In this document: in pieces, positions 1-64,000 of the stretch | Layout: every line of letters begins with the position of its first letter | Numbering within the stretch: the first letter of the stretch is position 1 | DNA from: Candidatus Bathyarchaeota archaeon | Lineage (GTDB): Archaea; Thermoproteota; Bathyarchaeia; Bathyarchaeales; Bathycorpusculaceae | Reading direction: 5' to 3' | DNA length: 64,000 nt | Assembly (NCBI GenBank): GCA_963739305.1 | Contig: CAVTZU010000023.1 | Location: 56,167-120,166 of the forward strand | Made by a program: the position numbers and the translations under genes | The notes under the pieces: generated by a model | What the model saw: the letters and a program-made list of their open reading frames with translations, nothing else | Database searches by the model: none | What the model was told of the DNA's origin: nothing

Positions 1-2
1 TC

Positions 3-176
3 CAAATATCAATGGGAGCTCCCATATTAATCGATTCCAAACAAGGCTTCACAGGACCAATAGACATAGCACTCAAAGAATTCGCCGCGAACATTTTACC
101 GATGACCATCAGACGAACGCTGCCGGATCAAACGTACCAAGACATTCCGTTGAAGTGGCTCTTAGAAGAGCACTAA
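3..176 (+). CDS. rpo6: DNA-directed RNA polymerase subunit K/Rpo6, 3' part (truncated by window start)
   Basis: Manual translation of frame 3: QISMGAPILIDSKQGFTGPIDIALKEFAANILPMTIRRTLPDQTYQDIPLKWLLEEH*; QISMGAP...LPMTIRR matches RpoK/Rpb6. Not in the ORF track. Confidence 0.92.
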   Translation, partial: QISMGAPILIDSKQGFTGPIDIALKEFAANILPMTIRRTLPDQTYQDIPLKWLLEEH

Positions 177-179
177 AAC

Positions 180-668
180 TCAATTTTCTTTTTCTTCTTT
201 CTTCAAAATCTCTCTTGCAGCGCTAAGGGATCTCCTGATCTTAGTCCAATGCGCTCCTTGCCAATAGACTTGTCCACAATTTGAACACCGCCAAAAATCC
301 GTGTAATGTTCAAGCGTGTTCTTTTCAACCGTTTTCTCGGCTTCTTCTTTTGAGATTGGCTTCACGAGAAAGTTGCACTTGGGACATCTCGATGAACTCA
401 TGTCTATCTCAAGCGGAATTCCATATCGTTCTGCAAGCTCAGCAAGTTTCTCATCTCCCGTGGCACCTTCCAGATAGAAAGCGTCAAGCCCCTTGCCTAT
501 AGCGCGTTGATAGAGTTCGAAATCCCGCGTAAGCAAGATTCTTTGTTCATTCTTGGCTTTGGCCAAAAGCTCCGCATCGTCCGCGTTGTTCGAATACTCG
601 ACGTCCTGTCCCAGCATGCGAAGCCAGCGCGTCAATTTGCCAAGCATGCCGTCTGCGACGAACCTCAA
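180..668 (-). CDS. Mut7-C RNase (PIN-like) domain protein with Zn ribbon
   Basis: FVADGMLGKLTRWLRMLG, LLTRD, RCPKCN...CSNCGQVYWQGAHW. Confidence 0.9.
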   Translation of the reverse strand: MRFVADGMLGKLTRWLRMLGQDVEYSNNADDAELLAKAKNEQRILLTRDFELYQRAIGKGLDAFYLEGATGDEKLAELAERYGIPLEIDMSSSRCPKCNFLVKPISKEEAEKTVEKNTLEHYTDFWRCSNCGQVYWQGAHWTKIRRSLSAAREILKKEEKEN

Positions 669-2014
669 ACGGTGATCTCTCTCCGGAGTACCGTGCCAGT
701 TCCTGGTTTAGCAACTATTTCGCCTTCATCGATGACTAGTCGTCCGTTAATGTAGGTTTTCACGGGTTTTCCCGTGACTTCACGACCGTCAAAGGGCGAA
801 TACTTGGCTTTAGACAGGAACTTTGAAGAGTCAATCTCGTACTTCCTGTAAAGATCAACAACGGTCAAGTCGCCATCGTTCCCCTCCCTCAAACGTCCCT
901 TCCTTCTCAGCTGAAGAATCTCTGCGGGCTTCTCAGCCAGGAGCCTCACGAGTTCTCCCAACGCTAAACGTCCACGATTTACTTCAGTCAAAAGCAACGG
1001 CAAAGTCGTCTCCAGACCAGGTATGCCAACCTTAACGTCCCAAACAGATTCAGCTTCCTTTTCTTTCGACAAATGAGGCGCGTGGTCTGACGCCAACACA
1101 TCGATAGACCCGTTCCTTACTCCTTTCCACAACGCTTCGATGTGCCGCCTATCGCGGACGGGCGGCATGCTCACACAAAGCATCCCTATTCTTTTCAAGT
1201 CATCAGATGAGAGAAGCAGGTTATGAGGGGTCGCTTCACAAGACAGGTTCAACCCTGACTCCTTTGCTTCTACGATCGCACTCAACCCTTCCTCCGTGCT
1301 GATGTGGCAGAAGTGCAGTTGAACCCCTGACTGCCTGACGATATTCAACACGCGCTCCACTGCTTTCAATTCAACGCCCTCAGAATGGGCTTTCAGGAAA
1401 GCTGCAACGTCATTCCGTTTTCCCTTCTTCAAGGCGTCCTCAGCTCTTTTCAACATCTCTTTGTCTTCTGCATGAACAGCAACTGACGCGCCGAATCCGG
1501 CCACAGTCTTGAACGCCTCGATTATGCCATCATCGTTGTCCAGATCGAGCCCGCCGACCTGCTCTGCCATGAAAAGTTTGAACCCAAGAGCACCTTGCTG
1601 AACTATCGATTCAACGTCTTTGAGATTTCTCGGAAATTCAGAGCGAAAACCAACATTCACAAGCACTTTTCTCTCTGCGATGTTCATTCGATTTCGAAGC
1701 GTTTCAGAACTCATCGTCACCGGATCATTGTTCGGCATATCAACAACTGTCGCGAACCCCCCAGCTGCGGCCGCCGATGTTCCGCTGTAGAAGTCTTCTT
1801 TGCGCGACTTGCCTTCGTCTCTAAGATGCACGTGAGCGTCAATAAGACCTGGAAGTACAAGTTGATTCTTCAAATCCATTCTTGAATCTGCCTTTGGCAT
1901 GTTTGCATCTTTGCCTATCTTGAAAATCCTGCCATTGTCGATAGCGATGCTGCAATCTACTATGTCTTCTTTGAAGTATGCTTTGGCATTAGACAACACC
2001 GAGTCAGCTATCAT
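665..2014 (-). CDS. pyrC: Dihydroorotase (cyclic amidohydrolase family)
   Basis: PGLIDAHVHLR, DMPN, HAED, HIST, SDHAPH, GIPGLET, SPFDG. Confidence 0.85.
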   Translation of the reverse strand: MIADSVLSNAKAYFKEDIVDCSIAIDNGRIFKIGKDANMPKADSRMDLKNQLVLPGLIDAHVHLRDEGKSRKEDFYSGTSAAAAGGFATVVDMPNNDPVTMSSETLRNRMNIAERKVLVNVGFRSEFPRNLKDVESIVQQGALGFKLFMAEQVGGLDLDNDDGIIEAFKTVAGFGASVAVHAEDKEMLKRAEDALKKGKRNDVAAFLKAHSEGVELKAVERVLNIVRQSGVQLHFCHISTEEGLSAIVEAKESGLNLSCEATPHNLLLSSDDLKRIGMLCVSMPPVRDRRHIEALWKGVRNGSIDVLASDHAPHLSKEKEAESVWDVKVGIPGLETTLPLLLTEVNRGRLALGELVRLLAEKPAEILQLRRKGRLREGNDGDLTVVDLYRKYEIDSSKFLSKAKYSPFDGREVTGKPVKTYINGRLVIDEGEIVAKPGTGTVLRREITV

Positions 2015-2298
2015 TCGTAATCATTTCCTTCATTTTTTCTGAAACTTCGGAATCGAGCTCAGAAATCAGTTTTTCATCACTTCCCTATCCAAGCAGAAAT
2101 AGGCCTATTAAACTATTCACTATTTTCAACAAATCCGTAGAAAGTGGAGCTTCAACATGCATTCACGCGCGCGCTATTTGGAAATGAAAAAAGAAAAAGC
2201 AAACTAACAGAAACCTATAGTTCTTTTTCCTCTCCATCGTAACGCTCTTATCTTGAACTACCGAAATACTCGACTTGACAGAAAAATGATTTGGGACC

Positions 2299-3423
2299 GT
2301 GACAATTTTGGAGCATGCTAACGTAGTCATCATTGGTGCCGGCGTCGTGGGACTCGCAGTCGCCGCAAAAATCTCAGAAACGAATGAATCCGTCTACATC
2401 TTCGAAAAGAACATACGATTCGGTCAAGAAACAAGCGGCCATAACAGCGCTGTCATACACTCAGGCATTCATTATCCCAAAAACTCCCTGAAAGCCAAGC
2501 TCTGCGTGAAAGGAAACAAAATGCTCTACGAACTGTGCGAGAAACACAATATCCCCTTCAAAAGACTGGGCAAACTCACGGTGGCAGTCGGCGAAGAAGA
2601 ACTGGACGAAATAGAAAAGCTGATGAAACAAGGAACAGACAACGGAGTCGAAGGCATGAGATTTCTAGACAAACAGGAAGTGAAAAAACTCGAAGACAAC
2701 GTCGAAGTCGAGAGAGCTCTTATCACCCCCGCAACTGGAATTCTAGAGCCGGATGAACTGATGAATCATTTCCATGCGCGACTGCGCAAGAACAACGCCG
2801 TTTTGGCCACTGAAACCGAGGTCACGAGCCTGAAGAAGACCGACAATGGGTTCGACATAAGCGGCACAAGCGTTGGCGAGAAGTTTCACATTAATGCTAA
2901 GACGGTGATAAACTGCGCCGGGCTCTACGCTGACAGAATCGCCGCAATGATAGGCTTGGACGTCGACAGAATTGGTTACAGAATCCATCACGCCAAAGGA
3001 GACTACTACAGAGTTTCGGGAAAACCTCTCGTCAAAATGCTCGTCTATCCTGTTCCTAAAGGAGCTGGTCTAGGCATTCATCTGACACCCGACCTCACTG
3101 GATCAATCAGGCTCGGGCCAAACGCTTACTACGTCGATAAAATCGATTATTCCGTCGAATCTGGCGAGAAAGAATTCAGAGAAGATGTCGCTAGGTTCGT
3201 ACCCAAGATTCTTGACCATGAAATCCGTCCGGATTCTTCAGGAATAAGGCCCAAGCTTCAAGGACCCAAAGACGGATTCAAGGATTTTGTGATACGACAT
3301 GAATCAGACAGAGGACTTTTCGGACTCGTGAACCTAGTGGGAATCGAATCACCAGGCTTGACAGCAGCTCCTGCGATAGCCGAGTTTGTCTCCGAAATCG
3401 TAGAAAACGAAATCAAGAGATAG
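2299..3423 (+). CDS. FAD-dependent oxidoreductase, L-2-hydroxyglutarate oxidase (LhgO)-like
   Basis: IIGAGVVG, ETSGHNSAVIHSGIHY, INCAGLYAD, GIESPGLTAAPAIA. Confidence 0.85.
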   Translation: MTILEHANVVIIGAGVVGLAVAAKISETNESVYIFEKNIRFGQETSGHNSAVIHSGIHYPKNSLKAKLCVKGNKMLYELCEKHNIPFKRLGKLTVAVGEEELDEIEKLMKQGTDNGVEGMRFLDKQEVKKLEDNVEVERALITPATGILEPDELMNHFHARLRKNNAVLATETEVTSLKKTDNGFDISGTSVGEKFHINAKTVINCAGLYADRIAAMIGLDVDRIGYRIHHAKGDYYRVSGKPLVKMLVYPVPKGAGLGIHLTPDLTGSIRLGPNAYYVDKIDYSVESGEKEFREDVARFVPKILDHEIRPDSSGIRPKLQGPKDGFKDFVIRHESDRGLFGLVNLVGIESPGLTAAPAIAEFVSEIVENEIKR

Positions 3424-3635
3424 GCTTCCACAGTTCTGAGCTAAAAGAGACTAAACAAGATCGACAAAGCAAGAGCAGTTGGACAGTTCGTCACGAAACT
3501 CGGCGTTTCTCAAAGTCCAAATCTTTCTTTTCGGAACCATTAGCACTCCAAAGATGCGAACTCAGCAGGTTCGTGCTATGTTCCCAATATCACCCGCTGG
3601 TCAAATTTTGCCGATCACTGATTTACAAACGAGGG

Positions 3636-4559
3636 TCAGATGCTCATCACAACTTTCGCCAGGTGAACAGAATCCTGAATGCTCTTCATCACAGTTTCAG
3701 TCACCTTGACTTTAACGCCTAGACCCTCAATGCGGCCGCCTTCAAATTCATCGGCCTTGTCAATAACCAAGTGGTCAATTATGTCGTTATAGAAATTCGC
3801 GACGCCATACGCAGACGGTTCGAAACCCATGCTAGCCATAATCCTGTCAGCAGGTCCCTTCAATGCCTTCCCGCCGACAATCGGACTCACGCTTACAACG
3901 CACCCTTTGCTTCGCCTCAACTCGTCTCTGAAACCTGGAATCGACAACATAGGTCCGACACTCAATATTGGGTTGCTCGGACAGATTACTATACGTTCAG
4001 CCCTCCTAATTGCTTCAAGAATGCCAGGCGCTGGTCTCGCTTCTGAATGCCCCTCATACGACACGCCAGTGACCACGTCTCTCGCTCCTCTCTTCACAAA
4101 GTACTCCTGAAAATCCAGCTGCAATTGATTCGACAGAACCTTCGTCCTCACTGGATCATCACTCATCGGAACCAGTTTGGCACTCACACCTAACACTTCA
4201 CAGAGCTTGGCCGTCACCTGAGAAAGTGTAACGCCGTGTCTAAGCAAATCAGTTCTAGAAATCTGGATGGCCAAGTCTTGGTCACCAAGCTTAAACCATG
4301 TTTCGAACCCCAGCCTCTCTAACATGTCCAGGCAATAGAACGTGTCTTGAGCTACCCCCCAGCCTCGCTTTTCGTCGACGATTCCCGCCAAAGTGAAAGT
4401 GACGATATCCAAATCCGGACTTACGTGGAGACCGTACATCTCAAAATCGTCACCCGTGTTTCCGACAATCATCAGATCCTCTGGCGAAACCACCTGAACT
4501 AGTCCTCTTAGTAGCTTAGCCGCGCCGACTCCGCCAGCGAGAGCCACAACAAAACCCAT
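3636..4559 (-). CDS. cofD: 2-phospho-L-lactate transferase (F420 biosynthesis)
   Basis: LAGGVGAAK, NTGDDF, SPDLD, WFKLGDQD, FQEYFV, PSNPILS, KGPAD. Confidence 0.93.
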   Translation of the reverse strand: MGFVVALAGGVGAAKLLRGLVQVVSPEDLMIVGNTGDDFEMYGLHVSPDLDIVTFTLAGIVDEKRGWGVAQDTFYCLDMLERLGFETWFKLGDQDLAIQISRTDLLRHGVTLSQVTAKLCEVLGVSAKLVPMSDDPVRTKVLSNQLQLDFQEYFVKRGARDVVTGVSYEGHSEARPAPGILEAIRRAERIVICPSNPILSVGPMLSIPGFRDELRRSKGCVVSVSPIVGGKALKGPADRIMASMGFEPSAYGVANFYNDIIDHLVIDKADEFEGGRIEGLGVKVKVTETVMKSIQDSVHLAKVVMSI

Positions 4560-4768
4560 AAGCCATTCACCTCTTGGAACGATTTCCAGGCTTCACAACA
4601 TATTATTGACCCTTACTCTTAAAGCTCAGCACGAAATACCACGATGAGGTTGTTGACTTGGAACTCGTTCAAACCATCAAGTTTCGCAGAAGCATAAGAA
4701 AATCATAAGTTAAAGTTTTGCAAAGAAGTACGAGATATCGACACCACCAGTTGGAGAGGTTGCTTCTC

Positions 4769-5527
4769 ATGAAAAGAATCCAAATAATCGCGGTTGAAGA
4801 CTTACCCATCATAAAGACAGGAGACAAAATAGCCGAACTCATCTGCACTGCAGCTAAAAAACAGGGTACTCCACTACAAGATGGAGATGTCGTCGTGATC
4901 ACCCACTGCATCGTCTCACGCGCCGAAGGAAACATCGTTGACCTAGACACTGTTGTCCCATCCGAATTTGCAAAGGCAATTGCAGATCAATATGAAAAAG
5001 ACCCAGCACTGGTTGAAACGGTTCTCCGCGAATCAAAGAGCATCGTCCGAATGGGTAACGGGAACCTCATAACAGAAACCAGACATGGGTTCATCTGCGC
5101 AAACTCTGGTGTAGATCGATCAAACGTTAATGGAGATAGAAAAGTCGCCCTGTTGCCGAAAAACCCGGATAAATCAGCACAAGCAATCAGAAAGGAAATC
5201 AAAAGGTCGACGAACTGTGATGTTGCCGTCATAATCTCAGACACACATGGACGCGCATTAAGAATGGGTGAGATAAACGTGGCAGTAGGGTTGGCTGGCA
5301 TAAAGCCGATAAGGGACAGAAGGGGAGAAAGAGACCTGTTCGGGTATGTCTTGAGAGTGAAGCAAACTGCAATAGCAGACGAGCTTTGTTCTGCAGCAGA
5401 ACTTGTCATAGGACAAGCAAACGAAGGGATACCTGTCGCAATAATCCGAGGATACAACTACCCAAGGTCTGAAGACGCGAGTGCGACAGAGCTAGTGCGA
5501 CCGAAGGAAAAAGACCTGTTCATTTGA
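4769..5527 (+). CDS. cofE: Coenzyme F420-0:L-glutamate ligase
   Basis: SRAEG, GFICANSGVDRSN, ISDTHGRALR, DLFGY, ADELCSAA, DLF; ATG at 4769 follows GGAGAGG. Confidence 0.93.
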   Translation: MKRIQIIAVEDLPIIKTGDKIAELICTAAKKQGTPLQDGDVVVITHCIVSRAEGNIVDLDTVVPSEFAKAIADQYEKDPALVETVLRESKSIVRMGNGNLITETRHGFICANSGVDRSNVNGDRKVALLPKNPDKSAQAIRKEIKRSTNCDVAVIISDTHGRALRMGEINVAVGLAGIKPIRDRRGERDLFGYVLRVKQTAIADELCSAAELVIGQANEGIPVAIIRGYNYPRSEDASATELVRPKEKDLFI

Positions 5528-5563
5528 CTTTTGGAACAACGTTAGCTGAAGAAAAAACCGTTG

Positions 5564-6475
5564 TCACGCGATTATCTTGAAGAAGTCCCTTTCCGTGAAT
5601 ATCCCAACTAGCCTGCCATTCTTGACAACTGGAACCGCTCCGATGTCCTTCTCCCGCATGATCTTTGCAGCTTGGCCAACATCGGTCTCGGGCTCCACTG
5701 TCCAAACGTTCTTTGATGCTATCTCAAGCGCGGGTGTCTCCAACACCTGGATCATCGTTCCCGACTTCAGATGCTTGAAAACGTCACCGCAGCCGAAGAA
5801 ACGTATAATGTCCATCGCGGTCACTATACCCATGACCTTGCCGTCAGAAACTATCGGCAGCCTTCTGAAACCTTGCGTTGTCATTGTTTTCTCAGCTTCA
5901 AAAATCGTGGTCTTCGGCAACGCTGTGACGACCTTCTCTGACATGAGCTGAGCCACTGTGACTCCGCTGGTTCTTTCGGCGAACAGAACCGCGATGTCTC
6001 TCTCGGTAACAATTGCCTTCAGGCAGTCTTTTTCATCTACAACTGGCAAACCGCCGAGGTTAGACTCTTTCATCTTCTCGATGGCTTCACTGATCTTGGC
6101 CGAAGTCTTGATCGATACAACCTTCTGAGTCATAATGAGCTTTATCGGCTCGTTCAAAGCCTTGAAAAAGTTTCCCCCGAACTTCTGCTGAATTATCTCA
6201 AACTTTTGCCCACCGCCAAGGTATTCAACTATGTCCGTGGCAGTCACGATGCCTTCCAAATGCTTGGTTCCAGGGTTAGTTATAGGAAGACGACGAAAAC
6301 CCTCTTTCGCCATCTTCTGAATCGCGTCATAAATTGGCGCAGTGGGCGAAACCATCGTCACAGGACTCTTCGCCACTGTAAGAATCTCGCCTTCATGTTT
6401 CTTGGAAGCACGAGCCTTCAAATCTAGTTGACCTGCTCCACGAAGCGTTCTCCTGAAGCTTTCCCTTTTCAACAA
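5564..6475 (-). CDS. CBS-domain protein (four CBS motifs)
   Basis: GFRRLP twice, GIVTATD, IVTERD, GIFTERD. Confidence 0.9.
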   Translation of the reverse strand: MLKRESFRRTLRGAGQLDLKARASKKHEGEILTVAKSPVTMVSPTAPIYDAIQKMAKEGFRRLPITNPGTKHLEGIVTATDIVEYLGGGQKFEIIQQKFGGNFFKALNEPIKLIMTQKVVSIKTSAKISEAIEKMKESNLGGLPVVDEKDCLKAIVTERDIAVLFAERTSGVTVAQLMSEKVVTALPKTTIFEAEKTMTTQGFRRLPIVSDGKVMGIVTAMDIIRFFGCGDVFKHLKSGTMIQVLETPALEIASKNVWTVEPETDVGQAAKIMREKDIGAVPVVKNGRLVGIFTERDFFKIIA

Positions 6476-6488
6476 TTCTCCCTCTCAA

Positions 6489-7286
6489 TTAGCAAACCAG
6501 TTTTGCAACATCTTCCCGGTCCACGATACCAAGCAACTTTCCGTTTTTGTCTCTGACCGGAACCCGTCCTATATCTTTGGAAACCATCACTTTGGCAACT
6601 CTGATCACCTTAGTGGAAGGTTCCACAGCAACGAGGTTCGTCTTCATAATCGAAGATATTTTCGGCGAGTCCCTGAAGCGCCCCTTCCTCGACTCGAAAG
6701 CCGGCAACGTGGCTCCTGATTCTAGAAGATCCTTCATCGTAACGATGCCCACAAGCTTCCCATTCTTGACAACTGGTAGACCTGCAAAACGGGTTTCCGT
6801 CATCAACCGCCAGATGTCGTCAACTCCATCGTCCGGCGAACACGTCACAACCTTCTTTGTCATGATTTCAGAGACGTCTTTCAAGAACCTGTCCGGACTT
6901 GTCTTGATCAGAGCACCGATAAAACTGTCTAACCCCACAACGCCCCTGTATGTTTTGTCCTCGACGGACTCAACGACAGGTGCGTACCACGCGTCAACTT
7001 TAATCATGGCCCTGAAAGTTGAAGTTGCTTCATCTTCAACCGTTGCGACGTGTTTGGCAAGTGTCATTATTCCTTTTACCTTGATTGGTGAAACTGATGA
7101 TGAGATTGTCATAACATCGCGGCGGGAAACCTTGCCCATCAGGAACTTGTTCGTATCCGTTACTGGAAGAATTCTCAGATCAAGATCTCGTATTAAGGCA
7201 CGTGCCTTTGTTGCAAGGTCATCCTCATAAATCGAAGGATGCTTCTGATCCATAATTTCTTTGACACGCAAGCGATCCCCTCTCAC
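6489..7286 (-). CDS. CBS-domain protein (four CBS motifs)
   Basis: LPV...SRRD, GLPVV...GIVTMKDL, GRVPV...GIVDRED. Confidence 0.9.
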   Translation of the reverse strand: MRGDRLRVKEIMDQKHPSIYEDDLATKARALIRDLDLRILPVTDTNKFLMGKVSRRDVMTISSSVSPIKVKGIMTLAKHVATVEDEATSTFRAMIKVDAWYAPVVESVEDKTYRGVVGLDSFIGALIKTSPDRFLKDVSEIMTKKVVTCSPDDGVDDIWRLMTETRFAGLPVVKNGKLVGIVTMKDLLESGATLPAFESRKGRFRDSPKISSIMKTNLVAVEPSTKVIRVAKVMVSKDIGRVPVRDKNGKLLGIVDREDVAKLVC

Positions 7287-7867
7287 TCCTCAGCTTCCAA
7301 CTCAACCCTGCAATCTTCACAGTAGAATTGGCCATCGATTTCCTTCAAATCGTCAGACCAAACTCCACAATGGTCGCAGTAACCAGCAAGAGGAGCATGC
7401 TCTTCTTCTGCTTCCTCAGCCATGTTTTCACCCTCAATTCTAGCCTTCTCCTGAGATGTCTCCAGCAACTCGGGCATGACGCTCAAAATATCCTTGTTTG
7501 AAACAATACCGACAAGCTTCTCTTTATACATGACCGCCAAACGTCTAATATCTAACCTGCTCATTCTCCTTGCTGCTTCACTGATCGTTACGTCAGGTTC
7601 AACCGTCATTACGGGTGCAGTCATCACTTTGTTGGCCTTAACCGTGTCTGGTTTCTTGTTCTTCGCCAGAACTCTGACGACAAGATCCTTCTCAGTTATG
7701 ATCCCGATTGGTTTTCCATCCTTGGTCGTCACGATGATGCATCCGTAGTCATTTTTATCCATAAGACTGGCTACTTTGTTCGCAGTAGCACTCTCAAGCA
7801 CAGTGACAGCTGGACTACTCATTACATCTTTGACCAGCAGTTTCGATCTTAACCCCATTTCAGCCAT
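7283..7867 (-). CDS. CBS-pair protein with C-terminal Zn ribbon
   Basis: VKDVMS, GIITEKDL, IRRLAV; GYCDHCG...YCEDC; start placed at ATG 7867. Confidence 0.88.
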   Translation of the reverse strand: MAEMGLRSKLLVKDVMSSPAVTVLESATANKVASLMDKNDYGCIIVTTKDGKPIGIITEKDLVVRVLAKNKKPDTVKANKVMTAPVMTVEPDVTISEAARRMSRLDIRRLAVMYKEKLVGIVSNKDILSVMPELLETSQEKARIEGENMAEEAEEEHAPLAGYCDHCGVWSDDLKEIDGQFYCEDCRVELEAEE

Positions 7868-8037
7868 AGTTCTCGCCACGCAGATTGCCTTTTCCCAAAT
7901 TAGGAATCGGGCTACACACTTCAAAAGAAAACCATTGATTTAAAACTTGCCTTACTTTCGTTGTACACAAAGAACACTAAGCTCCCAAGTTTTATTAGAA
8001 TCCTGATCTAAGGCAATAGACTGTTAAGTGATTACAA

Positions 8038-8925
8038 ATGTTGAAAACAAACGAAGACAAACTGGTCAAAATCTCAGTTGTCGGTGAAGCGGTCAGCCCA
8101 ACATTCAGAGACGTCTACAGAATATCGGCCGAAGGCAAACCCATGGTTTTGCCCGGCGTAGGTGGAATAACCTACAATATCAGAGTCGGCGATCTAGCAT
8201 GTGGATGGCAAGCAGATCACGTTGAGCCTGGCGTAAGCGTCGAAAACAAAGAAAACGATCCACGATCCGGACAAGGCGCCAACACCGCCTTCAACGTCCT
8301 TTCATGCGTAGGAAACGAGGCAACCGTCATAACAGGCGAAGCAAAAGGCGCGAAAGGAGTCGTTACTGGAAAACATGGCGGCATAGAACACGTACTCATC
8401 GATGTTCAACCCGAAGTGATGAACAAGCTCGTCATTGGCGACAAGTTCCTCGTCAAAGCCTTCGGCACCGGCTTGAAACTGCTTGACGCGCCCGAAGTCA
8501 CTGTGATGAACCTCGACCCAGCATTCCTCAAAGCCATGAAACCCCAAATCAAGAAAAGCAAACTGGAAATCCCCGTCTCCCATATCGTTCCAGCCGCAAC
8601 GATGGGCTCCGGACTGGGAGCAAATCAAACTTACTCGGGAGACTATGACATTCAACTCTTCGACGAAAAGATCAGAAAACAGTTTGAACTAGACGACATA
8701 CGGCTAGGCGAACTTGTAGCTATAATCGACGCCGACCATACTTACGGCAGAATATACAGACAAGGAGCCATCTCCGTCGGTATCGTGGTCCACACCAACT
8801 GCGTCATCGCAGGCCACGGCCCAGGAGTCACAACGCTGTTCACTTCAACTACAGGAAAAATCATCCCCAGAATCGATAAAAAAGCAAACATTGCTTCCAT
8901 AATGAAACTCAGAAAGGACATCTAA
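8038..8925 (+). CDS. DUF4438-family protein
   Basis: LPGVGGITYN, DHVEPGVS, GKHGG, MGSGLG, GDYDIQ, GHGPGVT. Confidence 0.8.
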   Translation: MLKTNEDKLVKISVVGEAVSPTFRDVYRISAEGKPMVLPGVGGITYNIRVGDLACGWQADHVEPGVSVENKENDPRSGQGANTAFNVLSCVGNEATVITGEAKGAKGVVTGKHGGIEHVLIDVQPEVMNKLVIGDKFLVKAFGTGLKLLDAPEVTVMNLDPAFLKAMKPQIKKSKLEIPVSHIVPAATMGSGLGANQTYSGDYDIQLFDEKIRKQFELDDIRLGELVAIIDADHTYGRIYRQGAISVGIVVHTNCVIAGHGPGVTTLFTSTTGKIIPRIDKKANIASIMKLRKDI

Positions 8926-9240
8926 CCCCCCGATCCAACGCCAAAACATTGTACATAACAGTCTTCATAAAGGAAACGTCGAAAACTACCCCGAAAACCA
9001 AACGGCACCCCATCCACGGCCCCGACGACGCACCGTCCAGAAAAAACATATGACCAAGGGGTGCGCCCCTTTTGACTGCCAGCAATTCAGAGAGCGCGTG
9101 TTGAACAAGCCCTCTTTGACATTTCGTCTGGAAACTTCATATGAAAGCCAAAGCGGGGAAAGCCGAATCTTTAGAACACATATATAAAGAAGAAAAGCAA
9201 ACTGATTCCTTGAAGAAACAACTAGGAGTAAAAGAAAAAC

Positions 9241-9534
9241 TTGCCATTCAAACGAAAGAGCCGTGGAAGATCAAAAGGCGGCAAAGGAAGCAGCGGCGTC
9301 GTACAATGCGCAAGCTGCGGCTCCATGGTGCCCCGCGACAAAGCCAAGAAAGTCACAAGACGATACTCAATCGTCGACTACCAACTAGCAAAAGAACTGA
9401 GGCAAAAAGGCACATTCATCGCAACTCCCGCAACAACAAAATACTACTGTGTGTCATGTGCAGTCCACCGCGGTGTAGTCAAAGTTAGGGCAGAAAACGA
9501 AAGAAGAATACGCACTCGCCCAAGAAGATTTTAG
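9241..9534 (+). CDS. rps26e: 30S ribosomal protein S26e
   Basis: MPFKRKSRGR, VQCASCG..VPRDKAKK, YCVSCAVHRGVVKVR. Confidence 0.96.
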   Translation: MPFKRKSRGRSKGGKGSSGVVQCASCGSMVPRDKAKKVTRRYSIVDYQLAKELRQKGTFIATPATTKYYCVSCAVHRGVVKVRAENERRIRTRPRRF

Positions 9535-9537
9535 ACC

Positions 9538-10158
9538 TCAGTCAACTACCTTTTTCTTTGTCTTAACAAACACATACGCACTTCTCTGCACCACGGTAAG
9601 GTTAGTCAAGACGGCAAGCAGAATCACAGCGGCGCTCATTACGTTCACGGGCTGCCAGAACACGCCGACCAAACCCGCAAGCACAAGCACCAATAATCGC
9701 TCAGCCCGCTCCGCAAGCCCAACTGACTCCATCTTTATCCCTGCTGCTTCAGCCCTCGCCCGACTGTAACTCACGAGCAAAGAGCCGATAATCGCAGCCA
9801 ACCCCCAGTACAGAAACTCAGGAGCACATAATCCCCCGAAAATAATGCCACCGAAAACAACCGCATCAGCATACCTGTCCAAAAGAGAATCTAAGAAACC
9901 ACCAAACACCGTCGCCTGACCAAAAATCCTCGCAACCACACCGTCCAATGCATCACAAAACCCCGAAAACAAAAGAAGAATGGTCGCAACAAAAAGAAGA
10001 CGCCAATCACCGCGCCAAAAAGCATAGACCAGCGCCGCCAAAAAGGCCAAAACCACCCCGATCACTGTTATGCCATTAGGTGTTAACCCAACCTTGTGAG
10101 CGAACTTAGCTTCAGCAACCAATAATCCTTGAACCTTCTGCTTCAGCTTCGTCAGCAT
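9538..10158 (-). CDS. CDP-alcohol phosphatidyltransferase (archaetidylinositol-phosphate synthase-like)
   Basis: TPN, DALDGVVAR...GGFLDSLLDRYAD, SYSRARAE, ERAER. Confidence 0.9.
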   Translation of the reverse strand: MLTKLKQKVQGLLVAEAKFAHKVGLTPNGITVIGVVLAFLAALVYAFWRGDWRLLFVATILLLFSGFCDALDGVVARIFGQATVFGGFLDSLLDRYADAVVFGGIIFGGLCAPEFLYWGLAAIIGSLLVSYSRARAEAAGIKMESVGLAERAERLLVLVLAGLVGVFWQPVNVMSAAVILLAVLTNLTVVQRSAYVFVKTKKKVVD

Positions 10159-10220
10159 CGATTGTGGTTACCCCAATAATTCTTATTAAAGCGTGAATAT
10201 GCTATCTCTCAAGTTAAAAG

Positions 10221-10523
10221 GTGTTTGCCATGATCAACGTCACAACAATCAAAGTTGACGGAAAAACCTGCATGGGCTTACGCACCGACTTACCTGACAG
10301 CCCACCACTACTACTTATAACAGGCGAAAAAGGCTTCGTAATGTGCGGCTTCCTCAACATAGAAAGCGCAGAAAAACTAGCGGTGGCAGCCGCAGTCATC
10401 AGCGGAGTAAAAACCTTTGAAGACGTTCTCAACGGTCAAGTGAAAGCGGCGACGACGAAAGCCAAGAGCCTAGGCGTCGAAGTCGGAATGAAAGGAATCG
10501 ACGCACTCAAACACATGTTTTGA
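10221..10523 (+). CDS. YunC/DUF1805-family protein
   Basis: PLLLI..KGFVMCGFLN, AAVISGVKTFEDVL, LGVEVGMKG. Confidence 0.85.
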   Translation: MFAMINVTTIKVDGKTCMGLRTDLPDSPPLLLITGEKGFVMCGFLNIESAEKLAVAAAVISGVKTFEDVLNGQVKAATTKAKSLGVEVGMKGIDALKHMF

Positions 10524-10551
10524 AAAACCAATCTCTGAGGCTTTCGTAGAA

Positions 10552-11178
10552 ATGAGATCAAGCGATATGAGCTACACATATTCCAACGATGAACTTCTTG
10601 ACGGTGTTGCCGCCGAAGTTGTAATCTGCACTAAATGTGACCTTTGGAAAAATCGAAGAAAAGCAGTCCCCGGAATCGGAAAAACCAACACCGGAATATT
10701 CTTGGTCGGTGAAGCCCCTGGTCAATCTGAAGACAACGTAGGCGAACCGTTCGTAGGGTCAGCAGGCAAATTTCTCGACGAATTGCTAGCCGAAATCGGG
10801 CTTACAAGAAAGGACGTTTTCATAACCAACATCGTGAAGTGCAGACCGCCCGAAAACCGCGACCCGCAACCAAACGAAATCGAAACCTGCACACCCTACA
10901 TCAACAGACAGATAGGCATCATTCAGCCGAAATTTATTATTACCCTGGGCAAACACTCAACATCATACATTTTCTCAAAAACTAGTCTCACCTTTCGCAG
11001 CATAAGCCAAGCACGCGGAAAAGTCTATGAAACCTCAATTCTCGGAATGAAAATCACGGTCTTTCCAACCTTCCACCCAGCAGCCGCACTCTACAACGCA
11101 CAGTACAAGACTCAGTTACTTGAAGATTTCAAACAAATAAGAAATGAACTCTTGAAAAGAGGTCTCATCGACCGTTAG
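10552..11178 (+). CDS. udg: Family-4 uracil-DNA glycosylase ([4Fe-4S])
   Basis: CTKCDL, VGEAPG..E, PFVGSAG, NIVKCRPPENRDP, FHPAA. Confidence 0.93.
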   Translation: MRSSDMSYTYSNDELLDGVAAEVVICTKCDLWKNRRKAVPGIGKTNTGIFLVGEAPGQSEDNVGEPFVGSAGKFLDELLAEIGLTRKDVFITNIVKCRPPENRDPQPNEIETCTPYINRQIGIIQPKFIITLGKHSTSYIFSKTSLTFRSISQARGKVYETSILGMKITVFPTFHPAAALYNAQYKTQLLEDFKQIRNELLKRGLIDR

Positions 11179-11204
11179 CCCGATCTCGGCTACTAGAGCC
11201 CGTT

Positions 11205-11975
11205 CTACGCGCTCACGGGCGGCGGTGGACGCACAGATCTGCCGAGTTTTCTTCTCAAGGCAATACGGTAAAGCTTTCTCAGGGATTTCACCAGACGGTC
11301 AACGCTCGGCAAACCGGAAAATATCAAGGGAATTCCGTCATATTCCGCAAGTCTTATAGAATAATCGTCGGGCTGAACTCCGTGAAAGATCACGACGCGA
11401 GGCTTTAAACTACTGACCCGTACGATTAGCATCGGAGTAACACCATTCTCTATGTTGGTGAAAACCAACGCTCGTTCAGTGGTTGCGCCAAAAAGCTGTG
11501 AGAATTCCGGCCCTGAAAGCGTCTCGATAGCTTTCTGACTGTCAACCACAGTGTATCCATTGATCTCACGAACGTACCTGTCCATGCAAGCTGTGACTTT
11601 CCCCTCGATAGCCTTGCACAAATACTCAACCCGGACAGGCAGAGGAAACTCGCGTAGGTCAACTATAGCGTTGCTCGGAGAACTTGTCAGTTTGGCGAAC
11701 TCATGCGTAAAACGGCTGCCACGTTCTTCATCAATTTTCAGCAGAGCCCACACGAATCGTCTCACAAATCTGGCTCCAGGGCTGGGACGTCTACCACTCT
11801 CATAATCGCTGATGACAGACGAGGAAACAACCATCTTGTCGGAGAGGCTCATCTGAGAAACAGCAAAAAGCTCACGCCACTTTCGCATAGTTGCTCCTGG
11901 CTTGTTAGAGAGAATAATCTCACCCGCAATTCTTCTTGCAAGAACGGATTCACGAGCGCTCGGAGACGTAGCCAT
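11205..11975 (-). CDS. Conserved archaeal HTH (Cro/XRE-like) transcriptional regulator
   Basis: RIAGEIILS, KWRELF..SQ, SVISDYESGRR.SPG, GYTVVDS, ERALVFT. Confidence 0.85.
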   Translation of the reverse strand: MATSPSARESVLARRIAGEIILSNKPGATMRKWRELFAVSQMSLSDKMVVSSSVISDYESGRRPSPGARFVRRFVWALLKIDEERGSRFTHEFAKLTSSPSNAIVDLREFPLPVRVEYLCKAIEGKVTACMDRYVREINGYTVVDSQKAIETLSGPEFSQLFGATTERALVFTNIENGVTPMLIVRVSSLKPRVVIFHGVQPDDYSIRLAEYDGIPLIFSGLPSVDRLVKSLRKLYRIALRRKLGRSVRPPPPVSA

Positions 11976-12063
11976 GCAGCTTCTACCTTTAAGGCTTGAT
12001 TAAGCTCCCTCTAGAAAGAAGGGCACTATAAAAACCTATACGGGACGCCAAAATACGGTCATT

Positions 12064-12957
12064 TCAGGCAAGAAAAAGCAGAAAAATACCCATTACGATC
12101 AATATTGAACCCGCGAAATTGCGAACAGTGGCCTTTTCATGCAGAAAAAGCATGGCCGCCAGCGTTGAAAATAGCGGTGTAGTTGAAGATATTGGAACCG
12201 TTCGAGCTTGAGAAGTTACCGCAAAGCTGTACGCCAAAAAGAACCAGCCCAACCCCAATGCGAAAAGTCCGCCAATAATAGAGGCAGCAACAGTCTTTCT
12301 TCCCACTTTTAAAAATTGCATTCGCCTGTCAACAATGGGAGAAACCGCTAGCAAAAGACCCCCGATAGTTGCCACTCGGACGGTGCTTATGGTCAAAGCG
12401 TGATCCAGGTCGGGGGCGCTTTTCACTGCAAGATCCATCAATGAAATACTAATCGACCAAAGAACAGCTGTGGCAACGGCAATACAAACACTGAGCATCA
12501 GCGCCTTCTTCTTTGCCTCTGTTGCCCTTGCCTGAACATCGTGACTCAGGATCAGAATTCCAAGAACAATCACGACTGCTCCAATCATTACCGAGATTGT
12601 AATCTGCTCGCCAAACATGAGAGCCCACAATAGACTGAACAAAGGATAGGTGCACGTTATGGGAACAGCTCGTGAAACACCTATGGACTTCAGACTCATA
12701 AGATACATAGTATCGCCCACCCCCAAACCGATTATCCCGCTGACAGCTGTCAGAACAAAAAGCTCCCAAGACATACCAGTCAACACGCCAAACCTGCCAA
12801 TTGCCACCACGACGAGAAGCAGAATTGAGCCCGTCAAGGCGAGACGGATGATGTTCGCTGATATTGGCTTTGCCCCTTCCAGTGCCTTCTTGTAAAACAG
12901 CGCCGACACAGCCCAACTGATCGCGGCGCCCAACGCTGCCAGTTCACCAATCATCAA
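12064..12957 (-). CDS. EamA/DMT family transporter
   Basis: About 10 hydrophobic segments in two repeats; SLKSIGVSRA, PLFSTLAAMLFLHEK. Confidence 0.88.
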   Translation of the reverse strand: MMIGELAALGAAISWAVSALFYKKALEGAKPISANIIRLALTGSILLLVVVAIGRFGVLTGMSWELFVLTAVSGIIGLGVGDTMYLMSLKSIGVSRAVPITCTYPLFSLLWALMFGEQITISVMIGAVVIVLGILILSHDVQARATEAKKKALMLSVCIAVATAVLWSISISLMDLAVKSAPDLDHALTISTVRVATIGGLLLAVSPIVDRRMQFLKVGRKTVAASIIGGLFALGLGWFFLAYSFAVTSQARTVPISSTTPLFSTLAAMLFLHEKATVRNFAGSILIVMGIFLLFLA

Positions 12958-13038
12958 CTAGACCGCTTAACCAGCCATTCAGCTTGAAGCTATTAAATAT
13001 TAAAGAATGAAGAATAGAAATCGTATGGTGTTCGACGC

Positions 13039-13770
13039 ATGCAAATTGAGGTGAAGTGGAGTCCTGATGTCTCATCAAAGTTTCAGGATCTCGCGATATG
13101 TATAGGTACTTCAGAAGGAGTGTGCATTCAAAAAGACAATGAACAGCTCCGCAGACTCAAACAAATAGTTTACGAACAAGTGAAAAGCGAGCATGAAATT
13201 GATCGGCTGAAAGAAAATTCGACGGTTAGAGCCTTCAGAGACTTCTATTGGAGATTGCATATAGACCCAACAAAAACAAGACCTTCCGGCGAAGCTTTGC
13301 TCAGAAGAGTCCTACATGGCGAGGAGCTTCCCGGTATTTCCAATGTTGTGGATGCTTACAACCTAGCCTCTGTGAAAACGATAATTCCCATCAGTGGTTT
13401 CGACCTTGATCGTCTTGCTCCTCAATTTCAGGTTCGTTTTGCAGGAGAGAGCGAGTCCTTCACGGGCATTGGAATGAAGACGCCCATACTTCTAAAAAGC
13501 AACATGCTCGTTCTGGCAGACGTAAAACGAGTCCTATGCATATATCCATATCGAGATTGTGACCACACGAAAATAGCAATGACAACTCGAAACGTGGAAG
13601 TAGTTGGGTACGGCGCGCCCGGAATATCTCCGAAACAAGTTAGACAAGCAGTAGAAACCGCGCTCTCGTTCATAACGAGCGTGGCAGGAGGAAGAATAGT
13701 CGAAACAAAGGTATTCTACAGCAGATCTGAGTATTTAGAAAATTCTCAAACCAGATTGCTGCTTGAGTAA
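13039..13770 (+). CDS. Stand-alone B3/4 (PheRS-beta editing-like) domain protein
   Basis: FRDFYWRL.IDPTKTRPSGEALLRRV, ISNVVDAYNLAS, GFDLD. Confidence 0.88.
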   Translation: MQIEVKWSPDVSSKFQDLAICIGTSEGVCIQKDNEQLRRLKQIVYEQVKSEHEIDRLKENSTVRAFRDFYWRLHIDPTKTRPSGEALLRRVLHGEELPGISNVVDAYNLASVKTIIPISGFDLDRLAPQFQVRFAGESESFTGIGMKTPILLKSNMLVLADVKRVLCIYPYRDCDHTKIAMTTRNVEVVGYGAPGISPKQVRQAVETALSFITSVAGGRIVETKVFYSRSEYLENSQTRLLLE

Positions 13771-14216
13771 TAGAGAAAAGGCAAGGCAAGCAAAATCGTG
13801 TTACGCCCCTTCGCGGTCAAAGAGTACCCGACTCTGAGGGGGGGTCCCTGATCAACGGACCTGCTGATGAACTCGTATTTACCCAGAATCTTGAGTTTGT
13901 CAGACAAAGTTCGAGAATTCACTCTGAGTATCTTTTTGAGCTCCCCAAATCCAGTTTTCTCTCTCAGAAACAGTATGTACAGGATTTGAAGGTTCCATTT
14001 CTGAGACAGAAGCTCAAAACTCGACTCGAGTCCTTGTATAGTTTCCTTCAATTCCCCGAGCCCAAGCTTTTGCGTTCCGAATATTTGCAGCAATGTCTGC
14101 TCTATGCCTTCCAAGTTACTCTTCATTCGAGACTCGACCAGCTTTCTAAGCTCATTACTCAACACACCTGAAGGCTTCACTTTGCTCACTCGTTTATCAC
14201 CCTTCAAATGAAACAT
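13746..14216 (-). CDS. HxlR-family winged-helix regulator
   Basis: KWNLQIL, FGELK, RTLSDKLK.L, PPLRVGYSLTAKG. Confidence 0.85.
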   Translation of the reverse strand: MFHLKGDKRVSKVKPSGVLSNELRKLVESRMKSNLEGIEQTLLQIFGTQKLGLGELKETIQGLESSFELLSQKWNLQILYILFLREKTGFGELKKILRVNSRTLSDKLKILGKYEFISRSVDQGPPLRVGYSLTAKGRNTILLALPFLYYSSSNLV

Positions 14217-14310
14217 TGTTGAGTTTAACTATTAAATCTAGTGTGAAAAACACACCAAAACTGTGCAAAAGCGTTTTTAGTTCACGGAACAATGAAGGAA
14301 AGGTGCCAAA

Positions 14311-15081
14311 TTGCCTTTTCGAATTGAAATGGAAAAAGTTTCCCAAGAAATGGACTCCGACATAATATTGGCATTTGACTTCCCCTTCGAGAAACCCGAA
14401 AACCGAAAGATCCTGTTCGCCAGAGCGAAACGAGTTCTGGATGCTGTTCATCCATACATTTGCGCTGTGAAGTTCAACCACCACCTGGTACTCCCATTAG
14501 GAGCATTTGACGGAGTTCAGAAACTCGTTGAAACAGCGCAGAAGAAGGGTATCTTGACCATAATGGATTGCAAAGCAAACGATATTGGATCCACAAACGC
14601 CATAATTGCAGAATACTACTATTCCGCCGGGTTTGACGCCCTGATTGCAAATCCTTTCATAGGATGGGAAGATGGGTTGAAACCCATTTTTGACGTCGCA
14701 CGTCGAATGGATCGAGGCGTGATTCTTCTAGTGTACATGAGTCACAAAGGGGCGGTTGAAGGCTACGGACAAACAGTAATCGAAATGGAAAACGGAGCAA
14801 AAACGCCGCAATACATTTTGTTCGCTAAGAAAGCAATGAAATATGGTGCAGATGGAGCGGTAGTCGGAGCGACTTATCCCGAAAAAATAAAGGAGATACA
14901 CGAAATATTGGGCAAGAAAGTACCAATCTATTCCCCAGGAATAGGCGCACAGGGAGCAACGATCGAACCCGCTGTCAAAGCTGGGTCTCGTTACTTGATT
15001 GTTGGAAGGGAGATAACGCTTTCAGAGAATCCTTCTGAGACCGCCAAGAAAATGAGAGATCTCGCCAGATCCGTAAAATAG
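14311..15081 (+). CDS. pyrF: Orotidine-5'-phosphate decarboxylase
   Basis: DCKANDIGST (DxKxxDI), VVGAT, SPGIGAQG, IVGREI. Confidence 0.93.
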   Translation: MPFRIEMEKVSQEMDSDIILAFDFPFEKPENRKILFARAKRVLDAVHPYICAVKFNHHLVLPLGAFDGVQKLVETAQKKGILTIMDCKANDIGSTNAIIAEYYYSAGFDALIANPFIGWEDGLKPIFDVARRMDRGVILLVYMSHKGAVEGYGQTVIEMENGAKTPQYILFAKKAMKYGADGAVVGATYPEKIKEIHEILGKKVPIYSPGIGAQGATIEPAVKAGSRYLIVGREITLSENPSETAKKMRDLARSVK

Positions 15082-15110
15082 ACCGACCCGAACAATCTAC
15101 GAGAAAACCT

Positions 15111-15263
15111 TTATCTTCCACGCCTTTCCCAAAGCTCTTTTTTCAACAAGTCCCTTACAGAAGACCGTATCGCTGAGCTTCTGCTCGGATACATGTTAGC
15201 TCGAACGAGTTCGTCCAGCCCCTCCAAGTAAGCTTCCGGAAGCAAAACCGTTACAAGTTTCAA
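15111..15263 (-). CDS. 50-aa ribbon-helix-helix (CopG/Arc/MetJ) DNA-binding protein
   Basis: Manual translation from TTG at 15263: MKLVTVLLPEAYLEGLDELVRANMYPSRSSAIRSSVRDLLKKELWERRGR*; alternating beta-strand plus YPSRS.AIR..VR pattern; purine-rich GGGGGAAAG upstream; below the ORF-track size cutoff. Confidence 0.88.
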   Translation of the reverse strand: MKLVTVLLPEAYLEGLDELVRANMYPSRSSAIRSSVRDLLKKELWERRGR

Positions 15264-15507
15264 GATTGCTTTCCCCCGAACATGTTATGCAATATGGCAT
15301 GCACCAAATATAAGATTTAACGAGCTGAACCCTATTTCCTGACGCAAATTCTTTGACAAACGCGAAAAACTCGCGCATAACGCAAGCAGAATCGTATGAT
15401 AGACCCAATCTTTCCTGATTGCGTCCTGACGAAATCAAGCATGTAGCCGCGCGCGATGCGCAAATCATAAAACAGAAGATAACTAAGAGAGTCTACAAGG
15501 TGTTCCT

Positions 15508-16710
15508 TTGGAAGTATTTGATCCAAAGAAGTTCATTGAAACCGCGGTCGAAGAGATAAAAAGGAACGTAGGCAACCAAAGGGTGCTCGTCGCCGTATCA
15601 GGTGGTGTCGATAGCGCAACGTGCGCAGCATTGACACACAAGGCAATTGGTGAAAATCTCACCTGTGTTATCCTTGATGACGCTTTTATGAGGAACGGTG
15701 AACCAGAGCACGTTGCGGAAACGCTTTCAGCACCGCCATTCAACTTGCCGATGAAAATAGTGAACGCCCGCGAACGCTTTCTGAACGCAATTAAAAACTT
15801 GAAGGATGCCGAAGAAAAGCGAAAAATGTTTCGCGAAACGTTTTACCAAGTTTTGGCTGAAACCGCCAAGAAAGAGAAATGCAGAATCCTTGTCCAAGGG
15901 ACTATACGCGCGGACATAATAGAAACTGTCGGTGGAGTAAAAACTCAACATAACATTCTGGAACAAATGGGAATAGACCCTAAGCAGAAATTCGGGTTCA
16001 AGGTTGTCGAACCTCTCCTGCCGCTGTTTAAGGAACAAGTCAGAATGGTGGCACGACTGTTGGGTTTGCCGAATGAATTCTCTGAACGCCAACCATTTCC
16101 TGGACCAGGTTTGTCGGTTCGCGTCGTCGGCAAGATAGAACGCGATAAATTAGAAACGCTCAGAACTGCCACTGAGATTGTCGAGAATGAGCTTAAGGAG
16201 CTTAAACCAGGACAATACTTCGCGGTTATAATGGACAACCAAGAAGCCGCTCAACCATTAAGGACGCCTCACATTCAGGAAACAACTGCACGCCTTCTCA
16301 ACGTTCCTTCAAGAAACGTTCACGTAAAAGTGTTCAACGACAAAGCCACAGGCGTTGAGGGAGGAAAAAGACGATACGGAGAAGTTGTCGGGATAATAGT
16401 TGAAACCATGAACGGAAAGCTTCACCAGACATCTCTGCAAAACATATTATCCCTCCAAGCCAGAGTCATCACTGAAAGCCCCGATATCACAAGAGTCTTC
16501 TATGCTGTTGAAGACACAAGATCTGTGAAGAAATACATAGTAGGCATACGGTCGGTCGAGACAAAAGACTTCTTGGAAGCAAAAATCACGGAAGTGCCGT
16601 GGTCGAAATTGGAGAAAATAGCAGACGAGATAACCCAAAAGTGCCCCGACGTGTCAACTGTCTATTATGACGTAACTCCCAAACCACCAGCAACCATCGA
16701 AATGGAGTAA
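15508..16710 (+). CDS. GMP synthase ATP-pyrophosphatase subunit (subunit B) with extended C-terminal region
   Basis: VAVSGGVDS PP-loop, EEKRK, LVQGT, KTQHN, RQPFPGPGLSVR, YDVTPKPPATIEME. Confidence 0.88.
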   Translation: MEVFDPKKFIETAVEEIKRNVGNQRVLVAVSGGVDSATCAALTHKAIGENLTCVILDDAFMRNGEPEHVAETLSAPPFNLPMKIVNARERFLNAIKNLKDAEEKRKMFRETFYQVLAETAKKEKCRILVQGTIRADIIETVGGVKTQHNILEQMGIDPKQKFGFKVVEPLLPLFKEQVRMVARLLGLPNEFSERQPFPGPGLSVRVVGKIERDKLETLRTATEIVENELKELKPGQYFAVIMDNQEAAQPLRTPHIQETTARLLNVPSRNVHVKVFNDKATGVEGGKRRYGEVVGIIVETMNGKLHQTSLQNILSLQARVITESPDITRVFYAVEDTRSVKKYIVGIRSVETKDFLEAKITEVPWSKLEKIADEITQKCPDVSTVYYDVTPKPPATIEME

Positions 16711-16778
16711 TCCCTCTGACCTCAAACTCGAATGATTCCCGAAATGTATAAAGGCTCTTTGAACCTCATGACTGATGA

Positions 16779-17111
16779 TTGAACATGTTTCGGGTTAGAG
16801 TGCACAAAATTGAGTCAATTCGAGACCTGGACGGAAACCTAGGAAAGCGCATAGAACTAATCGAAGATCGTGATGTGCCACGCATGATCATCAGACCACA
16901 GACAGAAGAGGCAAAAGTCGTACAGGATGTTATCCAGCAATTACAGCAACAGATGCCAATCTTTCCCGGCCGAGTAGACCTCGCCGTACCAAAAATAATC
17001 CTTTTCCTAACCGAACTAGAATATGAGAGTTTAGCCATAGATTTCGATGTAAATCAAGTCTACGAAATAAGGCTTGAAAATCAGAGCTTGAAGTTCACGA
17101 AAACAGCATGA
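16779..17111 (+). CDS. Arcadin-1-like protein
   Basis: Recalled similarity to Pyrobaculum arcadin-1: D.dG...RIELIE...EEAKVVQDV...PKIILFLTE.EYE....FDVNQVYEI. Confidence 0.65.
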   Translation: MNMFRVRVHKIESIRDLDGNLGKRIELIEDRDVPRMIIRPQTEEAKVVQDVIQQLQQQMPIFPGRVDLAVPKIILFLTELEYESLAIDFDVNQVYEIRLENQSLKFTKTA

Positions 17112-17436
17112 TTTCCTTCCTTATTTGCTTCAACGCCAAATGTCTGGGATGAAAAGAAAGAACAAACATCATATTCCTCAAAGAAGTGTAGATTTCTTCG
17201 ATATTTGACGACCTTTCGCCCACACAGTAGATAGGAATTGGCTCTTCATCACCACTCGTGTAGTAGACGTAAACCGACTCGAACTTTTTCCTGAAAGTCC
17301 TGACTTCAAAGCTCAACCCTAGATGTCGGGCGATCTTTTCAGCCGCGACCCTGACGGGTTCGAATTTCTTTCCTCTCGATACGAAGCTTGAGGCGTAGAC
17401 AAACAATTTGCCATTGCAGCTTTCCAAGGTGAACAA
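17095..17436 (-). CDS. Hypothetical protein
   Basis: 113-aa ORF with protein-like composition filling the gap between arcadin and acylphosphatase. Confidence 0.7.
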   Translation of the reverse strand: MFTLESCNGKLFVYASSFVSRGKKFEPVRVAAEKIARHLGLSFEVRTFRKKFESVYVYYTSGDEEPIPIYCVGERSSNIEEIYTSLRNMMFVLSFHPRHLALKQIRKEIMLFS

Positions 17437-17534
17437 CCCTCGAATGCTTGATTCAGCAGAATACCTTTTAAAGCGAATGAGGAAACGACACCTCCATAGA
17501 GCAGAGAGATAGGTTGAAGTGAAGCCCAGAAAGA

Positions 17535-17819
17535 GTGAACAAGATGAAGGTTGGAGCGCACGTTTTTGTGAGCGGAAAAGTGCAAGGTGTTTTCTTCAGA
17601 TCAGAAACCAGATCAGAAGCAAAAGAGCATCATGTTACTGGTTGGGTGCGCAACCTAGCTGATGAGAGAGTTGAAGCCATATTCGAAGGCGAAGAGGAAG
17701 ACGTTGAAAAACTCGTAGAATTTTGTAGGAAAGGCTCTCCGGGTGCAAAGGTCGACGCAGTGAGCGTTACCTGGCAACCCTATTCTTGCGACTACGCAAG
17801 TTTTGAAATAGAAAACTGA
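17535..17819 (+). CDS. acyP: Acylphosphatase
   Basis: VSGKVQGVFFR, GWVRNL.D.RVEA. Confidence 0.95.
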   Translation: MNKMKVGAHVFVSGKVQGVFFRSETRSEAKEHHVTGWVRNLADERVEAIFEGEEEDVEKLVEFCRKGSPGAKVDAVSVTWQPYSCDYASFEIEN

Positions 17820-17842
17820 AACTACATCGAAGCTAAAAGTGC

Positions 17843-18271
17843 TCACGTGTTTTTCTTCGGTATCCTGAAATGGGAGCCTTTTCCAGCGCTAATGTATTCC
17901 CCTCCGGCTTGACGCACTGCGGAGGCGATTTTCGAGAAGTTGTCAGATCCCAAGAACTGTCTTGGCTTGATAATCACGTATTCATCCTTTTCCTCGAAAC
18001 TCAAGAGGTTCTCCAAATCGTCCGGGAACAGTGTCTTGGCATCTTCCAACGCCTTTGATCTTTCGGGTGCACGCGGTGCTCCAGCCACGGTTGCCGGCTG
18101 TGACAAAGATAGTGGCGGAGGTGCAGTAACAGGCTGCGTGATTTGTCGGACGGCCAAAGACTTTAGGGACGCGGAAACCTGCTTCAGATCTTCCTGTACA
18201 TCATTCAAAATGACGACAAGGTCATCAACCTTCTTGAGGAGAGCATCTATCTTTGCCTTGTCCGCACTCAT
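17843..18271 (-). CDS. Hypothetical protein (N-terminal coiled coil, Pro-rich linker, compact C-terminal domain)
   Basis: Heptad N-terminus, PVTAPPP linker, FPDDLENLL...GGEYISAGKGSHFRIPK. Confidence 0.75.
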   Translation of the reverse strand: MSADKAKIDALLKKVDDLVVILNDVQEDLKQVSASLKSLAVRQITQPVTAPPPLSLSQPATVAGAPRAPERSKALEDAKTLFPDDLENLLSFEEKDEYVIIKPRQFLGSDNFSKIASAVRQAGGEYISAGKGSHFRIPKKNT

Positions 18272-18359
18272 AAGACCTCTTCCTTCTAAATCCTTAATAC
18301 TTCACGCATTTATTAATTGTTTCTAACCCTTCTGACGATACAAGAACCAGGAGAATTCC

Positions 18360-19403
18360 TTGAAATTGATTGAAGTTGACGGCGGCGAAAAGGGAGGAAG
18401 TGGCACGATCCTTAGAGTGGCAGTCTCTTTGTCAGCCGTGACTGGTCAACCGCTTCACCTTTACAATATCAGACAAAAGAGACCACAGCCAGGGCTGAAA
18501 CCTCAGCATTTGGAAGCCGTCCTCACAGCGACGAAGCTCTGTAATGCCGAAGTCAGAGGCGCAACAGTCAATTCACGTGAAATTTGGTTTGAACCTGGAA
18601 CAATCAAAGGCGGCAGGATCGAGGCAGAAATCGGCACTGCTGGAAGCATTCCAATGCTCCTGATGACTGTTCTGCCCATCTGTGCTTTTGCTCAGAACCA
18701 GGTTGAGTTGCACATTTCTAAGGGTGGAACCGATGTATCAAACGCCCCGACAATCAACTACGTCCGCTTTGTCCTACTGCCAACCCTCAAACGAATGGGT
18801 CTGGAGGCAACGATAGATGTGCGGAAGTACGGTTACTATCCAAAAGGAAACGGTGAAGTCATTGGAAATGTAAAACCCGCGAACTCTCTGAAACCAGTGG
18901 TGCTGGAAAACTTCGGAAACGTGAGAGTCATCAACGGAGTGTCAGTCTGCACGTTCTTGTCCGAAAGGAAAGTGGCTGAAAGACAAGCCGAAGCAGCCGA
19001 ACAATATCTGAAGCAAAGAGGCTGCACTGCGCAAATCCAAGTAGTAAATGACGAGTCGAACACGTTACAGAAGGGCAGTTCGCTTACCTTGTGGGCCGAG
19101 ACCGACGCGAGTGTTATAATTGGAGCAGACTCGATCGGCGAAATAAAGAAATCAAGTGAAAAAGTCGGGGAAGAGGCAGCGAAGAAGCTGTATGATGAAG
19201 TTTCTGCTAAACCAACGGTTGACATACACCTTGCCGATCTACTCATTCCATATGTAGCGCTAGCACAAGGCAATTCAATATACGTCACGCGAGCCCTCTC
19301 GGAACATCTAGAAACGAACATTTGGCTCACCGAGAAACTTCTCAAAGTCAAGTTCAAGGTTGAAAAAACAGGGAACCTTTACCGGATACGAAAAACTGTC
19401 TAG
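18360..19403 (+). CDS. rtcA: RNA 3'-terminal phosphate cyclase
   Basis: IEVDG..GSGTILR, RPQPGLKPQH, TAGSI, GGTDV, GYYPKG.G, VDIHLADLL. Confidence 0.95.
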   Translation: MKLIEVDGGEKGGSGTILRVAVSLSAVTGQPLHLYNIRQKRPQPGLKPQHLEAVLTATKLCNAEVRGATVNSREIWFEPGTIKGGRIEAEIGTAGSIPMLLMTVLPICAFAQNQVELHISKGGTDVSNAPTINYVRFVLLPTLKRMGLEATIDVRKYGYYPKGNGEVIGNVKPANSLKPVVLENFGNVRVINGVSVCTFLSERKVAERQAEAAEQYLKQRGCTAQIQVVNDESNTLQKGSSLTLWAETDASVIIGADSIGEIKKSSEKVGEEAAKKLYDEVSAKPTVDIHLADLLIPYVALAQGNSIYVTRALSEHLETNIWLTEKLLKVKFKVEKTGNLYRIRKTV

Positions 19404-19417
19404 TCAGAGAGAAAACG

Positions 19418-20200
19418 ATGGTCAACGCTGATCGAAAGAAGATCATTCAGAGGTACTATGCAGTCAGGTCCAGAGATTACGATAAACAAAAGTCCAGAAC
19501 CTGGAAATCTGATAAAGGTTTTGGAACAGGAGTGTTGAACGAGCTCCTAAGCGCGTTCGCGTCTTTTGACGGAAAGCTTCTGCTGGAAATTGGCGTGGGA
19601 AGTGGAAGAAACGCGAAACCCTTGCTGGAAAAAGTCAAACTCCAACTAATCGGGCTCGACTTAACGAAAGAAATGGTCCTGACTGCAAAAAACAAACTGC
19701 TTGGCCACAGGAAGTGTGTTGACCTGGTCGTTGCGGACGCCGAACACCTTCCCTTCAAAACAGCAGCGTTCGACGGAATCTTATGCGTCAGCACGATGCA
19801 CTATTTCGAACATCCAAAAGACACCTTGGAAAATGCCGCTCAAGCCCTGAAGAACGAAGGAACTTTTTTCTATGGTGATCTTTCCCCACACGAATCGGAT
19901 GGTCAAGAGTTTTTCGAAAGACTAGAGAGAACAATCTCCAAAGCACATTTCAGATATCACAAACCTTCAGAGATGAAACATCTGTTTGACCAACACGGAT
20001 TCAGAGTCATTAAACTGAAAAGCATCTCCTACCGGAAAAGCTACGAATCATTGATTGAGGACAAAGCAGACTATTTCGGAATTGAACCAGAGAGATGTTA
20101 TCGATACATCCGAGAAGCAAACCTGGAAGCGAAAAACCAGTATGAGTTGACACAGAGAGAGTTGACTCAGTTCTACACGATCATTGTTGCCGTCAAGTAG
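19418..20200 (+). CDS. Class I SAM-dependent methyltransferase
   Basis: LLEIGVGSG, GLDLTKEM, DAEHLPF...FD. Confidence 0.88.
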   Translation: MVNADRKKIIQRYYAVRSRDYDKQKSRTWKSDKGFGTGVLNELLSAFASFDGKLLLEIGVGSGRNAKPLLEKVKLQLIGLDLTKEMVLTAKNKLLGHRKCVDLVVADAEHLPFKTAAFDGILCVSTMHYFEHPKDTLENAAQALKNEGTFFYGDLSPHESDGQEFFERLERTISKAHFRYHKPSEMKHLFDQHGFRVIKLKSISYRKSYESLIEDKADYFGIEPERCYRYIREANLEAKNQYELTQRELTQFYTIIVAVK

Positions 20201-20216
20201 GAGTTGGAGCTACAAG

Positions 20217-21287
20217 ATGCTTGAAGAGACAACAAGCCTGAAGGTCCCAAAGAAGCAGGGTCAGAAGACTCTGGAACTAGCGGGTCAGTTGAAACTAATC
20301 AACGAACAATTCAAAATAATGAAAAACCATGATTTTGTTTACGTTCCTGTAATCGAAAAGCCGTCAGACCACGACTCGAAAATCTTTAAGGATTCTGGAG
20401 TTAGCTTCGAGATTGTAGCGAGATCTTTCGAGAAAAGAAAGAAAGAGAAAAGATCCCTCGTCGAACAGCTTGAAGAGAAATTGCCTCCACGTTTACTAGC
20501 TAGCTTGCCAAGATCACTCGATTTAGTCGGGGACATCGCTATAATCGAAATACCACCAGAGCTTCGCGAACACAAAGAGGCCATCGGAAAAGCGATTCTA
20601 GGATCCAACAAGAACGTACACACCGTTCTGGCCAAGGCTGGACCTGTGAGCGGAACGTACCGAACAAGAGGATTCGACTTCGTAGCTGGAGAACGGAAGA
20701 CCGAGACCACGCACAGAGAACATGGATGCCAATACCTAGTAGACGTTGCAAAAACGTATTTCTCGCCGAGGCTTTCAAACGAACACAAAAGGGTAGCATC
20801 GATCGTCAAAGAAGGCGAGACAGTAGTAGACCTGTTTGCGGGCGTTGGTCCCTTTGCCATACTGATAGCCAAAAACCATTACAAGGTGCAAGTTTACGCA
20901 ATAGATGCAAATCCTGACGCGGTAGAATACTTGAGAACCAACGTCAGGCTGAACAGAGTGATCGATAAGGTCCACCCGATACTAGGAGATGCAAAAGAAG
21001 TAATCGACAATGAAATTTCAGGCATTGCCGACCGCGTTATCATGAACCTTCCCGAAAAGGCGATAGAATTCGTCGATACTGCTTGCCGCGCACTGAAGAC
21101 AACGGGCGGAATCATTCACTTCTACAGTTTTACCGACGCATCAATTCCCTTAGAAAGGGTGAAACTTCGTTTTGCCGCGGCGGTCAGAAGTTCCGAGAGA
21201 AGAGTAGAAAAGATTCTGGGCATGAGAATCGTACGCGAAACCGCTCCACACGAAACGCAAATCGTCTTGGACGCAAAGATCATCTAG
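20217..21287 (+). CDS. trm5: tRNA m1G37 methyltransferase Trm5 family
   Basis: DLVGDIAII, YFSPRLSNEH, VDLFAGVGPF, DANPDA, IMNLP. Confidence 0.88.
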   Translation: MLEETTSLKVPKKQGQKTLELAGQLKLINEQFKIMKNHDFVYVPVIEKPSDHDSKIFKDSGVSFEIVARSFEKRKKEKRSLVEQLEEKLPPRLLASLPRSLDLVGDIAIIEIPPELREHKEAIGKAILGSNKNVHTVLAKAGPVSGTYRTRGFDFVAGERKTETTHREHGCQYLVDVAKTYFSPRLSNEHKRVASIVKEGETVVDLFAGVGPFAILIAKNHYKVQVYAIDANPDAVEYLRTNVRLNRVIDKVHPILGDAKEVIDNEISGIADRVIMNLPEKAIEFVDTACRALKTTGGIIHFYSFTDASIPLERVKLRFAAAVRSSERRVEKILGMRIVRETAPHETQIVLDAKII

Positions 21288-21718
21288 GATTCCAAAACGA
21301 GCGTTACCTTAACTTCCTGCTCGGGATCTTGCATCTTCTTGACGAGTTCTCTAGATAAGCCATTTGCAGATTTATCGGCGTGAATGGCTAACGTGCGACT
21401 ACATATGAAACCGCTTTTCCTTACGACAATGTCCCTTGGATGGTTCAGCAATAGTCTAGAATTTCCGCGTGCCCTAATGGTTTCAGTGACTCCACCAACT
21501 TCGATCAAGATAGATATCTTCGCGTCGTCTTTTCGCAGTTTCTCTTTGAAGCTCTGATCTAGGTCCTGAACAGCTCTGTTTGCTCCCACCGCGATAATGC
21601 AATCACCTTTTCTTGAGAGATCTTTTTCCTTCGTGATCTCGATGGTCGTTTCATGCGTGGCAGTAACATTCGCATTCCCATGAGCAAGGATGAATTCCTT
21701 TGATTCCGAGGAATTCAA
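21284..21718 (-). CDS. DUF371-family protein
   Basis: AHGNANVTATHETTIEITKE, GDCIIAV, VVRKSGF...RTLAI.ADKSA. Confidence 0.88.
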   Translation of the reverse strand: MNSSESKEFILAHGNANVTATHETTIEITKEKDLSRKGDCIIAVGANRAVQDLDQSFKEKLRKDDAKISILIEVGGVTETIRARGNSRLLLNHPRDIVVRKSGFICSRTLAIHADKSANGLSRELVKKMQDPEQEVKVTLVLES

Positions 21719-22684
21719 CTATTCCAAGACCTCTATCGAGTCGACTTTTCCGTCGCCGTCGAGGTCAAAACCTTGTATGACTTTAGCGAAAGTTTCATCG
21801 CCCTTGTAGTTCCTCAATGTTTTTTGCCAGAAATTGGTCAATGCTAAGACGCATGCTTTCGTTCCCACCGCTTTGTTGCCCGCTAAGACTATAACCCGTT
21901 TGCTTTTGTCCCAGGGGTTCACGATTTTCGCGATCAACCCCACGTTGTCAGCCGTATACACCGCCGAAGTTCGCCTCGATACTAACCCTCCGAACAGAAA
22001 ACCCTCTGTGGAGGAGCGCATTTCAAACCTTATCGGCAGGTACTCATTAATGTCCTGCGTTAGCAGATTTGTACCAGGACCGCCGACAAGTATCAGATTG
22101 TTCTTTTCCTCCTTTTCAGCTTTGACGTCAACATCGAGCTTTATAGCGAATTCATCAGGCATCTTCACAAATTGCCCGAGGAAGAAAGTCAAGTGCGAAG
22201 CATAATGGCCATCCCTCGCGATTGTTTTGAAAGGCCCATGGGGTGCCGGACTACCCACAACAATTTTCCCCTCAAAAGTACTGTCGGCTCTGATGAACTC
22301 TTTAAAGAACATCTGCAAATGTTCCTCCATGGCCAGAAGGGAGAGCTTCTTGATCGGTTTGTACTCCTGAGGGAGTTCTATTCCGAAGGCAGAGGAAACT
22401 GCCCTAAAGTATCTGGCCGTTGCACCTTTCTTTTCCTCCTCTCTAACAACGGAGATTGCACCGGCTTTTTCCAGTTTTCTAATGTGATAGTACACTTTTT
22501 GCTCATGAAGCTTGAGGGCTTTGGCTATTTCCAGCGGATACATTTCCCTTTCTGAAAGCATCAGCAGAATCTTCCAGCTAAGCCTATTCAGGATCATCTT
22601 CAGTTTTTCAGGATCATCAATCATCATGATTTCCTTGACTTTCTGCGTCTGGCCGTCCTCTTTGAGGAGAAATTTCCTGTCCAA
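21719..22684 (-). CDS. ArsR-like HTH protein fused to an S-layer-like C-terminal domain
   Basis: EIAKAL..HEQKVYYHIRKLEKAG HTH; NLILVGGPGTN motif; terminal DLDGDGKVD. Confidence 0.75.
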   Translation of the reverse strand: MDRKFLLKEDGQTQKVKEIMMIDDPEKLKMILNRLSWKILLMLSEREMYPLEIAKALKLHEQKVYYHIRKLEKAGAISVVREEEKKGATARYFRAVSSAFGIELPQEYKPIKKLSLLAMEEHLQMFFKEFIRADSTFEGKIVVGSPAPHGPFKTIARDGHYASHLTFFLGQFVKMPDEFAIKLDVDVKAEKEEKNNLILVGGPGTNLLTQDINEYLPIRFEMRSSTEGFLFGGLVSRRTSAVYTADNVGLIAKIVNPWDKSKRVIVLAGNKAVGTKACVLALTNFWQKTLRNYKGDETFAKVIQGFDLDGDGKVDSIEVLE

Positions 22685-22893
22685 AGTGCTTCCCTACATT
22701 AGTGAAAAAAGCACCTCTATAAGATTTTTGTTACTACTCACTCCGAAAACCATGAAGCTGCACGATAAGTCGATGCTGTCAGAAGGAAAAGATATCAAAG
22801 ATTTGTTTTAAAACCCAGAATTATGTATTAACAATGCTTATTAGCACAGAAACGGTTCGAAAAAGGCTTACGGTAGACAAGCGAGGTTTGGAA

Positions 22894-24723
22894 ATGTGCG
22901 GAATATTCGGGTGCATTCTCAAAGAGGGAAAAGCTGCACCAGTCATACATGCCGCGTTGAAAAGACTTGAGTATCGTGGCTACGACTCGGTTGGAGAAGC
23001 TACGATAAGCGAAGGCAGAATTTGGATTAAGAAGGATCAAGGAAAAATCGACGAAGTTCACAGAATGCGCAACCTAGATGACTTGCCAGGGAGCCTCGGC
23101 ATCGGCCACACAAGGTGGGCTACTCATGGAGCGCCCCTTGAAGTAAACGCGCACCCACACGTTGACTGCAGAGGCGAGTTCGTGGTTGTTCATAACGGTA
23201 TAATAGAAAATTTTGATGAGTTGCGAACTGACCTTGAAAACCGCGGTCACGTTTTCAAGTCCAAAACCGACACAGAGGTCATTCCCCATCTCATAGAAGA
23301 GATCATGAAAAACGATCCTTCTCTGAGTCTTGCAAATGCGGTTCTCGAAGCCGTGAAGAAACTTCAGGGATCCTATTCAATCGCGACGATCTCTTCAAAA
23401 GAACCTGACAAGATAGTGTGCGCGCGAAACGAAAGCCCACTTGTAGTGGGAGTAAATGGCGAAGACATTTTCTTTGCATCCGACATTCCGGCTTTCTTGC
23501 CATTGACCAACAAGGCAGTCATCGTTGATGACGGCGAGCTCGTTATCCTCTCATTAGGAAAAGTCGAAATCAGGAAAATTGCAGACGGACGCCCGGTCAC
23601 GCGCGATCCCCAGATCATTGAGTGGTCCCCTGAAATGGCAGTCAAACAAGGTTATCCACACTTCATGATCAAGGAGATTCACGAACAACCTCAATGCTTA
23701 CGAAACACTCTAAGAGTGCAGGAACACTACGCAGACTTGATGGCAACTTTTCTCGACCGTGCCCGCGACTCCTACCTAGTTGCATGCGGAACGTCCTACC
23801 ATGCGTGCCTAGCAGCATCTTACATGTTTTCCAAGCTCGCGTTTCTTCCAACGTTTCCAATCATTGCTTCCGAATTCATTGAACAATGCGGCAAATCGGT
23901 CAACATCGATAGCACAATATTGGCAGTGAGCCAATCCGGCGAAACAGCCGACACCCTTGCATCTGTAAACGTTGCCCGGCAGAGAGCGGCAACTATTCTC
24001 GGGTTGACCAACGCAATCGGGTCAACTCTGACGAGGATCTCAAGGGTCTACATTGGACAGCAATCGGGCCCTGAAATAGGCGTTGCGGCAACGAAAACTT
24101 TCACTTCTCAACTTTCAGTAATGGCTCAGTTGGCTTTGCGTCTAGCAAAGAAAAGAGGAAAGGTTTCGCAGGATGAAATGGATTACTTGGCAGAAAAACT
24201 GATGAAACTTCCTGACATCGTTGAAGAAATAATTCAAAAACAAGAGGAGAAAACGAAGCAGATCGCAAAGAAGTACAAAGACGCAAAGACCTTCTTCTTC
24301 TTGGGACGTGGAATCAGCACTGCCACAGCCTACGAGGGCAGACTCAAACTAATGGAGATAGCTTATGTTCCTGCGATTGCTTTTCCAGCTGGCGAAAGCA
24401 AACACGGTCCAATAAGTCTCATAGAACCAGGTTTCCCAGTCGTGTTCATTTGCGCAAAAGACGAGACGTACAGGACATTAATCGGCAACATCATGGAAAT
24501 GAAGGCAAGAGGCGCCTCAATAATCGCTGTGCTGGAAGAAGACGATGAAGAAGTCAAGAAACTGGCGGATGACTATATCGAAGTCCCGAAAGGCATCCCT
24601 GAAGTGTTGTCGCCAATACCCTTCGTCGTGCCGTTGCAGCTGCTGGCCTACTACATGGCCATTGAGAGGGGCTGCAACCCAGACACGCCACGCAACCTAG
24701 CCAAATCAGTTACCGTAAAATAG
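22894..24723 (+). CDS. glmS: Glutamine--fructose-6-phosphate transaminase
   Basis: MCGIFG N-terminal nucleophile, EYRGYDS, GHTRWATHG, SQSGETADT, ESKHGP, PRNLAKSVTV. Confidence 0.97.
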   Translation: MCGIFGCILKEGKAAPVIHAALKRLEYRGYDSVGEATISEGRIWIKKDQGKIDEVHRMRNLDDLPGSLGIGHTRWATHGAPLEVNAHPHVDCRGEFVVVHNGIIENFDELRTDLENRGHVFKSKTDTEVIPHLIEEIMKNDPSLSLANAVLEAVKKLQGSYSIATISSKEPDKIVCARNESPLVVGVNGEDIFFASDIPAFLPLTNKAVIVDDGELVILSLGKVEIRKIADGRPVTRDPQIIEWSPEMAVKQGYPHFMIKEIHEQPQCLRNTLRVQEHYADLMATFLDRARDSYLVACGTSYHACLAASYMFSKLAFLPTFPIIASEFIEQCGKSVNIDSTILAVSQSGETADTLASVNVARQRAATILGLTNAIGSTLTRISRVYIGQQSGPEIGVAATKTFTSQLSVMAQLALRLAKKRGKVSQDEMDYLAEKLMKLPDIVEEIIQKQEEKTKQIAKKYKDAKTFFFLGRGISTATAYEGRLKLMEIAYVPAIAFPAGESKHGPISLIEPGFPVVFICAKDETYRTLIGNIMEMKARGASIIAVLEEDDEEVKKLADDYIEVPKGIPEVLSPIPFVVPLQLLAYYMAIERGCNPDTPRNLAKSVTVK

Positions 24724-24746
24724 AAGACAGATAAGAAGCGAGTCTC

Positions 24747-25007
24747 TCAAGGGCGATGACTGCGTACAATTCCACTTTTCAATCTGTTAGTGATTCCAGC
24801 CTTTAACTCCTCAAAGCAAGAGCTCAAGCGTTCAGCGTCATCTTTTGACATTCCAGCCAGAATCAGTTGCTTCTCAAAGGCTCTCCTGGTCTTTCGCACT
24901 CGACCTTCCAAGGTCAAATACATATAGAGAAGATCGAACGACATCCGAGCTATGTATGGAGATTCCTTGATCACTGCTGTCAACGAAGCTGCCTTCATCT
25001 GAATCAT
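24747..25007 (-). CDS. Hypothetical protein
   Basis: Last gene of a four-gene minus-strand operon; start moved to ATG 25007 to avoid overlap with the upstream gene. Confidence 0.6.
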   Translation of the reverse strand: MIQMKAASLTAVIKESPYIARMSFDLLYMYLTLEGRVRKTRRAFEKQLILAGMSKDDAERLSSCFEELKAGITNRLKSGIVRSHRP

Positions 25008-25032
25008 CTTCTCGTAGAAGAAAAGGGAGGGA

Positions 25033-25419
25033 TTAATCTTCCTCCTCTTCATCTTCCTCTCTGGATCGTTCACTCATTTTCTCCCGGATCTTCCTTTCAA
25101 CTTGCTTACCGATATCTTCTCGTCTGCCACCGCTTCTCAGCATATCGCCTATACTTGTGAAAGTTCGCATGTAGTCCTCTGTCAACTTGACAGCGACCTC
25201 TTCGGGTAACCCGCCTGCCTTCATTTCTTTGTAGTATGCCGCTGCGGCTTTGCCCATATTTCTTCCTGCTTCTTCGGAGAAAACTGACCCAAGTACGTTT
25301 TTGATCAAGGATGGAACTTCGGAAGAAACGACGTTCAATATCTCTTTGATGTTCTCCGGGCTTTGCTCTTCATGTCTTTTTTCATGTTTCCGTTCACGCT
25401 CATTCTCATCGTCAGACAT
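25033..25419 (-). CDS. Conserved hypothetical helical protein
   Basis: GGAGGTGA ribosome-binding site; ILNVVSSEVPSLI...GRNMGKAAAAYYKEM..GGLPEE.A..LT. Confidence 0.8.
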   Translation of the reverse strand: MSDDENERERKHEKRHEEQSPENIKEILNVVSSEVPSLIKNVLGSVFSEEAGRNMGKAAAAYYKEMKAGGLPEEVAVKLTEDYMRTFTSIGDMLRSGGRREDIGKQVERKIREKMSERSREEDEEEED

Positions 25420-25440
25420 TTTTCTTCACCTCCTGTATTT

Positions 25441-25629
25441 TCATGAACTGTTCAATGCTAACCTTGCATACGCCCATGCCAATTCTGGAAGAACCTGATC
25501 CCTAGCGATCTCTTCGACCGAGCGGAAAGGGACTTGCGCAACCTTGACTGATGATTTTGAGACGAGTTCCGTTATGTGAACCGTCGAACTGCTTTTGTTT
25601 GATGCAGTTTTGATGTGTCCATATTTCAT
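25441..25629 (-). CDS. Small hypothetical protein (62 aa)
   Basis: GAGGTGG ribosome-binding site before ATG; tightly packed in the operon. Confidence 0.6.
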   Translation of the reverse strand: MKYGHIKTASNKSSSTVHITELVSKSSVKVAQVPFRSVEEIARDQVLPELAWAYARLALNSS

Positions 25630-25696
25630 TTTTTTCCACCTCAGGCATCTATGGACTGGTCACTAAAGTTAGGTGTTCTGCGCAGAAGTGACCACC

Positions 25697-26143
25697 TTAG
25701 TGATCACTCTGCTCAACCAATTCATACGTAGCAACACGTCCCGCCATTTTCAATAGAATGCCCGCATCCACGAGTTTTTTGACCCTTTCACGAATTATGC
25801 GCCTGCTGGCCTTTCCTCTCATCGCAGCAACCTGTCTTGTTATTGCAGAAATGTTCAGCTTTCCTTTCACTGCAAGGGCTTGCACTATGCACCTGGAAAT
25901 ATCGTCTTGGGCGATTGGTTTCTGTCGCAAGTATTTTTCCGCGTTTTTCAACCGAGAAACAATCTTCAGCGGCTCACCGTACATACCTATGCCTATTTTT
26001 GTCAAGCGCAACGAAGTTGCCAACCCCTCAAACTCAGGCTTGTCAAGAATCAGTTTCTCCAGAAAGTCGAGTCGGCTAATTATCTGATCCAGCTTCTTGC
26101 TCAGCTCTTCAGAACCGGAGCCAGCTTTTCCCTTGTCGCTCAA
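25697..26143 (-). CDS. Winged-helix DNA-binding protein
   Basis: IVQAL...LNISAITRQV..RGKASRRIIRERVKKL.DAG. Confidence 0.75.
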   Translation of the reverse strand: MSDKGKAGSGSEELSKKLDQIISRLDFLEKLILDKPEFEGLATSLRLTKIGIGMYGEPLKIVSRLKNAEKYLRQKPIAQDDISRCIVQALAVKGKLNISAITRQVAAMRGKASRRIIRERVKKLVDAGILLKMAGRVATYELVEQSDH

Positions 26144-26254
26144 AACGCTACAGCTCGAGACTTAATTCTTAGAGAGGTTTGTTATTTAACATCTTATTCC
26201 AAAATTCAAATATGTTAATAGCCAACTCAATTACTCTTTACTACGGTGCGTTGA

Positions 26255-26932
26255 GTGGAAGGAAACGAATGGGAAAAACTCATTCAGAACTTGATTAAGG
26301 AAAGAGTTCTCCACTCCCCAAGGGTCATTGAAGCAATGCGTAGGGTGCCGCGTGAAAAATTTCTCCCAGAGAACATGCGAACGTACAGCGCTGTGGACAC
26401 TCCGCTTCCGATAGGTTTTGGGCAAACGGCTTCGGCGCCTCACATGGTTTCAATAATGAATGAAGCATTGCAGCTAGAAATCGGCAACAAGGTCTTGGAG
26501 GTCGGAGCAGGTTCAGGATGGCACGCTGCCACGATTGCCGAGTTGATCGCACCCCAAACGGCACCTCGAAGTGAGTGGGGACACGTCTACACAGTGGAGA
26601 TCGTCCAAAATCTAGCCGAATTTGCCCGCAAAAACATCATGAACGGTGGATATGGGGACCGAGTCACCATCATTTACTCTGATGGATCGATAGGATATCC
26701 TGAAAAGGCTCCCTACGACAGGATTCTCGTCACAGCTGGAGCGCCCGACGTTCCTAAACCATTAGTTGATCAACTAAAAACTGCGGGGATAATGCTTATT
26801 CCTGTTGGTAGTCTGTCTCTGTTTCAAAGTCTGTTCAAGATCACGAAAACGGCTGATGGAAAGACAAAAGAAGAGAATTTGGGGGGAGTGGCGTTCGTGC
26901 CACTAACCGGTGAATATGGGCATAAAATGTGA
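26255..26932 (+). CDS. pcm: Protein-L-isoaspartate O-methyltransferase
   Basis: VPREKF, PLPIGFGQT.SAPHMV, VLEVGAGSGW, APYDRILVTA, FVPL. Confidence 0.95.
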   Translation: MEGNEWEKLIQNLIKERVLHSPRVIEAMRRVPREKFLPENMRTYSAVDTPLPIGFGQTASAPHMVSIMNEALQLEIGNKVLEVGAGSGWHAATIAELIAPQTAPRSEWGHVYTVEIVQNLAEFARKNIMNGGYGDRVTIIYSDGSIGYPEKAPYDRILVTAGAPDVPKPLVDQLKTAGIMLIPVGSLSLFQSLFKITKTADGKTKEENLGGVAFVPLTGEYGHKM

Positions 26933-26940
26933 CTGTTTTG

Positions 26941-28251
26941 CTATTGAATGATGAGCTTTTCTCGGTACGCCTCTAGATCCAACCACCCATGTCCGCTGAT
27001 GTTCATGCATATTGCTTTTTCTTTGCCTGCTTTTTCAGCCTTAAGTGCCTCATCGACGCCAGCGCGGATTGCATAGCTTGATTCTGGCGCGGGCAACCAT
27101 CCCTCAGTCTGAAGGAAAAGTCTCGCAGCCTCGAAAATTGATTTCTCATTCGACGGGTACGCGATTGCTCGTATCATATTGTGTTTCCTTAGCAGGCTGA
27201 TAATGGGACCAGCCGCGTGGTATCGCAGGCCGTCTGCCTTGATTGGAGACATTACGGTCTTGTGGCCCAGAGTGAACATTTTCAAGAGCGGAGTGTGCTC
27301 AGCAACGTCGCCGAAATCGTACTTATACTCTCCTTTCACGAGGTTAGGTGCCGCCATTGATTGTGCCGCCAAAAACTCGCATTGTCGCTTGCCTTTCAAA
27401 ACTTCGCCGATAAACGGAAGTGCGATTCCACCAAAGTTAGAGCCGCCTCCCAAGCAGCCAACGATCAAGTCTGGTTTCTCTTCGACCATCTTGAACTGTT
27501 CAATCGTTTCCAGTCCTATGACTGACTGTTGTATCATGACGTGGTTGAGGACTGAGCCCAGACCATACACGGTGTTCTTGTGGGTTTCGGCGTACTCTAA
27601 TCCTTCAGATATTGATATTCCAAGCGAACCAGGACTCTTGGGAGTTTTTGCAAGAACCTTTTTACCGAAATCTGTCTGTTTGCTCGGAGAAGAATAGACC
27701 TTGGCACCCAGCAATTGCATTAGAGTCTTGCGATCGCTCTTCCAGTCGTAGACGGATTTCACCCAGAAGACCACGCATTCAAGGTCGAGGAGTCGAGCGG
27801 CATAAGCGAGCGCTGTACCCCACTGTCCGGCTCCGGTCTCCGTACTCATTGTTGTTTTCCCTTCTTTCCTCGCATAGTAAGCCTGTGCGATAGCCGTGTT
27901 CGTCTTGTGCGAGCCAGTGGGAGAAAGATCCTCACGCTTGTAGTAGAGCTTAACCCTCTTCAGCTTGAGACGGTTTTCCAAGCGTTTGGCTCTATAAAGT
28001 GGTCTGGGTCTGCCCATGTGTATGTAGAGTTCGCGAATCTCTTCCGGTATAGGAATCCATCTCTGGGTTGACATCTCCTGACCTAGACATTCTTTGATCA
28101 TGGTTTTGCCGAGGAAATCCATCCTTGAAGGACCTGATCCAGGTTCTTTCGGTGGTGGAAGTGGTTCTGGGAGATCAGGCATGATGTTGTACCATTTGGT
28201 TGGAAGCTCATCTAATGGGAGAGCTATCTGATCCTTTTCCATGTTTGTCAC
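26941..28251 (-). CDS. trpB2: TrpB2-type PLP enzyme (tryptophan synthase beta-like)
   Basis: WYNIMPDLP, SPTGSHKTN, ETGAGQWG, GGGSNFGG, GLRYH, SGHG. Confidence 0.92.
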   Translation of the reverse strand: MTNMEKDQIALPLDELPTKWYNIMPDLPEPLPPPKEPGSGPSRMDFLGKTMIKECLGQEMSTQRWIPIPEEIRELYIHMGRPRPLYRAKRLENRLKLKRVKLYYKREDLSPTGSHKTNTAIAQAYYARKEGKTTMSTETGAGQWGTALAYAARLLDLECVVFWVKSVYDWKSDRKTLMQLLGAKVYSSPSKQTDFGKKVLAKTPKSPGSLGISISEGLEYAETHKNTVYGLGSVLNHVMIQQSVIGLETIEQFKMVEEKPDLIVGCLGGGSNFGGIALPFIGEVLKGKRQCEFLAAQSMAAPNLVKGEYKYDFGDVAEHTPLLKMFTLGHKTVMSPIKADGLRYHAAGPIISLLRKHNMIRAIAYPSNEKSIFEAARLFLQTEGWLPAPESSYAIRAGVDEALKAEKAGKEKAICMNISGHGWLDLEAYREKLIIQ

Positions 28252-28327
28252 CGTTTCGAAGAGGCTATAGTATTATCGCTTCGAAATTAAAGACTATCGC
28301 AAGGGACTGGTCTTGAAGATCTGCGGA

Positions 28328-29362
28328 TTATCCGAACCATTTTTCCAGAGTTGTCTTTCCCTTTTCGTGAGCAATTCCCTTGTTCATCTTCTCAAGCGCC
28401 TTGCGAACACGGTCTTCCGAAAAGTCTCGTCCCCTGCACATGAAATCGACCACACCATCAACGTCGGGATCCTTCCACCGGAGTGCGTAATTGTCAGTCA
28501 CTGAGGGATGAAGAAATATCTCTCTGATTCTCTGTGGTTCGACTGGAAACTCTGCGTTCTTGATGTGCGGAATCGCTTTCTCAAGGTTTCCATGCTCTTT
28601 TATCATTTTTAAGGCTGTTTTCGGACCTAACCCCCTTATTCCATCCGGATTGAAGTCTGTTCCAATTAGTATGCCCACGTCAACAAGCTGCTCATATGTT
28701 ACTTCGCAGACTTTCAAAACTTGCTCCAAATCCACAACTTCCGGTATAACCTCAACATAGATGTTTTTACTAGGCAATTTTCTCCTGCCCGAGATCGTGA
28801 TGTTTCTGATGAATCTTGGAGCGCCGAAAAGCAGGCTGTCATAGTCTTGGCTTGCGCAGTAATCTGCCTCGCCCTTCTTCGTCATGTGCGCGGCTTGTGC
28901 TTCACCTTCACTGGGCGCCTGAACCCAAGGAATTCCAATCAAATCCAAGAGCGTCTTGCTGTCCTCGGCCATGTAATCCTTCAAGTGTGAAGTCGCTTGG
29001 GCATAAACGCGTGCTTCTTCAACTTTGCCTTCTTTCAGAGCACGCTCATACAAAACTAGAGCTTCTTCCTTAACCCTCTTTCTTCGCTTAATCTCAACCT
29101 CCTTAAGCGCAGGCGGAGCACCATCAAAGACGTAGATCGGCCGCATGCCCATCTCGACTAGGTTACTTGTCCTGTAAAGAAGACCGCTCAAGTGACTTGT
29201 CACTCTCCCAGAACTGTCCTTTAACGGAGTACCGTCGGGCTGACGAATAATAGCCAAGAACTGATACAATGCGTTGTAAGCATCTATAGCAATCGCTTTT
29301 CCACCAAGGTCTTCAAGCTTGACGATCGTCTTGGGCACAAGGTCGCGAAGATCGACACCCAA
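28328..29362 (-). CDS. fen1: Flap endonuclease 1
   Basis: GVDL, IDAYNALYQFL, TSHLSGL, APSEGEAQAA, SQDYD, GTDFN, C-terminal PIP-like TLEKWF; TTG start at 29362. Confidence 0.96.
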   Translation of the reverse strand: MGVDLRDLVPKTIVKLEDLGGKAIAIDAYNALYQFLAIIRQPDGTPLKDSSGRVTSHLSGLLYRTSNLVEMGMRPIYVFDGAPPALKEVEIKRRKRVKEEALVLYERALKEGKVEEARVYAQATSHLKDYMAEDSKTLLDLIGIPWVQAPSEGEAQAAHMTKKGEADYCASQDYDSLLFGAPRFIRNITISGRRKLPSKNIYVEVIPEVVDLEQVLKVCEVTYEQLVDVGILIGTDFNPDGIRGLGPKTALKMIKEHGNLEKAIPHIKNAEFPVEPQRIREIFLHPSVTDNYALRWKDPDVDGVVDFMCRGRDFSEDRVRKALEKMNKGIAHEKGKTTLEKWFG

Positions 29363-29472
29363 AAAAACAACCTCTTTTTCAATATTGGCAGACAACCGAG
29401 ATAATAAAGTTGCGAAAACCAGAACATACAAGATATAAGCAAGCCTAGCAATTACACAACCACTCGCTGAGG

Positions 29473-29670
29473 ATGACCATCATGACTGAGAAAACAATGA
29501 CGTTGACGATGACAACGTGCACTAGCTGTGGCAAACCGATACCACCGGGAGCAGATGCGACCAAATTTCTCTGCCCCAGCTGTGGGGAGATTCAAATAAA
29601 ACGATGCAACAAGTGTAGAAAATTTGGGCGTCCTTACAAGTGTCCAAAGTGTGGGTTCATAGGTCCATAG
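29473..29670 (+). CDS. Small zinc-finger protein (DUF1610/HVO_2753-like)
   Basis: [29 protein letters not shown]; typical position before EF-1beta. Confidence 0.9.
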
Positions 29671-29691
29671 AATAATCGGGAGAAAAGGAAT

Positions 29692-29967
29692 ATGGGGTTT
29701 GTAGTCGTAACTTACAAGGTTTTTCCAAACGACATCATCTCGGATTTCGGTCCTTTGAGAAAGAAAATTGAAAGCAACCTCCCTGAATTTGTAGCGATCC
29801 ACGGTTATGGCGAGGAGCTCGTAGCTTACGGGTTGAAAGCGCTTCTTGTTCAGGTCAAATTTCCCGAAGACAAAACAGGCATAGTTGACGAATTCGAGAA
29901 GAAGATCGAGACGATCGAAGGCATAAGCCAAGTTCAGACTCTGATGGTGCGAAGAACGAGCCGGTGA
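29692..29967 (+). CDS. ef1b: Translation elongation factor aEF-1beta
   Basis: KVFP, EELVAYGLKAL, IEGISQV. Confidence 0.88.
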   Translation: MGFVVVTYKVFPNDIISDFGPLRKKIESNLPEFVAIHGYGEELVAYGLKALLVQVKFPEDKTGIVDEFEKKIETIEGISQVQTLMVRRTSR

Positions 29968-30060
29968 CTCCTGGCCGTTCCTTAAAACAGTTATGCTCAA
30001 GACATTTATATTGGAAAACTCTTCTGTTCTGAGACGTACCGATTGTGGGATGGATTCTAG

Positions 30061-32229
30061 TTGAGTGAGATACAGTTACGCGTCGGAGACGCAAGACAAA
30101 GAGACGTCGGCAGAGGCATAGCACGCCTCGACCAAAAAACAATGCAAAGACTCGGCATATCCGCGGGCGACGTAATTGAAATCTGTGGAAAAAGAACGAC
30201 ATCCGCAATAGCATGGCCTGCCTACAGCGAAGACCAAAACCGAGACTTGCTTCGCATAGACGGCTTCGCTCGGAAAAACGCAGGCGTCGCCATAAACGAG
30301 TACGTGATCGTTCGAGCAGCCAAAGTCAAACCGGCCATGAGCATCACTCTGGCGCCAGTGGACATGAGGCTGAACGTAGACGAGGATTTCACCAACTTCG
30401 TCAAGAATCGTTTGATGGAAAGGACTCTCGTAGAAGGGGACACAACCCTAGTCATGATGCTGGGACACGCTATACCGTTCACGACGACGAAAACCCGCCC
30501 TCACGGTATAGTCAAAGTCACCGCAGAAACAAAACTCACGATACTGAATGAACCCGCGCCAGAAGGAAAAGGACTGCCAAAAACCACCTATGAAGACGTC
30601 GGAGGACTACACGAAGAGATTCAAAGAGTAAGGGAAATGGTCGAGCTTCCACTCAGACACCCCGAACTTTTCCAGAGGCTCGGAATCGAGCCTCCAAAAG
30701 GAGTACTCCTCCACGGACCACCAGGCTGTGGCAAAACGCTGCTTGCCAGAGCAGTCGCAAACGAGTCTGAAGCAAATTTCTTCTCGATAAACGGGCCAGA
30801 AATAATGAGCAAATTCTACGGAGAATCAGAAGCCAGACTAAGAGAAATCTTCCAACAAGCCCAGCAGAATGCGCCAAGCATAATATTCATCGATGAACTA
30901 GACGCGATCGCGCCGAAACGAGAAGAAGTCACAGGCGAGGTTGAAAGACGCGTCGTGGCCCAGCTACTCGCCCTTATGGATGGTTTGTCCGGAAGAGGCA
31001 ACGTGATAGTCATAGGCGCAACGAACAGGCCAGGCGCACTTGACCCCGCACTCCGGAGACCTGGCAGGTTTGACCGAGAAATCGAGATCGGCGTTCCCGA
31101 CAAGCAGGGACGACACGAAATCCTCCAAATTCACACACGAGGAATGCCCCTGGCAGATGTTGACATCAAAAAACTTGCTGACATGACACATGGATACACT
31201 GGAGCAGACCTCTCGTCTCTCGGCAGAGAGACAGCAATGAAAGCCCTACGCAGATATTTGCCCCAGATAAACCTTGAAGAAGAACGCGTCCCGCCGAGTG
31301 TTCTCGAGAAGATGCAGGTCACGATGGAAGATTTCATGAACGCGTACAAAGAGATAACGCCCACGGCAATGCGTGAAGTGTACATTGAGATTCCAACAAT
31401 TCACTGGGAAGACATAGGGGGTTTGGAAGAAGTAAAGGAAGATCTCAGGGAAGCCGTTGAATGGCCATTGAAGACGCCTGAAATCTTCGAGAGGCTCGGA
31501 ATCAAACCGCCCAAAGGCATCCTGCTGTATGGCCCTCCTGGATCTGGAAAGACGCTCCTCGCAAAAGCCGTGGCGACCGAGAGCGCTGCCAATTTCATAA
31601 CGATAAAGGGCCCTGAAGTGTTTTCAAAATGGGTTGGCGAATCGGAAAAAGCCATCAGGGAAGTGTTCAGAAAAGCTAGAATGGCCGCGCCTGCAATTGT
31701 TTTCTTCGACGAGATCGATTCGCTTGTGCCACGAAGAGGTCTCGGTTTCTCGGACAGCGGCGTAAGTGAGAGAGTGATCAGTCAACTTCTCACAGAGATG
31801 GACGGCATGGTCGGCCTCGAGGACATCGTCATAATCGCCGCAACCAACAGACCGGACATGGTTGACCCTGCTGTGCTCCGACCAGGAAGGTTTGACAGAC
31901 TCATTTACGTGCCAGAACCAGACGAGAAAAGCAAGTTGCAGATCTTCAAGATATACACGAAGAACATGCCCCTGGCGAAAGACATTGACCTCACTCAGCT
32001 GGCAGTCTCCGCCAAGAATTTCTCAGGAGCGGACATCGACGCATTCTGCCGTGAAGCAGCCATGGTAGCCCTGAGAAGAGACGTGAACGCCAAAGAAGTC
32101 ACTTTAGAAGACTTCAATGAAGCCAGAAAACGCGTGGGACCTTCGGTGACTCCCGACATGGAAAAATGGTACAAAAGCTTCATGCAGCAAGCAAGACAAA
32201 TTCAGAAACCGGCAACGCCGGTTGCGTAG
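30061..32229 (+). CDS. cdc48: Cdc48/VCP AAA+ ATPase
   Basis: N-domain RDVGRGIAR; two AAA modules ([14 protein letters not shown] and [14 protein letters not shown]); RPGRFDR twice. Confidence 0.97.
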
Positions 32230-32241
32230 GCGAACCAGAAA

Positions 32242-32475
32242 ATGCCGCTGCCAACAAAAACGTGGAAGACACTTCCAGCGTACTTCACACTCCTTGATTT
32301 GCTGCAGAAAAAGGGCTCTTCGACAGACGCTGAACTCTTCGAAGCGCTTACAGAAGAATTCGAAGATCTTGGTTTTAAAGACTTCAATGAACTTCTTATG
32401 CGCCTAGAGGTCAGCGGAAAAATCCGTTTGACCTCGATGTCTCGAGGAAAGAAAAGAATAGAGCTCATAACCTAA
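32242..32475 (+). CDS. Small winged-helix protein
   Basis: LL.KKG...DAELFE.L...FNELLMRLEVSGKI...RGKKRIEL. Confidence 0.75.
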   Translation: MPLPTKTWKTLPAYFTLLDLLQKKGSSTDAELFEALTEEFEDLGFKDFNELLMRLEVSGKIRLTSMSRGKKRIELIT

Positions 32476-32506
32476 ATGGCAAACGCGCAGAACGTCTGCG
32501 TGCATC

Positions 32507-33733
32507 TTGATGAAAGACTTTTCAGACGCGATAGTGATAGGAGCTGGTCCTGCCGGTTCCTTCACGGCTTTGAAGCTCGCGCAGTCAGGCGTCGACGTGA
32601 CCGTCTGTGAAGAACACAGACAGATAGGCATTCCCGCGCACTGTGCGGGACATCTTAGCATAAATGGTCTCAGACGACTTGGAATGTACCCGCTCCCTCC
32701 CGAGATCGTAGAAAATACGTATAGCGGTGCAGTCTTCCACTCGCCTGTGGGAAACAGTTTTGAAGTTCATCTGGATTCGCCTATCACGTGCTCTCTAGAT
32801 CGTGCTCTGTTCGACAAATTTGTGGCGGAAAAAGCTCAGGATGCAGGAGCACATTACAGCTTAGATTCCAGAGTTGAAAGATTGAAAATCGAGAAGGATA
32901 CCTCGAGCATTGTGATTACAGGAGAACGAGACAGAATCGAGCAGATGCAAGGCAAAATCATCATTGATGCTGAGGGTATTTCGTCGAGAATACTCCGACA
33001 GATAGGCCTTTCAAGGCTCAACCCGAAAATGTTGGTAAGGGGTATAGAAGCGGAAGTTGAAAACGTAAGAGATACTCGACAAGATGTTGTTGAGGTTTTT
33101 CTCGGAGCTGACTATGCGCCGGGTTTCTATGCATGGTTGATGCCACAGAAAGGTGGCAAGGCAAAAATTGGGCTTGGAGCGAGAGTTGGAAACCCAAGGG
33201 AGCTTCTGACAAAATTGATGACCAAGCATCCGAAGGCCTCAGAGAGATTTCGAAACGCAAGAATAAGTCAGGTTGCCTTTCATCCGATAACGCTCGGTGG
33301 ACCGATAAGCAAGGCTTATTGCAATAGATTTCTGGCTGTTGGGGACGTGGCTTCTCAGGTCAAGCCTACCACGGGAGGCGGCGTTATCTTCGGAATGACG
33401 TGTGCTGCGATGGCTGCTGAAGTTGCGAAGAAGGCTATCGACTTGAATGATTTTTCATCGGACTTTTTGAGCATTTACCAAAGGAAGATCAATGAGGCTC
33501 TCGGCTTTGACGCGAAGATGATGGTGAGAATGAGGAGGATATTGGACAAGGTTTCAGACAGAAGACTTGACAAGTTGATCGCGTTGTGTTCAAGGATTGG
33601 GCTAGAAAAAACGCTTCGAAGCGTGGAAGAAATAGATTTGCAGGCAAGTGCTCTTTTGAGCGTTTTGAAAAGCCCTCGCGTGCTTACTGCTCTTGGCTAT
33701 TTCTTGTTCGCGTATCTTTTTGCGAACCCTTAA
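32507..33733 (+). CDS. Geranylgeranyl reductase family flavoprotein
   Basis: IGAGPAG, P.HCAG, DR..FDK, PGFYAWLMP, VGDVASQVKPTTGGG. Confidence 0.9.
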   Translation: MMKDFSDAIVIGAGPAGSFTALKLAQSGVDVTVCEEHRQIGIPAHCAGHLSINGLRRLGMYPLPPEIVENTYSGAVFHSPVGNSFEVHLDSPITCSLDRALFDKFVAEKAQDAGAHYSLDSRVERLKIEKDTSSIVITGERDRIEQMQGKIIIDAEGISSRILRQIGLSRLNPKMLVRGIEAEVENVRDTRQDVVEVFLGADYAPGFYAWLMPQKGGKAKIGLGARVGNPRELLTKLMTKHPKASERFRNARISQVAFHPITLGGPISKAYCNRFLAVGDVASQVKPTTGGGVIFGMTCAAMAAEVAKKAIDLNDFSSDFLSIYQRKINEALGFDAKMMVRMRRILDKVSDRRLDKLIALCSRIGLEKTLRSVEEIDLQASALLSVLKSPRVLTALGYFLFAYLFANP

Positions 33734-33775
33734 AATGTTTGAGTTATAGACTGGTAGGTCAAGGTTCAGGGAAGC

Positions 33776-34138
33776 ATGTCGGATTTCAGGTACAAGCAGG
33801 TCATAGTTTTTCGTTCGGATCTCAAGCTGAGCAAGGGCAAAGCTTCGGCTCAAGCTGGGCACGCGGCGATTTCAGCGGCGGAAGAGGCGCGTAAACACAG
33901 GAAAGAATGGTTTGAGGGTTGGCTGAGAGAAGGGCAGTGCAAAATTGCGGTCAAGGTGAAGAATGAGAAGGAGCTCGCTAGGCTGGAGGCGGAAGCAAAG
34001 GAGCTGGGGTTGCCGAACGCGTTGATTGTTGACAGGGGTCTCACAGAGATTCCTGCTGGAACTGTCACATGTCTCGGCATCGGTCCTGCGCCCGTTGAGA
34101 GAGTCGACAAGATAACTGGTCTGCTTCCTCTGCTCTGA
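33776..34138 (+). CDS. pth2: Peptidyl-tRNA hydrolase Pth2
   Basis: KQVIVFRSDL.LSKGK.SAQ.GHA, DRGLTEI, GIGP, DKITG.L. Confidence 0.96.
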   Translation: MSDFRYKQVIVFRSDLKLSKGKASAQAGHAAISAAEEARKHRKEWFEGWLREGQCKIAVKVKNEKELARLEAEAKELGLPNALIVDRGLTEIPAGTVTCLGIGPAPVERVDKITGLLPLL

Positions 34139-34150
34139 GTGGGCTGGGCC

Positions 34151-35536
34151 ATGCGGGTTCCTTCGCTAGAAAGAAGCTTAGGCATAGAAGTGTATGCAAC
34201 ACGCCCCTCCGGCATCGGCGGCGTGATCCGCCAGGACGTTGAAGACTTTGTCGTAGAAGAAATGCTGGTCGACGGGTCGATGGCTCCAACTGCTGGATAC
34301 GAGAGTGTGGTTGGAAAGAGTGCCCTTGGTTCTTCGCAGGTTCACAACCGTTATTTGCTGTGCGTTTTGGTGAAGAGAAACTGGGACACGTTCATTGCGG
34401 TTTCAAACATTTCCCGACAACTTGGCATAAGCTCGGATCAGGTTCAGATAGCAGGGATTAAAGATGCGAAGGCTGTGACTGCCCAGTACGTTACGCTCGA
34501 ACACGTCTTAGTGGGAGACGTTGAGAAGGTTCACGTTAAAGATGTTAAGCTGTATCCAGTGGGTTACTTGCGGAACCCGCTTTCCACGTACTATCTGCTT
34601 GGAAATCATTTTCATGTGACGATCCGGAACATCAGACACTCGAAGAAGTTGATTGGACAAAGAATCAGAAAAATCACGGATGAATTGGAAGCGCAAACAG
34701 GGCTTCCGAACTTCTTCGGGCATCAACGTTTTGGCACAACGAGACCGATAACTCATCAGGTTGGCAGAGCACTGGTCAGGGGCGGTCTTGAACAGGCGGC
34801 AATGCTGTTTTTGGCGAAACCTAGCCTTCATGAGCATCCGAATTCCAGACAGGCCCGACGCGAACTGCGCGAGACAGGAAATTTCAGGAAGGCTTTGAGT
34901 TACTTCCCGAAGCAACTTCGGTACGAAAGGTTGATGTTGCGGAGTCTGGCTGAGGATATGGTGGACTTTGCTTCTGCGTTCAGGAAGCTGCCTGCTCGGC
35001 TTCGACGGCTTTTTGTCGAGGCGTATCAGTCTTATCTTTTCAACAGGTTTTTGAGTGAGAGAATAATGAGGGGTGTTCCGCTGAACGTTGCTGAAGTCGG
35101 TGACTACGTTGTGAGTGTCGAACGGTCTGGGCTGCCGATGCTAGACCTGTGGAAGACAGTGAGCAGTGAGAACCTCCACGTGATCAATCGGGCGGTTAAG
35201 GATGGAAAGATGCGTATCGCGCTTCCGCTTGTGGGGTACGGGCAGCAGACATCGCGGGGCGTTCAGGGAGAGATTGAACAGGGTATTCTTGAAGAAGAAG
35301 ATGTTGAGCTGCGGAACTTTCGGGTTGATTGTATGCGCGAGATGGGTTCGAAGGGGAGACTGCGGGCAATAGTCACTCCGGTGCAGCGTCTTGCCTTCGG
35401 TAAGGTGCAGGGTGGAGATGATGAGGATTCGGGATGCCGGGTGGAGGTGGATTTTGTGCTGTATCGGGGTGCATATGCGACGGTGGTTTTGAGGGAGATT
35501 ATGAAACCGCGAAGGCTTGTTGCGGCAGGGTTCTAG
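34151..35536 (+). CDS. truD: tRNA pseudouridine(13) synthase
   Basis: EDFVVEE, AGIKDAKAVTAQ, GNHF, PNFFGHQRFG, AYQSYLFN, GAYATVVLRE. Confidence 0.96.
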   Translation: MRVPSLERSLGIEVYATRPSGIGGVIRQDVEDFVVEEMLVDGSMAPTAGYESVVGKSALGSSQVHNRYLLCVLVKRNWDTFIAVSNISRQLGISSDQVQIAGIKDAKAVTAQYVTLEHVLVGDVEKVHVKDVKLYPVGYLRNPLSTYYLLGNHFHVTIRNIRHSKKLIGQRIRKITDELEAQTGLPNFFGHQRFGTTRPITHQVGRALVRGGLEQAAMLFLAKPSLHEHPNSRQARRELRETGNFRKALSYFPKQLRYERLMLRSLAEDMVDFASAFRKLPARLRRLFVEAYQSYLFNRFLSERIMRGVPLNVAEVGDYVVSVERSGLPMLDLWKTVSSENLHVINRAVKDGKMRIALPLVGYGQQTSRGVQGEIEQGILEEEDVELRNFRVDCMREMGSKGRLRAIVTPVQRLAFGKVQGGDDEDSGCRVEVDFVLYRGAYATVVLREIMKPRRLVAAGF

Positions 35537-35980
35537 CGGGAGCGGAGGCCTACTTAACATGGTTTTTGAGAGAAAAACAGTCAAAAATGACCTACCCCCC
35601 TAGGTTTTTTTCTTAGAGGGCATCGCTGTCATGCCTCTTCAAAGAGTTTGGACTGGTTCTTACTGTGGTCTGTGACTCGTTTTCAACATGGTTTTCACGG
35701 CGTGTGAATGTGAAGTGCCCACTGAAAATCGTCAGGTCGCAACGGTTCAGGAGAAGCAAGAAATTCTCTTTTTCAGTTGATGATCTTCAACAGGTCGGAC
35801 CGCATCATTATTCCGACGGTGACTTTGCCCTTCTTAGTTAGCGCGGGAAGTTCTGCATGGAGGTCGCGGAAGGAAAAATATCGCCCCGCTGATCTGCTAA
35901 CGTTCACAATAACCCTTAACTTCTCTGTAACCCTATTCGCACGCAAACAGGTATACAAAAGCGACGTGAGGAAGTGAATC

Positions 35981-37096
35981 GTGCGCTCTGACTCAATAAA
36001 CACGTTAGTCATCGTCGTAGTTCTCTTCTTCTTCGCAAACAACCTTACGGGAAGTTTTCTGCCCATATACTTCAGAGACCAAGGCCTCGATCTAGCTGAA
36101 ATATGCGCCACTATGCTGCTTACGTTCGTGATATTGGGGTTTTTACCAGTTACACTATTGAAAACTGTCAAAAACTTCGAAAGAATAGTAACCGTTGGAA
36201 TATTCACGACGATGCTCTTCCTTATCGCGCTGATATACATAAGAAGCCCGATAATCTTAGGGCTGGCCTACGGGGTCAGCTTGGCTACTTTCTGGCCGAG
36301 CTTCAACTTGCTAATGTTCAGATTGAGCGAGTCGAACACTCGTGCAAGAACGATAAGCCTATACTCATCTATAATTCCCACTTTGGCAGGCGTAGCCGGA
36401 CCAGGAACAGGCGGGTTCATCATTGAGAAATTTGGCTACTCAGCCCTCTTTGTGACTTCGGTAGTACTGTACCTGATGACCTTCTTGCTTTCAACCCGAA
36501 TACATTACAGAAGTGAAGAAACCAAATTCTCCTTGCCGAAAAGCAAAACGTTTGCCATTTTCTTTGCAACCTTCATAATCGCTGGACTAGCCGAAACCTA
36601 TTGGATCGCTTACCCATTCTTTGTCCTCGACATTTCAGGATCCATATTGAACATGGGACTCGTGTTAACAGCAACCAGCATTCTTATCGCGGCAGTGACA
36701 TTCTCCGTCAGCTGGATCTCAGACATCAAGAAAACCCGCGTTGAATTCGCAGTGATCGGGACGCTGCTCAGCTCAACTTGGTACTTCGCTATAGGATTGG
36801 CTTCTTCAATAAGTCAAATCATCGTTCTATCCCTGATTTCAGGCCTTGCAAACGCGTTCAGAATTTCATGGTCCGCTCACTTCGGCGACTCTTTCGGAAG
36901 AGAACACTACGCAAGCATACTTGTAATGATGGAAACAGGACTCATGATAGGCAGGATCAGCAACCTCCCGGTAGCGTATTTGTTGATATCGACCACGAAC
37001 TACGCAGGTTACTTCATGACTTTCGGGATTGTCACGCTCTTCATGATTCCACTCTACATCGCAGCAAGGACAACTAGCGCGCGCATCGAGACTTGA
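35981..37096 (+). CDS. MFS-type transporter
   Basis: About 12 hydrophobic segments; FLPIYF, GPGTGG, SWISD. Confidence 0.8.
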   Translation: MRSDSINTLVIVVVLFFFANNLTGSFLPIYFRDQGLDLAEICATMLLTFVILGFLPVTLLKTVKNFERIVTVGIFTTMLFLIALIYIRSPIILGLAYGVSLATFWPSFNLLMFRLSESNTRARTISLYSSIIPTLAGVAGPGTGGFIIEKFGYSALFVTSVVLYLMTFLLSTRIHYRSEETKFSLPKSKTFAIFFATFIIAGLAETYWIAYPFFVLDISGSILNMGLVLTATSILIAAVTFSVSWISDIKKTRVEFAVIGTLLSSTWYFAIGLASSISQIIVLSLISGLANAFRISWSAHFGDSFGREHYASILVMMETGLMIGRISNLPVAYLLISTTNYAGYFMTFGIVTLFMIPLYIAARTTSARIET

Positions 37097-37193
37097 CGAT
37101 CTGAAAGAAGACTCTTTTCATGGATCTCAGATCCAATGTCTTGAAACGTTTAAATGCGGTGCCAAAACTTAGTCATCAACGAGATGAGAATTC

Positions 37194-37457
37194 ATGACCG
37201 AAACAACCGAAGAGAAACTACCGATTTCCGAGTTTTACAAAGTTGTCGAGTACGTGACTATTTTCAAGAGTCAAAAGTGGTGGGAAGCGGTTGTCATCTT
37301 TGAGTCTTACGGAAAACGCTCCATCGGCCTCTATATGTGGCAGAAGAGACAGGACGTTTGGAAACGAAAACACAAGTTTAACGTAAGAAACATGGATGAA
37401 TGGAACAAACTCAAAAACGCAATAGAACAACTTGCGCCGAAACTAGGTACGAAGTGA
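37194..37457 (+). CDS. Conserved small Trp-rich hypothetical protein
   Basis: 87 aa; TIFKSQKWWEAVV...IGLYMWQK...WKRKHKF...DEW. Confidence 0.75.
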   Translation: MTETTEEKLPISEFYKVVEYVTIFKSQKWWEAVVIFESYGKRSIGLYMWQKRQDVWKRKHKFNVRNMDEWNKLKNAIEQLAPKLGTK

Positions 37458-37548
37458 CTGCCAAACACAGACTCTAGATCCTTATTCGAGATCAAAATTC
37501 TTGATTGAATAATCTTATTAGAATACAGAAGGTACAAAAAAACAAAGG

Positions 37549-37977
37549 TTGAACAGTATGGATCCTAAAGAACAGACTGCGCAACAGACTGCGGACAATG
37601 AGCAGGAGCAATGGGTGGAAGAAGGCTGGGAAGAGAAAAACGCCCAACAAGAACCAGTCAAGGAGGAAAAACCAGCTCCGAAGCTTAAGCAAGAACCTAA
37701 GAAAGAGCCGACAATGCTCTATTTCGGGCCGCAACATGAAGCCAACAGAGCCATTTTCATTAACGGACTCTCGGTAGGCTTAGGAGTCGGATGTATAGTC
37801 ACTTTTGCCGTGATGTGGATTGCCGTTTTTTTCACTCCACAACTACCAGCGAGCGCATCGTATCAAGACCTGCTTTCGATATTCATCTTTCCGCTGATCT
37901 ACTTACTAGCAATAGGACTAATCACGTTGACAGCCGGAATTGTAAGAGAATTCTACACCGCTAAATTCAAAACATAG
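37549..37977 (+). CDS. Hypothetical membrane protein (two C-terminal TM helices)
   Basis: Acidic, low-complexity N-terminus and two hydrophobic helices. Confidence 0.75.
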   Translation: MNSMDPKEQTAQQTADNEQEQWVEEGWEEKNAQQEPVKEEKPAPKLKQEPKKEPTMLYFGPQHEANRAIFINGLSVGLGVGCIVTFAVMWIAVFFTPQLPASASYQDLLSIFIFPLIYLLAIGLITLTAGIVREFYTAKFKT

Positions 37978-38058
37978 AATAACCAAAGCCTACGCGTCTT
38001 TTTTCAACTTTGACAAACATTTTAAATAAACGACAGGCTGAGACTGTGTTGTGAAAAC

Positions 38059-38685
38059 ATGTCTTTTGGCCTGAAGCGGTCTCTTGAAAAGCTCACAAAG
38101 GAGAAAGCTCCAGGACCAAGCCCATCTTTCTCCATGTTTGATTTTCTGCTAGCGATCGAACTAGTTGCTGAGAAATCAGTTGGACGAAACAGACTGGCGG
38201 GTATGTTGGGAATTGGAGAGGGCGCGGCACGTACGTTACTGGGGAGATTGAGAGACGACGGTCTAATCTCGATCTCAAAAAAGGGATGTTCACTTACTGA
38301 CAAAGGATTGCGACTCTGGAACAGGTACAGATCGACCGTCAGAAAAGTCAGAATTGGGAAAAATGAGTTAACGTTCGCTGAATACAGTTTCGCGGTCCTA
38401 GTGAAGAATAGCGGACACAAAGTCAAGACAGGAATGGAACAGAGAGACTCAGCGATAGTGGCTGGCGCAAAAGGTGCAACGACGTTGTTGCTTCAGAAAG
38501 GGCAATTGGTGTTCCCAGAATTTGATCGCAACGTCAAAAGAGATTTTGCCAACGCTTCAGAGCAAATAACTCGTCTCCTTAAGCCACAAGAGAATGACAC
38601 GATCGTAGTCGTGAGCTCTGACACTGTTGCCAAAGCCGAACGCGGGGCCTTGGCAGCTGCATGGACGTTGATCGGGGACGATTAA
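38059..38685 (+). CDS. Winged-helix plus DUF4443-like domain protein
   Basis: GRNRLA.MLGIGEGAARTLL.RL; GMEQRDSAIVAGAKGATT. Confidence 0.8.
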   Translation: MSFGLKRSLEKLTKEKAPGPSPSFSMFDFLLAIELVAEKSVGRNRLAGMLGIGEGAARTLLGRLRDDGLISISKKGCSLTDKGLRLWNRYRSTVRKVRIGKNELTFAEYSFAVLVKNSGHKVKTGMEQRDSAIVAGAKGATTLLLQKGQLVFPEFDRNVKRDFANASEQITRLLKPQENDTIVVVSSDTVAKAERGALAAAWTLIGDD

Positions 38686-38703
38686 CAGAACCTACGCGAT
38701 AAC

Positions 38704-39465
38704 TCAAAAGGTGTACTTATCACCCTGTGCAAGAACCCTCTCGATGGCTGTGTTGAAGTTGATCATACCGTCGTTTGTCTTGGCTGAAACTGGAATCAAG
38801 GGTGACTGAAGACCAAGCCTGTAAATTGCCTGCATCATGTTCCTGCCAAACAACCGTTTCGTGCCTTCAAGCTTTTCGTCAATTGCGGCGGCAAGATCCG
38901 TCTGCCTCGACGACCAATTAACTATTTTGTTGACTTCTTCCTCGGGAAGCAGATCGCATTTCGAGAGTACGTGCAGTTGGGGGAGCATGAACCGGTTGAA
39001 AACTGCAGATGAAAGAAAGAGGTTTGACACATAATTGAGCGGATTGACCGAGAAAACTGCGTCATACAAGTACACGATGGCTTTGGGCTCTTTCGTGAGT
39101 TCATTTGTGATGTATGGTCCACTGGCCCTGAATGCAAACAGTTCCATCTGTCCTGAAGTATCGACCAAAACAAGATCTGTCTGGAGTTCCTCGATTTCCT
39201 TTGAGATTTTCTGAACTTCGTCCGCTATCAAATCAGCCGCCATCACCAGAGCGCCGTTTGGACCCAGCTGATACCTTTCCATCAAGTCTCCAATATCAAT
39301 GTAGTCTCGCACGTCGATCTCAGGCGAGTATGGAAGAAATGAAACGCCTGGATCAAGATTTACGATTGCAACGTCTTGCTTGGATATTTTGAGCCAATCG
39401 GCAAAAGCTGATGTGAGAAGGGATTTTCCAGATCCTGCGGTCCCGATTATGAAGACGATAAACAT
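38704..39465 (-). CDS. GPN-loop GTPase
   Basis: GTAGSGKS, VNLDPG, LGPNGA, DTSGQMELF, SKCD. Confidence 0.93.
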   Translation of the reverse strand: MFIVFIIGTAGSGKSLLTSAFADWLKISKQDVAIVNLDPGVSFLPYSPEIDVRDYIDIGDLMERYQLGPNGALVMAADLIADEVQKISKEIEELQTDLVLVDTSGQMELFAFRASGPYITNELTKEPKAIVYLYDAVFSVNPLNYVSNLFLSSAVFNRFMLPQLHVLSKCDLLPEEEVNKIVNWSSRQTDLAAAIDEKLEGTKRLFGRNMMQAIYRLGLQSPLIPVSAKTNDGMINFNTAIERVLAQGDKYTF

Positions 39466-39655
39466 CTTGATCAGTTCACTCCGTAACTGTGAAATACCGT
39501 GCCTATTCAGTCAAACCTTCAGGCGCGAGTAAAAGCTTTTTCTTCTTAGAAATTTCGATATGACTTAATTCTCATGTTTTCTTTCGATGCATTCTCTGAT
39601 GTTACGTTCACAAGCGTTGACGCTGGTGAATAGATAGCAGTCTATTTTCACTTTT

Positions 39656-40495
39656 TTAACCAGCTTCTGCGGGAACTACTTTCCCGCCGTTCTTCATTAC
39701 GAGGCTCGACAATTCTGTGATGGCTTTGTCTAGACATTTCCTTGCGACGCTGGAATTCTCACCCGTAGTTGAGAGATGCAGTTCTATGTGGGATTTTCTT
39801 CCCTCAACTTGAATGCGAGACTTTACGTAAACATGCGATTTTATGTAAACGGATGGGTTATTGTGCATGGTTGCGTCGATCAAAGGTGCCAAGCTGGATT
39901 CCATGATGTCTGATACGTAGATGCTTGCCTCGTGAAAGGCTGACTTACCGGCTTCATTCTTCAGCATCCGAGCAACTGACCCATTAAAAATGGCTTCCAT
40001 CTCCGGAGGAACTCCGGGCAAAGCTATGATTAACGTGGGTCCGACTTCTGCGAGCATTGCTGGAGCGGTGCCAACAGGGTTGGCGAGTGGTTTGGTTCTC
40101 GCTGGAAAAGTGGCCATCTTCACTCTTGAAGGTGTCATGTCGATTTTTTCGATTCTTCCTTCCTTGAGAAGTGCTTCATACTTTCCTTTTACCATTCTGA
40201 GAGCTTTGTCGTTGACGCTGAGTTTTCGATTTAGCCCTTTGGCTATGCCCTCAAGAGTCTTGTCGTCGAAGGTGGGCCCCAACCCGCCTGTAGTGATTAT
40301 GAAGCGTGGTTTTCTGCGCAGGGCTTCGCGTAAGGCGTGGGCTATTTCCTTCACTTCGTCACTAACAACGGTGATTCTGTTTACGCTTGCCCCAAGGGTG
40401 GTTGCTTGCTTTGCGAGCCAATGAGCGTTGGTGTTTAATGTTTTTCCTATTAACAATTCGTTGCCGACGCAGATTATTTCCACTTTGGCATTCAT
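39656..40495 (-). CDS. CinA N-terminal-like (MoCF-binding domain) protein
   Basis: VGNELLIG..LNTNA, TGGLGPTFDD.T, NPVGTAP, LPGVPPEM, YIKSH. Confidence 0.88.
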   Translation of the reverse strand: MNAKVEIICVGNELLIGKTLNTNAHWLAKQATTLGASVNRITVVSDEVKEIAHALREALRRKPRFIITTGGLGPTFDDKTLEGIAKGLNRKLSVNDKALRMVKGKYEALLKEGRIEKIDMTPSRVKMATFPARTKPLANPVGTAPAMLAEVGPTLIIALPGVPPEMEAIFNGSVARMLKNEAGKSAFHEASIYVSDIMESSLAPLIDATMHNNPSVYIKSHVYVKSRIQVEGRKSHIELHLSTTGENSSVARKCLDKAITELSSLVMKNGGKVVPAEAG

Positions 40496-40588
40496 AGCGA
40501 AATTTCTCCGCCTGAGTGGATATTCAAGAAGCCGTTCGTTCTTTTATGCTGTTTGCTGACTTTCGTCACAAAGAACTGATGGTTGTTT

Positions 40589-40795
40589 CTACTTTTTCTT
40601 GCTCAGATACCATTTCAGGTATTCTTTCTTTTGCTTTTGCCGCTCTTCTTCCTCGGACTCGAGGTTAGGTCTGAGTTTTTCTCTGAGCTCCATCAGTTCC
40701 TGCTGGGTCACTGATAGACCACAGCTCTTGCACACGTAGTGCTTGGTGGACAGCATGTACTGCATCTCGCCGCCACATTCTGGGCAATAAGGCAT
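40589..40795 (-). CDS. Small Zn-ribbon protein
   Basis: MPYCPECGG...YVCKSCG; C-terminal EYLKWYL; start at ATG 40795. Confidence 0.8.
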   Translation of the reverse strand: MPYCPECGGEMQYMLSTKHYVCKSCGLSVTQQELMELREKLRPNLESEEEERQKQKKEYLKWYLSKKK

Positions 40796-40867
40796 TTTTT
40801 CACTTGTTTCTGTCCCTAGAAGTGAGATCAGTTTGAGAAATAGGTTTCGCTTGATAAACACGTAACG

Positions 40868-41959
40868 TTATGTAATGAAGTTTACGAGTTTGGCTTCCTT
40901 GGCCAAGCCGGTGGCCTGAATGGTCTCAGCGTCAGTTAGTCTTCGACGTAACTCTGGAATTTCATATGCGCGCCACTCAGGCCTGTACTGGAACATAACG
41001 TTGACTCTGGTTTCAACTCCTAGATTGTCTGCGATCCAGTTGAGAATAGGTTTGGTGCAGCAATCCAGATGACCTGGCAAGACAAGAACACGAACTATGA
41101 TTTCACCGAATCTCTTTGCCTCAGTATGATTCTTGGTGCATACTCTCCAATAGTCGGCAGCATCAGAGATTCTTTCTGCACACTTGCCCGGTCCATACTT
41201 GAAGTCGAGTAGATACACGTCTGCAAAGCCCGCCAACAATCTTGCCGTGTCTTCACTGTAGTAGGTGTTTGAGTTCCAAACAATAGGAACGTTGACGCTC
41301 ACACTCTTGAAAACGTCCAGCCATTGTTGAAGCCATGGCGTGGGTTCACCTCCAACGAGATTAATGTTCCTGCATCCGCTGGAACGCAGCTTCTCGACTT
41401 CTCGAGCAAGGTCCTGCGTGTCGAAAACATTTCCCTTTTCTTCCCACTGAGAGATGGTCCAGTTTTGGCAGTGTTTGCAGCGCATGGTGCAGCCCATTGT
41501 GAAAATGGTTCCGGAGGGGACAAGTTCGGGTTCTTCTCCCATGTGAGCGAAAATACTTGAGACCGCCATTCTTGAGCCGCACCTGCAAAAACCCAGCTTC
41601 CCTTCAACTCTGTTGACTCGGCAACCGCGGGCACAGAAATGGCAATTTTCCAGAATTCTGCTTGCAATCTGGATCTTCAGGTCGAGGTAGGATTTTTCAG
41701 GGTTCGGTATCTGACCCAAATTCTTCCTTCGATCGTCAATCTCCTTCTCAAACTCGTAGAATTCCCGCGTAAGTCTCGCGTGCTCTCGCCATAGGATTTC
41801 AGTCGACTCATCTTGAGAGAAGTCTGCTGGTAGTTTCTTGGCGATTAGGAATTTAGCGAGTTTCTCGTTGTTGAACGTGGAGAAGTATCTGTTCAGGCTC
41901 TTCTTTGCTCTATCGTTTTTGAGAATCGCTTCAGCGTCTGGTCGAAGCAGTTTCCACAT
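40868..41959 (-). CDS. Radical SAM protein, PflX-like
   Basis: CHFCARGCRVNR...GFC, HMGEEPEL, CTMRCKHCQN, VGGEPTP. Confidence 0.9.
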   Translation of the reverse strand: MWKLLRPDAEAILKNDRAKKSLNRYFSTFNNEKLAKFLIAKKLPADFSQDESTEILWREHARLTREFYEFEKEIDDRRKNLGQIPNPEKSYLDLKIQIASRILENCHFCARGCRVNRVEGKLGFCRCGSRMAVSSIFAHMGEEPELVPSGTIFTMGCTMRCKHCQNWTISQWEEKGNVFDTQDLAREVEKLRSSGCRNINLVGGEPTPWLQQWLDVFKSVSVNVPIVWNSNTYYSEDTARLLAGFADVYLLDFKYGPGKCAERISDAADYWRVCTKNHTEAKRFGEIIVRVLVLPGHLDCCTKPILNWIADNLGVETRVNVMFQYRPEWRAYEIPELRRRLTDAETIQATGLAKEAKLVNFIT

Positions 41960-42000
41960 TGTAACTCAATTTTGCGTGTTAGGATTTCCTGAGAGGCCGT

Positions 42001-43044
42001 TTAGAGCACTGAGTGTCCTGCAGTATGCAGTTTGCCCTTGATCGGGATGTCACGACCGCAAACTGGACATCGCATGTCTTTGGTCAAGTTCCAGCGTGTG
42101 ATCGCGAAGCTGTAACGTTTGATAACCATCTCGTTGCAGTTTGGGCAATAAGTGCTCTCGCAGGCATGTCCAGGCACGTTTCCAATGTATACGTAGTTCA
42201 GTCCAGCGTCTTTAGCTGTCATGTACGCCTTTTCAAGTGTTTCAACAGGTGTAGAAGAGGTTCTTGTCAGTTCGTAGTCGGGGTGGAAACGCAACAGATG
42301 GAATGGCGTGTCCTTGCCAAGACCGTCTTTTATCCAGACCGCGAGTTCCCTTATTCTCTCCATAGAATCACCTGATTTTGGGACAACCAGATTCGTGATT
42401 TCAATGTGAATATTGTTCCGACTCATCTCTTTTAACGCCTCAAAGATCGGAGCAACTGAAGGAACAGCCGAAACGGTCTTGTAGAATTCAGGGTCTGCGC
42501 CGCCTTTGAAGTCGACAGTTGCTGCATCCAGGAAAGGCGCTATTGTCTTCACTGCTTCAGGCGTCATGTACCCGTTCGTTACAAACGTGTTGAAGAACCC
42601 AACTTGCCGAGCAAGCTTAGATGTGTCGTAAGCGTATTCGAAGAAGATCGTCGGCTCAGTGTAAGTATAGCTTATTCCCTGACAGCTGTTCTCTCTAGCG
42701 CTTTTGACAACTTCTTCAGGTGGGAAGTTTTTGCCAGAGATTTTCTTTTCTTGGCTTATTATCCAGTTGTCACAGAATTGACAGCGAAAGTTGCAGCCCA
42801 CAGTCGCGATGGACAGAACCATGGCCCCTGGGTTGAAGTGGGAGAGAGGTTTTTTCTCGATCGGATCTACGCCGGCGGATACCACCTTAGCATAGTTGAG
42901 TGAAAAAAGCGTGCCTCCCTCGTTTTTTCGGACGAGACAGAAGCCTGTGCCACCGTCGTTTATGCGGCACCTTCTTGCACAGAGGAAACAGTTTACCTTC
43001 TTGTCGTCTAGCTTCTCATAAAGCATCGCTTCGTGAAGCGACAT
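42001..43044 (-). CDS. amrS: AmmeMemoRadiSam system radical SAM enzyme
   Basis: CFLCARRC...GFC.VR, DPIEKKPL.HF.PG, CNFRCQFCDN, YTYTEP, RFHPDY, YVYIGN, CPNC...CPVCG. Confidence 0.9.
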   Translation of the reverse strand: MSLHEAMLYEKLDDKKVNCFLCARRCRINDGGTGFCLVRKNEGGTLFSLNYAKVVSAGVDPIEKKPLSHFNPGAMVLSIATVGCNFRCQFCDNWIISQEKKISGKNFPPEEVVKSARENSCQGISYTYTEPTIFFEYAYDTSKLARQVGFFNTFVTNGYMTPEAVKTIAPFLDAATVDFKGGADPEFYKTVSAVPSVAPIFEALKEMSRNNIHIEITNLVVPKSGDSMERIRELAVWIKDGLGKDTPFHLLRFHPDYELTRTSSTPVETLEKAYMTAKDAGLNYVYIGNVPGHACESTYCPNCNEMVIKRYSFAITRWNLTKDMRCPVCGRDIPIKGKLHTAGHSVL

Positions 43045-43080
43045 CTCGAACTCCTCTTGAGTCTTCGTTTGATTCTTAGC

Positions 43081-43704
43081 TTATAAAGTGTGGTCTCTCT
43101 TTTCTGGGTCGCTCTCTTCTATTTCGAAGACGAGGGGGGCGGAAGTGGTTTTTATGCTCAGCTTTATGTTTAGTAAGCCTTCAAGAAGACCTGCCCAGAT
43201 GTCCGATTCATTGATGAAAGGTGTTTTTATCAGAAGATACTTATCCTTCAGATAAAAGTCGCCGAACCCCTGAACCCGCAAGCGCTTGAAGACATCCGCC
43301 CATTTTTCGCGTTGCTGCGTCTGTATTCCCAGTGTCGTTTCGATTGAAACTCTTGTCGCCTCACCCATTCTTTTTCCAATTTCGCGCCATTTCTCCCTCG
43401 GCGTGTTCTGAATCAAAATGTTCAGCAATTCCACGTTAACAAATGCAATGCGGCTTATCCCAGCGTAGTATTCTCCGGGAAAACGCCAATCATAGATCAT
43501 CATGCTTCTGTACACGTCGAGCATTTTAGAGATCAACGGTTTGATCCCGGGTTCTTTTCCCTCGCGAATCAGGGAGTCAATGTATTCTCTTTCATCTTTC
43601 TCAAGGATAATTGTCGTTCTTCTGGCAGCTCCTTCGCCTTTGCCGATCATTTCTTGGAGCTTCTTCTCTTTTTCATCCTGCATACTTGGTATATCTCGCA
43701 ACAT
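43081..43704 (-). CDS. Hypothetical protein, possible RHH-like N-terminus and V4R/TRAPP-like C-terminus
   Basis: RRTTIILE...YIDSLI pattern; EIGKRMGE...GFGDF...GLLEGLL pattern (inferred). Confidence 0.6.
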   Translation of the reverse strand: MLRDIPSMQDEKEKKLQEMIGKGEGAARRTTIILEKDEREYIDSLIREGKEPGIKPLISKMLDVYRSMMIYDWRFPGEYYAGISRIAFVNVELLNILIQNTPREKWREIGKRMGEATRVSIETTLGIQTQQREKWADVFKRLRVQGFGDFYLKDKYLLIKTPFINESDIWAGLLEGLLNIKLSIKTTSAPLVFEIEESDPEKRDHTL

Positions 43705-43748
43705 ATTTTATATAATTTATGTACAGGCGTAAGCATACATAGACATAT

Positions 43749-44093
43749 TCATGAACGAATCATGATCAAAAGCATCTTAAACGGCTCAGTTGCTCTTAAC
43801 GAATGCGGCTTATTCGCGGGCATCACGAGCATGTCTCCAACCTTCAATAGTGAGGACTTTCCGGCAACGGTGGCCTCTGCTTCACCGTCCAGAATGTAGA
43901 TCAAAGCGTCGTAGGGCGCGGTGTGTTCACTTAGTCCTTCTCCTTTGTCAAAAGAGAACACAGTCACCGTGCCCGTCTTCTTGTCGATTATCGTTCGGCT
44001 CACGACTGAGCCTTTCTGATATGCAACTAGATCAGTCATCTTCAAAGGCTGCGACAATCCCGCATTCGAGACGTCTTTACGGTTTTGCTTCAT
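43749..44093 (-). CDS. Cupin domain protein
   Basis: SVVSRT, FSFDKGEGLSEHTAP, MPANKPHSL. Confidence 0.9.
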   Translation of the reverse strand: MKQNRKDVSNAGLSQPLKMTDLVAYQKGSVVSRTIIDKKTGTVTVFSFDKGEGLSEHTAPYDALIYILDGEAEATVAGKSSLLKVGDMLVMPANKPHSLRATEPFKMLLIMIRS

Positions 44094-44218
44094 CTTTTCA
44101 CACTCATTGCATTCTAGACGATTTACGTGATGCCTCTATTTAGGCTCAACAGACTAAACGCTTTGGCCAAACACAATTCTACCGAACGATTTTTAACGCG
44201 GCAAACCAGTGTTTAACC

Positions 44219-44276
44219 TGCCGATGACGAGCCTTTTTTGTCTGAAAAGGTGATGTACTCTAGGGTATCTGAGGCA
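44219..44276 (+). ncRNA. Box C/D sRNA (2'-O-methylation guide)
   Basis: Terminal stem TGCC/GGCA; box C ATGACGA 44224-44230; guide GCCTTTTTTGT; box D' CTGA 44242-44245; C'-like GTGATGT; guide ACTCTAGGGTAT; box D CTGA 44269-44272; TTTTAA about 25 nt upstream; about 58 nt long. Confidence 0.8.
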
Positions 44277-44535
44277 AATCATTATATATGTGTGGTATTT
44301 TCTTATTGGAGAGGGCTATTGTGGATTGGCGCGGCGTTATGATTATAGTTTATCTCGGTCTAGCCCTATAGGTTTAACTGAGGGAAGAAGGGCTGCCGTG
44401 AGACATCCATCTCCGAAAACATTGTAGGCACGCTACGCGCAGTGTTTTCTCAGCCCTTCTCCCTTCAAGCTGACCGCTAGAATTTTACAACACATACCCA
44501 GAAAGACAACAGGGCCTCAGGGTATCTGAGGCAAA
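44262..44535. mobile_element. 257-bp att-flanked non-autonomous element or remnant integrated at the 3' end of the C/D sRNA
   Basis: Exact 17-bp direct repeat AGGGTATCTGAGGCAAA at 44262-44278 and 44519-44535; right copy lies in the palindrome GCCTCA-gggtatc-TGAGGC. Confidence 0.6.
44311..44467 (+). ncRNA. Putative structured RNA inside the att-flanked element
   Basis: TATA-like TTATATAT 44282-44289; stem AGGGCTA/TAGCCCT; 17-position stem 44379-44395/44451-44467 (16 paired) closing two inner hairpins; G-U pairs favour the + strand. Confidence 0.5.
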
Positions 44536-44545
44536 AAAGCTGATT

Positions 44546-44776
44546 TTAAGTGATTATTTTGGCTCGTATCAGATACCACAGCAATAATAGGCCCAGCACG
44601 ATGGTACTGAGTCCGGCTATGGCAGAGTACGTGAAGCTCAGCTTTACCACGTTATATATGACGTACAGAACGTATGGTCCGCCGAATAGCAGAAGAGCCA
44701 TGATGATAACTAGTAGCATTTTTATGTACTTTGAACTCGTGAAACCTGCTTTCGTCGATTGTTTTTCCTGAGTCAT
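44546..44776 (-). CDS. Small membrane protein (two TM helices)
   Basis: Start moved to ATG 44776 (MTQEKQS...); two hydrophobic helices. Confidence 0.7.
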   Translation of the reverse strand: MTQEKQSTKAGFTSSKYIKMLLVIIMALLLFGGPYVLYVIYNVVKLSFTYSAIAGLSTIVLGLLLLWYLIRAKIIT

Positions 44777-44820
44777 CCTTGGTCCGCGCCTCAATCGTGA
44801 CCTAGAATTCACGCTTTCTC

Positions 44821-45474
44821 TTATAACCCTTCCTTTACTTCGTTGCCCAGAGCCTTCATCAGAAATTTGAACACTGAAAAGCCGGCTCCACGATCGGCCT
44901 TGAAACCTGTCGTTGCGCCTAAGAGGCATATGCCATCGAGGCCGCGCTCTCTCGCGAGTCCCAGCATCAGGCCGGTAGCTCCAACGACTCTTCCTTTGCT
45001 GTAGATTACGGCTCCTTTCTCCATGAATTCCAACGCAAGTTTAGGCGTGGTGGCAGCCACATACACCTGGGCTTTTTCTTCTTTGACAGGCGCGCCGCCT
45101 AGTGTGACGAGAAAGCTGCAGCCCTTTTTCTGGACGAAATCCAAAGTCTCGCTGCACAAAACATAGTGAGCAACCACGTCATCGAACGAAGGTTGCGTGT
45201 CACCAGTCATTATTATGAAGTCATTCTTCTCCATAGGCGCAGCGTAGAATTCATACCTGGGAAGGTGACAGATTCCCTTGGAGCTAACGGTCACGTAGTC
45301 TGGGAAAGAAGGTGAATACAACTCTGCAAAGGGCTTTGCTCCACTGAACTTCATCAACAGGTAAGCGGCGATCTTGCCGACGTTTCCAAACCCAGGAAGC
45401 CCCTGAACGAAGATTGGGTTCTTGAGGTCTGGACCTGGCATCTGGCGGAGATACGGCTTGTCCATTATTATCAA
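44821..45474 (-). CDS. PAC2-family (proteasome assembly chaperone-like) protein
   Basis: QGLPGFGNVGKIAA, LYSPSFP, TGDTQP, TLGG, VGATGLMLG, CLLGAT. Confidence 0.9.
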   Translation of the reverse strand: MIIMDKPYLRQMPGPDLKNPIFVQGLPGFGNVGKIAAYLLMKFSGAKPFAELYSPSFPDYVTVSSKGICHLPRYEFYAAPMEKNDFIIMTGDTQPSFDDVVAHYVLCSETLDFVQKKGCSFLVTLGGAPVKEEKAQVYVAATTPKLALEFMEKGAVIYSKGRVVGATGLMLGLARERGLDGICLLGATTGFKADRGAGFSVFKFLMKALGNEVKEGL

Positions 45475-45667
45475 CAGCTATTCTCAGTACCTGAGTAACG
45501 TTGGTCTAAAAGGTTTCCATCTCTCCGTCAAATGCAGTATGCTTCCTTACGATTGCCAATATTGATAGTCAGATTGTACTCGTGTTTTTAAGGTGTAAGA
45601 TGTAAGGATAATCTTAAATCGTGCGACATCATACTTTATTAAAGGCGACGCCAAAGAAACTACACAA

Positions 45668-45766
45668 GACGAGCTGGTACAAGCAATGCAACTTCCAAAA
45701 ACTCGACAGTCTGCAGTTTTGACGGCCCAATACATGAAACACTCATTTTTGTCTCCCCAGCTCGTC
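45668..45766. promoter_or_regulatory. Structured element (putative 5' leader RNA) upstream of the major pilin
   Basis: Perfect 10-bp inverted repeat GACGAGCTGG/CCAGCTCGTC with further inner pairing; TTTATTAAA about 25 nt upstream. Confidence 0.45.
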
Positions 45767-45807
45767 ATTGCAGAATCAAATAATTGGGGAGGAGGTGGAA
45801 GAAAACA

Positions 45808-46416
45808 ATGATTAAACTACTGAAAAACCGTTGGGCTCTGAGCACAGTCATCACCACACTCATAATCCTCGTAGTAGCAGTTTTATTGGCAAGCGTCGTA
45901 ACATACTTCGCCATCAACGTCGTCAGTACCAGAGTTCAAGAAGAGAGCCTGACCGTGATGAAAGCACACATATGGCACAACGCAACCGCCACAGCAGGCA
46001 CTTCATCATACTGCGTTGGCTCTCTCATGGTAATTAACACTGGCGGAAGAGACGTGGTGCTGAACACGATCGCCGTTAGAGGTCAAACAAGCCCATGGAA
46101 CGACAGCACGGCCGGCAACCAGAAATTCGTCGCCTACTGCACGACAACCGATCCGATCTCCGTGGATCTCAGTTACATTCCCAACTTCAACTACACCGGC
46201 GGCACTAACTACGAAACTCTCGGCAGCACACAATTCAATTTCACAATAGCCAATAGTAACCTGATCTTGAAATCTGGCGAAACAATGCTGCTCTACGTCA
46301 TAAACCCTGACAGCATATCAGTCAACGACGTAGGATTAACGGTAGGCATCACACTGCACACGGCTCAAGCGATATACTACAGAGAAACCAACATACAAGC
46401 AGTTTCCTCTTCATAA
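45808..46416 (+). CDS. Archaeal type IV pilin/archaellin-like major subunit
   Basis: GGAGGTG ribosome-binding site; class III-like signal KNRWA|LSTVITTLIILVVAVLLA; INTGGRDV; many N-x-S/T sequons. Confidence 0.85.
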   Translation: MIKLLKNRWALSTVITTLIILVVAVLLASVVTYFAINVVSTRVQEESLTVMKAHIWHNATATAGTSSYCVGSLMVINTGGRDVVLNTIAVRGQTSPWNDSTAGNQKFVAYCTTTDPISVDLSYIPNFNYTGGTNYETLGSTQFNFTIANSNLILKSGETMLLYVINPDSISVNDVGLTVGITLHTAQAIYYRETNIQAVSSS

Positions 46417-46480
46417 ACTCCCCTCACACCCTTTTTATTAATTCTCCATCGTTCTTAAGTTAACATGTTTTCTGAAGACT

Positions 46481-46515
46481 ATGTGTAGCTGTGTTCTACA
46501 CACACAATCTCATAT
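46481..46515. promoter_or_regulatory. Palindromic TGTGTAG-N7-CTACACA motif, copy 1
   Basis: atgtgtagctgtgttctacacacacaatctcatat, upstream of pilin 2. Confidence 0.5.
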
Positions 46516-46550
46516 CAGAAATCCAGATTATTGGTTGTCCGGAGATAAAA

Positions 46551-47075
46551 ATGAGGAACATATTGAAGAATCGCACAGCACTAAGCACAGTAGTCACAAC
46601 GCTGATCATCCTAGTCGTTTCAGTGCTATTAGCAGGAGTCGTAACATACTTCGCAATCAACGTAACAAGCACAAGAGTACAAGAAGAAAACCTGAACATA
46701 GCGTATCAGCACGTATGGTACAACGCAAGCTAACGGACGCAGCAAGCAGCCTTTATAGTAACCAACACCGGCGGAAGAGACGTTGTCTTTCAACAAGATC
46801 GCAGTCCGAGGACAAGCATCGCTCTGGACCAACGTTTACTACGAACGCCACTGCGGTGACAGCTGACCCGACATACATAAACGTAACAGACCCGTCAGCT
46901 GCCACTCTAGTTGGTCAACAGCCCATTCATACTGAAGTCAGGCAACAATGGCTGTAATCTATGTCAACCACCCAGACAGCATCACGGTCAATGACGTAGG
47001 TTTGACAGTTGCCATAAGCGTATTCAGCTCGCAAGCCATCTACTACAAAGAGACCAACGTCGAAGCGCAGCCTAA
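46551..47075 (+). pseudogene. Second pilin paralog, disrupted (one in-frame stop, about four frameshifts)
   Basis: MRNILKNRTA|LSTVVTTLIILVVSVLLAGV...HVWYNAS*; then TNTGGRDVV, KIAVRGQ..W, ILKSG and PDSITVNDVGLTV..QAIYYKETNV in successive frames, collinear with 45808-46416. Confidence 0.85.
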
Positions 47076-47139
47076 GACAACAACACCTTTTTTCTCTTTT
47101 TCCTTTTCTTTCTGTTTTCTCTTGGAGGTTTTACGTGTA

Positions 47140-47174
47140 ATGTGTAGCTTTCTGTACACACACAAGTTATCATA
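47140..47174. promoter_or_regulatory. Palindromic TGTGTA-N8-TACACA motif, copy 2
   Basis: atgtgtagctttctgtacacacacaagttatcata, near-identical to 46481-46515, upstream of the minor-pilin/ATPase operon. Confidence 0.5.
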
Positions 47175-47231
47175 CTCATTCAATGGAACTTAACGTGTTA
47201 GGAAGAGGACAGGCTGAAAGAGTGAAAGAAC

Positions 47232-48071
47232 GTGACTGCAACAGCTTTGAAACGAGGATTCGGAATGCGTAGTCATTCACGCAGGGCTTTAGCAATTCCA
47301 GTCACTTTTCTAATCCTATTGGTTTCAATGCTAGGCGTGATATCAATCACATACTACTTCGCAGTCGAAAGAGTCAACGCTGGAAGCCAAGTTCTCAAAG
47401 TTTCTATGGCAAAACAAGCCATGAATTCACTTGATGAAGCGGTGCTCTCTGTTTTGTGGCAGCCTGGGTCCTCACGAACCATGGAATTCGGCGACTTTGG
47501 CGGACAGCTAGACGTACAGCCCTTGTCGAACTGGCTCGTCGTCAATATCACTGACAACAATGGAGTAGCCGACACCATATTCAATTCTAGCGTAGGCGAA
47601 GCAGCATACGAGTTGCCCTATTCCGAGTCCGCGGACACCGGGCTTTACTTGAAAGGAGACAGTCGAGTATTAGTGAATCAAAGTGGTTCACCTGTAACCC
47701 AACTTTACATTAGAAATGGCGCAGAACATCCTGAGGTTTTGCTCCGTTATCGTCTTGTGGCTTCATCGACCACTTCGGGAAGAGAAAACAACCAGACAGT
47801 CAACGATCTACGGATATACATTGTGAATCTCAATGCGTCTCAGAACATCGAACTCATGGGAGAGGTTCCGCTAAGAATCTCATGCTCGGGCGTCGAGACG
47901 ACGGTCAAAACCTATAACGTGACTTACCAATCGACTGCCCTTACTGTAGTTGCGAGTTTGGACGGAGTTCAAGGACAAGTCACGATTCCAATTTCGAGCG
48001 ATACCAACGGCGCGATCATCAACGTTGAGCTGGTCGTGTGCAACGTCACAATTGAAAGGTGGGTGAGATGA
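47232..48071 (+). CDS. Minor pilin-like protein
   Basis: SRRA|LAIPVTFLILLVSMLGVIS class III-like signal; beta-rich, sequon-rich C-terminus. Confidence 0.75.
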   Translation: MTATALKRGFGMRSHSRRALAIPVTFLILLVSMLGVISITYYFAVERVNAGSQVLKVSMAKQAMNSLDEAVLSVLWQPGSSRTMEFGDFGGQLDVQPLSNWLVVNITDNNGVADTIFNSSVGEAAYELPYSESADTGLYLKGDSRVLVNQSGSPVTQLYIRNGAEHPEVLLRYRLVASSTTSGRENNQTVNDLRIYIVNLNASQNIELMGEVPLRISCSGVETTVKTYNVTYQSTALTVVASLDGVQGQVTIPISSDTNGAIINVELVVCNVTIERWVR

Positions 48072-48075
48072 GACC

Positions 48076-48522
48076 TTGCCCTCAATAATACCAAGCTACG
48101 TCTACACGCTTTTTGCCTCAATGATAGTCGGATCTCTGCTAGTAGTCGCCTTCAGCCTATCGACAGTCAACATAAAGAATGAAGCAGAAAAACAGCAACT
48201 CACAAGTCTGGCAGAATACGTGGCCACAAAGAGCTGTCAACTCGTATCAACGATGAAAATGAACAAACTTGCAGTGAATTTCACGCTAACACTGCCATCG
48301 CTCATAGGCAATCAGAGATACTGGGTTCAGCTCAAAAACGACTCTTACTCGGCTTGGGTTGAGACAGGGTATGGAACGACACCACAAACAAGCGAGAACA
48401 GAGTACCAATACCCTCAGAGGTCAGCGCATCAGGCGAATTTATTGGCGGTTCAGGATCTGCGGTCCTGCAGTGCTACACCCAAGGTGCAGGAACCTATCT
48501 GACTCTATCTGGAGGGATCTAG
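48076..48522 (+). CDS. Minor pilin-like protein
   Basis: N-terminal hydrophobic helix; LTLPSLIGNQRYWVQL pattern typical of archaeal minor pilins. Confidence 0.7.
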   Translation: MPSIIPSYVYTLFASMIVGSLLVVAFSLSTVNIKNEAEKQQLTSLAEYVATKSCQLVSTMKMNKLAVNFTLTLPSLIGNQRYWVQLKNDSYSAWVETGYGTTPQTSENRVPIPSEVSASGEFIGGSGSAVLQCYTQGAGTYLTLSGGI

Positions 48523-50103
48523 ATGAAACTCGGCAGAAACAAGCAAGAGAAGCCTCCTGAGCAAACGGTGCGAACTTCTGAAGAGGACTTAATGGGGTAT
48601 CTGGGCATCCAAGGATGCAGAGTTCCCGAAGGCTACACGCAACTGGAAAGTTATCCGCTTAAGCCGCCTTTCTCGTACGCTTGGATATTCCAGAACGAAG
48701 CCGAAGGCGGTTACCTTTACGTTGTGGATGAACTGTCCAGAACAAGGGAAGAAAAAGAGATCTACGAAAGGCTCAAGAACATTCTGGAGTATGAATTGAA
48801 AGCACCAGAACCTGATGAAGCACTGCGTGAATCGTTCCATAGACAACTTCCTGGCATAATAGAGAACCACAACAAGGGTCTCGAAGGCATCACGGAAATC
48901 GGCATGCGCAAGATTTTGTACTATCTGGAAAGAGACATGATTGGCTACGCCAGAATCGATCCGTTGATGTTTGATCTTAACGTTGAAGACATAAGCTGCA
49001 GCGGACTCAACAAGTTTGTCTACTTGTGGCATAGAAAGTACGAAAACATAAAAACGAACGTGATTTTCCAGGATGAACAAGAACTGGACGATTTCATAAC
49101 GAGAGTAGTACACAGAGAAGGAAAACACGTCAGCATAGCCCACCCAATCGTAGACCTCACGCTTCCAGGAAAACATCGACTGGCAGTTTCATTTGGAAAA
49201 GAGACAACGCCTGCAGGCACAAGCTTCACTATCCGAAAATTCAGAGATGACCCATTCACAATAATCGATCTGATCGCGAACGAGACGATCAACGAAACCA
49301 TCGGAGCTTATCTATGGATTTTGATGGAGAACAAGATGTCGGTCACTGTGGTCGGACCAACCGGAGCCGGGAAAACGACCGCGCTTAACGCGATAGCATG
49401 TCTTTCCAGGCCAGACTTCAAAATAATCTCAGTAGAAGAAGTCGCTGAAATCAATCTTCCACAAGAGAACTGGACCTCAACCATCGCCAGACCTGGCTTT
49501 GGCGGCGACAAGGAAGGCGAAGTTACATTGTATGATCTTATCAAGTCAGCCGTGAGGCATCGACCAGCGCTGATAATCGTCGGAGAGGTAAGGGGTGAAG
49601 AAGCCTACGTACTCTTCCAAGCATTAGCCACCGGACACGGCGGACTCTGTACGATGCACGCTGACGATATTGAGACGGCCATCAAGCGTTTGACTCAGCC
49701 GCCGATGAATATACCATCCTCAATACTTTCTCTCATGAACTGTGTCATAGTGGTCAAACAGGTTAAGACGGCCTCCTTCACTTCGTTCGAACGCAGAGTT
49801 TCCAGTCGAAAATTCGTTCGTGTTTCTGAAATGGATGATTCAGGCAACATTCGAGATGTATTCAATTGGGATCCCGCGGGGGACATGTTCCAAGAAAACC
49901 TGTCACAGAGCTATCTTTTGGGCAAGATAGCAAAGGGGCTCGGCATACCGCCTAGCGTAGTTATGCAGGAACTTCAGAAACGCAAGCAACTGCTGCTTAA
50001 GATGATTGAACGGAATCTACGCGACTTCAGAAGCGTGCACAAAGCTCTCAACAGTTCCATCAACCTTCTCGACACGAACAACAAAGAAGAACTTGAGGAG
50101 TAG
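48523..50103 (+). CDS. Type IV pilus assembly ATPase (TadA/PilB/FlaI family)
   Basis: EDISC, FTIRKF, Walker A GPTGAGKT, Asp box EEVAE, Walker B IIVGEVRG, His box TGH..TMH. Confidence 0.95.
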   Translation: MKLGRNKQEKPPEQTVRTSEEDLMGYLGIQGCRVPEGYTQLESYPLKPPFSYAWIFQNEAEGGYLYVVDELSRTREEKEIYERLKNILEYELKAPEPDEALRESFHRQLPGIIENHNKGLEGITEIGMRKILYYLERDMIGYARIDPLMFDLNVEDISCSGLNKFVYLWHRKYENIKTNVIFQDEQELDDFITRVVHREGKHVSIAHPIVDLTLPGKHRLAVSFGKETTPAGTSFTIRKFRDDPFTIIDLIANETINETIGAYLWILMENKMSVTVVGPTGAGKTTALNAIACLSRPDFKIISVEEVAEINLPQENWTSTIARPGFGGDKEGEVTLYDLIKSAVRHRPALIIVGEVRGEEAYVLFQALATGHGGLCTMHADDIETAIKRLTQPPMNIPSSILSLMNCVIVVKQVKTASFTSFERRVSSRKFVRVSEMDDSGNIRDVFNWDPAGDMFQENLSQSYLLGKIAKGLGIPPSVVMQELQKRKQLLLKMIERNLRDFRSVHKALNSSINLLDTNNKEELEE

Positions 50104-50111
50104 GAAGCACA

Positions 50112-51614
50112 ATGAAAGCTTCAGGCGGATCCGTTACCAAGCTCTTTGGTCTAGTAAGAAAGGCTACAAGTGAAGAAAAGGAAAACATCGAGCATGAACT
50201 ACCGTTCGTCGTGATGATATTCACGTTAATGGCAGCCAGCGGCGTGTCGCTTTATGACAGCTGGAAAAGAATAAGGAAACTAACGTTTTTGCCAACGTTC
50301 AAGAAGGAGGCAGATGAAGTCGTTAGGCAAGTCGAAGTTCTCGGGAAAGACCCTCTCACCGTGATGAATGCAAGAGCTGAAAAAACCAATTCGAAGCTCT
50401 ACAGAAACTTCCTCGGGGGCTTCATTTCTTCTATGAGAAGCGGAGGAAGAATAGTTGACTTCATGAGAAGTGAACTCAAGTCAATCTTCGAACTGCGGAA
50501 TATCGCCATGACACGTTCGATAGAGAAAATTGCGACTCTCGTTGAAACTTATGCCGTCATGCTCATAGTAACCCTGTGCGCCTACATATTGGTCGTCGTG
50601 TTTTCGGCAACCAGCATGCTGGACTTGCTAGCAAGTACATCAATCCCCAATTCTCCGATTCTATCTTACCTAATTGCTTTCCTATTTATGCCAATGATCT
50701 CCGTCATATTCATCCTGGTAGCTCATAACATGGAGAGAAGTCCGTTCATAAACTTGAACGACCTATACAGAAAAGGACTCATTCTTGCCTTAGCAATTGG
50801 ATTGCCAATATGCGTCATAATATTGGTCCCGCCGCTCGCATTCATCACCGACACAATTGGACTTTCCGAACTTGTCACAATAGGCCTCATTGCCATTTCG
50901 ATTCTTCCTGCGATTCAATACTACCGAATTTCCAAGATCAACTACAATTCAGAGGACGCCATTCCAAGCTTCATCCGAGACGTGACAGAATCGCAGAAAA
51001 TCGGTCTTTCGCCAGAAAAAAGCATAATCCAAGCAACAACACGAAAATATTACGGCCAGTTTTCCCAGTTCTTGGAACTCATCCGAAGCCAAATTGAATG
51101 GGGCATTCCCCTCAGAAAAACGTTTGAGAACATCCGTCAGAAAATCAGAAGCTGGTTCACAATCGTAAACTTTGCCATGATGATCGAAACAATAGAAATC
51201 GGCGGAAACTCGTCACAAGCATTGGAAATACTCGCAGAGTACAGCGAAAAAGAACGTGAGGTTCAAACTAGTCAACGCGCACTCCTGAGGCCGTACATCA
51301 TACTTGCGTTCATCTGGAGCGTACTCATCGCTATGACAACAACCATCGTTGCATTAACAACCTCTTTGATGACGACAGTCGTCAGTACCAGCCTGACGCC
51401 AGTAACGATTGAGGCCATGCAAGGCCAACTGGGAATGTTCTCCATAGGAATAATCTTCCAATGCTGGATTTCAGGATTCTTCATGGGAAAGATCAGTGAA
51501 GGAAACCTCGGAGCCGGATTCAAGTACTCAGCCATGCTGGCAGCGACTGCTTACGTGTCACTAATACTCTCACGAATCTTCCTTGCAGGCGCGTTTGGAA
51601 TACGCATGTCGTGA
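50112..51614 (+). CDS. Type IV pilus membrane platform protein (TadC/PilC/FlaJ family)
   Basis: ELPFVVMIFTLMAASG, GKDPL, PSFIRDV.E..KIGL, WGIPL; multiple TM helices. Confidence 0.92.
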   Translation: MKASGGSVTKLFGLVRKATSEEKENIEHELPFVVMIFTLMAASGVSLYDSWKRIRKLTFLPTFKKEADEVVRQVEVLGKDPLTVMNARAEKTNSKLYRNFLGGFISSMRSGGRIVDFMRSELKSIFELRNIAMTRSIEKIATLVETYAVMLIVTLCAYILVVVFSATSMLDLLASTSIPNSPILSYLIAFLFMPMISVIFILVAHNMERSPFINLNDLYRKGLILALAIGLPICVIILVPPLAFITDTIGLSELVTIGLIAISILPAIQYYRISKINYNSEDAIPSFIRDVTESQKIGLSPEKSIIQATTRKYYGQFSQFLELIRSQIEWGIPLRKTFENIRQKIRSWFTIVNFAMMIETIEIGGNSSQALEILAEYSEKEREVQTSQRALLRPYIILAFIWSVLIAMTTTIVALTTSLMTTVVSTSLTPVTIEAMQGQLGMFSIGIIFQCWISGFFMGKISEGNLGAGFKYSAMLAATAYVSLILSRIFLAGAFGIRMS

Positions 51615-51633
51615 TGAGGGGTGCAGGGAAGAC

Positions 51634-52680
51634 ATGCCCTCAATATCCATTGACACCTTCTTCGCTTGCACACTAATGGTAGCGGTGGTGCTCATATCCA
51701 CAGTTCTGTCGTCAGGAATACTCACCTCACACATAAACAGTCTCCAAGGCTTAAACCAAGAAGAGTATTTCCAGGCAATATCCCAATACATCGTCTCAAG
51801 CACTGGAACACCGGTAGATTGGGGATCAAATGCGACTACAATTCCCGTTGCTTTTGGTCTTGCTAAGAGCGATTCTCTATACGCCAACGAGTTAGACATA
51901 GACAAAGTCTGCAGATTGAATACTCAAAACGCGTTTGCACTGACGTATCTAGAAACCCTAAGCGCTGCAAGGCTGAAGGACATTGCGTTGGGCATTTCCA
52001 TTTCCCAACTGATCGACATATCAATCAGTCCCATTTCTAACTTCACGTCTGAGAATTCTACGAACTACAACTTCAAGGTCTATACCACAATGGATGGAGC
52101 GCCAGTACAAACTTCCTTGCACTACTATGTGGTCGCAAAAGATTTCCTGTACGACGCCTCCAACCTCACGTCCAATGATGGAACAAGTCAAATCGAAGTT
52201 CAAATACCCAATGCCTCCAGCGGAAATGCTTCCCTCATCATCTTTGCAAGAGCAAACTACGACACAAGAATAACAGCCTATGGAGCGTATTCTTTTGGAC
52301 TCATCTCGCCTGAGCCTACACCTAATGAAACATCTGTTGAGATGAGCCCGCTGAACTACACGTTGTCAACAACTCCGATTGGCTTGAACACAACTCTGGA
52401 CAAGTGTTACGCTCTCTCGTATGAGTACTGTTTTAATCTTTCTTCGACCTCAAGCACGACATATCAGATTCCGAGGATACTTGACAATAGCCCAATAGTC
52501 CTGGTCGTTTCGGGTTCAAGCAATCAAGGCAACTTCACAGAATGGACAAGTTACCCCCAAATCCCATTCAAAGCAGGAGCAGACTTCAAAAACTCAGAAA
52601 GTTACTCCTTCAGCTACATCGTGACAGTAAAGAACACCCTGTACAAACTGACTCTAAGTTTTGGAGGCAACAGTCAATGA
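51634..52680 (+). CDS. Pilus-associated secreted protein (minor pilin-like)
   Basis: MPSISIDTFFACTLMVAVV hydrophobic N-terminus; GTPVDWG...FGLA...LDIDK pattern; many sequons. Confidence 0.7.
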   Translation: MPSISIDTFFACTLMVAVVLISTVLSSGILTSHINSLQGLNQEEYFQAISQYIVSSTGTPVDWGSNATTIPVAFGLAKSDSLYANELDIDKVCRLNTQNAFALTYLETLSAARLKDIALGISISQLIDISISPISNFTSENSTNYNFKVYTTMDGAPVQTSLHYYVVAKDFLYDASNLTSNDGTSQIEVQIPNASSGNASLIIFARANYDTRITAYGAYSFGLISPEPTPNETSVEMSPLNYTLSTTPIGLNTTLDKCYALSYEYCFNLSSTSSTTYQIPRILDNSPIVLVVSGSSNQGNFTEWTSYPQIPFKAGADFKNSESYSFSYIVTVKNTLYKLTLSFGGNSQ

Positions 52681-53102
52681 AGCTTCTGAAAGACAACAAA
52701 GGACAAATCCGCATAATAGAAGCATTCTTTGCCTCAGTTCTGATACTGTCAACAATTGCCCTAATCCCTTCTCCACCTCCACTAGTCGACACGACCAACG
52801 GGGTCCTTCAACTGAAAGCTCAAAACGTGTTGACGACCCTTAACAGAAACGGCTACCTCTCGACCCTCATTGAAAATGGAAATTGGTCTGCCTTAAGGAA
52901 ATGCCTCGAATCGTCACTCTCGCCAGCAGTCTGGTTCAACCTTACAGTCTTCGATGAAAACATGAACACTGTCAACAATATGCCAATAAGCAGTGGGAAC
53001 ACAGTGAGTGAGAAAATCATTTCAGCCGAATATGTTTGTGCAAGCACAAGCCGAGACTACAAAATCTACGTAGTCCGTCTTCAACTGTCAAGCGTGACGT
53101 GA
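52677..53102 (+). CDS. Minor pilin
   Basis: MKLLKDNKG|QIRIIEAFFASVLIL class III signal; ATG 52677 overlaps the upstream stop. Confidence 0.8.
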   Translation: MKLLKDNKGQIRIIEAFFASVLILSTIALIPSPPPLVDTTNGVLQLKAQNVLTTLNRNGYLSTLIENGNWSALRKCLESSLSPAVWFNLTVFDENMNTVNNMPISSGNTVSEKIISAEYVCASTSRDYKIYVVRLQLSSVT

Positions 53103-53103
53103 C

Positions 53104-53868
53104 ATGACAAGAAAATCGAGGTATCCCAATAGTTCTGGGCAAGCCCTAATCATCAGCTCTCTAATAATAGCTGTACTTCTGCTTTCAACAACCTACTACG
53201 TCTTCGAGGTGAGAAGAAGCGTCACAAATGACGAAACGACAACTGACTCCAACCTCGAAGCGATCAAGCTGAGCACAACTAATACAATGATAAGTGCGTT
53301 AGCAAACATCACCAACGGCGGAGATAGAGGAGTATTAACAGCAGATCTCAACAAATTGTCGTCAAGCATTCGAAATCATTTCTATGGAGGACAGTGTCTT
53401 CTTGAATTCACGCCTTTGAACACATCTTCATATGTCGAAGGAACGTGGATCTCATGGGATCAAGACGGAATGGGAACTTCAAGTTCCTACGTGAACTTTG
53501 CAATCAACCTCTCAGGGCCAACTGACACCTACTATTCGGAATACCAGACAAATGTAACCACAGCACTCGTTTTGGGAAGCACTTATTCAAGTAGTGGTGC
53601 GGAAAAAACCGTCAACGTTACGTGCCAAATGCTTAACGAGAACGAACCTGCGTTAGCAAAGGATATTTCTATGTTCTATCAGAACGAGACGGGTGGTCCT
53701 TGGATAATGGTAGACTCTTCTAGCAACTTCACTGTGAATGACTTTGGCAACGGGACGTACCTGATTTCCTTCAACGTCAACGCGCAAGATTTCCTGCAAG
53801 TATCTGCGAACGTGCATGATTTGAGAGATGTATTGGTGGTAGCGAATGCCACATCAACAGAAGTCTAG
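53104..53868 (+). CDS. Minor pilin-like protein
   Basis: SSG|QALIISSLIIAVLLL signal; Ig-like C-terminus (DFGNGTYLISF). Confidence 0.75.
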   Translation: MTRKSRYPNSSGQALIISSLIIAVLLLSTTYYVFEVRRSVTNDETTTDSNLEAIKLSTTNTMISALANITNGGDRGVLTADLNKLSSSIRNHFYGGQCLLEFTPLNTSSYVEGTWISWDQDGMGTSSSYVNFAINLSGPTDTYYSEYQTNVTTALVLGSTYSSSGAEKTVNVTCQMLNENEPALAKDISMFYQNETGGPWIMVDSSSNFTVNDFGNGTYLISFNVNAQDFLQVSANVHDLRDVLVVANATSTEV

Positions 53869-55195
53869 AGCAAGGCTACTGATCCTTTGCGTGATTTTTC
53901 TAATCTGTCTCTGGGCAATCCCCGGAAACCCTCATGTTCGAGCCTCGTCAAACTCTTCAAACCAGGTACAGAATTCTGTTGTTCAGCCTTTGTCAACAGA
54001 CGAACTCCTATGGGAAAGAACCTACGGAGGAGCAGGCGACGATAGAGCCTTCTGCATGACACCGACGGATGACGGTGGGTTTTTGATCGGCGGGTCATCG
54101 ACGTCCTTCAACATGAACAAAACAGCCGCCTGGGCCGTCAAGATTGATGGCGATGGAAACACTGTTTGGAACAAGACTTACTTCGAGAATGACGGGAGCG
54201 AATTCAGAAACATCCAGAAGACAGCTAATGGATTCTTGCTGGTCGGAAACACTTTCTTCTCTTCAGGCATGGAAGATGCATGGATAGTGAAGATCGACAA
54301 CGAAGGCAACGTCGCATGGAACAAAACTATTGGCGGAGAAAACTTCAACAAAGTCTTCTCGGCAGCGACTGCCGCAGACGGTTTCGTTTTTGCAGGTTTG
54401 ACAAACTCTTCGAACAACGGTAATTCTAACGGGTGGCTGCTGAAGACGGATGCGGAAGGCAATCTACTTTGGAACAAGACTTACGCTGAAGTGGGAGATA
54501 GCGCGTTCCGCGCGATACTCGTTTCCACAACGGGCGATTACGTGGCTGCAGGATACAGTGCTTCTGCTGGAAACGGCAGCTATAGTTTTTGGCTGGTGAA
54601 AACAGACAGCAACGGAACCGTGATGTGGAATCAAGCTTTCGGCGGAGTCGAAAGCGACAAAGCCTATGCTCTTGCAGCCTCGAAGGATGGATATGTAGTG
54701 GTGGGCGAAACTCATTCTAACCAAGAAGCTAATGCAGACGCGTTCGCAGCGAAAACTGATCTCAATGGCAGACTAATTTGGAAAAAGACGTACGGGGGAG
54801 CCGATTTTGACGTTGCCAGCGCGGTAACTACCACCAGAGATGGAGGATACCTAGTTGTCGGCTTCACTTTTTCGTATGGCAAGGGTCAGAGAGATTTCTG
54901 GTTTTTTGAAATTGATGATTTAGGCAACGTGGCTTGGAGTCGTACTTACGGAAGAGAAAGCTATGAAGAAGCATACGCAGCCGTCGAAGTGGGCGATAAC
55001 GAGTTCGTTATAAGTGGTTGGACGAATTCCATCGGCGAAGGCTCTTACGACTTCTACGTAATAAGAACAAGAATAGTAACCACGGCCAATGGTTTCGATC
55101 TTGGCATATTCGGGTACGTCGTTCTCGCTCTCTTGGGAACCGTTATAGTTGTGCTCTTTGGCTATTTTGGTGTCCGACTGTACAGAGGCGCGTGA
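53846..55195 (+). CDS. Secreted beta-propeller-like repeat protein with C-terminal membrane anchor
   Basis: Signal peptide; about seven repeats of W.KT(Y/I/F)GG...D...G.T.S...W.vK.D.eGN; C-terminal TM helix. Confidence 0.85.
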   Translation: MPHQQKSRARLLILCVIFLICLWAIPGNPHVRASSNSSNQVQNSVVQPLSTDELLWERTYGGAGDDRAFCMTPTDDGGFLIGGSSTSFNMNKTAAWAVKIDGDGNTVWNKTYFENDGSEFRNIQKTANGFLLVGNTFFSSGMEDAWIVKIDNEGNVAWNKTIGGENFNKVFSAATAADGFVFAGLTNSSNNGNSNGWLLKTDAEGNLLWNKTYAEVGDSAFRAILVSTTGDYVAAGYSASAGNGSYSFWLVKTDSNGTVMWNQAFGGVESDKAYALAASKDGYVVVGETHSNQEANADAFAAKTDLNGRLIWKKTYGGADFDVASAVTTTRDGGYLVVGFTFSYGKGQRDFWFFEIDDLGNVAWSRTYGRESYEEAYAAVEVGDNEFVISGWTNSIGEGSYDFYVIRTRIVTTANGFDLGIFGYVVLALLGTVIVVLFGYFGVRLYRGA

Positions 55196-55240
55196 CAAAA
55201 CAAGAAAACGCGAGTCTGATTCACGAAGAATGGAAAATCG

Positions 55241-56218
55241 TTAAGGCGTTGCGTGCACGTAGATTTCTTGTACTGTTCTTCCTGTTTCACCCATCTTCGC
55301 AAATAGCATCGATAGTATTTCCACGAACGCAGCGTAATTGGTCCACAGTGCAAGGATTTTGGATTTCTTCTTCTCTCTGTCGTCCTTTTCTTCTGCGTTT
55401 TTCTGTATCGCGATTAACAACTCTTTTTTGTCGACGATTATGAAGCACGGCAAGTTGGATGCATCCACCATGTGATATTTGTGGGCTGCCCAGCTCATTT
55501 GTTCTATGAAGTATCTGCTCTTAGACGAATTCTCGGTCAGCAACGTAATCTTCAGTTTGCCCATGTGGCGCTTCAGGTTATCTGTGAAATCGCTATGATA
55601 GAGTTGAGCCAAATACTCGCTCGGAGCATAAATCAGGATTTCAGTTTTCGCCCTTTCGAGAAGTTCATTCGCCTTAAGAATCATCTGCTGTCCGCCTTCG
55701 AGTATCTGGAAAATGTCCTTCTCGCTGTTCTCAACTTTCTGTTGAGGAATTGACAACCAAAGCTCGACCAAGCCAAGTTTCTCTTTTTCGAGAAGACTTA
55801 TCTTCATTTTCTGAGCATCAATCAGCAAGTCAACTGCTTTTTCCAGGGGCACAGCCGTGAATTTCAAGGGTTTTTCAAAAGCCGAATATACAAGGCCTTT
55901 TTTCTCGAGGTCACGCAATATCCTGTAGGTTTCTGTTCGATGGAGCGAGATCGCTTCAGCTATTTCAGAAGCCTTTCTTTCACCTGATCGCGCAAGGTTC
56001 AGGTAAACCCTTATTTCATTCCTTATCAATCCATACCGAGCAAGAGTTTCCTCAATCATCGCCAATTGCTTGTTGAAGCCCTTTTCTCTTTTGACATATC
56101 TCCATGATTCGTTGTCATCGTCATACACTTTGATTAAGTCAACAGCATTCTCAATTGATTGACCCATGCAGACATTCACCATTTCCATTGGACTCGTTTT
56201 GAAGAGTTTGAGCGTCAA
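55241..56218 (-). CDS. TrmB-family transcriptional regulator
   Basis: YGL..NEIRVYL.L...KASEIA...HRTETYRIL.DLEKKGLV...KP.KF.AVP; C-terminal FIIVDKKELL effector domain; true start may be downstream. Confidence 0.9.
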   Translation of the reverse strand: MTLKLFKTSPMEMVNVCMGQSIENAVDLIKVYDDDNESWRYVKREKGFNKQLAMIEETLARYGLIRNEIRVYLNLARSGERKASEIAEAISLHRTETYRILRDLEKKGLVYSAFEKPLKFTAVPLEKAVDLLIDAQKMKISLLEKEKLGLVELWLSIPQQKVENSEKDIFQILEGGQQMILKANELLERAKTEILIYAPSEYLAQLYHSDFTDNLKRHMGKLKITLLTENSSKSRYFIEQMSWAAHKYHMVDASNLPCFIIVDKKELLIAIQKNAEEKDDREKKKSKILALWTNYAAFVEILSMLFAKMGETGRTVQEIYVHATP

Positions 56219-56322
56219 TTCTGATGGTCTGTATACTTTATGCTTATGAACGGCAAATCTGAATTACAAATTCATATTCCAAGACCCAATCATTTTCTCC
56301 ATACGAAAAGGAATGACACAAA

Positions 56323-58041
56323 TTAAGTTTCGAGCGCAGTGGCTGAAGCATTAACGTAAATCTTCGCAAAATCCCTTATGAGATCTTTCGCGTCGAGGAT
56401 GACGGAACTCAGCTTGAAGAAATCTTTCATCTTATCGGTCTCCACCCCAATTCCGATAACTATGACACCCTTCTTCTGCAACGAGTTGATGGTCTTGGAC
56501 AGTTTGGCATTTATGTCCGGGTACCCGTAGGGCCAACCGTCTGAAATCACTATCAGAAATCTCTGTTCATCAAACCTCTTAGCAAGAACGGCTCCTGCAA
56601 ATTGCATGGCTTCAGGCATGTAAGTCAAGCCTCCAAACCTGAGCCCACCGAGCCTTGCGCGCACTCTGTTGGAGTATGCTTCTGACGCATCCTTCAACAC
56701 AAAAAAACGATCACTGAAGGCGAAATAGGTCCAAGAACCAGAATCCATAAGGAGTTCCTTCGTCGCCTCTGCAATGCATACGGCGACGGCCCGCGCAAAT
56801 TCACTCTTGATTCGCATGCTTTCGCTTACATCCAAGAGAATCGTCCAAGCGAAGCTTTTGCTGAGATACTCGTCTTTCATGAAAACATCTGTTGCCGGCT
56901 TCTTGCTTGCGAGCACCTGAATGACTGCTGTAAGATCGAGCTGCCCCATCTCCTTGCCTGGATCTTCATCCAAAGCATCCTGAGCAACTCTCAGGCTGTC
57001 CAATAGCCGCCGACTCCCGCCGGCAAGTAAAGCCCTTGCCCGGAAGTATTGCGTCAAGTCCTCCTCGGGAAACTCCACGGACCTGAAACTATTCCATTCG
57101 TCGTGCTCCTTCAGCTTCTCCAAGATCCTTTGTTCACGAGCCCTTTGAGCATGCCAAGTATCAAATGCCTGGCAAGCCTCCGCGTCTGATTGGTTCTTCC
57201 AGAGTGAGTCGACCGAGCCTTCTGACGAAGTCATTCCTCCATAAGTCTCCATAGATTTCCTGAACACCTTCTCGATTTCGGCGTCAGTTGGCATTTCATT
57301 GTCAACGAAAATTGTTGTTCTCCCATGTTGTTCAGTGTAGGGGAGACATGGCGCTTCCAATATGGGGCCGTTTGATTCGATGGATTGTATCACGTAGTTT
57401 AATGCTTCGCTGACCATTTCTTCGACGTTGACTTCCTTGCCGTTAAGAGACATCAAAATGTCTTTCGCAAGCAGGTTAAGCCTCGCATTCAACTGAGCGA
57501 CTGTGTTTCCTTCTTCCTGCGAAAGCTTCCCCTTCAACATTCCCATGTGAATTTTCGAAAGCAAAGCTGACATTATCCTGGTTGATGGATTGAAGATTCT
57601 GTCGACAGCTTTCATTTTGGCAAAAGCAAGCGCGTTGGCGTAAGCTAGGTCCGGAAGCTTGTCTGCGTGCCTGGCCGAGATGTAAGCATTAACGTAGACA
57701 TCATTCACCATAGATTCCGAAAAAGCTTCCACGTTCGTGGGCCTACTTAATGACATGGAATTCTCTATAAAGCCGGGAATCACGGTGTGAGCAGTTAAGT
57801 GAAAAACACAGGCCCTGAATAGCCTTCCGACTTTGGCTTTCCCGACCGAATCTGCCAAAAACTCTGAACCTAAGAAATGAATGTTTCCTTCTTCAGACGC
57901 AGTCGGCACGGGCAAGTTCACATCAAACCCCTCTTCACTTCGCGCGAGGGTGGGTCTTACAAAACGAGGATTTGCTCTAATTCTTGTTTTGAGATTGTCT
58001 TTCTGAAAGGAGAGACCCAGAGCATATTCAAGAAATCCCAT
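56323..58041 (-). CDS. vWA-domain protein (NorD/CbbO/CobT-like partner of MoxR ATPases)
   Basis: GQLDL, MIDAS LLDVSESM, GGLTY, VISDGWP, VIGIGV. Confidence 0.88.
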   Translation of the reverse strand: MGFLEYALGLSFQKDNLKTRIRANPRFVRPTLARSEEGFDVNLPVPTASEEGNIHFLGSEFLADSVGKAKVGRLFRACVFHLTAHTVIPGFIENSMSLSRPTNVEAFSESMVNDVYVNAYISARHADKLPDLAYANALAFAKMKAVDRIFNPSTRIMSALLSKIHMGMLKGKLSQEEGNTVAQLNARLNLLAKDILMSLNGKEVNVEEMVSEALNYVIQSIESNGPILEAPCLPYTEQHGRTTIFVDNEMPTDAEIEKVFRKSMETYGGMTSSEGSVDSLWKNQSDAEACQAFDTWHAQRAREQRILEKLKEHDEWNSFRSVEFPEEDLTQYFRARALLAGGSRRLLDSLRVAQDALDEDPGKEMGQLDLTAVIQVLASKKPATDVFMKDEYLSKSFAWTILLDVSESMRIKSEFARAVAVCIAEATKELLMDSGSWTYFAFSDRFFVLKDASEAYSNRVRARLGGLRFGGLTYMPEAMQFAGAVLAKRFDEQRFLIVISDGWPYGYPDINAKLSKTINSLQKKGVIVIGIGVETDKMKDFFKLSSVILDAKDLIRDFAKIYVNASATALET

Positions 58042-58046
58042 GATGA

Positions 58047-59099
58047 TTACCGTGGATTGTTTCGGGGTCCCGCATCAGAAGCCTTAGGAAAGACTGATTC
58101 TATGATTCGCCTAACATCGTCCTGCACTTCAACGTTATCACTAGTGACCGCCACGATTGTCTCGTCAGCAGCCGCATGAACCGTGTTGCCATCATGGATA
58201 AGAGTCGCCCAATTGATCAAGTCACCCAAAGAAGGACCATAAGGAAGATCACCAGCCTTATACTGCCTTCGAAGCTCCGCACCAACTCGAATTATTTTGG
58301 AGGAGACATCTTCATCCAAACGCGTTCGTTTCATCAGCATCTTCACTTCTTCCGGCGAAATCTGTTCTCCAACACTCGTATAGTCGAAGTTTATCCACAC
58401 TGCCATTCGCCTTCTCATGGCAGCGTTCAACGGTTTCGTTCCAGCAAACTCGGCTGAGTACGGATTCATGCTGATGATTAAATATCCAAACTGATGCCTC
58501 TCCACACACTCGTTGTCCTTCTCGTTCAGCACTAGGTGCCCTCGTGTGTCAAGAACAGGGTTGAGTCTTGTTGCAACATCCTGCTTCATCATGTTGGCTT
58601 CATCGAGATACATTATACCCCCCAGCCTCAGCCACCTGGTCAACAGCCCATCGACCCAGTTGTCCTTTCCGAGACCGATGAAACGCCCGATCAAGTCGTA
58701 CGAGGAAGTCTGCAGGCCACAGTTGACTTCCCACACGGGCAGACCACATAGTTCGGCAACGAGGTAGACGATGTGAGTTTTTCCTGTCCCCGAGGGACCG
58801 ATTAAAGAGCATTGCTTGAAGTAGTAGAGCGCACGAGTAATTCGCTCCACATAATGTTGTCCGCTGTCGATGAACTCAGGAGTGTTCTTGGGTATCATGT
58901 CCGACAAGTGTGCAAACGAGTAGTTGGGGTGTAGATCGTACCTCTTGATGTCATATTTGTTATAAAGAGGAGATTGCGACATCGGTCGCTCTTTGTTCAT
59001 GGACACTGTTACCTTGAACTTCTCGCGTCGAAAAGAGGCGATTTCCTCAACTCTGCTGGCTTCAGCTGTCTCTTTCAAGCCCTGATGTTTATAACTCAA
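58047..59099 (-). CDS. MoxR-clade AAA+ ATPase (CbbQ/NorQ/GvpN-like)
   Basis: GPSGTGKT, WVDGLL, YLDEAN, ISMNP...GTKPLNAAMRRR. Confidence 0.92.
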   Translation of the reverse strand: MSYKHQGLKETAEASRVEEIASFRREKFKVTVSMNKERPMSQSPLYNKYDIKRYDLHPNYSFAHLSDMIPKNTPEFIDSGQHYVERITRALYYFKQCSLIGPSGTGKTHIVYLVAELCGLPVWEVNCGLQTSSYDLIGRFIGLGKDNWVDGLLTRWLRLGGIMYLDEANMMKQDVATRLNPVLDTRGHLVLNEKDNECVERHQFGYLIISMNPYSAEFAGTKPLNAAMRRRMAVWINFDYTSVGEQISPEEVKMLMKRTRLDEDVSSKIIRVGAELRRQYKAGDLPYGPSLGDLINWATLIHDGNTVHAAADETIVAVTSDNVEVQDDVRRIIESVFPKASDAGPRNNPR

Positions 59100-59335
59100 T
59101 CCAGTGTCCCCTGAACAACATGTTACAAGGTGCGAAGACGATATAAATATTGCGTATTAAGATATACGACACTTGCTCTAAACGACAAATCACTAAACAA
59201 AGAAGAACCCTCCATCAAAAGAAACACATAACAGCAGCTATCGCTGCAATTTTTCCTGCCGATCCGTGTCTGTAAGGCGTGTAACGTACAAGAACTTTTC
59301 AACGGCACACAGGCTAAGCATGGTAATGACTCCAC

Positions 59336-59851
59336 ATGAGTGAACAAACAACTCCTCCAGAGGAGACAGTGCTGATTCGAGCCAAAGATCAACCAAACCA
59401 CAAAAAACCCAGGGTCTCCCTTGAAGAACTGCTTGATTCGCTCAAAAGCGTACAGGACGACATAGGACAAATCTGTGAACTAACCTCTGAAGAAGAAACA
59501 CTCGTGGGCGAGTTCTTCGAATCGTTCGTAAAACTGATGCAACCGTTCGTGGCAACAATTCAGGTCTCGACAGAAGCTCTCCCAAACCAATTGGGAGACG
59601 TTGCACGAGCAAGCATCGACCCAACTGGACAACTCATGCTCCTCTACCGAGACGGAAGCATGATCATGAAAAACCTGATCGAAGAAGAAAACCGCGACCT
59701 AATGACCGCCGTCCTAGAGGATGTCTTACCGACACTGAAACAACTCTTCAAAACTCACAGAGAGAAAATCGAAGGACGAATGAAGTTTCTCTCATCAATA
59801 ACGAAAGAAGTCCAGAAGATGTCAAGAGCAGTCTCAAAGGCCACTTCCTAA
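59336..59851 (+). CDS. Hypothetical protein (helical/coiled coil)
   Basis: 171-aa ORF divergent from the AAA+ gene. Confidence 0.8.
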   Translation: MSEQTTPPEETVLIRAKDQPNHKKPRVSLEELLDSLKSVQDDIGQICELTSEEETLVGEFFESFVKLMQPFVATIQVSTEALPNQLGDVARASIDPTGQLMLLYRDGSMIMKNLIEEENRDLMTAVLEDVLPTLKQLFKTHREKIEGRMKFLSSITKEVQKMSRAVSKATS

Positions 59852-60065
59852 GCTGTCTCGCAAAAGAATGAGAATTCTTCAATTCCCTCAGCTAAATAGC
59901 GAATACGAGGGCTGACACGAACAAACCAGTATGTAGCAAACATGATACACAAATTCTCTTATTCGTGGAAACCCTACATTGATCAAGAAAGAGATTCAAC
60001 AGCGGGTATGCCTGAAAAAGAAAGATCAGGCGAAGAAATCGAGAGAGCATAGAACAAGGTGAGGT

Positions 60066-60629
60066 ATGATGGGAACAGAAATCCGAACGTTCTATTCCAT
60101 GAAAGAAATGAGCGACAGCATTGTCTATCAGATTACTCAATACAAAACCTTGGCTGAAGACTATAGTGAATGGCTGGGTTCCCTGCTTCGAACTTGCGAA
60201 GAAACACACAAGAACGAAAGCTGGGTCCAAAAATCAGCCACGATGCAAAAAAACAAGCGGGCATCACCCAAGAAGGCTGCGGAGCCCTCCCAAAACGGAA
60301 AAAAGAAGAACGAGGGAAAATCCCAAAAAAACGAATCTTCCTGCTGGATTCAATCAGGCGACATACTCCTATGTTCAACAGAGCAAGGTGAAGCAGAAAT
60401 CCTCTTTGAAGCAATCGAAGAAATCAACAAAAAAACTCAAGCACTGGACAGATTCAAGTCAACCCTCCAACAGCTCGAACGCATAGGGCTCGGAAAAAAC
60501 GTCAACTACATCGTCTTTTTCAAAGACGACATCCCGGAAAAACTCGTGCTGCAAACCAGAGACAGCAAACAAACCATTCAAGATTACAAATTCGAGGCGG
60601 AATTCACGGTTCCAGCCCTGAACCACTGA
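60066..60629 (+). CDS. Hypothetical protein
   Basis: GGTGAGG ribosome-binding site; coiled-coil segments flanking a Lys-rich linker. Confidence 0.8.
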   Translation: MMGTEIRTFYSMKEMSDSIVYQITQYKTLAEDYSEWLGSLLRTCEETHKNESWVQKSATMQKNKRASPKKAAEPSQNGKKKNEGKSQKNESSCWIQSGDILLCSTEQGEAEILFEAIEEINKKTQALDRFKSTLQQLERIGLGKNVNYIVFFKDDIPEKLVLQTRDSKQTIQDYKFEAEFTVPALNH

Positions 60630-60733
60630 ACAAAGCAGCTTCAATATGCTTGTCACAGCAGCTACACACAAAACGACAAAACAATATTTAAGACGTTAAG
60701 TAAACAATGGTAAGGTCCAGAGGAATCACCTAT

Positions 60734-61253
60734 TTGCCCAAAATATTCCGTCTCTGGAGTAACAGTCTCCATTCGCATAGATAGCCTTCAAGCGGAAAGA
60801 ATGGGCGAAAACACGCCGAGCGAAGACGTCTTCTTCAACGTGAACGCGAAGATCGAAGAACAGAAGAAAACCAACTCGCAGCTCACGCTCTCCTTTAACC
60901 TTCTGCTCGAAACAAAGCCGAATATAGCGAAATACTCAACTTCCGGAGCGATTGTCCTGGAAGGCAGCACACAAGACATAAACAAAAGGCTAGAGATAAA
61001 CCCAAAAACTAAGCTTCCTCAAATTCTCTTCACCGTCTATCAACACGTTTTCAATTCCATCTATCTTTTATCCTCCCTTCTGGACACACCTTATCCTCCT
61101 CCTGATCTCTTACATCCCATGCAAGAGAAAATCCAGATACTGCCAGAAAACACTGGCACGAAACCCTTAGAACCCCAGCAGCAGCCTCAACCTTCGCCGC
61201 AGACTGCTGAAAAGACTGCCTCTGAAGTCGTAAGCGCACCACCCACCAAGTAA
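60734..61253 (+). CDS. SecB-like fold hypothetical protein; N-terminus probably extends upstream of ATG 60801
   Basis: Frame is open upstream (PKYSVSGVTVSIRIDSLQAER); four alternating beta-strands, a helix, then PYPPP; TTG at 60734 is one base out of frame before an A4 run. Confidence 0.6.
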
Positions 61254-61406
61254 GAAGGTACTGTAGAACCACAGGACCAATTCAAATTCGCAATTCATAA
61301 CCTATTTATCCATTCGACATCGCAGTGCCTTCTAACAAGAGGGTGTCTTTTGAACAACCTACAAGTCATTCCGTGTCCACAACTAACCAAAAGCGGTGTA
61401 TTCTAA

Positions 61407-62705
61407 ATGAGAATCGGGTTCTTCGTCTGGGAATACCCACCTGCCCTCGTTGGCGGCTTAGGAACCTACGCAGATTACATAACGCGCCAATTCGTCTCAA
61501 TGGGAAACGACGTGACAGTCTTCACGCTCAACGCTGGAAACCTGAAAACAAGAGAAATCATGAAGGGCGTCGAGGTGCACAGACCGCTAATTGCTGATGC
61601 CAGCAACGTTTTCCCAATGTTTGTCACCGACGACCTGAAAAAATGGGGCACCAACATCCGAATGTTCAACGATATATTCATCTACAACATACTAAGCGCA
61701 AGCAAATTCATAAACAGCATGCTCAAAAAAGAAAACTTGAACTACGACGTAGTCTGCGTCCACGACTGGCTTAGCAGCATCGCGGGCCTAATGGCCAAAA
61801 ACGAAACCAAAACCCCCGTCTGCTTCCACGTACACAGCACGGAGTGGGGAAGAGCGGGTGGACCGGGCTCAGAAGTCGTATCGCACCTTGAATGGGCAAC
61901 ATCTCAGAAAGTCGACAAGATAATAACGGTCAGCCATGCCATGCAAGAAGACCTAGTTAGACACGGATGGCCCAAATCCAAGATAAGCGTAGTCTGGAAC
62001 GGAGTAGACCCCGACCGCTATAACCGACAAAACTGCAAGCCTGAAGACGTAGAGGCTGTACGGAACAGATACAACATAAAACCGGAAGAAAAAATGATCC
62101 TGTTCTGCGGAAGACTCACTTGGGTTAAAGGAGTAACAAACCTTGTCCAAGCGATGCCAACCGTCCTCGCAGAATACCCAGACACAAAACTCGTTATTCT
62201 CGGAAAAGGCGAACAACAAAACGATATAACCGAGGCCGCAAACCGACTTGGAATAAGCCAAAAAGTCGCGTGCAGGTTTGAGTTCATCCCTGAAAAAGAA
62301 CGAATATTACACTACGCAGCCGCCGACACATGTATATTCCCCTCAACATACGAGCCTTTTGGAATAGTGAGCCTTGAAGCAATGTCGATGGAAAAACCAA
62401 TAATAGTCGGCGCACAAGGCGTAGTCGGCTTCAGAGAACAAGTCGTACCGTCAGGCCCCGACCAAAATGGCGTACATGTAAACGGAGGAAACCCATCGGA
62501 CATCGCGTGGGGAATCAAAGAGATCCTATGCGACGCTGACAGAGCGAAGAAATGGGGACAGAGTGGCAGAAAAAGAGTACTGCAATACTTCACCTGGAAG
62601 GAAGCAGCAAAACAGACTTTGCGAATATACGAAGCGCTTCAACATCCGCAAGCGCATGACGAAAGTAGAATAGTCGACTTTGAGGAAAAACTGACAAGCA
62701 CGTAA
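61407..62705 (+). CDS. GT4-family glycosyltransferase (glycogen synthase-like)
   Basis: WEYPP..VGGLG, HDWL, HSTEWGR, NGVD, GRL..VKG, YEPFGIVSLEAM. Confidence 0.93.
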   Translation: MRIGFFVWEYPPALVGGLGTYADYITRQFVSMGNDVTVFTLNAGNLKTREIMKGVEVHRPLIADASNVFPMFVTDDLKKWGTNIRMFNDIFIYNILSASKFINSMLKKENLNYDVVCVHDWLSSIAGLMAKNETKTPVCFHVHSTEWGRAGGPGSEVVSHLEWATSQKVDKIITVSHAMQEDLVRHGWPKSKISVVWNGVDPDRYNRQNCKPEDVEAVRNRYNIKPEEKMILFCGRLTWVKGVTNLVQAMPTVLAEYPDTKLVILGKGEQQNDITEAANRLGISQKVACRFEFIPEKERILHYAAADTCIFPSTYEPFGIVSLEAMSMEKPIIVGAQGVVGFREQVVPSGPDQNGVHVNGGNPSDIAWGIKEILCDADRAKKWGQSGRKRVLQYFTWKEAAKQTLRIYEALQHPQAHDESRIVDFEEKLTST

Positions 62706-62739
62706 GAACCAACCGGTTTCTTTCATTGCACGTTGAAGA

Positions 62740-62868
62740 GCGCGCGCAAAGTAACTTGTTACACTTTTGCCGTTCTTCCAACATTGCCGGTAAGTTTTCC
62801 AAAATTAGTAATTGTTACAAAAACCTTCGTGAAGAAAGATTCTTTGTAACGGTTTAGTGCGCGCGCGC
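62740..62868. repeat. Inverted pair GCGCGCGC-N10-GTTACA / TGTAAC-N10-GCGCGCGC between convergent genes
   Basis: 62740-62763 and 62845-62868; a third GTTACA at 62814-62819. Confidence 0.55.
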
Positions 62869-62932
62869 ATGCGTAGGGGTGTCATTTGTTAACAAAAAAA
62901 GGGAGTTGAAGATTGAGTTGGCTTGGTGATTG

Positions 62933-63608
62933 CTATTGGCTTTGAACATAGATGTAATTTGTCTTGTGCCCTATTCTTTGCCAATCATCGTATAAATACG
63001 CGTATATAGTGTAGCCTCCCGCTTCTTTGGGCGTGAACTCAGCTGAGTAACGGGCTTCCTCTCCGGGGGAAAGTTCCTTCATTTCTGTTGTGGACTGCTT
63101 TTCAGACTTTCCTGAGGGGGGTTCCACCCAGAATTCCAGTTTCAATCCTGCACCTTTTCTCACGCCCTTGACGGTTGCCTGGCCGAGAGGGTTTTTCCAA
63201 TTTTCGTATATGGGTGTGAAAGCACAAATAGGCGTTCGAGTATCGCTTTTTCCTCGCCTACGGAGATGTGAGTCCAGCCGGATTCCCACCAGAAGTAGTG
63301 TCTTTCTTCACGTGCCATAATGGTGATATATACATCAGCTGACCCTAATGCATCAATCCGGAAAACCAGTTCGACCTCTTCATTTGGCTTAAACTCCTTA
63401 AGGTATTGTCCAGATCCATATCCCCACCATGTTCCATAGACATTAGGTAATATGTATCTAAAGAGTGTAATTGTATGTCAACTCCTTTAAGAGTGTCCCT
63501 TGACGTGTTTTTCAGTTTCAATGTTAGCCAGCTATTTCCTTTATCTACTGACGTAGGATTCAACTCGTACTCGATGGGGTACTTATATCTCGACGTTGTT
63601 GCCTCCAT
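62933..63608 (-). pseudogene. Two-domain Ig-like (CARDB-like) protein split by two single-base frameshifts
   Basis: MEATTSRYKYP...LDTYYL / NVYGTWWGYGSGQYLKEFKPNEEVELVF...KTLSA / ATVKGVRKG...YIYVQSQ* joins the two track ORFs through a third frame; may be sequencing error. Confidence 0.75.
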
Positions 63609-63735
63609 TTTCAATTCACCATTATCCACATAGTATACTACGGGTAAACGCACTTTTAAGATTTTTTTGCTTTATGTGTTTATGTAATTAGCGCGCGCTA
63701 GACAAACTCGAAGACCCACAGTGAGAAACAAACCT

Positions 63736-64000
63736 AGATGATTTTTAAAACAAAGTTCAGCCCGATATGCATGATGACTGACACGCCGACGACGATTATT
63801 ATTACCTTAGGAGAAATTGACGAAGATGAAGATTCTTCACTTTTTTGGCTGGATCTCGCATCCCCTGATTTCATGTGCCTCAGAATCAACCCTGACAACC
63901 GCGGACAGCTTCTTCAATTCAATCTCGACCGTGTAGACTCCTTCCTCCAAAAGAACTCTTTTAGGCTTCAAACCGCCTTTGTTACCTATCCTCTTCAGAA
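63736..64000 (-). pseudogene. 3' part of a membrane-anchored hypothetical protein, frameshifted at an A7 run (truncated by window end)
   Basis: LKRIGNKGGLKPKRVLLEEGVYTVEIELKK...EIQPK, then in another frame SEESSSSSISPKVIIIVVGVSVIMHIGLNFVLKII* with a TM helix. Confidence 0.55.

Follow-up and report, generated by a model that had tools for sequence, protein, structure and literature searches.

A 257-bp att-flanked insert at a box C/D guide-RNA gene of a Bathyarchaeia genome, and the integrase family linked to its attachment site

In the genome of a Bathyarchaeota archaeon, 257 bp of additional DNA, one repeat copy included in the count, are bounded by two exact copies of the 3' end of a C/D-box sRNA gene, at a site that is empty in the relatives examined and that in other genomes is occupied by integrase-bearing elements of 15.6 kb and more. 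We consider it highly probable that the insert is the deletion remnant of such an element, a temperate virus or something plasmid-like, for which the guide-RNA gene served as attB. More generally, comparison of the sequences suggests that box C/D guide-RNA genes are the docking sites of an integrase family found in viruses and cryptic elements of Bathyarchaeia.

The guide-RNA gene, its duplicated end and the empty site

The repeat that bounds the insert, AGGGTATCTGAGGCAAA, occurs at exactly two sites in the window (the whole 64-kb stretch of DNA that was analysed), even when two mismatches are allowed; the copies are identical at 17/17 positions, with their starts 257 bp apart, and none of 100 dinucleotide-preserving shuffles contained any match. 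The right copy belongs to the sequence GCCTCA-GGGTATC-TGAGGC (44514-44532), which folds as a 7-bp hairpin, and the left copy differs in reading ACTCTA-GGGTATC-TGAGGC. Two inverted 11-mers, TATGTGTGGTA (44287-44297) and TACAACACATA (44486-44496), are 91% complementary and are set back by 8 and 22 nt from the ends of the insert, not at its termini. The first-pass annotation had drawn attention to an exact repeat of the sRNA 3' end at this spacing, to the hairpin form of the right copy and the differing left copy, and to imperfect inverted sites just inside the ends; sequence, folding and shuffles bear out all three. Table 1 gives the coordinates of the features described below.

Table 1. Features of the insert and its surroundings, in window coordinates
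Feature	Position	Strand	Basis and remarks
C/D-box sRNA gene, putative attB-bearing host gene	44220..44275	+	Rfam snoPyro_CD, box alignment
attL core (left 17-nt copy)	44262..44278	+	D guide 3' part, box D, 3' stem, AAA
Putative P' arm remnant	44279..44358	+	78% to G059, 79% to G391, aligned with 10 other P' arms
Unmatched middle	44359..44483	.	~125 nt; long imperfect hairpin
Putative P arm remnant	44484..44518	+	~35 nt; 40/45 to G391 element end; aligned with 9 other P arms
attR core (right 17-nt copy)	44519..44535	+	followed by host DNA
Convergent small membrane-protein ORF	44546..44929	-	conserved right-hand neighbour of the sRNA; true start probably further in

The sRNA gene displays, in order, a C box GATGACGA, a D' box CTGA, a C' box GTGATG and a D box CTGA, enclosed by a terminal stem GCC/GGC. 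It was matched by cmscan to the full snoPyro_CD model with 30 bits and an E-value of 3.4e-4, the gathering score of that model being 45; five of the eight weak Rfam matches between 44000 and 44700 were to C/D families, all below their gathering scores, and the whole window contains neither a gathering-level Rfam match nor a tRNA gene. When 22 loci of this sRNA were aligned, the boxes and the D guide proved conserved and the D' guide variable. Of the 301 family genomes, 249 have the 18-nt 3' core when up to two mismatches are allowed, usually once, and on this conservation it would be as good an anchor as the end of a tRNA gene. In the window the sRNA is complete through GGCA, as it is in relatives. 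A search of its D guide against the genome's own 16S and 23S rRNA returned no 12-nt match with at most one mismatch, the best being 10 nt with two G-U pairs in the 23S. None of the public runs listed as containing the locus is an RNA data set. Pairs of cores in two genomes (G219 and G392) were considered as att pairs and rejected, each genome having two full sRNA genes. A second 18-mer in genus g1, CTCAAGGGTATCGGAGGC, was also set aside; in G001, the one genome in which it was examined, it is neither preceded by a C box nor followed by an integrase start, and looks coding-like by eye.

To compare the locus among relatives, positions 43700-45000 were searched against 41 genomes (40 relatives and the genome itself). 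Matches in relatives were split, covering the cupin gene and the sRNA as far as query position 577-579 and resuming at about 965, with approximately 257 bp less DNA in between. The loci of 19 relatives were fetched (L010-L028), and the 13 with a BLAST match to the sRNA were examined, nine from genomes of the same genus and four from other genera; the six that matched flanking genes only were left out. All 13 read CTAGGGTATCTGAGGCA, and the convergent membrane-protein gene has its 3' end no more than about 25-45 nt further on. Because the relatives' site consists of a single core and is without the 257 bp, the difference is to be read as an insertion in the window; on these alignments the core is duplicated in the window, with 257 bp of extra DNA between the starts of its copies, and the site is empty in all 13 relatives' loci examined. 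The first-pass annotation had called for such empty sites, and had reckoned with the opposite outcome, in which every relative would carry both copies and a conserved interior; the 257 bp are missing in 13/13, and empty-site contigs occur in public sequencing runs too, as described below.

Occupants of the site and their integrases

We searched 246 nt of the insert against 401 genomes of the order and obtained short matches of 20-34 nt together with one real match, to genome G059 (44282-44349, 78% identity, E 1.3e-7). In G059 the match falls on the beginning of an ORF of 400 aa, which lies directly after the orthologous sRNA, and further along the same contig are genes matching an HK97-type capsid protein (PF05065, E 2e-4; phrog_1650, E 1.3e-8), a portal protein and a tail tube protein (PF18906, above its cut-off). 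The second core of this element, with one mismatch, is on a separate contig (C60), and beyond it come a homologue of the window's membrane protein (37.5% identity over 112 aa) and then one of the next gene, p217 (78% over 215 aa). The G059 element is a head-tailed provirus at the same site. An exact 20-nt match of 44287-44306 at G000:C28 falls within a membrane-protein ORF with no further similarity, and was treated as chance.

A second occupant, in G391, is contained in one contig, where two exact cores are 15,563 bp apart. This 15.6-kb element encodes a 417-aa integrase, 77% identical to that of G059, and 15 further ORFs, among which a single Pfam match lies above its cut-off (DUF6011) and there is no capsid protein; reading of the flank beyond its attR again identifies a homologue of the membrane protein. 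The element matches the window's insert at both ends: on the left from the sRNA through 44345 (108/136, 79%), and on the right over 44495-44538 (40/45), which includes the last 24 nt of the element. In G250 one contig end carries attL with the integrase gene, and a different one carries attR. Integrase-bearing elements at the same att, which the first-pass annotation had suggested looking for, are thus present in three genomes. A fourth genome, G416, has an attP-like junction with a truncated integrase gene and CAGGGCCTC, its real sRNA site being empty.

The gene next to the sRNA encodes a tyrosine recombinase of 400-417 aa in three other genomes of the family. In intact relatives its start lies rightward of the core by about 45-60 nt, which makes it abut the sRNA after integration, and in the integrated copies it is whole, since the core sits upstream of the ORF and integration therefore leaves the gene unsplit. 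Among 12 homologues the catalytic residues K220, H294, R297, H322 and Y339 are present in all and R172 in 11. Similarity to known recombinases is remote at the level of primary sequence: the G059 and G391 proteins score 18.4 and 22.3 bits against PF00589, both below the gathering threshold of 27.1, and a profile of the 12 integrases, run against the PDB sequences, gave an E-value of only 0.06, to Tn1549 Int. An AlphaFold model of the integrase (pLDDT 77) was compared with the PDB by Foldseek, where the best match was the archaeal Xer protein 4a8e (E 2e-5), followed by XerA, Tn1549 Int, IntI, lambda Int, Cre and the catalytic domain of the SSV1 integrase. Catalytic residues and predicted structure identify the neighbouring gene as that of a tyrosine recombinase, with a modelled two-domain fold. 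Relatives of the P0001 integrase (E <= 1e-5) occur in 25 of the 301 family genomes sampled, and the window's core is present only at loci whose integrase is at least 55% identical, that is at 5 of 27 loci, in four genomes, the G416 junction being one of the five.

The window itself holds no integrase gene, as the first-pass annotation had stated, and the matches found elsewhere in the same genome, comprising 15 to PF00589 and those to the homologues, all lie off the window's contig (C23). No full integrase of the family was found in this genome; the best result of a single-protein search had an E-value of 9.6e-4, and the sole trace in a profile search was a 38-aa internal fragment on contig C20, a sign of another decayed element of the same integrase family.

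Free forms of the attachment site were sought with the profile of the 12 integrases (alignment A1), which led to 13 loci in IMG/VR. Six of these (L092-L097) have the core just upstream of the integrase gene with 0-1 mismatch; in five of the six contigs the sequence to the left differs from the sRNA and shares the P-arm motif, whereas the core is where the sixth contig begins. Five viral contigs consequently carry the core between both arms, which is the matching attP. We aligned the IMG/VR attP flanks with the right flanks of attL and the left flanks of attR. On the P' side, a block TTATA.TATGTGTGGT is found 6-25 nt from the core in 11 sequences, followed by GTG/ATG GAT TGG and then TAY GAK TAY GG, the last two of which are the integrase start. 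On the P side, ten sequences have a TAC..CCATAC-like motif about 22-35 nt from the core, and GGCCTC abuts the core in several elements.

The two ends of the insert can be read against this alignment. The P' arm remnant contains the block TTATA.TATGTGTGGT, the inner site at 44287-44297 and a TATA-like TTATATAT at 44282-44289, and it runs into an integrase 5' stub, the first 12 or so codons from GTG GAT TGG at 44321, with homology ending near 44358. Compared with all ten aligned homologues the stub has a 1-nt gap after 44329, because of which the VDW codons, in the frame of 44321, are out of register with the RRYDY codons, in the frame of 44290. The P arm remnant contains the motif TACAACACATACC, at the inner site 44486-44496, and, next to the core, CAGGGCCTC, which makes up the hairpin's left arm. 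The inner inverted 11-mers of the window coincide with the two conserved arm blocks, which we would interpret as integrase arm sites; similarly, TTATATAT is a plausible TATA box and the P' block may be the promoter region of the integrase gene. No ORF of 30 aa or more is present on the minus strand of the insert, and the interior is single-copy in its own genome.

Between the two arms lie the nucleotides labelled as unmatched in Table 1. They form a long imperfect hairpin with arms at 44379-44395 and 44451-44467 (88% complementary), inside which a second pair is nested at 44415-44424/44440-44449. No relative of this middle part was found in the genome itself or in the 401 genomes of the order, and a comparison with all fetched elements by blastn and tblastx gave nothing below an E-value of 0.19. 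As a pattern, the hairpin arms matched 0 viral contigs and 12 metagenome contigs, none of which resembles the insert beyond the pattern itself. Since an alignment of the P arms of these elements breaks down at more than about 40 nt from the core, the lack of a match is only weakly informative, and the middle may be the progenitor's own arm.

A second clade of the integrase family lies beside a different guide RNA. Among ten more distant integrases (39-49% identity), five lie directly 3' of an sRNA that ends in GACTCGACGGGCGAACTGAC and has C, D', C' and D boxes; one further locus (L052) has this second core without the sRNA, and four have no recognised target. An Rfam search of 161 nt around the second sRNA gave weak matches of which all 16 were to C/D families, the best being sR2 with 21 bits and an E-value of 0.0056, below its gathering score; a search of seven integrase loci at E <= 0.1 had missed it. 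Two copies of the second core are found 28.1 kb apart on one strand in G306, and the window's own genome has the second sRNA with an empty site on contig C22. There were no tRNA genes in the 17 integrase loci. It would seem from these arrangements that two clades of one integrase family use at least two different guide-RNA genes.

Origin of the insert and competing explanations

Our proposed mechanism begins with an integrase that would recombine the attP of its element with an attB consisting of the last 18-20 nt or so of the C/D-box sRNA gene, namely the 3' half of the D guide, box D and the 3' terminal stem. Integration would rebuild the 3' end of the sRNA at attL, as attP carries the same core, and would leave a second core at attR. 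A subsequent deletion would have extended from about codon 12 of the integrase gene to within approximately 160 nt of attR, leaving behind the integrase promoter region with its frameshifted stub, the 125 nt or so with the hairpin and, from the opposite arm, some 35 nt. The position of the crossover, like the deletion event itself, is inferred. The unmatched middle of about 125 nt weakens the case for a simple one-step deletion of a known element, which the alignments stop short of demonstrating. The remnant would now be inert unless an infecting element supplied a related integrase, given that it encodes nothing recognisable and that its genome is without an integrase of the family.

Taken together, the empty sites, the full elements and the viral attP support the view, first put forward from the sequence of the window, that the two repeats are attL and attR of a tyrosine integrase with a C/D-box sRNA gene as attB. 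That earlier description had left two possibilities for what lies between them, a non-autonomous element mobilised in trans or the collapsed remnant of a provirus; the second is favoured by the putative integrase promoter and first codons found at the left end, while the first remains unproven. Bearing on both are contigs from four peat-metagenome runs of one study, which may include the source sample and so are not independent of it, aligned to the window at 85% likeness. The occupied form was found in X1 record 4 (44249-44497, with two other letters and four one-letter insertions, at 44285, 44302, 44307 and 44329) and in X3 record 20 (44331-44497, with two other letters), and in some of the public contigs three extra letters after 44494 bring the P-arm motif nearer to consensus. 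The empty form, in which GATGTACTCT is joined straight to 44519 onward with one other letter in 103-165 nt, was found in X1 record 7, X4 record 29 and a loose end of X2. Occupied and empty alleles therefore coexist in a near-identical background. The extra letter at 44329/44330 in a public contig closes the gap in the integrase stub, and the copy in the window is either further decayed or affected by assembly indel errors. Joints of 44276 to 44785..44818 were also seen; these have short sides with unknown letters between and were read as other organisms.

The coexistence of alleles is what might be expected of a living, helper-dependent mini-element, excised and re-integrated in trans by the integrases of infecting viruses, and if such an element were at work it would mean ongoing mobilisation. 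We regard this as unlikely, even though the cores are identical over 17 nt and both the conserved P' block and the P-arm motif, the cis sites of the integrase, have been kept. Strain variation explains the polymorphism of the public peat contigs equally well, and among the contig joints and loose ends listed there is neither an exact 257-bp skip nor a circular junction. Moreover, a mini-element of this kind would be present in single copy, in a genome without a cognate integrase, with an interior that, beyond the homology to the integrase start, is absent from the other 400 genomes of the order; and a frameshifted integrase stub is typical of decay and not of streamlining.

A MITE-like transposon, for which the 17-bp repeat would be a target-site duplication made by a transposase or casposase, would account for a short non-coding insert between direct repeats with imperfect inverted 11-mers within. 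We give this practically no credence: the 11-mers are internal and not terminal, the insert is single-copy, and free viral contigs carry the core beside a tyrosine recombinase gene, so that the core is an att sequence that element and host have in common, and did not arise by duplication during insertion. Just as improbable is that the right copy is a terminator hairpin or a chance repeat without any insertion, as its position next to the A/T run where the convergent gene ends could suggest, when the repeat is absent from the shuffled controls, the 257 bp are missing in every relative examined, the left arm of the hairpin is common to the element ends in G391 and G416, and the minus-strand oligo-T of the convergent gene (overlapping 44530-44537) is in host DNA outside the hairpin. 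The GCCTC arm is accordingly attP sequence derived from the element, and the host terminator that the first-pass annotation had held out as an alternative does not explain it. Decay of an integrase-bearing element at a guide-RNA attB is, then, the origin that we favour for the insert.

The scar in the window is small and decayed and would be of modest interest alone. Its wider meaning is in the site, which would add guide-RNA genes as a new class of attB: the end of an sRNA, guide plus box D, seems to be conserved enough to anchor integration as tRNAs do. It also suggests that some archaeal att sites described as 'intergenic' are unannotated sRNA genes. A conserved sRNA 3' end with an adjacent integrase gene could serve as a marker for proviruses, linking uncultivated viruses to Bathyarchaeia.

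Relation to known integration systems

The 3' ends of tRNA and tmRNA genes are the textbook targets of site-specific integration, and tyrosine integrases that target them were reportedly treated by Williams in 2002. The arrangement described here resembles these in that attB is the 3' end of a conserved stable-RNA gene that is rebuilt by the core of the element, with the integrase gene beside att and direct repeats flanking the element, but it is unlike them in that the target is the gene of a C/D-box methylation-guide sRNA. Archaeal tyrosine integrases that target tRNA genes have been reviewed (PMC8371274), and the words sRNA and snoRNA do not occur in the available part of that review; in it and in the catalogue of elements discussed below, the targets given for archaea fall into tRNA genes, protein genes and 'intergenic' sites. 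SSV-type, or suicidal, integrases have attP inside the integrase gene, and those of the pNOB8 type are non-suicidal (PMC8371274, PMC7253208, as far as the accessible portions go). Integration here is of the second kind, leaving the integrase gene whole with attP outside the ORF, and unlike the SSV type in that the core is upstream of a gene that is not split. The integrase family is nevertheless remote from curated models, the scores for PF00589 being below the cut-off.

The closest comparison among archaeal elements is with those of Thaumarchaeota, for which Krupovic et al. 2019 (PMC6563490), in the available text, report 68 mapped targets, of which 39 are tRNA genes, 15 are intergenic and 14 are protein genes. 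Short att sequences (a median of 17 bp in that work), and proviruses and cryptic integrated elements that share integrases, are features in common; the hosts differ, being Bathyarchaeia here, and neither of our cores appears in Table S2 of that work. The available text does not mention an sRNA as an integration target. Nor did an sRNA att emerge from the accessible parts of two papers that deal with viruses and proviruses of Bathyarchaeia (PMC10848311, PMC11705971), whose supplements may list att sites.

Mobile DNA and genome instability have been associated with C/D sRNA loci in Pyrobaculum by Lui et al. 2018 (PMC6009581), who, in the portion available, report MITE-like multi-copy elements that resemble C/D sRNAs. 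Our system shares this linkage, yet differs from those repeats in that the sRNA is a fixed host gene and acts, as we read it, as the docking site; integration, viruses, attachment and recombination are not mentioned in the same portion of the paper. A full-text search of a limited literature collection found no report of a C/D sRNA gene as attB.

The nearest parallel for a small RNA gene other than tRNA as attB comes from bacteria, in the phage phiEf11, whose attB is in ffs, the 4.5S RNA gene (PMC12540744, from the part of the article available). Where that phage uses a bacterial SRP RNA, the present elements would use archaeal box C/D guide RNAs, with two genes targeted by two clades. On this comparison with known systems the target class and the integrase family both appear to be new, while the scar itself is ordinary.

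Box D alleles and an attP-like junction

In several genomes (L022, L063, L083 and the attR of the relative carrying a head-tailed provirus, G059, at L047), box D of the C/D-box sRNA reads CGGA rather than CTGA. Within G059 the two ends differ, with CTGA at attL against CGGA at attR, and this single mismatch could help in placing the crossover, given the attB allele of that lineage.

Another relative, G416 (L066 on contig C145; L083 on contig C189), carries an attP-like junction, in which the P arm, core and P' arm are followed by an integrase gene interrupted by stops after about 85 amino acids. The true sRNA site of this genome lies on a separate contig from the junction and is empty. The junction could belong to a decayed episome, to a mis-binned viral contig, or to an insertion elsewhere.

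Repeats resembling the sRNA gene, core and P' block

The full sRNA gene occurs twice in G219 (L106/L107) and G392 (L108/L109), and each copy has its own downstream membrane-protein gene; in both genomes the entire locus has been duplicated to give paralogues, and neither pair is an att pair. Four members of the window's genus (G001, G002, G008 and G010) carry a core-like conserved 18-mer, CTCAAGGGTATCGGAGGC, at one further locus. In G001, the sole genome inspected, it has neither a C box upstream nor an integrase start downstream, and by eye the locus looks like coding sequence. A search of the window's own genome with a 13-mer, allowing one mismatch, did not find this sequence.

The conserved P' block of the insert has an exact 20-nt match (E 0.003-0.005) within a membrane-protein ORF on contig C28 of the same genome. 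No similarity between the insert and the C28 locus extends past these 20 nt, and the match is therefore probably due to chance.

Coordinates of features discussed in the text
Feature	Genomic position	Position in fetched locus
Conserved P' block	window 44287-44306	
20-nt match to P' block	G000:C28:34582-34601	L002 1501-1520
Core-like 18-mer	G001, C1:322087	L105
Differences (mainly single-letter insertions), public-run contigs	window 44285, 44302, 44307, 44329, 44494, 44532, 44544	
DUF3800-X RNA	G231:C33	L058 522-592
Integrase-family fragment	G000:C20:147480-147593	L078 1501-1614

Probable decay of the insert and traces of related elements

Where contigs from public runs differ from the window, single-letter insertions predominate over substitutions, and these differences could reflect indel errors in the window assembly instead of true decay.

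The element adjoining a clade-2 integrase (one of the more distant set) in G231 contains a match to the Rfam DUF3800-X RNA (RF02984), scoring 60 bits, above the gathering score of 38.

On contig C20 of the window's own genome, the profile of 12 family integrases (A1) matches a 38-aa internal fragment, corresponding to profile positions 92-129 (E 8.7e-6) and contained in a 56-aa ORF. No recognisable sRNA lies beside it in L078. The fragment looks like another decayed element of the same integrase family, the second in this genome.
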